64,000 nucleotides of DNA from Octopus sinensis (Eukaryota): positions 160,332,001-160,396,000 of the forward strand of contig NC_042997.1 of assembly GCF_006345805.1 (NCBI RefSeq). Reading direction: 5' to 3'. The notes below the pieces were generated by a model. It did not search any database. It was not told the DNA's origin and was given only the letters and a program-made list of their open reading frames with translations. The position numbers were made by a program, and so were the translations under genes. Positions 1 through 64,000 of this stretch are shown here, in pieces. Every line of letters begins with the position of its first letter. Position 1 is the stretch's first letter.

Positions 1-2637
1 AGAGATTTTGGAATAAAATCTGGGCAGAAGAAAAAACACACAACGAAAAGGTCCCCTGGATTGACAGAATATCTACAGAACTGGACCCCTTAGAAGAGCA
101 AAAGTGGGAGGGTGTCAAGGTAGAAGATATAAGATCTGCTCTCAGGAGGTCAAGCAAATGGAAGTCTCCAGGAAAGGATAAAATTCCTAACTTCTGGCTG
201 AATGCCTTCCCAGAGAGCCATGAACTGCTAACAGAACTGTACAATGATGTTTTGCAACACCCTAGTAGGATGCCTCCTTGGCTAGTTAATGGGTTAACAT
301 TCCTGCTTCCAAAAAGTGAAGAAACAAATGAACCAAAAAACTATAGACCCATAACCTGCTTAACAACTATGTACAAAACACTAACATCTGTCATGACGGA
401 ATATACCTATAGTTTTTTAACAGACAGCAGCATATTCCCTAATGAACAGAAATGATGTAAACGTGGATCCTACGGCTGTAAAGACCAACTACTCATCAAT
501 AAGATGATCTTAGAAGATTGTCACAAACGACACAAAAACTTATCAATAGCCTGGATAGACTATAAAAAGGCTTTTGATAGCCTACCACATAGCTGGATTA
601 GGAAATGCCTTGAAATGTATAAGATAGCACCAACACTGCGAAACTTCTTGACTGTAAGTATGAGATCATGGAGAACCACACTAACTCTGAACAGTGACAG
701 TGAATCCCTAAATGCTGGTGATGTAAAAATTTCGTGTGGCATTTTCCAGGGTGACTCACTGTCACCACTCCTCTTTTGTTTATCCTTAATACCTCTCTCA
801 AAGCTGCTCAATGATGCGCAGTACGGGTATAAAATGTTTGATAAAAATATAAATCATCTCGTTTACATGGATGATTTAAAGCTTTTTGCAAAAATGATCA
901 ACAACTCAAGGGCTTACTAGCGATAGTCAAACAATTCAGTGACGACATCAGAATGCAATTCGGCCTCGATAAATGTGCAAAGGCTACCTTTATCAAAGGA
1001 AAAATGACAGAAACATCTAACGTTAACCTTGACCAACAGAATGTCATAAAAGAACTAGACCCAGCGGAGAGCTACAAGTACCTAGGGATAATTGAAGGGA
1101 ACGGAATAAGGCATTCAGAGATGAAGGAAAGGATCAGGAGAGAATGCTATCGAAGAGTGAGAGCAATACTCAAGACAGAGCTGAATGCAAGAAACAGGAT
1201 CGAAGCAATCAATGCATTAGCTATACTAGTCGTGACTTACAGTTTCAATATTGTTAACTGGTCAATTACTGAAATATGTCAGCTCGACAGAAAAATAAGG
1301 AAACTGTTGACAATGCATAGAATGCACCACCCTAAGGCAGATACAGAACGACTCTATCTGCCAAGAAAAGAGGGAGGTCGTGGTCTTTTGCAACTGGCAA
1401 TAACAATGAAGATTGCTACAATTGGCCTAGACACCTACCTGAAAAACTCTGAGGACTGGATGTTAAAACTTGTCTCAAAACATGAAAACAAGAAAGCATC
1501 ATACTCAGTCACAAAACAGGCAAAGGAATATCTAAGTGAATTCCGAATACAACCAATTTCGGAATTAGAGATAGATATACAAGAAACAAGCACAGAAAAA
1601 GCTAGGCGCATGAAAACCCGTGCCAAAACTGCGGCCTTAGATATTCTGAATAATAAATGGCAAGAAAAACCTCTCTATGGCAAATACCCAAAGAGAGCGA
1701 ATAATGCAGATATCGACAAAGCCCTGACCCATCAATGGCTAATGGCCTCTGGCTTAAAATCTGAAACAGAGGGGTTTATCATAGCAGCTCAAGATGAATG
1801 CCTACCAACAAGAAACTACCAGGCCAACATATTAAAGATCAGAAGCAGTCCAACGTGTCGTGTATGCAAGCAACAAAATGAAACCATTGACCATGTGGTC
1901 TCCAAGTGCAGTCTTCTAGCGCCTACAGAGTATCTCAACAGGCACGATAGAGCTGCACAATATATTCACTGGGTAATCTGTAAAAACCTGGATTTGCCCC
2001 ATGAAAAAAACTGGTGGGAACACAAACCACCCCCAGTGCTTGAAAATGACCACATCTCACTCCTCTGGAACTTCACCATTCAAACTGACAGGAAGATAGA
2101 TGCAAATAGGCCAGACATCATATTGAAAAACTTCAAACAAAGAACATGCCTCCTCATTGATATGACTGTCCCAATCGATATAAACGTATCTGTCAAGACC
2201 TACTAAAAACTGAGCAAATATAAAGATCTTGAAATAGAAATCAGCAAAATGTGGAAGCTGAAGACTAAAACAATACGTGTTGTCATAGGTGCCCTGGGAA
2301 TGATAGCAAAAGGGGCTGATAGCTACCTAACTCAGATACCAGGAAACCCAAAAATGGCAGAAGTTCAAAAGATAGTGCTCATGGGAACTGCTCATATCCT
2401 ACGCAAAATACTCTCTATGTAATCTCAAGGTTTAAAACAAACATAATTTTCGGTTTAAAAAAAAAAAAAAAAAAAAAACTTTTTTTTTAGACATTCATTA
2501 GTACAACATCCCCACCCCCCAAATATATGGCACACTAGGCATAACAACAACATGAACTTCCAACCCTGTTGTCTCTTGAGGTCTCTGGGTGAGACTTGGA
2601 GCCAACTTGTACAAATATAAAGCAAAAGTCAAACATA

Positions 2638-2640
<3 letters not shown>
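1..2640 (+). mobile_element. R4/Dong-clade non-LTR retrotransposon (RT-CCHC-RLE); 5' part lies outside the window; mildly disrupted
   Basis: RT motifs [39 protein letters not shown]. Zinc knuckle CRVC..ETIDHVVSKC, RHD, and endonuclease RPDII..LID. Stop at ~453, frameshift at ~895, stop at 2204. The 3' UTR runs into (TAA)n at 2641-2697. Confidence 0.95.
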
Positions 2641-2697
<57 letters not shown>

Positions 2698-2698
<1 letters not shown>

Positions 2699-3276
2699 TT
2701 AACTTTGCCCTGATGCAGTACCAAGCAGTGGCTCTCATGGCTTCTGATCTTAACTTTGCCCTGATGCAGTACCAGGCAGTGGCTCTCATGGCTTCTGATC
2801 TTAACTGATTGGAAGTGTTATCATGTACATTGTTTTGTCTTGGTATAAAAGATGGGCTACAGCAAATATTCTGCTCAATACCACAGATTTGCTTGTCAGT
2901 TGTTTGACCTTAACCAGTTGAGCATGTCCCTTAGTGGCTGTCGATACGTGCATCTCTGATCGCGAGCAGAAGTAGTGGGGGAGCATCATGTGTTGAGAGG
3001 GATTCTTTGGAGTTTGAATAATTCGCCTCTGGAAACATAGGTGTTTCGTTCAACATCCTAAAGCAACCCTTATTCAGGAACTTTTTGAGCAGGATGGGCT
3101 ACTCGACCTGAAGAAAATTCTAACTGGGCCCCACCTGCAAGGTCATGTGCTGTTTATCTTGATATGAGATCACCATGTCGCGCACATATGATTGTGATGC
3201 ATGTGCCTGGTGTATCTTTATCAGACGGGTAGTCATGATGGGTATACTGGGCTTCGTATATTTTACCCCAGTGTCA
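2698..3276 (+). mobile_element. Non-coding ~560-bp SINE-like element in (TAA)n, with a 52-bp tandem duplication at its 5' end
   Basis: Near-identical reverse-complement copy at 13090-13648 and 3'-end pieces at 4915-4990 and 54871-54948. All abut TAA/TTA repeats. Confidence 0.8.
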
Positions 3277-3297
3277 ATAATAATAATAATAATAATT

Positions 3298-3342
<45 letters not shown>

Positions 3343-3436
3343 GTGGTAGTGGTGCTAGTGGTGGTGGTGGAGGTGGTGGTGGTGGTGGTGGTGGTGGTGG
3401 TGATGATGATGATGGTGATGATGATGATGATGATGA

Positions 3437-4085
3437 CGGGCAAACTGGCATGTTCTGCGGAGTATGGTTCATGAGCAGGCTGAAACAGTGGACCACATCT
3501 TAAATGGATGCACAGCGCTTGCAAAACCCGAACATATTCATAGACTTGATAGGGTAATGCAATATATCCATTGGAAGATATGTAAACACTACCAGCTTCC
3601 AACTTCAGAAAGATGGTACCAGCATAAACCTGAAACTGTGACTGGAAAAGATGATGTAAAAGTACTCTGGGACATGCTAATCAACACCTATATAGAAATC
3701 AAGGCAAACAAGCCAGACAAAATCATCAAAGATGGGAAGAATAAGAAATGCTTAATGATACAGTACCATCAGAGAGAAATGTGTCCATTAAAGAAGTTGA
3801 GAAGCTATTTAAGGACAAAGACCTAGAAATAGAAGTGACTAAGATGTGGGGAATGAAAAGCAGCACAGCAGCAGTGGAGATTGGAACGTTAGGGCTAATT
3901 AAAAGGGCCTTGATAAGCAGCTCAACAAACTCCCTTGCAGTGTTAACGTGGGAGAATATAAAAAAATAGTGTTGCTAGGTTCCGCACATATTTTACGCCA
4001 TGTTCTCTCCATGATATGCGGATCTGCAGTGACCTTAGTGTCAAGGGATGACCCCCGGTTCAGCAGAAGACAGCGGACCATATTT
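3437..4085 (+). mobile_element. Degenerate 3' fragment of an R4/Dong-like element
   Basis: ETVDHILNGC, HRLDRVMQYIHW, ANKPDKII and KDLEIEVTKMW motifs, with frameshifts. Confidence 0.85.
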
Positions 4086-4319
4086 TATTTAAAATAATAA
4101 TAATAATCATCACCATCAACACCACCACCACCATCACAATCATCATCATCATCATCATCATCATCGTCATCATCATCGTCGTCATTATCATCGTCGTCAT
4201 TATCATCATCATCTTCATCATCACCATCATCATCAGTTTTATTATTACTTACTATTATTAGTATTAATATCATTGTTATTATCATTATCATTATAATTAT
4301 TATCATTATTTTCATATAC

Positions 4320-4775
4320 ACTCAACAGATTTGACTGTTGGAAAAGAATCCTGATATCTGGCTACAAAAAGTAACCTTAGATTCCAAGAACCCTCCTCAG
4401 GATCCTAGATGTCCCTTATAACACTGTTTTCTTGAACTGTACTAAACTGGGTTTTAAGCTTGTTTATTTTATCCATCCTTTCAGGTCTTTAGTGATAGTT
4501 CCCAGTGGACCTATAACCACTGTGATACATTTTACCCCCACTTTCCATAATCTCTGTAATTTGATAGCTAGGGCCTGGTACGTTGCTATTTTTTCTATAC
4601 TTTTCCTATTAATGTTTTCATCATTTGGTACTGTAACGTCAAGTATCTGGCATATTCTATTCTCTTTATCTACTACGAAATCAGGCCTTCTAGCTTCTAT
4701 TATTTTGTCAGTCTCAATGTTGAAGTCCCAGAAAATCGACCTCATGAGCAAAGCGGTTTTCTTCATTACAGTAAT
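4320..4775 (-). mobile_element. 3' (RLE) fragment of an R4-like element
   Basis: IFWDFNIETDKIIEARRPDFVV..ILDVTVP..EKIATY..VVIGPLG. Confidence 0.85.
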
Positions 4776-4990
4776 TCCAGTTCAATATAAATCTAGCTAG
4801 AAAGCAATATTTTGAGAAGACAAACAAAAACAAAAAAAAATGGAGCAAGGGAATAATTTTAACTAACTTTCTTTGCCTCATGGCAAAGCACTCTTTTCAT
4901 TATAGTAGTTCCAGTTCATGATGGGTATACTGAGCTTTGTATATTTCACCCCAGTATCACTTTGGTGCCATGCACTGCTCTCTCACTCAA

Positions 4991-5036
4991 TATTAATAAT
5001 ATTAATAATAGTAATAATAACAACAACAACAACAAC

Positions 5037-5069
<33 letters not shown>

Positions 5070-5296
5070 GAAGTAGTAGTAGTAGTAGCAGTAGTAGCAG
5101 TAGTAGTAGTAGTAGTAGTAGAAGAAGAAGAAGAAGAAGAAGAAGAAGAAGAAGAGAAGAAGAAGAAGAAGAAGAAGAAGAAGAAGAAGAAGAAGAAGAA
5201 GAAGAAGAAGAAGAAGAAGAAGAAGAAGAAGAAGAAGAAGAAGCAGAAGAAGAAGAAGAAGAAGAAGGAGGAGGAGGAGGAGAAGGAGAAGAAGAA
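4991..5296. repeat. Compound trinucleotide microsatellite (TAA/CAA/TAG/GAA/GAG)
   Basis: Directly visible. Confidence 0.95.
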
Positions 5297-5299
5297 GGC

Positions 5300-6850
5300 T
5301 TGAGAATCAAATTGTGCAGCTCAAAAGAGTTTTAGGATGGATAAATACAATGATAAAAAGGAGAGGTTGAAAGAAAGGCTCAGGAAAGGACGGCAAAGAA
5401 TCAGCAAAAGTCATAAGGGACAGTAAACAGTTAGAGAACGAGAACAAAGAAACCAAATCAGAGAAGGAGAAAAAATTATAGATGCCAACAGAGAACACAT
5501 CAGTGACAGAAGAATAGGCTCTTCAAGAACAATGGACGAAAAATTCTATAAAACAACTGAACAAAGAAAAAGTATATTAGGGAAACGATATGCCAGATGC
5601 TTCAACAGCAAGAAAATTCTGGGCAGAAATCTGACTGTTAAGGGATTTCAAAGAGAAATGGAAGGTGGGAGGGCACAAGGAAATATATCTATCACGGATA
5701 AGAGACTAAAGGGTATGTTGAAGAAAATACCAAACTGAAAACATCCCGAGACAGATGGTTTCCGTTGTTTCTGGCTTAAAACTTTACAAGTATAACACCT
5801 ATATACGACCATATTTTATTCATTACATAAAAAATGTAACACCAGCATGGATGACAAAAGGAAAGAGAGTACTGATCTAGAATGACAAAGAAAAGAGAGG
5901 GGAAGTCAGCAATTATTGACCTATTATTTGCTTACCACTGCTTAGGAAAGGAACATTAAGTGGCCTCACAGCGGATGTAGTATATAAATAAAAGTGAATA
6001 TATTGCCAGAGAACAAAAAGAATGCAGAAAGAAATCAAATTTAACTGCTGATCTAATATATATATATGGTTTAACTATCTTCAGACAATATTAGCATCAA
6101 CTGTGTTATTGTCTAAGGTGACTCACTTTCACCTCAAATTTTTGTGCAGAAAATTGCTCTCGGCCTCATGCATGATACCCAGGTTGAGCGACCTTGGGAG
6201 AATGCGGCAACTCTTGTTAAAAACAGGTGAGATTAGCTGCAAAAAAGAGCACCAGCCATCGTCTGATAGGTGGGAGGAGAAACAGCTCCATGGCAAATAT
6301 GTGACCCATAGCAAGCAAGGAACGTTTGATCGGAAGCTACCCATTAGTGGCTACGGATTTCAGGGCCAAAAGCAGAGAGTAAGGCTTCATCTTAGCTACT
6401 CAAGATCAAAGCATATCTACCAAACTACCAAACCAATGTGATGAAGAATATAGTAGATCCAAAATGCCTACTCTGCAATGATGTGATTGAAACAGTGGAC
6501 TACCTCAGCTCTGGATGTAATGTCTTAGCACCGAAGAGTACAAATCAACACATGACAGACTTGGCTAGTATCTACATTGGTTGACATGTCGGCATAATAA
6601 AATCAAAACTGCCTACAGTTGTGACTGAGGGAGAAAATGTAACGATTCTTGGGGACCTTTCAGTATAAACAGACCGAACCATCATAGCTAATAAAGCGGA
6701 TATTGTAGAAGACAAAAACAATGATGTCTGTTTATTGATCGACATGAGCATTCCCTGTGATAATATCTCGGAAAAAAAATTCGCCAAGCTCAGTAAATAT
6801 AAAGGTTTGCTCATTGAAATTGAAAATATGGTATCTCAAGGCGGTTACCT
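5300..6850 (+). mobile_element. Two or more decayed R4/Dong fragments (pre-RT region, then CCHC/RLE region)
   Basis: KKIPN*K..FWLK and NY*PIICLP remnants at 5720-5940. RWEEKQLHGKYV and ANKADIV..LIDMSIPCD..KLSKYK resemble the element at 49722-54856. Confidence 0.7.
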
Positions 6851-6925
6851 TCGAACGACTTTTCCAAAAGTTTTGATATTCAAACTTTTTGCCACTCTGC
6901 TTTTAATAAGAAGGAAGTATTATTT

Positions 6926-7010
<85 letters not shown>

Positions 7011-7067
7011 AGAGAGAGAGAGAGAGAGAGAGAGATGTTGGTCATATAAACATGTAATAATATGATA

Positions 7068-7441
7068 TCTCTCTCTATATAAACGGCAGTTTGTCTGTGT
7101 GTGTTTCTGTGTGTCTGTTTGGTTGTATCCTCACCCTGACCACGGCTTTCAACCGATTCTGATGAAACTTGACACACACATAGCCCAATGTCATAATTCA
7201 GCGAAAATTTTGAAAAGTTCCCCCAGTTCTGAAAAGAATCGATAAATTCGACATGGGGTCGAGAATCAGAAACCCAAACCACAGACTGTCTAGGGGACGC
7301 AACTCGACCTTTTTTAACTCTCAAAAAAATGTTACCATCATTTTTTTTCCATTTTTTTGCTATTTTTTGGCTATAACTCTCTAAAAATGCTTTATAGTTA
7401 TTTCCCTTACAAACCTGAGCAACGCCGGACGATACTGCTAG
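7068..7441 (+). mobile_element. Non-autonomous Helitron-like element
   Basis: Starts A|TC-tctctatataaa, followed by (TGTC/TG)-rich sequence. Ends with a GC-rich subterminal motif (ctgagcaacgccgga) and CTAG|T. Confidence 0.7.
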
Positions 7442-8454
7442 TTAGGGATAAATATGAATAGCGTTCCATCCGTAGATTATTCTTCCTTTTATTAAATTTT
7501 GTTTAAAAACACGTTATTCCGGGGAGCCCTAGCATTTTTCAAATAGCCATACTGGGAGAAACACTGATTTAAAGCAGTCATCAGCGAAACGCCCTCTACA
7601 TCCAATATGTTTTGTGATATTTGATGCTGCTGCAATATTTTTTTATATATTACCAGTTATTGTATATGATAATTAACTATTTTCTATTGAAAGCCTCGAA
7701 GTAATTTATAGAAACAAACATGTTTTCTTAAGAAATATAAAGCTACATGTCACTTAACATATAAATCTGAGACACACAATGCTTATAGATAACACATGTG
7801 CATAGACGGGCACTATATTTACACATGCACAGTACAAACAGAAATGTAGCCCCTATGTGGTTGATAGACATCTTGGAAATAACTAAATCGCTTTCAAACA
7901 AACATCCTGCTGCCTTAGGAAAAAATGACGAGGTTAGGTAGACAAAGATACGTTAGAGATTTAATATAAGTTGACATGACTACTGATTAAATAACTTTAA
8001 GAATAATTATTTCAGGACATGTGTAACAAGATCCAAAACATGACCCTTTATGTCGTCAATTCATCGATAAGCAATTGCAGCAGCAGGAATAGTTCCACAA
8101 ATTGGTAGGAATTTCACAAATTTTTGGTAAAATCAATTTGGCAAAATTCCACAACTCTTTTTGAAGTAAGACATGCCCCCAAAACAACGATTCTTATAGC
8201 TAAGTGAGTCTCTTAGCGTGACTGCAGGCAGAGAAATGTCTGGGATCCAGTGAGGATGTCTTATTTGCAAAAAGAAAAAAGTTTCAAATAACAAAACCCC
8301 ATTAACTAAAAAAAAAACAGATGCCTACCTTACATTCGCGTTTTCAACTTTCTTTACTTCAAGACCGCTGCGAAAATGTCTTGACAGCATTCAGTGTAAA
8401 AACAACACTGACTCTCACTCACCCACCCACTTAGTAACCAGAGTTGGTTTGTTT

Positions 8455-8605
8455 TAATCTCTGTAACTTAGCAGTTTGGCAAACATTACCAATAGAATAA
8501 GTATAAGACTTAAAGGAAACACTGGGATTGCTTTGTTTGAGTAAGCCTTTCAAGGTCGTACCTCAGCTTGGTCACAGTCAACTGACTGAAACAAGAGAAA
8601 TATAA
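8455..8605 (+). mobile_element. SINE 3' fragment
   Basis: Resembles the reverse complement of part of the SINE at 37805-38120 (cttagc.gtt.ggca, atagaataag). Confidence 0.5.
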
Positions 8606-8978
8606 AAGATAGCACATCAAGGATATCCAAGGGAAACAGCAAAGCCTGGTACGCTAGATGTTGCCCAATTAATGTCAAACACAAGTGCCATATCACTCCA
8701 GCTCCTAATATGTAGGCAGTGATATGACACCCAGTTAATGATTGATATTTTTTTATTGAACCGTGAAGGATACAAGATGAAGCAGATCTCAGCAAAATCT
8801 GAACACAACATAAAGTTGCAGCACTTGTTCATGTTGCCATTTCTCTAGGGCTTCCGATAGCATCTTCAATTTTAAAAAGACACACATGTAAGACGCCTTT
8901 CCTACAAGTATGTTTATCAAAGGTTGAAAGAAAATTAATATTATGCATAACACACACAAAGTATAGAAAACTACTCAC

Positions 8979-9327
8979 GGGTTTGTAACAGGATGTAAAT
9001 ACTGTTTGCAGGAATATCAATGAATGATGAGGCACCAGGTATTTGCTTGAGTTTACGCAGGATACATACTTTCTCGGAAACGCTGTAAATAAGCATACCA
9101 CATTTGGAATATGTCGCACAAAGAGACAAGCACTCAGTTTGTGATTGGATGTTTGACATCTTAATCAACTTGTCAGCTTCTGGAATGGCAGTTACAGGAG
9201 GTGGAAGATAAGTCCCATAATATTCCCTGCTAGCTACATCACTGCCCACGCATACTAATAGCACTGAGAATGTAATTACGTGAAGATTTCCTCTTCGAAT
9301 ATCGTGACTCACTGGGAAGTAATTCAT
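8979..9327 (-). CDS. Probable first coding exon of a secreted PAN/Apple-domain protein
   Basis: ATG at 9327 and hydrophobic signal-like segment LHVITFSVLLVCVGS. PAN-like cysteine pattern ECLSLCATYSKCGMLIYSVSEKVCIL. The exon ends at a consensus donor CCC|GTGAGT; 349 nt gives phase 1. Non-repetitive composition. Confidence 0.7.
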
Positions 9328-9734
9328 ATTTCTTTATTATATTGTGATAAATAGCACTTCACACGGTTTCCGAGTAAGAGAATGATTGTCACTTCTCGCA
9401 CAGAATAAACTTTCTGTTCCTTGAATAATCGTCTCGTTTTTGTTTCTTGCTTTCTATGTTTTAAAATTGAAGTGAAAATGTTTCCGAAAACAAATTAAAA
9501 GGCGTGATACTGACTAGTAACTACTTCAAAACGCTGTGCAATATATACGCGCCTGTGTGTGTGTGTGCGTGCGTTTACGAGTGCGTGCGTATGTGTGTAT
9601 GCGTGCTTAGGTGTGTGTCTGCATGTATACGTACCTACAAGTTTATACTTGCAGTGTAGAGTGGTGTTGACAGATGAATTATCTTTCGCTCTTTAAACAC
9701 AAATGCACACAAAAGCATACTCATTTATGCGCAC

Positions 9735-9855
<121 letters not shown>

Positions 9856-9875
9856 CATACATATATACATATATT

Positions 9876-10039
<164 letters not shown>

Positions 10040-10189
10040 TATATATAAAAGGAGCAAAAATGCTGCAGAATCAGTATACACTACGTGGTAGCATTAGGAA
10101 GCGAAAATATGTAGGAAATATATATAAGAGGGGAAGATAAAGAGAAGTGCCTTGTGAAGTAATTACATTGTGAAGTAATCATTCCTTAA

Positions 10190-11320
10190 GTCAAAGGAAT
10201 CACGCCATTTTGGTTTTCTTGAAAAGTAAGAATGCATGGAGATAGTGGATAAAGGGAGGCAAGAGGGGACAACTAACTCCTCAGCATTATTGAATAGTGG
10301 TAAATAAATTTGATTTTGAAATAGGAATGTGTAGGGATCAGGTGGTCAAGTTTGTATATGAAGGTGTACTTTTATATGAACAGGTTTCCCTTGTTTAGGC
10401 GTGCTTGTAAGGAGATTGAATTTTTGCATTGTTATAATGGAAAAATATGGAAATTCGGTATTTTATTTCTTTCGCATCTGTCAATATATTCGCTCAGAGC
10501 TATCTGCCTCTATTAAGGAAAACGAATCTGTTCTTTATTCAGCGTAACTCTGCGTCTCAAAGTAAGGCTCGTTTGGCTCACATAATTGTGGTCACAACCT
10601 GAGCAGGTTAGAACATAAATTAGATTCTGGGAGGTACATGTGGAGTTGGTCTTAATTGAAAATTTCTCTCCTTGCTGGAGTGTCAATTATGAGCCTCCAG
10701 GGCATGAACCACAATTAGGTCGTCTGCATTTGTTAACTGTTGGTATCGTATGAGTTGAGTACAGCTTTGCATTTGTTAGGTGTCTCTTAAGTGATTTGTG
10801 TTGTCTTTTGCATTTGAGGAGTTTATGTGTATTCAGTATGTTGTTCATTTTCGGGTCTTGAGTGCGCAAAAGGAGATTTTGTACAATTGTTTTGTATGCT
10901 TTATTGACTCTGGGGTTGTGGGTTGATATGTGTGGGAGTGATTTAAAGTGAGGTGTGGTGTTTTGTTTTGTTGTCCTTAGTGTGTTTGTGTCCAATATTT
11001 TGGCACGTTTAATTCTATGGTCTATAAGTGCGGGTGGGTATTGACGTTCAATGAGTGTTATTTTGAGGTTTTGTAGGCGAAGTTTCCGAGTCGTTGTATC
11101 AGATAGAGTTGTACAGATCCTTTTTGATAGATTGAATGGGATATTTATTTTGGTGTGTTTAGGATGGCATCAGCTGAAAAGGAGATACTGTTTTGAGTCT
11201 CTTGGTTTGTGGTAGATGTCGGTTGCAATTTGGTTGATGGATTTTTTTATAATCAAAATGTGCAGAAATGGGAGCTGTTCATTGCCATATTCCATCGTAA
11301 ATTGAATATTGGAGTTTATA
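10190..11320 (-). mobile_element. Penelope-like element fragment (RT thumb + GIY-YIG), decayed
   Basis: IQFTMEYGNEQLPFL, KCRRPNCGSC and TCSGCDHNYVSQT motifs on the minus strand. Confidence 0.8.
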
Positions 11321-11610
11321 ATGATCGTTATTTAAAATACTGATCACATCAAGTGGCCAGCATGGGAATAAAAACCTTATAGGTAGTAGTTATTATCAAA
11401 ATTATAATTAAGGGTATCTAAAAAATACCACCATGCTAGAGATAGCAGTCAAAACTTGACTCTAAAACCATATCAAGTATTCCTAGAGTACCAGGTGAAA
11501 GGTCAAATAGACAAATAGCTAAATAAATTGTGCTGATATACGCGTATGTATATGTACGAGTATATACGTATACATTTGTTTATATGTGCATGTATATATG
11601 TATATATATG

Positions 11611-11701
<91 letters not shown>

Positions 11702-11939
11702 GTATATATATGTATATATATGTATACATATATAGTGTACATGTATCGAGGTGATGAGTTATAGATATTAGTGAAGATGCCATATAGTACAAAATAAATT
11801 AATTAAATAAAAATAAAATTAAAAAACAAAAAAATAGAAATAACCTAAAATAATAAGGGTAAAGAAAGAAGATAAGTAGGATAAAAATAAAATAATGGAA
11901 CTGAAAGAAAAGATGTATATATGTAGAATATTGTTTTTT

Positions 11940-12212
11940 ATGCGCCCTTTTCAAGCCTAGCCAGGCTCATGGGCCCGGTTTCCCGGTTTTTATGGCGTAT
12001 GTGTTCCCCCCAGTTGGACGGGAAGCCAGTCCATCGCTGCGTTACTCAAGAAACAGGAAGAAAGAATCAGAGAAAGTCAGTGTCATGCCGGAGCCACGTG
12101 GTGCTTTAGGTGTTTTCTCTCAATAGACACACACAACGACCACTCTGGGAATCGAAACTGTGATCCTCCGACCGCGAGTCCGTTTCCCTAACCGCTGGGC
12201 CATTGCGCCTCC
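11940..12212 (-). mobile_element. tRNA-derived SINE
   Basis: Minus strand GGAGGCGCAATGGCCCAGCGGTTAGGG (A box) ... GTTTCGATTCCC (B box). A related head lies at 34330-34386. Confidence 0.8.
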
Positions 12213-12615
12213 ACAAATGTAGAATACATATAGCATAAGATGTAAATAAAAAGATAAGTAATACTACTTAAATATGCAAGGGAAAATAATTATATAATGA
12301 AATAAATTAAGGATAGATTAGATGATAAAATTTATTATTCATTTATTATCTCTATTGGTTTGTTAATAGATACGGTTCAGGAAAGCTACAGATGAGTAGC
12401 GATCTCATCAATATGCGTCATATTTAAAATCAAGTATAGATGAAAGTTTGAAAAATTGATCGTTATAGTATGTATTTTCTAATACTTATAAATCGTTATT
12501 CATCAATATATAAAAAAATACATATTCAAATTAAAACGTTTACACATTGGCATATGTATATATATATATATTATATATATATATATATACATACTCACAA
12601 GTATTTATCTGCATA

Positions 12616-12661
<46 letters not shown>

Positions 12662-12683
12662 CTCACAAGTATTTATCTGCATA

Positions 12684-12729
<46 letters not shown>

Positions 12730-12734
12730 AGTAT

Positions 12735-12878
12735 TGGAAAATACCTTAGGAATGAGCACCCAGGTTCGAAATTACCCCAAGACACCTGATGAAGGTTGGA
12801 GGGTATATCAGTCGATATGTTGTGTTAACAACAAACAAGATGAGGACAAATAATCGTCAAATGTAAATAATGTAAATA
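12735..12878 (+). ncRNA. Hammerhead-containing repeat module, copy A (decayed core)
   Basis: GACAC-CTGATGA-A-GGTTG..CAGTC-GATAT-GTT-GTGTT at 12781-12826. Homologous to 18518-18684. Confidence 0.65.
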
Positions 12879-12976
12879 TTGCATACTTTGTTATTTTGTA
12901 TTGTTGTTATTGGATTAGCGAAACAATTACGAGAACGTTATATATATATATATATTATATATATATATATTATATA

Positions 12977-13050
<74 letters not shown>

Positions 13051-13089
13051 TATATATTATATTATTATTACTATTATTAATATTATTAA

Positions 13090-13648
13090 TATTGAGTGAG
13101 AGAGCAGTGCATGCCATCAAAGTGACACTGGGGTAAAATATACGAAGCCCAGCATACCCATCATGACTACCCGTCTGATAAAGGTACACCAGGCACATGC
13201 ATCACAACCATATGTGCGCGACATGGTGATCTCGTATCAAGATAAACAGCACATGACCTTGCAGGTGGGGCCCAGTTAGAATTTTCTTCGGGTTGAGTAG
13301 CCCATCCCGCTCAAAAGGTCCCTGAATAAGGATTGTTTAAGGATGTTGAAAGAACCACCCATGTTTCCAGAGGTGAATTATTCAAACCCCAAAGAATCCC
13401 TCTCAACACATGGCTATGATGCTCCCCCATTACTTCTGCTCGTGATCAGAGATGCACATATCGTCAGCCACTAAGGGACATGCTCAACTGGTTAAGGTCA
13501 AACAACTGACAAGCAAATCTGTGGTATTGAGCAGAATATTTGCTGTAGCCCATCTTTTATAACAAGACAAAACAATGTACATGATAACACTTCCAATCAG
13601 TTAAGATCAGAAGCCATGAGAGCCACTGCCTGGTACTGCATCAGGGCA
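13090..13648 (-). mobile_element. Second, complete copy of the ~560-bp (TAA)n-associated SINE-like element
   Basis: Reverse complement of 2757-3276. Flanked on both sides by TTA repeats. Confidence 0.85.
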
Positions 13649-13658
13649 TTTATTATTA

Positions 13659-13700
<42 letters not shown>

Positions 13701-13877
13701 AATAGATATAGAACACCACTGAAAAATGCGAAAACCAAAAGAAGCAGCACATATGTTAGGACAAACAACCTCCTAAGCAGACCGAGTGCAGATATGAGTT
13801 GCATATGGGAATCGGTATTAAGGAAGGATAGAAGATATTAAATTTATAAGCCCTAAAATTCACTCGATACTTGTCCA

Positions 13878-13950
13878 CGTGTGGTGTAGGGGTTAAGAGC
13901 GCGGGCTACTAACCTCAAGATTCTGAGTTCGATTCCAGGCAGTGACCTGA
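13878..13950 (+). mobile_element. tRNA-derived SINE head (Pol III A and B boxes)
   Basis: TGGTGTAGGGGTTAAGAGC (A box/D arm), GGGCTACTAACCTC (anticodon-like arm), GAGTTCGATTCC (B box). Followed by (TAA)n. Confidence 0.75.
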
Positions 13951-13971
13951 ATAATAATAATAATAATAAAG

Positions 13972-14030
<59 letters not shown>

Positions 14031-14050
14031 AGTAATAATAATAATAATAA

Positions 14051-14340
14051 GGATTACACCGGGGACGTTAAACAGGATTACACCGGGGACGTTAAATAAG
14101 GATTACACCGGGGACGTTAAACATGATTACACCGGGGACGTTAAACATGATTACATCGGGGACGTTAAACATGGATTACACCGGGGACGTTAAACATGAT
14201 TACACCGGGGACGTTAAACATGATTATACCAGGGACGTTAAACATGATTACACCGGGGGCGTTAAACATGATTACACCGGGGACGTTAAACATGATTACA
14301 CCGGGGACGTTAATCATGATTACACCGGGGACGTTCAACA
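14051..14340 (+). repeat. Tandem array of 12 x 24-25-bp units (TGATTACACCGGGGACGTTAAACA)
   Basis: Units counted directly. No spacers. The last unit runs into the Dong 5' UTR. Confidence 0.95.
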
Positions 14341-17300
14341 TGTGAGAGCGATAAAACAGTGCTCCGAAATCTATCCACAAACATCGGAGACAAAGACATC
14401 GCATGGAGTTAAAAAATAACTGACAAAGGATTGGACTATATCCGAGTAAGTAATACTCATTGAAATTTATTACTATTTCCAAAACGAAATGATTTATTTT
14501 AACTCGATATCATCTCCACCTCTAACACAACACATGTAAACATGCTTGATACATTACGATCCATCAACACCAGATCATATCCGGTCCCAAACACTCGGGA
14601 AGTCCGTACATTAAACTTACAACAGAAAATGTACGAAAAACTACATGTGTAAAACAATGTGACAACAGAAATGAACGGACCGGTACCCTACGAAAATGAC
14701 GACCGTCAAAATAATGGGCCGGACGTTGTTCCTCATGTCCCGCAAATAAAACCCAAAAGACATAAATGGACACGTGAGGAATACATTTCTATCCTACACG
14801 CTTACTTTACAGCTGTGCTCTACCCAAAGAATAAGAATACAACAACACATACATACAAAATATGGAAGAAAAATAACATAAATAAAGAACGGGATACAAC
14901 AATGAACCCTAATAAACTAGCATATATACGGAGATATATTTTCAACGCAAAAATATATCAGAAATAGAAATAGAACATTTAAAAGAAAAGTTACATCAGG
15001 AAAATGTAGATAGAAGCCACACAACAATGCCAAATAATATAAACACTGAAACAGTAAAACACGAAGACAAACGTAACATTTCCAACAAAAAGGATGTAAA
15101 CAAAAAACAACAAACCCAGACCGTAAGGATACATAATAATACACGACAAACAGCAAGCCAAAACACGACAAACAAACATACGGATGAGAAAGAAAGCGAC
15201 ACAAATCTAAAACCTGGAAACAACAAAGGGGAGCCTAATGATTATGAAACTATAAAAAGTAGAATAATCAAAGAACTGAAAACCACAGAGCTCAAAATGG
15301 ACCACCGACCATACCTCCCAAAAATCAAAATAGACAAAACAACATCAATTATAAACAACATAAACCTAGCCGTCACGAAATTAATAGCCACTGAAACAAA
15401 AAGCGATATCACTGAGCTAAATGACTTAGTATACGCAGCAGCCACTGCAGCCACAAAAGAAGCTGGATACTCACTCAAACCCATCCAAACAGGAGTACCA
15501 CCACCCAAACAAACCATGTGGATAAATAACATCCAAAACAAAACACAAAAAATGAGAAAAGATCTGTCGATTCTTAATGAAATCAGTAGACAATCAACGC
15601 TACTAAGCAACAAAAAGAGAACAAAAATACTCCTCAAATACAACACCACAGAAAAAGATTTACCTGAGATAACAGAAAAGCTGAAGCAAGATATCCTTGC
15701 CAAAGCACAAAGAATCCGCCGGTACGAGAAACGCCTACGTTCCTTTGAAAAAACAAGCAGTTCAACTCCAACCCCAAAAAGTTCTACCAACAACTGGGCA
15801 AAAATAAAATAGAAATCACTGCAGCACCAACGGCAGAAGAAGTGGAAGAATTCTGGAGAGAAATATGGTCGGCGAACGAACGACCAAAAAAAAAAGAGTA
15901 TTAAAACAACAAACTCAGCATCTGAGCAACTTTGGACCCCCATAACAACTGAAGAGGTCACCCAGGCACTGCAAAGACTAAGCAGCTGGAAGGCACCTGG
16001 GCATGAGAAGATCCCCAAATTCTGGTTGAAATATCTAACAGGAATGCACAAAAACCTGGCTGAAAACTTTAACAACATACTGGCAGAGCCAGAGACAATG
16101 CCTGAATGGATCACGGAGGGGAAAACCATCTTAATTCTCAAATCAAATGAGACAGCAAAACCAGAAAACTACTGTCTCCCTACAATGTGCAAAGCATTTA
16201 CTGCAGTAATATCGCAAAGATTGAACAAGCACCTAGACGAAAATAACCTGTATCCAGAAGAGCAGAAAGGATGCCGCAAAGCTCATATGGCTGTAAAGAT
16301 CAACTAATGATCAATAAAGCCATAACTGAAGACAGCCACAGAAAGAAGAAAGGCCTCAGTATGGCTTGGATCGACTACAAAAAGGCGTGTGATAGCATAC
16401 CCCACACATGGATCCTCGAAACACTAGCCATGAACAAAGTTGCACCAACAATTATAAAATACATAGGATACTCTATGAATAAATGGCAAACAGTGTTACA
16501 GCTCCAAACAAAAGAGGTACTTGTGAAAACCAAAGCCATCCCCATTAGAAGAGGAATATTCCAGGGAGACACGCTCTCTCCACTCCTTTTCTGCTTGGCA
16601 CTGTCACCTCTATCGGATATGCTAAACAGAACTGGATGCGGATATAAATGTTACGGCAAAACGATCAGCCACCTTTTATATATGGATGACATAAAACTAT
16701 ACGCTACAAATAACAAACAGCTGGAAACACTACTAAAGACAGTTGATGGATTTACCAAAGAAATATATATGAAATTTAGATAAGAGAAATGCGCCAAAGT
16801 AACCCTGAAAAGAGGAAAACTAGTTAAGAGTAGCAACATCACACTAGATAAAACCAATGAAATAAAAGAACTATACCAGAACCAAACTTACAATTACTTA
16901 GGAATCCATGAACTAGATAAGACACAACACACAAAAATGAAAGAGAAAATAAAAGAAGAATATTATAGACGAGTTAGATCAATACTGAAAACAGAGCCCA
17001 ATGCTAAAAACAAGATAATAGGTATCAACACTTTAGCCGTCCCAGTTATAAGTTACAGCTACAATATCCTTAACTGGACACTAAATGAACTGACCAAAAT
17101 AGATAGGAAAACAAGAAAAATAATGACAGGATCTAGGATGCATCACCCAAAATCTGACATAGAAAGGCTATATATACAACATATAGAAGGTGGTAGAGGC
17201 CTTATACAGCTGGAAAACTACTATAAAATAACCACCATAGGACTGCAAAAATATCTACTCCAGAAGGAAGGAAAACTGATAGAAATAGCGACAAAACACG

Positions 17301-17421
17301 AGCAAAACAAAAACTGTTCTCAGTATTTAAGAAAGCTGACATATACAAACAAGAAATCATACCACCTAACAAATATGAAGAAGAAGAAGAAGAAGAAGAA
17401 GAAGAAGAAGAAGAAGAGAAG

Positions 17422-17453
<32 letters not shown>

Positions 17454-17474
17454 GTAGTAGTAGAAGAAGAAGAA

Positions 17475-17505
<31 letters not shown>

Positions 17506-18487
17506 AAAAGAAGAAGAAGAAGAAGAAGAAGAAGAAGAAGAAGGAGAAGAAGAAGAAACAACAAAAGCTATAAAACAAATGAAATCCAAACTAAAAATAG
17601 AACAGCAAAGACCTATGATAAAACGATAGCAAGAAAAGCCCCTTCATAGGAAATAGTGGACTAAACTAAATGCAAAAGAAATAGACAAAGAAAAATCCCA
17701 ATAATGGTTGAGAAGCTCAGGACTCAAAGCAGAGACAGAAGGATAATTAATTGCAGCACAAGACGAAAGCCTCCCCACCAGAAATTACCAAAAACATGTA
17801 ATGAAAAGAAATATAACAAATAACTGCAGAATATGTGGAGATGGACAAGAAACAATAAATCATATTATCTCTGGCTGCCCAGTCCTGGCTAAGAAGGAAT
17901 ATATTCACAGACACGACAGATTTGGGACCTATATACACTGGAAACTATGCCAACATTATGGAATAACAACAGAAAAAAGGTGGTATAGGCACACACCAGA
18001 AAAGGTCACAGAAAACGAGAAAGCAACCATACTCTGGGATATGCCAATACACACAGATAGAGAAATTAAGGCCAACAGACCAGATATAGTTGTCAGAGAT
18101 CATGAAGAAAAAATTGCTTTCTAATTGATGTATCAATACCAGCGGATGACAACGTGTCTCTAAAAGAAATGGAGAAACTTTCAAAATACAAAGACCTGGA
18201 AATAGAGGTAACCAGAATGTGGAATCTAAAAACAGAAACATTTCCTATCATAATAGGTGCATTAGGCATGATAAAAAAAATATTCAGACAAATACATAAC
18301 AAAAATACCAGGACTTACAAACACATATAACATACAGAAAATTGCACTACTAGGCACTGCACACATCCTACGCAGAACACTTTCCATACAATAACCATCA
18401 GAGCATCACAACAAATCACAGCACATACCTAAGGCACACAGAGCTGCGCTCGGTAGTGAAGTGAAAGCACGCTATGAAAATATACTA

Positions 18488-18491
<4 letters not shown>
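14051..18491 (+). mobile_element. Apparently full-length R4/Dong element, multiply frameshifted
   Basis: N-terminal KRHKWTREEY (Myb-like). RT GIFQGDTLSPLLF and YMDDIKL, CRIC..ETINHIISGC, RHD, ANRPDIV. ORF remnants span ~14671-18394. (TAA)n on both sides; internal (GAA)n at 17375-17556. Confidence 0.95.
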
Positions 18492-18517
<26 letters not shown>

Positions 18518-18518
<1 letters not shown>

Positions 18519-18684
18519 TCGAAAAATACCTTAAGAAATAGAACCCAGTTTCGAAATTTCCCCAAGACACCTGATGAAGGCTGGAGGGTATATCAGCCGG
18601 AAAGTTGTGTTAACAAGCATGATGAGGACAAATATCCGTCAAATGTAATAATGTACATAATTCCTCATCTCTTAAATATAGAAC
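18518..18684 (+). ncRNA. Hammerhead-containing repeat module, copy B
   Basis: GACAC-CTGATGA-A-GGCTG(loop)CAGCC-GGAAA-GTT-GTGTT at 18566-18611. Downstream GATGAGGA/TCCTCATC stem. Confidence 0.7.
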
Positions 18685-19474
18685 AATACAAAGTATGTAG
18701 CCCTTAAAACGGCTTTTTGTGCATTTACAGAGGATGCCTAAATGCCTTACACAGGATCTTGTTTTTAGAAATTCCCAATAAGTTGGGAATATCCAAATTG
18801 TATAGTCAGTTATGTAATAGCATGCAATTAGTTACCCGATAGTAAGAATTCAAATAAAGGGCTTTAATGCGTTCCCAGAGTAAATAGAATTTAGGAGGAA
18901 ATACTAAGGTATGCATACTAAAATCGTGAAGCATGTTACGTAATAACAGGCTAATCAGGTGTGAGATAATAACAATTCAAAGTAAATAACTCTGAAAAGG
19001 GCTTTTGTGCTTTCCCAGAGAATATTACCCTCAGCAGCGCTAGTGTTGGTATATTCATGAATAAGTCACTAAACGAAATAATTGGATATATTGTTTATGG
19101 AAATACTATTTATTTGTTTAAGGATTGTACTGGATAAATTGCGAAAATAACTCTAACAGTTGAAATACTAAGAAATAAGCATACCCACTTTGATTTATAC
19201 CAAATAATTTAGGAAATTGAATTGGTTATTTCCCTTGGCTATATATATATATGCATCACTTCCAGGGGCCCTATTATCATTTTTTTTCAACAATCTGAGT
19301 ATGCCATGAGGTTTCTAGACAGGAGTTCTACTCACGTATCAAATTAAATACGTGTGAGTATGTATAGATATACTTGTGCCAATGTGTAAGCGCTTTAAAT
19401 TGAATATGTATGTTTTATATATTGATGAATAACGATTTAACAGTCAATTTTTCAAACTTTCATCTATGCATTCA

Positions 19475-20105
19475 TAGCCGTTGTTAGCCGCCAGTCGACG
19501 TCGTAACCGTGTCGTCGCTGATGGGTCGTGGTCCTGTGCCAATGGTTTCGCGTGCTGTCACGCTGGCCGGTCTGAGCCATCACGGACGTGTTGCAGGTGG
19601 ATGAAGCCGTCATACATGGGTGTGGTCACCCGGGGTGTCTTCTGCGTGCACGGTCTGCAGAGCTTTTAGTGTTGTATCGCTGTTGCAGGCGATAGATTGT
19701 ACTGACATGGATATTGTAACCTTTGGCAACAACCAGGGTACGCTGCCTTGCTTGCAGTCAGCCTATAGCTTATTCTTTTTGCGCTGCTGACTGACGCATC
19801 ATGCCCGATGCGTCCACATTACGGATGCCAGGAATGCGGTTCAGGTTGATGTTTATACTCATAACCTCCACGAGATGCATGTGCATTTCGGTTTTCGTGA
19901 AAATTATTTGCGGCTGCCTCCCACGGAATTCAGCGCAGCTACGTTTTGGCATCTCGTTTCAGGGCAAGTTGAAAGGTAACCTGCAATTTGGATATCACCG
20001 CTAAACCAGCATGTCTTGGAATATTTATACTTACATCTCCAAAATAAATTTTCGGAATTTACCATAAAAAGACAGTTGGAAACATCACGTTTCTTTTGCG
20101 GTTCA

Positions 20106-20108
<3 letters not shown>
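19475..20108 (-). mobile_element. Tc1-like transposon 5' fragment
   Basis: Terminus TA|TGCTGAACCGCAAAAGAAACGTG at the (TA)n edge. Degenerate N-terminal transposase sequence with PRVTT (GRPR-like) and RRLAAN. Confidence 0.6.
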
Positions 20109-20148
<40 letters not shown>

Positions 20149-20224
20149 TAATAAATATTAGGGAATAAATCCAAACTTACAGGGAAAAATCAGATTCAGG
20201 ATTGAATCCAATTTTATAATAAAA

Positions 20225-20721
<497 letters not shown>

Positions 20722-20741
20722 ATATATATATATATATATAC

Positions 20742-20840
<99 letters not shown>

Positions 20841-20944
20841 TCATGTATGTATGTATTTATGCATACATTCATATACACTTGTTATGTATGTATGCATATA
20901 AACAGCTATGTATACGTAGAAACATACATGCACACACATATATA

Positions 20945-22563
20945 CAGTAGTGGCCATAATATAAGGGTTATTAAGAATGAGTGTACTGAAATAGTTATTT
21001 ACAGAATATTAACAACACTTCGAGATGAGATATTTTAAACACATTTAGATATATCTATCTTTCATGAAAATGTCAAGTGAATGGAATAAATATTTCGTAA
21101 ATGATGAGGAAATAAACAAACAATCTTCCAAATTACAGCAGTCAAAAGTTGAGCGTCACTTAGAAAAAATGAACTACTAGCCGAGGTATTTGTTGTTTAG
21201 AAGACTGTTAATGGCCTAACAGTTATTTTTTATGAACTTACATTATTAGAACATTCAACTTTCAACATGGAGACTTGTGAGAGATTACTGATGTCCTGTG
21301 ATGAAAAACAAAGTATCATGTGCCTTCAACAAGATGGCAAGTCAAATTCTGTGATAGCAACTATTATAGGAAGGTCTAGATGTGTTGTCCAAGGAATTGT
21401 AGATCGTTTTAAGTAATCCGGATCGACTGATGCTAAACTTAAAACCTAAAACCGATAGACCTCGTAAATCTTCACTAAGACAGGATCATATTATGGTTAG
21501 AATGGTCACTGAAGGATAGGTTTAAGAGTGCCGCTGAGATATCCCGCGAGTTTAGCTCCACTTCCGGTGTCAACGTATCGCGCAAAACATTTTCTCGGAG
21601 CCTATGAGGTTCTGGGTTGCTTGCTCGGACACTGGCAAAGAAACTGCTGATCTTCAAGAAGAATCAAAGAGCTCGTCTTCGTTTCGCTCACCCAGATGTC
21701 GTTTGGACAAAAAACAGTGGTCGCAAATGCATTTTAGCGTTGAATCCATGTTTAACGTGAATGCTTCCGATGGCAGAATGTATGTCCAACAAAGAAGTGG
21801 CAAAATGTTATCTCTCTCATGTGTGAAGAAGATAGTGGAATATGAAGGAGCCAGTGTAATGGCAAGGGTAGGGATCTCTGCTGCTGCTCATTCGTCTACA
21901 AGGGACGGTCAATGCTGAAATCTACGGGCAGCTTCCTAGACATCCTGCCTTTCCACATCTCCGAACCTCGTCAGTTTAATCTCCTATCTTCGTGCAGGAC
22001 AACGCTCCCTATCACATGCGAAGAGAGTCAAAGAGTTTTTTAAGTGATGAAGGAGTTGATCTCATGGACAGGCCACCTCAAAATACCGATCTCAACCCTA
22101 TAGAAAGCGCTTGGAAGATTATTAGAGATGGGGCACGAAGGAGAGATCCCATGAACCAAGATGAGTTCTAGGAATTATGAAAAATGAATAGAACAATATT
22201 ACTCCATCATTTTGCAAGAAATTAATTCAGTCCTGTGGTAACAGATGTCAGGAGGTCATTGATAGTAAAGGAATGTTTACAAAATATTAATAGTAAGGGT
22301 TACTTTTTTGCTCTTATTCCATTTTTCATTGCTTTTGTAAGTGACCCTTCACATTTGGCTGTAGCAGTTTAGAAGATTATTTGTTTATTTCCTCATAACT
22401 TACGAAATATTTATTCCCTTGACTTAAAATTGTCACAAAAGATAGATGATATATATATATCTAAATATGTGCGAAACATCTAGTCTCAACATTTTCTTGA
22501 TCTTCTATGATAAATATTTCAATACACTTGTTCTCACCGACCCTTATATTATGGCCGCTATTG
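20945..22563 (+). mobile_element. Tc1-family DNA transposon with both TIRs and a pseudogenised transposase
   Basis: TA|CAGTAGTGGCCATAATATAAGGG ... CCCTTATATTATGGCCGCTATTG|TA. Imperfect TIRs of ~220 bp. FVQDNAPYH and PPQNTDLNPIESAW catalytic motifs. Confidence 0.92.
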
Positions 22564-23257
22564 TACATGCGCCCGTTTGAGTAAAAATCAAAAAGTAAAA
22601 TTTATTATTCATAGGCATTGTGTTTGTATGAGCGGTAAGTTTGTGTATTGTGTAGTGTAATGATTCAGTATGTTCAGCGTACTAAATGATTGATTAGGGT
22701 TGATTTTTCCATTAGTTTTGTTTGTTTAATGGTAGAAAAAGTAAATATTCGAGATATGACACATTTTCGCATGTTTCACTCTTTTTCCATCTCTCCTTCC
22801 GTTTAAATGCATATATTTATACACACACGCAGGCACAGCACATGTATTTAAACTGAAATATACTCAAAGTGACTTGTTTCTCTTTCTCACCTTTCCTTTA
22901 AATGTATGTATATATATTATACATATACATACATACATACATACATACATACATACAAACATACATATAAATATATATGTGTGTGTGTATATGCATACAT
23001 ATATATATATATGTACGTATATATATATATTATGAATATACAAATATATATATGTATGTGTATATATATATATATACATGCATGCATACATATATATACA
23101 TATATATAAATATATATATATAAATGTATATATATATGTATGCATACATATATATATATACACATACATATATCTAATATATATATATATATCGATATAT
23201 ATATATATATAAATGTATATATGTATCTTTCTATCTATCCATCCATCTATCTATCTA

Positions 23258-23344
<87 letters not shown>

Positions 23345-23389
23345 GAAACAAATTGAGGTTGTAAGATACCACACGATGGAATTATATAT

Positions 23390-28390
<5,001 letters not shown>

Positions 28391-28428
28391 GTATATACAT
28401 ATACATATATATATTAAGAAAATAAGAC

Positions 28429-28484
<56 letters not shown>

Positions 28485-28504
28485 ATATATATGTTTATAT
28501 ATAT

Positions 28505-30370
28505 ATGACATTCAAAAATATAATAAGAGCCATACAGATCATGTACTTGGGACACCTAACCGACCTGTTTGTGGTGCCAACAATGCTAACAACCGCAAAG
28601 CATCGTATTTTCTCTCACATTTCCTACGACCCTTAATAGAGTTATCTGCAGATGTATGTGAAAGTACTGAAGACCTCCTTATCATGATTCGTGAATGCAA
28701 CAACACACGTGACCTCTGTGACCACATCGTATGTAGCATGGATGTGGTATCACTATATCCTTCCATTGATTTAGACTTTCTATCGAAAAATGTATAGAGT
28801 GTATTTGTGAGAGTAATATGTTATTTAAAAATGTGGACGTATTTGAACTAGGCCATTTCCTGACTTGTACCGATGAATATCTGTCACGCAATAATCATGG
28901 TTATGATTGTCCAACCCGTAACAAACGAGGTAGACCACCTACTACCACCTCAGCATACAAAACGATTCACAGTGAACGTTGTCATGACTGGACGAAACCA
29001 GACCACCCACCTTCAGATGTACACGACATCAGAACTACTGCTGTAAACGCTATCGGTGTCAGCCTTAGAACTACTCTTAAAAACCATATTTTAAAGTTTA
29101 ACAATAAACTGTATAAACAAATAAAAGGCGGTGCTATTGGAATAGGGATCGCCGGTGATGGTATTCTGGGACAGACATTTTAAACAGTGCCTAGCGACCC
29201 GTAGCATCCACTTAGCTATGTACTCTCGATACGTTGACGACATTAACCTTGTGAAAAGTAATAGTAATACACCTATGGACACTCTAATATATGAAGAACA
29301 GGTGAAGACAGCTATACAACACATTGCTGACCCTATCCATAGCAGTATAAGGGTTACCGTAGACTAATCCTCTAAACACCCCAGTAATAGATTACCTGTC
29401 CTAGATACTGAGCTGTGGATAGAAAATACTATGATTAACGGAACTGTTAAACCCTGTTTACTCCACTCACACTCTTGTAAACCTATGGCTAATCCACTGG
29501 TAGTCTGTAGTGACTCAGCGATGTCAAGTACTACTAGAATCAATATCCTCGTGGCGGACTTAGAGTAATGAGGACTGTATGCCCACTATACCAACCACAA
29601 CAACGACAACAACACATCCAGCACTACATATTCCGAATGCAACGTTCCGGATACATACAGTACGATTGAATCAGAGTGTACAAAGGAGCGAAAACAAGAT
29701 TCGAACACATGCTAAGAGTTGACGAAAACGGTATATGCCTCCTATACCGCAACAAGTTCTGGAATAGGTTGCAGAGGGACACCCACAAAAGAAATAAAAA
29801 AACGATACTTGGTATGATAACACGAAGTTTCACAGTGTAGTGTTTGTTGACGCTACACCTAAGAACGAATAAATTAAAGCATTTAAGAAAATCCTGCACA
29901 CAACTAGCCTTAAGAAAAGACAGGTAGGACTATCAAATCTGTATTAAGTAGATCATATCCATTTGATAGAATCACGTGTCAGAATATTTGTGCAGTATGT
30001 TCTACAAACCCACATGTGAACTGCAAATCCAAGATCACTGTATACCAGATTATGTGCCAAGAAGGAGCTTGCGCGATTATCCCAGAGTCATATATTGGGG
30101 AAAGTTCTGGGAGCATCAATGATAGGTTAAAAGAACATCTGGACAACTACATTGAAATGAAACCAATCTCCATCTTCTATCAGCATGCTGTAGACTGCCA
30201 CAAGGGCTCCTTGGGGAGACTGAAGTTAAACATCTTATCTACACAGCCTACTGATAGAATGCTGAGACAAGTCACTGAAGCTGTCTGTATACAAGAATAC
30301 AAACCCACTCTCAACCATAAATCCGAATGGTATATCTCTAAGATTCCACTCGGGAGTACCCCTCCATAAC
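28505..30370 (+). mobile_element. Penelope-like element of a different lineage, decayed
   Basis: SMDVVSLYPSI, YKQIKGGAIG, YSRYVDDI; GIY-YIG VYQIMC..SYIGES..RLKEH. Confidence 0.85.
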
Positions 30371-30686
30371 CACCCCTTTCTGTCATTTACATGTAGAAAT
30401 CCATACATGTTGAGATGCATGATACCGAAATACATATATGTAGTTATATATAACCGTATGAGCGTACATAGATTGATACGTATGTACGTATATATTGATG
30501 TATGTGTGTGTGTGTCTATGTGGTGTATGGTCTGTGAGTATGTGAGTGTATAAGTATGTACATGCATGCACGTATGAGTATGTGTGTAGATATATGTATG
30601 TACTTGGTATGTATATGTGTGTATAAAAAAGATTAAAAAATAAAACAAAGCAAATTTGAATTTTAACCGTTATCCACGAAAATAGT

Positions 30687-30744
<58 letters not shown>

Positions 30745-31276
30745 GCGTGTGTGTGTGTATGTGTGTGAGTATGTGTGTAGATGGATAAGCGTATATGTGT
30801 GTATACTTTAAGATTATATGTATATTTGTGAGTGTGTGTAAGTGTCGATATGATTGTGTGTACTTGTATATATGCATAAGAAAGGTTATATTTGCATATA
30901 TGTATCTAAGACGTTGTATCCATTCACTGTGAGAATGGATGAGAGGAACAAACGCACACACACACACACACATATATGGCTGTATATATATGTATGTGTG
31001 TGTATGTGTGTGTGTGAATACAACCTTCAACAAAGTAACAGTCATGTATACAACTTGCACAGGCACATATCAGTATATAAACATACGTTCACATGTACAC
31101 ATACATGTACACACACAGACACGTCTACACACCAAAATACTCACGTACATAAATAAGTACATACGTATATACTTACATACATACATGCGTATAGGCATGC
31201 CACATGTATAGGCATGTACACATATGCATACGCACATTCATGTGCACCTACATACATACATACATACATACATACA

Positions 31277-31307
<31 letters not shown>

Positions 31308-31488
31308 CATGAACTAACTGCTACTTTCTCAGATGCAGCACGGAATTTCGTCAGTGAATAGGTCGCTGTCTGAAAGCGACGAAAATATATTAAATTTAAA
31401 CGTTGAAGTGGATCTAACGGTTTTTGTGCATTTTAAATGGCTTAATGACACCTTCCACACTGCAATTGGTTATATATATATTTATATT

Positions 31489-31532
<44 letters not shown>

Positions 31533-31599
31533 CACACACAGATATATATTCATATACATATATGTATAAGGAAAATAAGACAAGGTAGAAAATGCTAAA

Positions 31600-57869: not shown

Positions 57870-60112
57870 TTTAGTCACCTACCAATCTGGTAGACACACT
57901 AGTCAAATTGACTACATCCTCACTAGGAAACAGGAAAGACGACTACTTGTAAATGCCCAAACCTTCCCAGGTGAAGAATGTACCCCACAATATAGATTAG
58001 TAGTTAGCGACTTCAGGATCAGGGCTAAATGGATGCCCAGAAGATGACTAGAATGGCGAAGGGTCTGGAAGCTTAAGGATCCTGCAAAAAGAGATTGAGA
58101 GACATATTACTCAAAGCTGTGGAAGACAACTAGAGTTTTCTACAGGACAACCTTTTGAGGGCTAGTGACCAGATCTGTGGATGGTGCAAAGTCTCCTCTC
58201 AACCCAAGGTAACATGGTGGTGGAACAATGTTGTTGACAGGGCTAGTAAGGAAAAGAAACAGGCTTTGAAGGACTGGAAGACCGGTGATAGCAGGGAATT
58301 GTATCAGACTGCCAAAAGGGAAGCTAGGAGATAGGTTTATTTGGCCAGAGGGGAAGCAGATAAGGAAAAATTTGTCAATGTTCTGTGCCGTGATGACCAA
58401 AGACTTGAAGTATTTTCCTGTTGCCAAACAGTGTGTGAGAGAGAATCACGATGTCCTAGGAGAGAAATGTGTCCTCATGGGTGACGGTTCACTTGCTTCA
58501 AACGAAGCTGCAAAGAGACAGGTTTGGAGACGCCATTATGAAAGTTTGCTAAATAAAGTGAATGAATGTGAGAAAGAGAGTCTGCCGAATGCCGGCCCAA
58601 CAGAGGGACCAGCTATCTATCTAAATTGACAGTGCCTTGGTAGGTAAAGCAATTAAGGGTATGAAGACAGGGAAAGCACCCGGACAATCAGGAATCACCA
58701 CAGAGATGCTCAAACTATCTAGCGGTGTCGGCTATAGCCTAGTCAACCAGGTGATACATGAAGGAGTCATACCCAATGACTGGTGTAGCAGCACCATAGT
58801 CAACTGCTAACAAAGGTAAAGGTGACGCATTAGATACAAATAATTACAGAGGTATCAAGTTGTTGGATCAGGTAATGAAGGTCACGGAGAGGGTCATAGC
58901 CCACGTAATTAGGGAGAGAGGTAGTCTAGATGTGATGCAGTTTCGGTTCGTGCCAGGGGAAAGCACCACTGATGCTATATTTCTGATAAGACAGATGCAG
59001 GAGAAATAGCTAGTCCAAGATAAAACTCTGTACCTGGCTTTCATTGACAGTGTCCTCCGATCCCCTATCTGGTGATCAATGAGGAGACTAGAGATGGATG
59101 AATGTTTATTGAGAGCTGTACAAGCCATGTACAGTAAGGTGACGGTTGGCAACGAGTACAGTGAAGAATATCGGGTAGGGGTAAGGGTCAACCTAAGATC
59201 AGTCCTCAGCCCCCTCTTATTCATTATAGTCCTCCAGGCAATAACAGAGGAATTCAAGACAGGCTGCTCCTCTATGCTGATGACCTTGCACTAATAGCAG
59301 AGTCACTGCTGGAACTGGAGCCAAAGGTAAGCGCATGGAAGCAAAGTCTAGAATTGAATGGCCTTAGGGCTAACCTAGCCAAAACCAAAGTTTTAGTTAG
59401 TGTGCAGGCTGTCAAATCACAAACTCCTCTGTAGAAAAGGCATTGGTAGAAACTCCATACGATGCACCCGGTGTAAGCTATGGACACATAAAAGGTGCAG
59501 CAATATCAAAGGAAGGTTAACTGGGAAAATTATTTCTTGTGTGTGGCAGATGCAGTGGGGCAATAAACACTGAAGGTGTTCAGAAAACAGCTTCCATTAC
59601 ATGCCTGGGGAAGAAACTAGAAGTAGTAAATACTTTCTACTACCTAGGCGACCAAGTATGTAGTGGGAGTGATTGTTCTGCGAGTGTAGCAACTAGAGTA
59701 ATAATAGCCTGAGCAAATTCAGGGAGCTCCTACTTCTGCTGGCAGCTAAATGCCCCTCACTCAGGGGGAAAGGTGGACTGTATGATGCATGTGTGTGAAC
59801 TGCCATGCTATACAGTAGTGAAACATGGGCCATGAATGCCGAGGACATGCGTAAGCTTGCAGTATGCTTGAGTCAAGTAAAACCAATACCGTAGCTGGGG
59901 GCCGGTGACCCGCTAGCTGGCTCCTGTGCTGATGAGACATAAGAACACCCACTACACTCTCAGAATAGTTGGCGTTAGGAAGGGCATTTAGATGTAGAAA
60001 TTATGCTAGACTAGATTGGAGCCTGTTGCAGCAGCTGGCTCTCCAAGACTTCAGTCAAACTGTCCAACCCATGCCATCATGGAAAACGGACGTTAATCGA
60101 TGATGATGATGA
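57870..60112 (+). mobile_element. RTE-clade LINE, 5'-truncated and decayed
   Basis: WWNNVVDRASKEKK, GKAPGQSGITTEMLK, QFRFVPGESTTDAIF, LYADDLALI, Cys-rich SIRCTRCKLWTHKRC insert. 3' tail GGACGTTAA-(GAT)n. Confidence 0.9.
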
Positions 60113-60649
60113 CAACGACGATAATTATATTAGTAATAAAGTTGGGTGCAGACAAGAGCGATTTGTAGTAGAGAGCAATAGCGTTTGGAGCGAGCAAAGA
60201 GTTGGCGGCCGGCGATGCGATCGATCGAAAAGCTGTCATCTCGGCGGCGATATCGCCTGTGAGTGTGTGTCCGGTAGCGTACGTAACACACGGACGCATC
60301 GCGTTTATGCACGCGGCTAAGGCAGCTATTGCTCTCTAATAATCGCTTGCTTTTTATTAACTTAATGCATTCTTCACTTCGGCATACTGGGCAGATATAG
60401 CATCGCATTCATGCACGCATTAGCTGTCTATCACCGCCTTAGCTATCATAAACAAACACAAGTTCATGTATGATATTAATCTTTCTTCTACTTCAATTAT
60501 TACATGGTTTTCTCTTATAAAAATACACACATACAGGAGAAGTAAATTATACATATAATACTATAAATGTGGCTCTCGATAAACAGTCAAAGTAATTACC
60601 TGATCAACAATGGGTTTTACTGCTAGTATATATGTATACTAGCAGTATA

Positions 60650-62209
60650 CAGGTGACCAAATCTGATTTTCTAAAAATATCACTCAAGTATAATATTTTT
60701 TTTAAACTCAGAAAGTCTTTCCAAAATTTTATTAGCTGTATCAGTTTGTCTTGGAGTTGTAATGAGTCATCTGACTCTTGAACATAAAAAAGTGGATTAA
60801 TGGCTCCTACAAATTCACTAGTCTTTCAAGGCTCATGCCTTTTGACCCATCTTACTTCTGTGTGAAGCAATAGGGTTTTAAAATCTTTTAAAATCTTCAT
60901 CTTCACAGAGTTTGATTTGACAATGTTATTTGTATGTATGGAAGTGTTGAGTGCATTTTCCATGTGTCCTCCAATATTCTTAGCAACAACATGCTGTCTG
61001 TGGATAATGCAACATATATTTAAAATGTGAGGAGCAACCGATTTCATTCTAGAAACAAAGCCTTTCACTTTTCCAGTTATGGCTGCAGCTCCATATGATG
61101 CAGTGTTGATCAAATTAGTCGATGGAATATTTTTATCATTAAAATACTGCATTACTTCATTGAATATATCTTCTCCATTAGTTGTTTAAAAAAAAACTTT
61201 TAATGAATAACATTTCTTCCCTTATATCATCTTCATGGTTGAATCTGACATAGACCAGAAGGATAACTTGGTTATGAATTGTGCTATCATCAACCTGGAT
61301 AGAAAAATTGGTCGTTCGGAGAATTTCCACAATCTTCTTTCTCCTCAACAAAATTAGACATTTCATCCTGTCTTCTTGTAATTGTGTTATTTGAAAGTGG
61401 AATTGTACTCAGAGTAGGTTCAGCATCTTTTCCCAGAACCTCATTTGCTCAAGCTATCATAGCAGGCTTGACAAGATTCTCACCTTAAATCTGAGGTGCT
61501 GCAACCTTGGCAATAATTTCAGAAACCAAATAACTTGGTTTGAGTATCTTTACTTTTTCAATATTTATCTTCTTTACAAAGTCAGGTAGTTTGATTAGCG
61601 GTATTTTCTTTTTATTCTCAAAATATTCCCGACCTTTACCAACAGATGATGGATGCCTTAATTTCTGGTGCTGCTCCAGCTTAACTTTCTTCATGGAATA
61701 ATTTGTCATGATGGCATTATATTCAAGATACATAGGTTTTGAGTCTACAGATACAAAACCAAACATGATAAAATCTTCTTTGCATTTCTTCAGTTTTGCC
61801 TTTTTAGCAGTTGGTTCAGTTATTACAACTGATCATAAAAAAAATAAAAATAATAAATATTTTATTTCTATAAATTTAAAGTATCAAATTTATTATTAAA
61901 CAATATTATGTAGTGATCTATTAAAAATATCGAATTTATTATGAAACTGTTGTGATTATAAAATTTAAATTATGTAGTTCTTGATTGTAATATATCATTG
62001 ATTATATATTATACATCATTGATTCTTATGGAATAATTATTGAATTTTGTTTTCTTATTATTATTCTGTCTTCATATAAATTATTATTAACTAACAGTGT
62101 CTTTATTATCAAACAATATTGTGTAGATCTGAAATGGCTTCAATTTTTTACGGCTACGAATTCTCTGGGGACCACTGGTGGGTTCCAGGGACCACATTGG
62201 GAATCACTG
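60650..62209 (-). mobile_element. hAT (Charlie/Buster-type) transposon; 5' TIR present, 3' truncated
   Basis: Terminus CAGTGATTCCCAATGTGGTCCC. BED-like FGFV..SMKKVKLEQH, FSIQVDDST, GAAAITG, CCIIHRQ, LLLHTEVRW. Confidence 0.88.
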
Positions 62210-62487
62210 CTTTAAACAATACTGGATGAAATGAATATTGAAATTATTTACAAATTTTGTTAGTACATGAAACATGTTATAATTTACAAGTTCCAGTAGA
62301 ATATGTGACAAAGATAATATTCCTAGCTGAACTTATTCCCTTTAATTTTCTTGTACCAGAAACTTCCAACCCCAGCCAATATTAACGCCAGATAACTTAC
62401 GCAGGACATTTTCATAATAAAGAAGAAAAAATTAAAAGGCTTTCATCTTTTTCTTTAAACAAAAGAATTTTTATAAAGATATATATA

Positions 62488-62645
62488 AAGGATAGCTTTA
62501 TGGTTGAAAAATTTGCTTCACATCCATGGGTTTCTGGGTTCAATTATGCTGTATGGTATATTGGGTAAGTGTCTTTTACTGTAGTCTTAGGTTGATCAAT
62601 GTCATGTGAGTCAAATTGGGAGAATGATTCTATGAAGAAGCCCGC
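62488..62645 (+). mobile_element. Decayed SINE (family of 37805-38120)
   Basis: GGGTTCAAT B-box remnant and TTGGGTAAGTGTCTTTTACTGTAG core. Confidence 0.5.
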
Positions 62646-63472
62646 AAGATGTGTTTGTGTGTATGTGTGTGTGTTCATTTACATGTTTACTACTCTAGTA
62701 TACTAGGCTATCAAAGGTTACTTTCAATGAACAGGCATCGTTAAAATGGGACCCTGCCCTATGTTTGGAATTATCTCTAATATTGATAGGGTCAATGAAA
62801 GACACCCAAAGACAGTGCCTGAGCATGGTCATAGCACACTGACTGAAATTAATAAAAGAAGAAACAATTCTAGGTTTCAAAACATTTTTTAATGATAAAC
62901 ATCCAAATGTAAAGACAATGTTAAATGACTTTTCCAGGTGTAAATGTATGCATACATGCATAAATGGAATTTCCTTCTAAGTAGAAGTTCACCCGAAACA
63001 AAAGTCATGGAAATTATTAGGATGAATATTCTTTGGGTGGGAGATCAGAATAAATAAAAGAATGCAAGTGAATGTGTCATGTAAAGTGGGATGGGTGGGT
63101 TGGTGAGGTGCACAGCTGCCTTCAGAAACAACAGTAAAAAATCTCTGGTTTCATAATGGTTGAATCATTCGCCCAAAACAATGAGATTTTTGTTTCTTTT
63201 TTAAGACATGTAATAGTAGACATGTAGTGGGGGAATACTTATATTGATAGGAATCATTAATTAACAAGAAAATAATTATACATACACACACATATATATA
63301 TATATAAATATATATATACAAAATGAGAAAATGGAGAAATATATCCAAATCAATCATCAACCATCAGATAATACCGAATCAATACTTTATTAAACCACTA
63401 CACAATAGCAATGATATTATACATTAATATAGTGCAAATATAACAAGACATAGAAATACATTTACATTGTAG

Positions 63473-63582
63473 CTGACAGCTGTTTCGGCCGTGAAGACAG
63501 GTATGTCCCATTTAACCTATTAGCCATATAAAGCAGGTATAAATGAGACATTAACAAGAATATCTCACGGCCTCTTCAGAGA
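63473..63582 (-). ncRNA. Minimal hammerhead ribozyme with a long loop II
   Basis: Minus strand CTGAAGA-GGCCGTGA(~70 nt)TCACGGCC-GAAA-CAGCTG-TC. Perfect 8-bp stem II and palindromic stem III; stem I is only 2 bp. Confidence 0.75.
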
Positions 63583-64000
63583 ATTTAATGCAAGTATGAA
63601 AAAAATTTACATATAAATATAAATATGTGTGCATACACACTCATATTCTTACATATATATATATACACAATAATACAATATAAACAATATACATCAATAT
63701 GCATCAACAAACACAATAATGTTCCATATTGAACTCCACAGTTCCATAACCAACATCAAGAAACCACAACATGTACACTCACACTCAAAGCAGGCATATA
63801 TATTGAACAGTCCAATATATTAAAATGTGCCATTTCACAAAAAGTCAATAAAATTAATATCACCACGACTGATACATATATATTTCAATCATATATATAC
63901 ATATATACATATAAATATCATCAAATGCATGTATGTATCTGAATATGTCTTGTTTGATTTACATGTTTTTCGAGTCAAGTATGTTTTAAATTAAAAAATG

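Follow-up and report, generated by a model that had tools for sequence, protein, structure and literature searches.

The general plan of Penelope elements, as set out in the part of the literature drawn upon here, comprises a pLTR, an inversion and a tail (PMC8557442). PAc (Poseidon_Ac) from Anolis carolinensis, a member of the Penelope/Poseidon clade, is described in the accessible part of its account as encoding RT and GIY-YIG in one ORF of about 835 aa, whose start lies at or before the hammerhead of the pLTR, along with two 3' ends separated by the tail and inverted arms, all of which are likewise found in the octopus element presented below (PMC11167929). The same source reports the in vitro demonstration that the PAc tail sits between two RT start sites, and that hammerhead mutants of PAc still insert in vitro. 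Neither a tRNA-derived head nor a Pol III promoter is described for PAc in that accessible part, unlike the octopus element with its tRNA-derived head and candidate promoter, where a (TAA)n leader precedes the ATG, itself 34 nt upstream of the hammerhead core (PMC11167929). The minimal hammerheads of metazoan PLEs share with that of octopus the type I form, a 5-bp stem I, an extra base before stem II and a palindromic 15.2-16.2 without a stem III, and are predicted to act weakly and only as dimers (PMC4209133); relative to this set, as far as its available description goes, the octopus hammerhead, a putative ribozyme, is distinguished by GUU as its cut triplet. Non-LTR retrozymes, in the available text on them, are likewise pLTR-related, short and present in high copy with a type I hammerhead, but they form head-to-tail tandems without an ORF, whereas the octopus copies are single or inverted and appear to share one master with a coding element (bioRxiv 10.64898/2026.07.22.740005). 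Papers on octopus repeats list Penelope, Dong and tRNA SINEs, with no tRNA-headed PLE structure in their accessible portions (PMC13282606, PMC8967140), and a tRNA-headed PLE was described nowhere in the open-access text to which our search was confined. What sets the octopus element apart is its tRNA-derived leader.

The locus analysed here lies in a 64,000-nucleotide stretch of Octopus sinensis DNA (the window). Our overall reading, held with reasonable though far from complete confidence, is that it represents the pLTR of an autonomous Penelope/Poseidon element carrying an R4/Dong insertion, and that the tRNA-derived head is likely to be an internal Pol III promoter.

The interrupted locus and its Dong insertion

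A sequence-only reading of the window had described an A/B-box head, (TAA)n tracts on either side of a 4.4-kb Dong insert, and a minimal hammerhead with a mutated GAAAC, which are all present as described (Table 1). The second, headless copy of the module is also in place, with its left edge at 12738 instead of the 12735 given earlier. The unit does not begin at 13878, as had been supposed, since the family sequence runs 178 nt further upstream, to 13701, and this additional stretch is the end of a broken Penelope ORF. The window copies are decayed in other respects as well: a deletion has removed 4 nt from the 5' edge of the head, and the ATG of the pLTR (18537-18539) is degraded. The second pLTR piece terminates at the short end. 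That it and the interrupted copy could be the two arms of one insert was ruled out, as both are on the + strand.

Table 1. Features of the interrupted Penelope locus, in window coordinates
Feature	Position	Strand	Remarks
Second pLTR piece, 5'-truncated, headless	12738..12878	+	consensus positions 137-277; GAAA box mutated
3' end of Penelope RT-GIY-YIG ORF, 5'-truncated, frameshifted	13701..13849	+	stop 13847-13849; copies translate to endonuclease C-terminus
29-nt spacer downstream of ORF stop	13850..13878	+	in the consensus, its 3' part pairs with the first bases of the head in a hairpin
tRNA-derived head	13879..13949	+	A box 13882-13892; B box 13925-13936
Left part of pLTR (TAA)n linker	13950..14050	+	
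R4/Dong-type non-LTR element, near-full-length, decayed	14051..18490	+	RT, C-terminal CCHC and REL-type endonuclease motifs
24-bp tandem repeats at Dong 5' end	14052-14342	+	
Right part of (TAA)n linker	18491..18518	+	target duplication indistinguishable from repeat
3' part of pLTR, equal to first ~50 codons of next ORF unit	18518..18684	+	ends at long ('tail') end
Minimal type I hammerhead	18566..18611	+	stem I 18566-18570/18607-18611; CTGATGA 18571-18577; stem II 18579-18598
Hammerhead GAAA box, mutated	18599-18602	+	the hammerhead is predicted to cut after 18606

The insert between the two linker parts is assigned to the R4/Dong type by its motifs and target. It is like the R4/Dong non-LTR elements in combining an RT with a REL endonuclease and in its (TAA)n insertion, a targeting already known for Dong, and no difference from them was found in the part of the description available (PMC7998251). 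A 23-mer from the Dong 3' end has 7,490 exact matches in the genome, and all 30 sampled 3' ends run into a (TAA)n-type repeat. Among 26 independent 3' clusters three adjoin a pLTR tail directly and a fourth does so via another piece, while linkers make up seven of the 95 (TAA)n clusters in a random sample. A preference of Dong for the linker was accordingly rejected (3 or 4/26 versus 7/95; Fisher P=0.45 and 0.25). The earlier proposal that such units supply Dong with target sites holds in so far as the linker does serve as a target, without being significantly favored over other (TAA)n. The insertion is an ordinary one, and Dong would have entered the linker at a later time, as it would any (TAA)n.

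The Penelope element to which the unit belongs

Exact genome matches number 1,651 for a 27-mer from the head and 9,555 for a 22-mer from the tail, with none for the reversed control of either, indicating that the repetition of the unit is not due to chance. Seven of 95 evenly spaced 10-kb stretches contain pLTR pieces with 11 tail arms in total, and extrapolation from these stretches puts the number of arms in the genome at about 31,000 (95% range 16,000-56,000). The joining of head, (TAA)n, hammerhead and tail at other loci was a check named beforehand: a tail follows on the same strand, at most 260 nt from the head 3' end, in 106 of 121 distinct ends, a TAA-flanked insertion comes next in five (two Dong, three another element), and something else in 10. 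Intact head-tail units at other loci further bear out the idea that excision of Dong restores a natural contiguous unit. The family consensus is GAAACGTT, as the earlier reading expected, and its hammerhead core, CUGAUGA/GAAACGUU, is intact.

A query of the head with 28 upstream bases matched over its whole length in the copies, and the sequence was therefore traced upstream. A first-look search for copies of the 13701-13849 family gave 2,144 candidates, the sequence common to copies extends over 2.3 kb, and at loci retaining the 5' end of the body the tail continues directly into the element body. The consensus, built from 66 body segments and the pLTR, contains one 835-aa ORF, which opens with an ATG at pLTR position 151 and takes in the hammerhead, the RT and the endonuclease. 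The order of the family unit is head, (TAA/CAA)n, ATG, hammerhead in the opening codons, RT, GIY-YIG-type endonuclease, stop, a spacer of 29 nt and the next head. Over 808 aa the consensus product shares 37% identity with an 836-aa protein of Anolis carolinensis, with which its C-terminus aligns inclusive of CSC and two His; this protein, P0043, is probably PAc itself, to judge from species and length. An unnamed relative of 847 aa, P0008, has 57% identity and retains the N-terminal motif encoded by the hammerhead; a search of metagenome contigs with P0008 gave no relative. RVT_1 scored on one natural ORF piece, and Pfam GIY-YIG gave no score on natural ORF fragments. The Neptune-type Zn linker motif is absent from the consensus ORF and present in a second PLE family. 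One locus, L371, is a natural full-length copy with an inverted arm, a head-bearing pLTR, a 2.35-kb body and a second pLTR, and together with L373 it displays the Penelope layout in which partial tandem copies yield the pLTRs, alongside an inverted arm truncated at its 5' end. Because a Penelope ORF end lies directly upstream of the head, both in the window and in hits to the ORF end at other loci, and the 835-aa ORF starts inside the unit, the head-(TAA)n-hammerhead-tail unit is almost certainly the pLTR, together with the beginning of the ORF, of an autonomous Penelope/Poseidon element and not a SINE. By anatomy and similarity the element is classed as an EN+ PLE of the Penelope/Poseidon type. 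Penelope RT had been named as the mobilizer of the unit, and this was apt in that the unit appears to belong to an RT-GIY-YIG element itself.

Among 50 two-armed inserts, 47 have one long 3' end (near position 304) and one short 3' end (near 275), the extra stretch of about 25-30 nt in the long arm being at one end only. This configuration matches the two RT start sites of PAc. We propose that the RT-EN protein would bind the RNA close to where the ORF begins and initiate cDNA synthesis at two positions ~25-30 nt apart, from both strands of the cleaved target, and that such priming is the reason why two-armed inserts combine a long and a short end.

In the consensus fold hammerhead stems I and II form, and together with the core they substantiate the assignment to the minimal Penelope type. 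The core is intact in 52 of 103 copies, neither of the window copies among them, and is no better preserved than its flanks, which is expected because decay follows insertion. The 5' ends of arms show no pile-up at the cut site, in agreement with PAc, in which hammerhead mutants still inserted. No back-joint at the cut site occurs among the listed RNA-read joints, a weak test on unstranded RNA-seq. A dimer hammerhead, set by hand and only as a partial structure, has -20.2 kcal/mol against an MFE of -31.2 kcal/mol, and Rfam recovered no hammerhead or tRNA match in the window (E<=1) or in four good copies (E<=10). The hammerhead is predicted to be weak, dependent on dimer formation or on protein, and would not set the ends of copies.

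These observations also bear on the initial proposal of a free-standing unit, i.e. an independent non-autonomous tRNA-SINE or a self-cleaving circular retrozyme mobilized in trans. SMalpha of Schistosoma is tRNA-related. It is also a SINE-like repeat with a type I hammerhead, and in the accessible part of its description it is not presented as part of a coding PLE, unlike the octopus unit (PMC8490949). The prevalence of short copies that begin at or after the head and the conservation of the core in the consensus and in about half of the copies would suit such a proposal. However, the window copy itself has an ORF end upstream, and short and ORF-linked copies are equally divergent from the consensus (6.0% for head-start copies, n=26; 6.2% for ORF-linked copies, n=32). 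When the tails of these two groups were compared no separate SINE subfamily was found: at nominal P<0.05 only two sites stood out in about 700 comparisons, and neither is a convincing diagnostic site. Direct tandem arrays, which the earlier reading had suggested searching for, are almost absent, with a same-strand pLTR piece behind only two of 218 arm ends in locus samples of 3-10 kb, neither of them a head; the lack of a 5'-end pile at the cut site is also at odds with a retrozyme. The proposal is largely refuted and we regard it as very improbable. By these comparisons the element works like a source of SINEs, yet belongs to neither the SINEs nor the retrozymes.

The tRNA-derived head and the mode of transcription

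Host tRNAs can be aligned with the head over its full length, placing +1 at pLTR position 30, and the best of 27 distinct host tRNA sequences, in which few isotypes were sampled, is Arg-TCT (z about 7). The tRNA-Arg SINEs OR1 and OR2 of octopus are old. ARAGORN at default settings found no tRNA in the window, and with a lowered threshold gave for the consensus only a weak untyped call and a spurious minus-strand call; RNase P cutting of a tRNA fold at the head would therefore be unlikely. The head is tRNA-like by its boxes and colinearity only, and is on these grounds tRNA-derived, as the earlier reading had it.

Pol III transcription of the coding element is likely, because arms end at the 5' edge of the head and the sense strand is free of TTTT. 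The 5' ends were studied in 70 head-bearing arms from sets not selected on upstream sequence. Of these, 29 end at positions 39-79 and 41 reach position 38; among the latter 29 end at 20-38, three at 13-16 (hairpin matches) and nine continue upstream, the hazard of ending being 0.065/nt at 20-38 versus 0.013/nt over 39-79. Pol III would start about 13-15 nt upstream of the A box. The pile-up coincides exactly with a consensus hairpin at positions 16-38 (-11.6 kcal/mol), and many arm junctions fall within this hairpin, using its self-complementary letters, so that fold-back or stalling could cause the 5' ends. This would point to an ordinary Pol II-transcribed Poseidon in which a tRNA-SINE head captured in the 3' UTR is a mere passenger and the hairpin stalls the RT or folds back the cDNA. 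Such a Poseidon could have a precedent in Penelope, of which the available text states that a 5' UTR with an intron overlaps the internal promoter (PMC8557442), the intron implying, in our view, Pol II. Yet the hairpin of hammerhead stem II, on the same RNA, has no comparable pile-up, and several single-arm copies adjoin flanking DNA at 23-35 without inversion.

The distribution of T runs also weighs against a passenger head. From the head to the second pLTR inclusive, the 2,933-nt sense strand of the consensus is devoid of TTTT. Synonymous shuffling of the ORF predicts 2.9 such runs (P=0.031, a modest value for one consensus set against one control PLE family) and base shuffling 5.4 (P=0.0025). 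In nine decayed natural stretches, which have a common single ancestor, there are four T4 runs versus about 36 expected. The controls do not share this deficit: four Dong stretches have 24 T4 runs against 18.5 expected, and the second, Neptune-like PLE family has six against 5.2. In the flanks of host tRNAs a run of at least four Ts lies within 60 nt in 36/36 cases, being exactly T4 in 18. The lack of T4 is not wholly specific, because GGGG is also absent from the consensus (0 versus 3.6 expected, P=0.018), a point in favor of Pol II transcription. With T4 missing over the whole coding strand, the passenger explanation appears unlikely.

Three raw RNA-seq runs from a related organism, which are unstranded and dominated by embedded copies, are uninformative on this question: read starts and ends do not accumulate at the head or the cut site, and their depth tracks genomic copy abundance (mostly under 20 in the body, 1,000 or more in the tail). 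Two further points count against Pol III transcription of the coding element. It leaves unaccounted for the translation of an uncapped RNA whose A box holds an upstream ORF of 2 codons, and among 30 loci with the body 5' end the 5' pLTR begins at the head in only three, the remainder being truncated other than three tandem junctions (L240, L245 and L247) with an ORF end upstream of it. A mixed mode, in which short Pol III RNAs template the SINE-like copies and Pol II, reading through tandem or host-driven copies, supplies the mRNA that is translated, would remove the translation problem; it would also agree with those tandem junctions and with exact matches to an upstream 22-mer (714) being about 7% of those to the tail 22-mer. 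The T4 lack, however, spans the entire 2.5-kb ORF and not merely its first few hundred bases, and we consider the mixed mode rather improbable.

If Pol III does transcribe the coding element, reading its TTTT-free strand, cDNAs made on head-initiated RNA would stop at the head, leaving most copies SINE-like, and those templated by the downstream pLTR within a longer RNA would enter the ORF, as at the window locus. In its strongest form, which we offer only tentatively, a captured tRNA promoter might direct Pol III to make the whole 2.9-kb coding RNA, which would be purged of terminators and translated cap-free via an unstructured (UAA/CAA)n leader, with the element being at once a 'LINE' and the source of its own SINE-like tips, tens of thousands in number.

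Implications for Penelope elements and octopus repeats

The 47 long-and-short inserts supply genomic support for two-site, both-strand priming by PLEs. Regardless of Pol III, an abundant 'tRNA-SINE' of octopus (roughly 16,000-56,000 arms) is the tip of a Penelope element, which repeat annotation would misfile. If Pol III makes the translated RNA of this retrotransposon, it would contradict the working assumption that a Pol III head is the mark of a non-coding parasite, and the element would then offer a compact, testable system for the cap-independent translation of a Pol III transcript.

Dong-like elements and a short (TAA)n-flanked element

The reverse transcriptases of the two further Dong-like elements share 65-71% DNA identity with that of the main Dong, the R4/Dong-type element splitting the pLTR linker. 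The ORF of the main Dong contains a (GAA)61 expansion (window 17377-17557). Elsewhere in the host genome, at G000:C1:3762625-3766396 (sampled loci L362-L364), Dong 3' fragments form a repeated array with (TAA)n between them, which represents Dong inserted repeatedly into its own tail. Copies of the 556-bp element are ~95% alike, abundant in the random sample (95 10-kb stretches) and frequently located in pLTR linkers; this element is probably a non-autonomous partner of Dong.

Additional elements in the window
Element	Position	Strand	Characteristics
Dong-like	456-2638	+	family other than main Dong; (TAA)n at end
Dong-like	about 49900-53541	-	family other than main Dong; (TAA)n at end
Second PLE family	25790-26712	-	Neptune-type CxxC linker
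556-bp element	13094-13649	-	(TAA)n on both flanks
556-bp element, further copies	2757-3276, 4916-4988, 54873-54948		

Penelope-like elements

The second PLE family, which served as the control for counting TTTT runs, yielded 2,776 first-look candidates, and (CA/TA)n adjoins its 3' region. In the pLTR consensus of the Penelope element, a two-codon upstream ORF lies within the A box (positions 36-44), 5' of the main ATG. Three sampled loci (L238, L244 and L248) contain pLTR-body-pLTR copies with internal deletions, whose junctions differ among them and which retain about 400-450 nt of body; these could constitute transcribable mini-elements.
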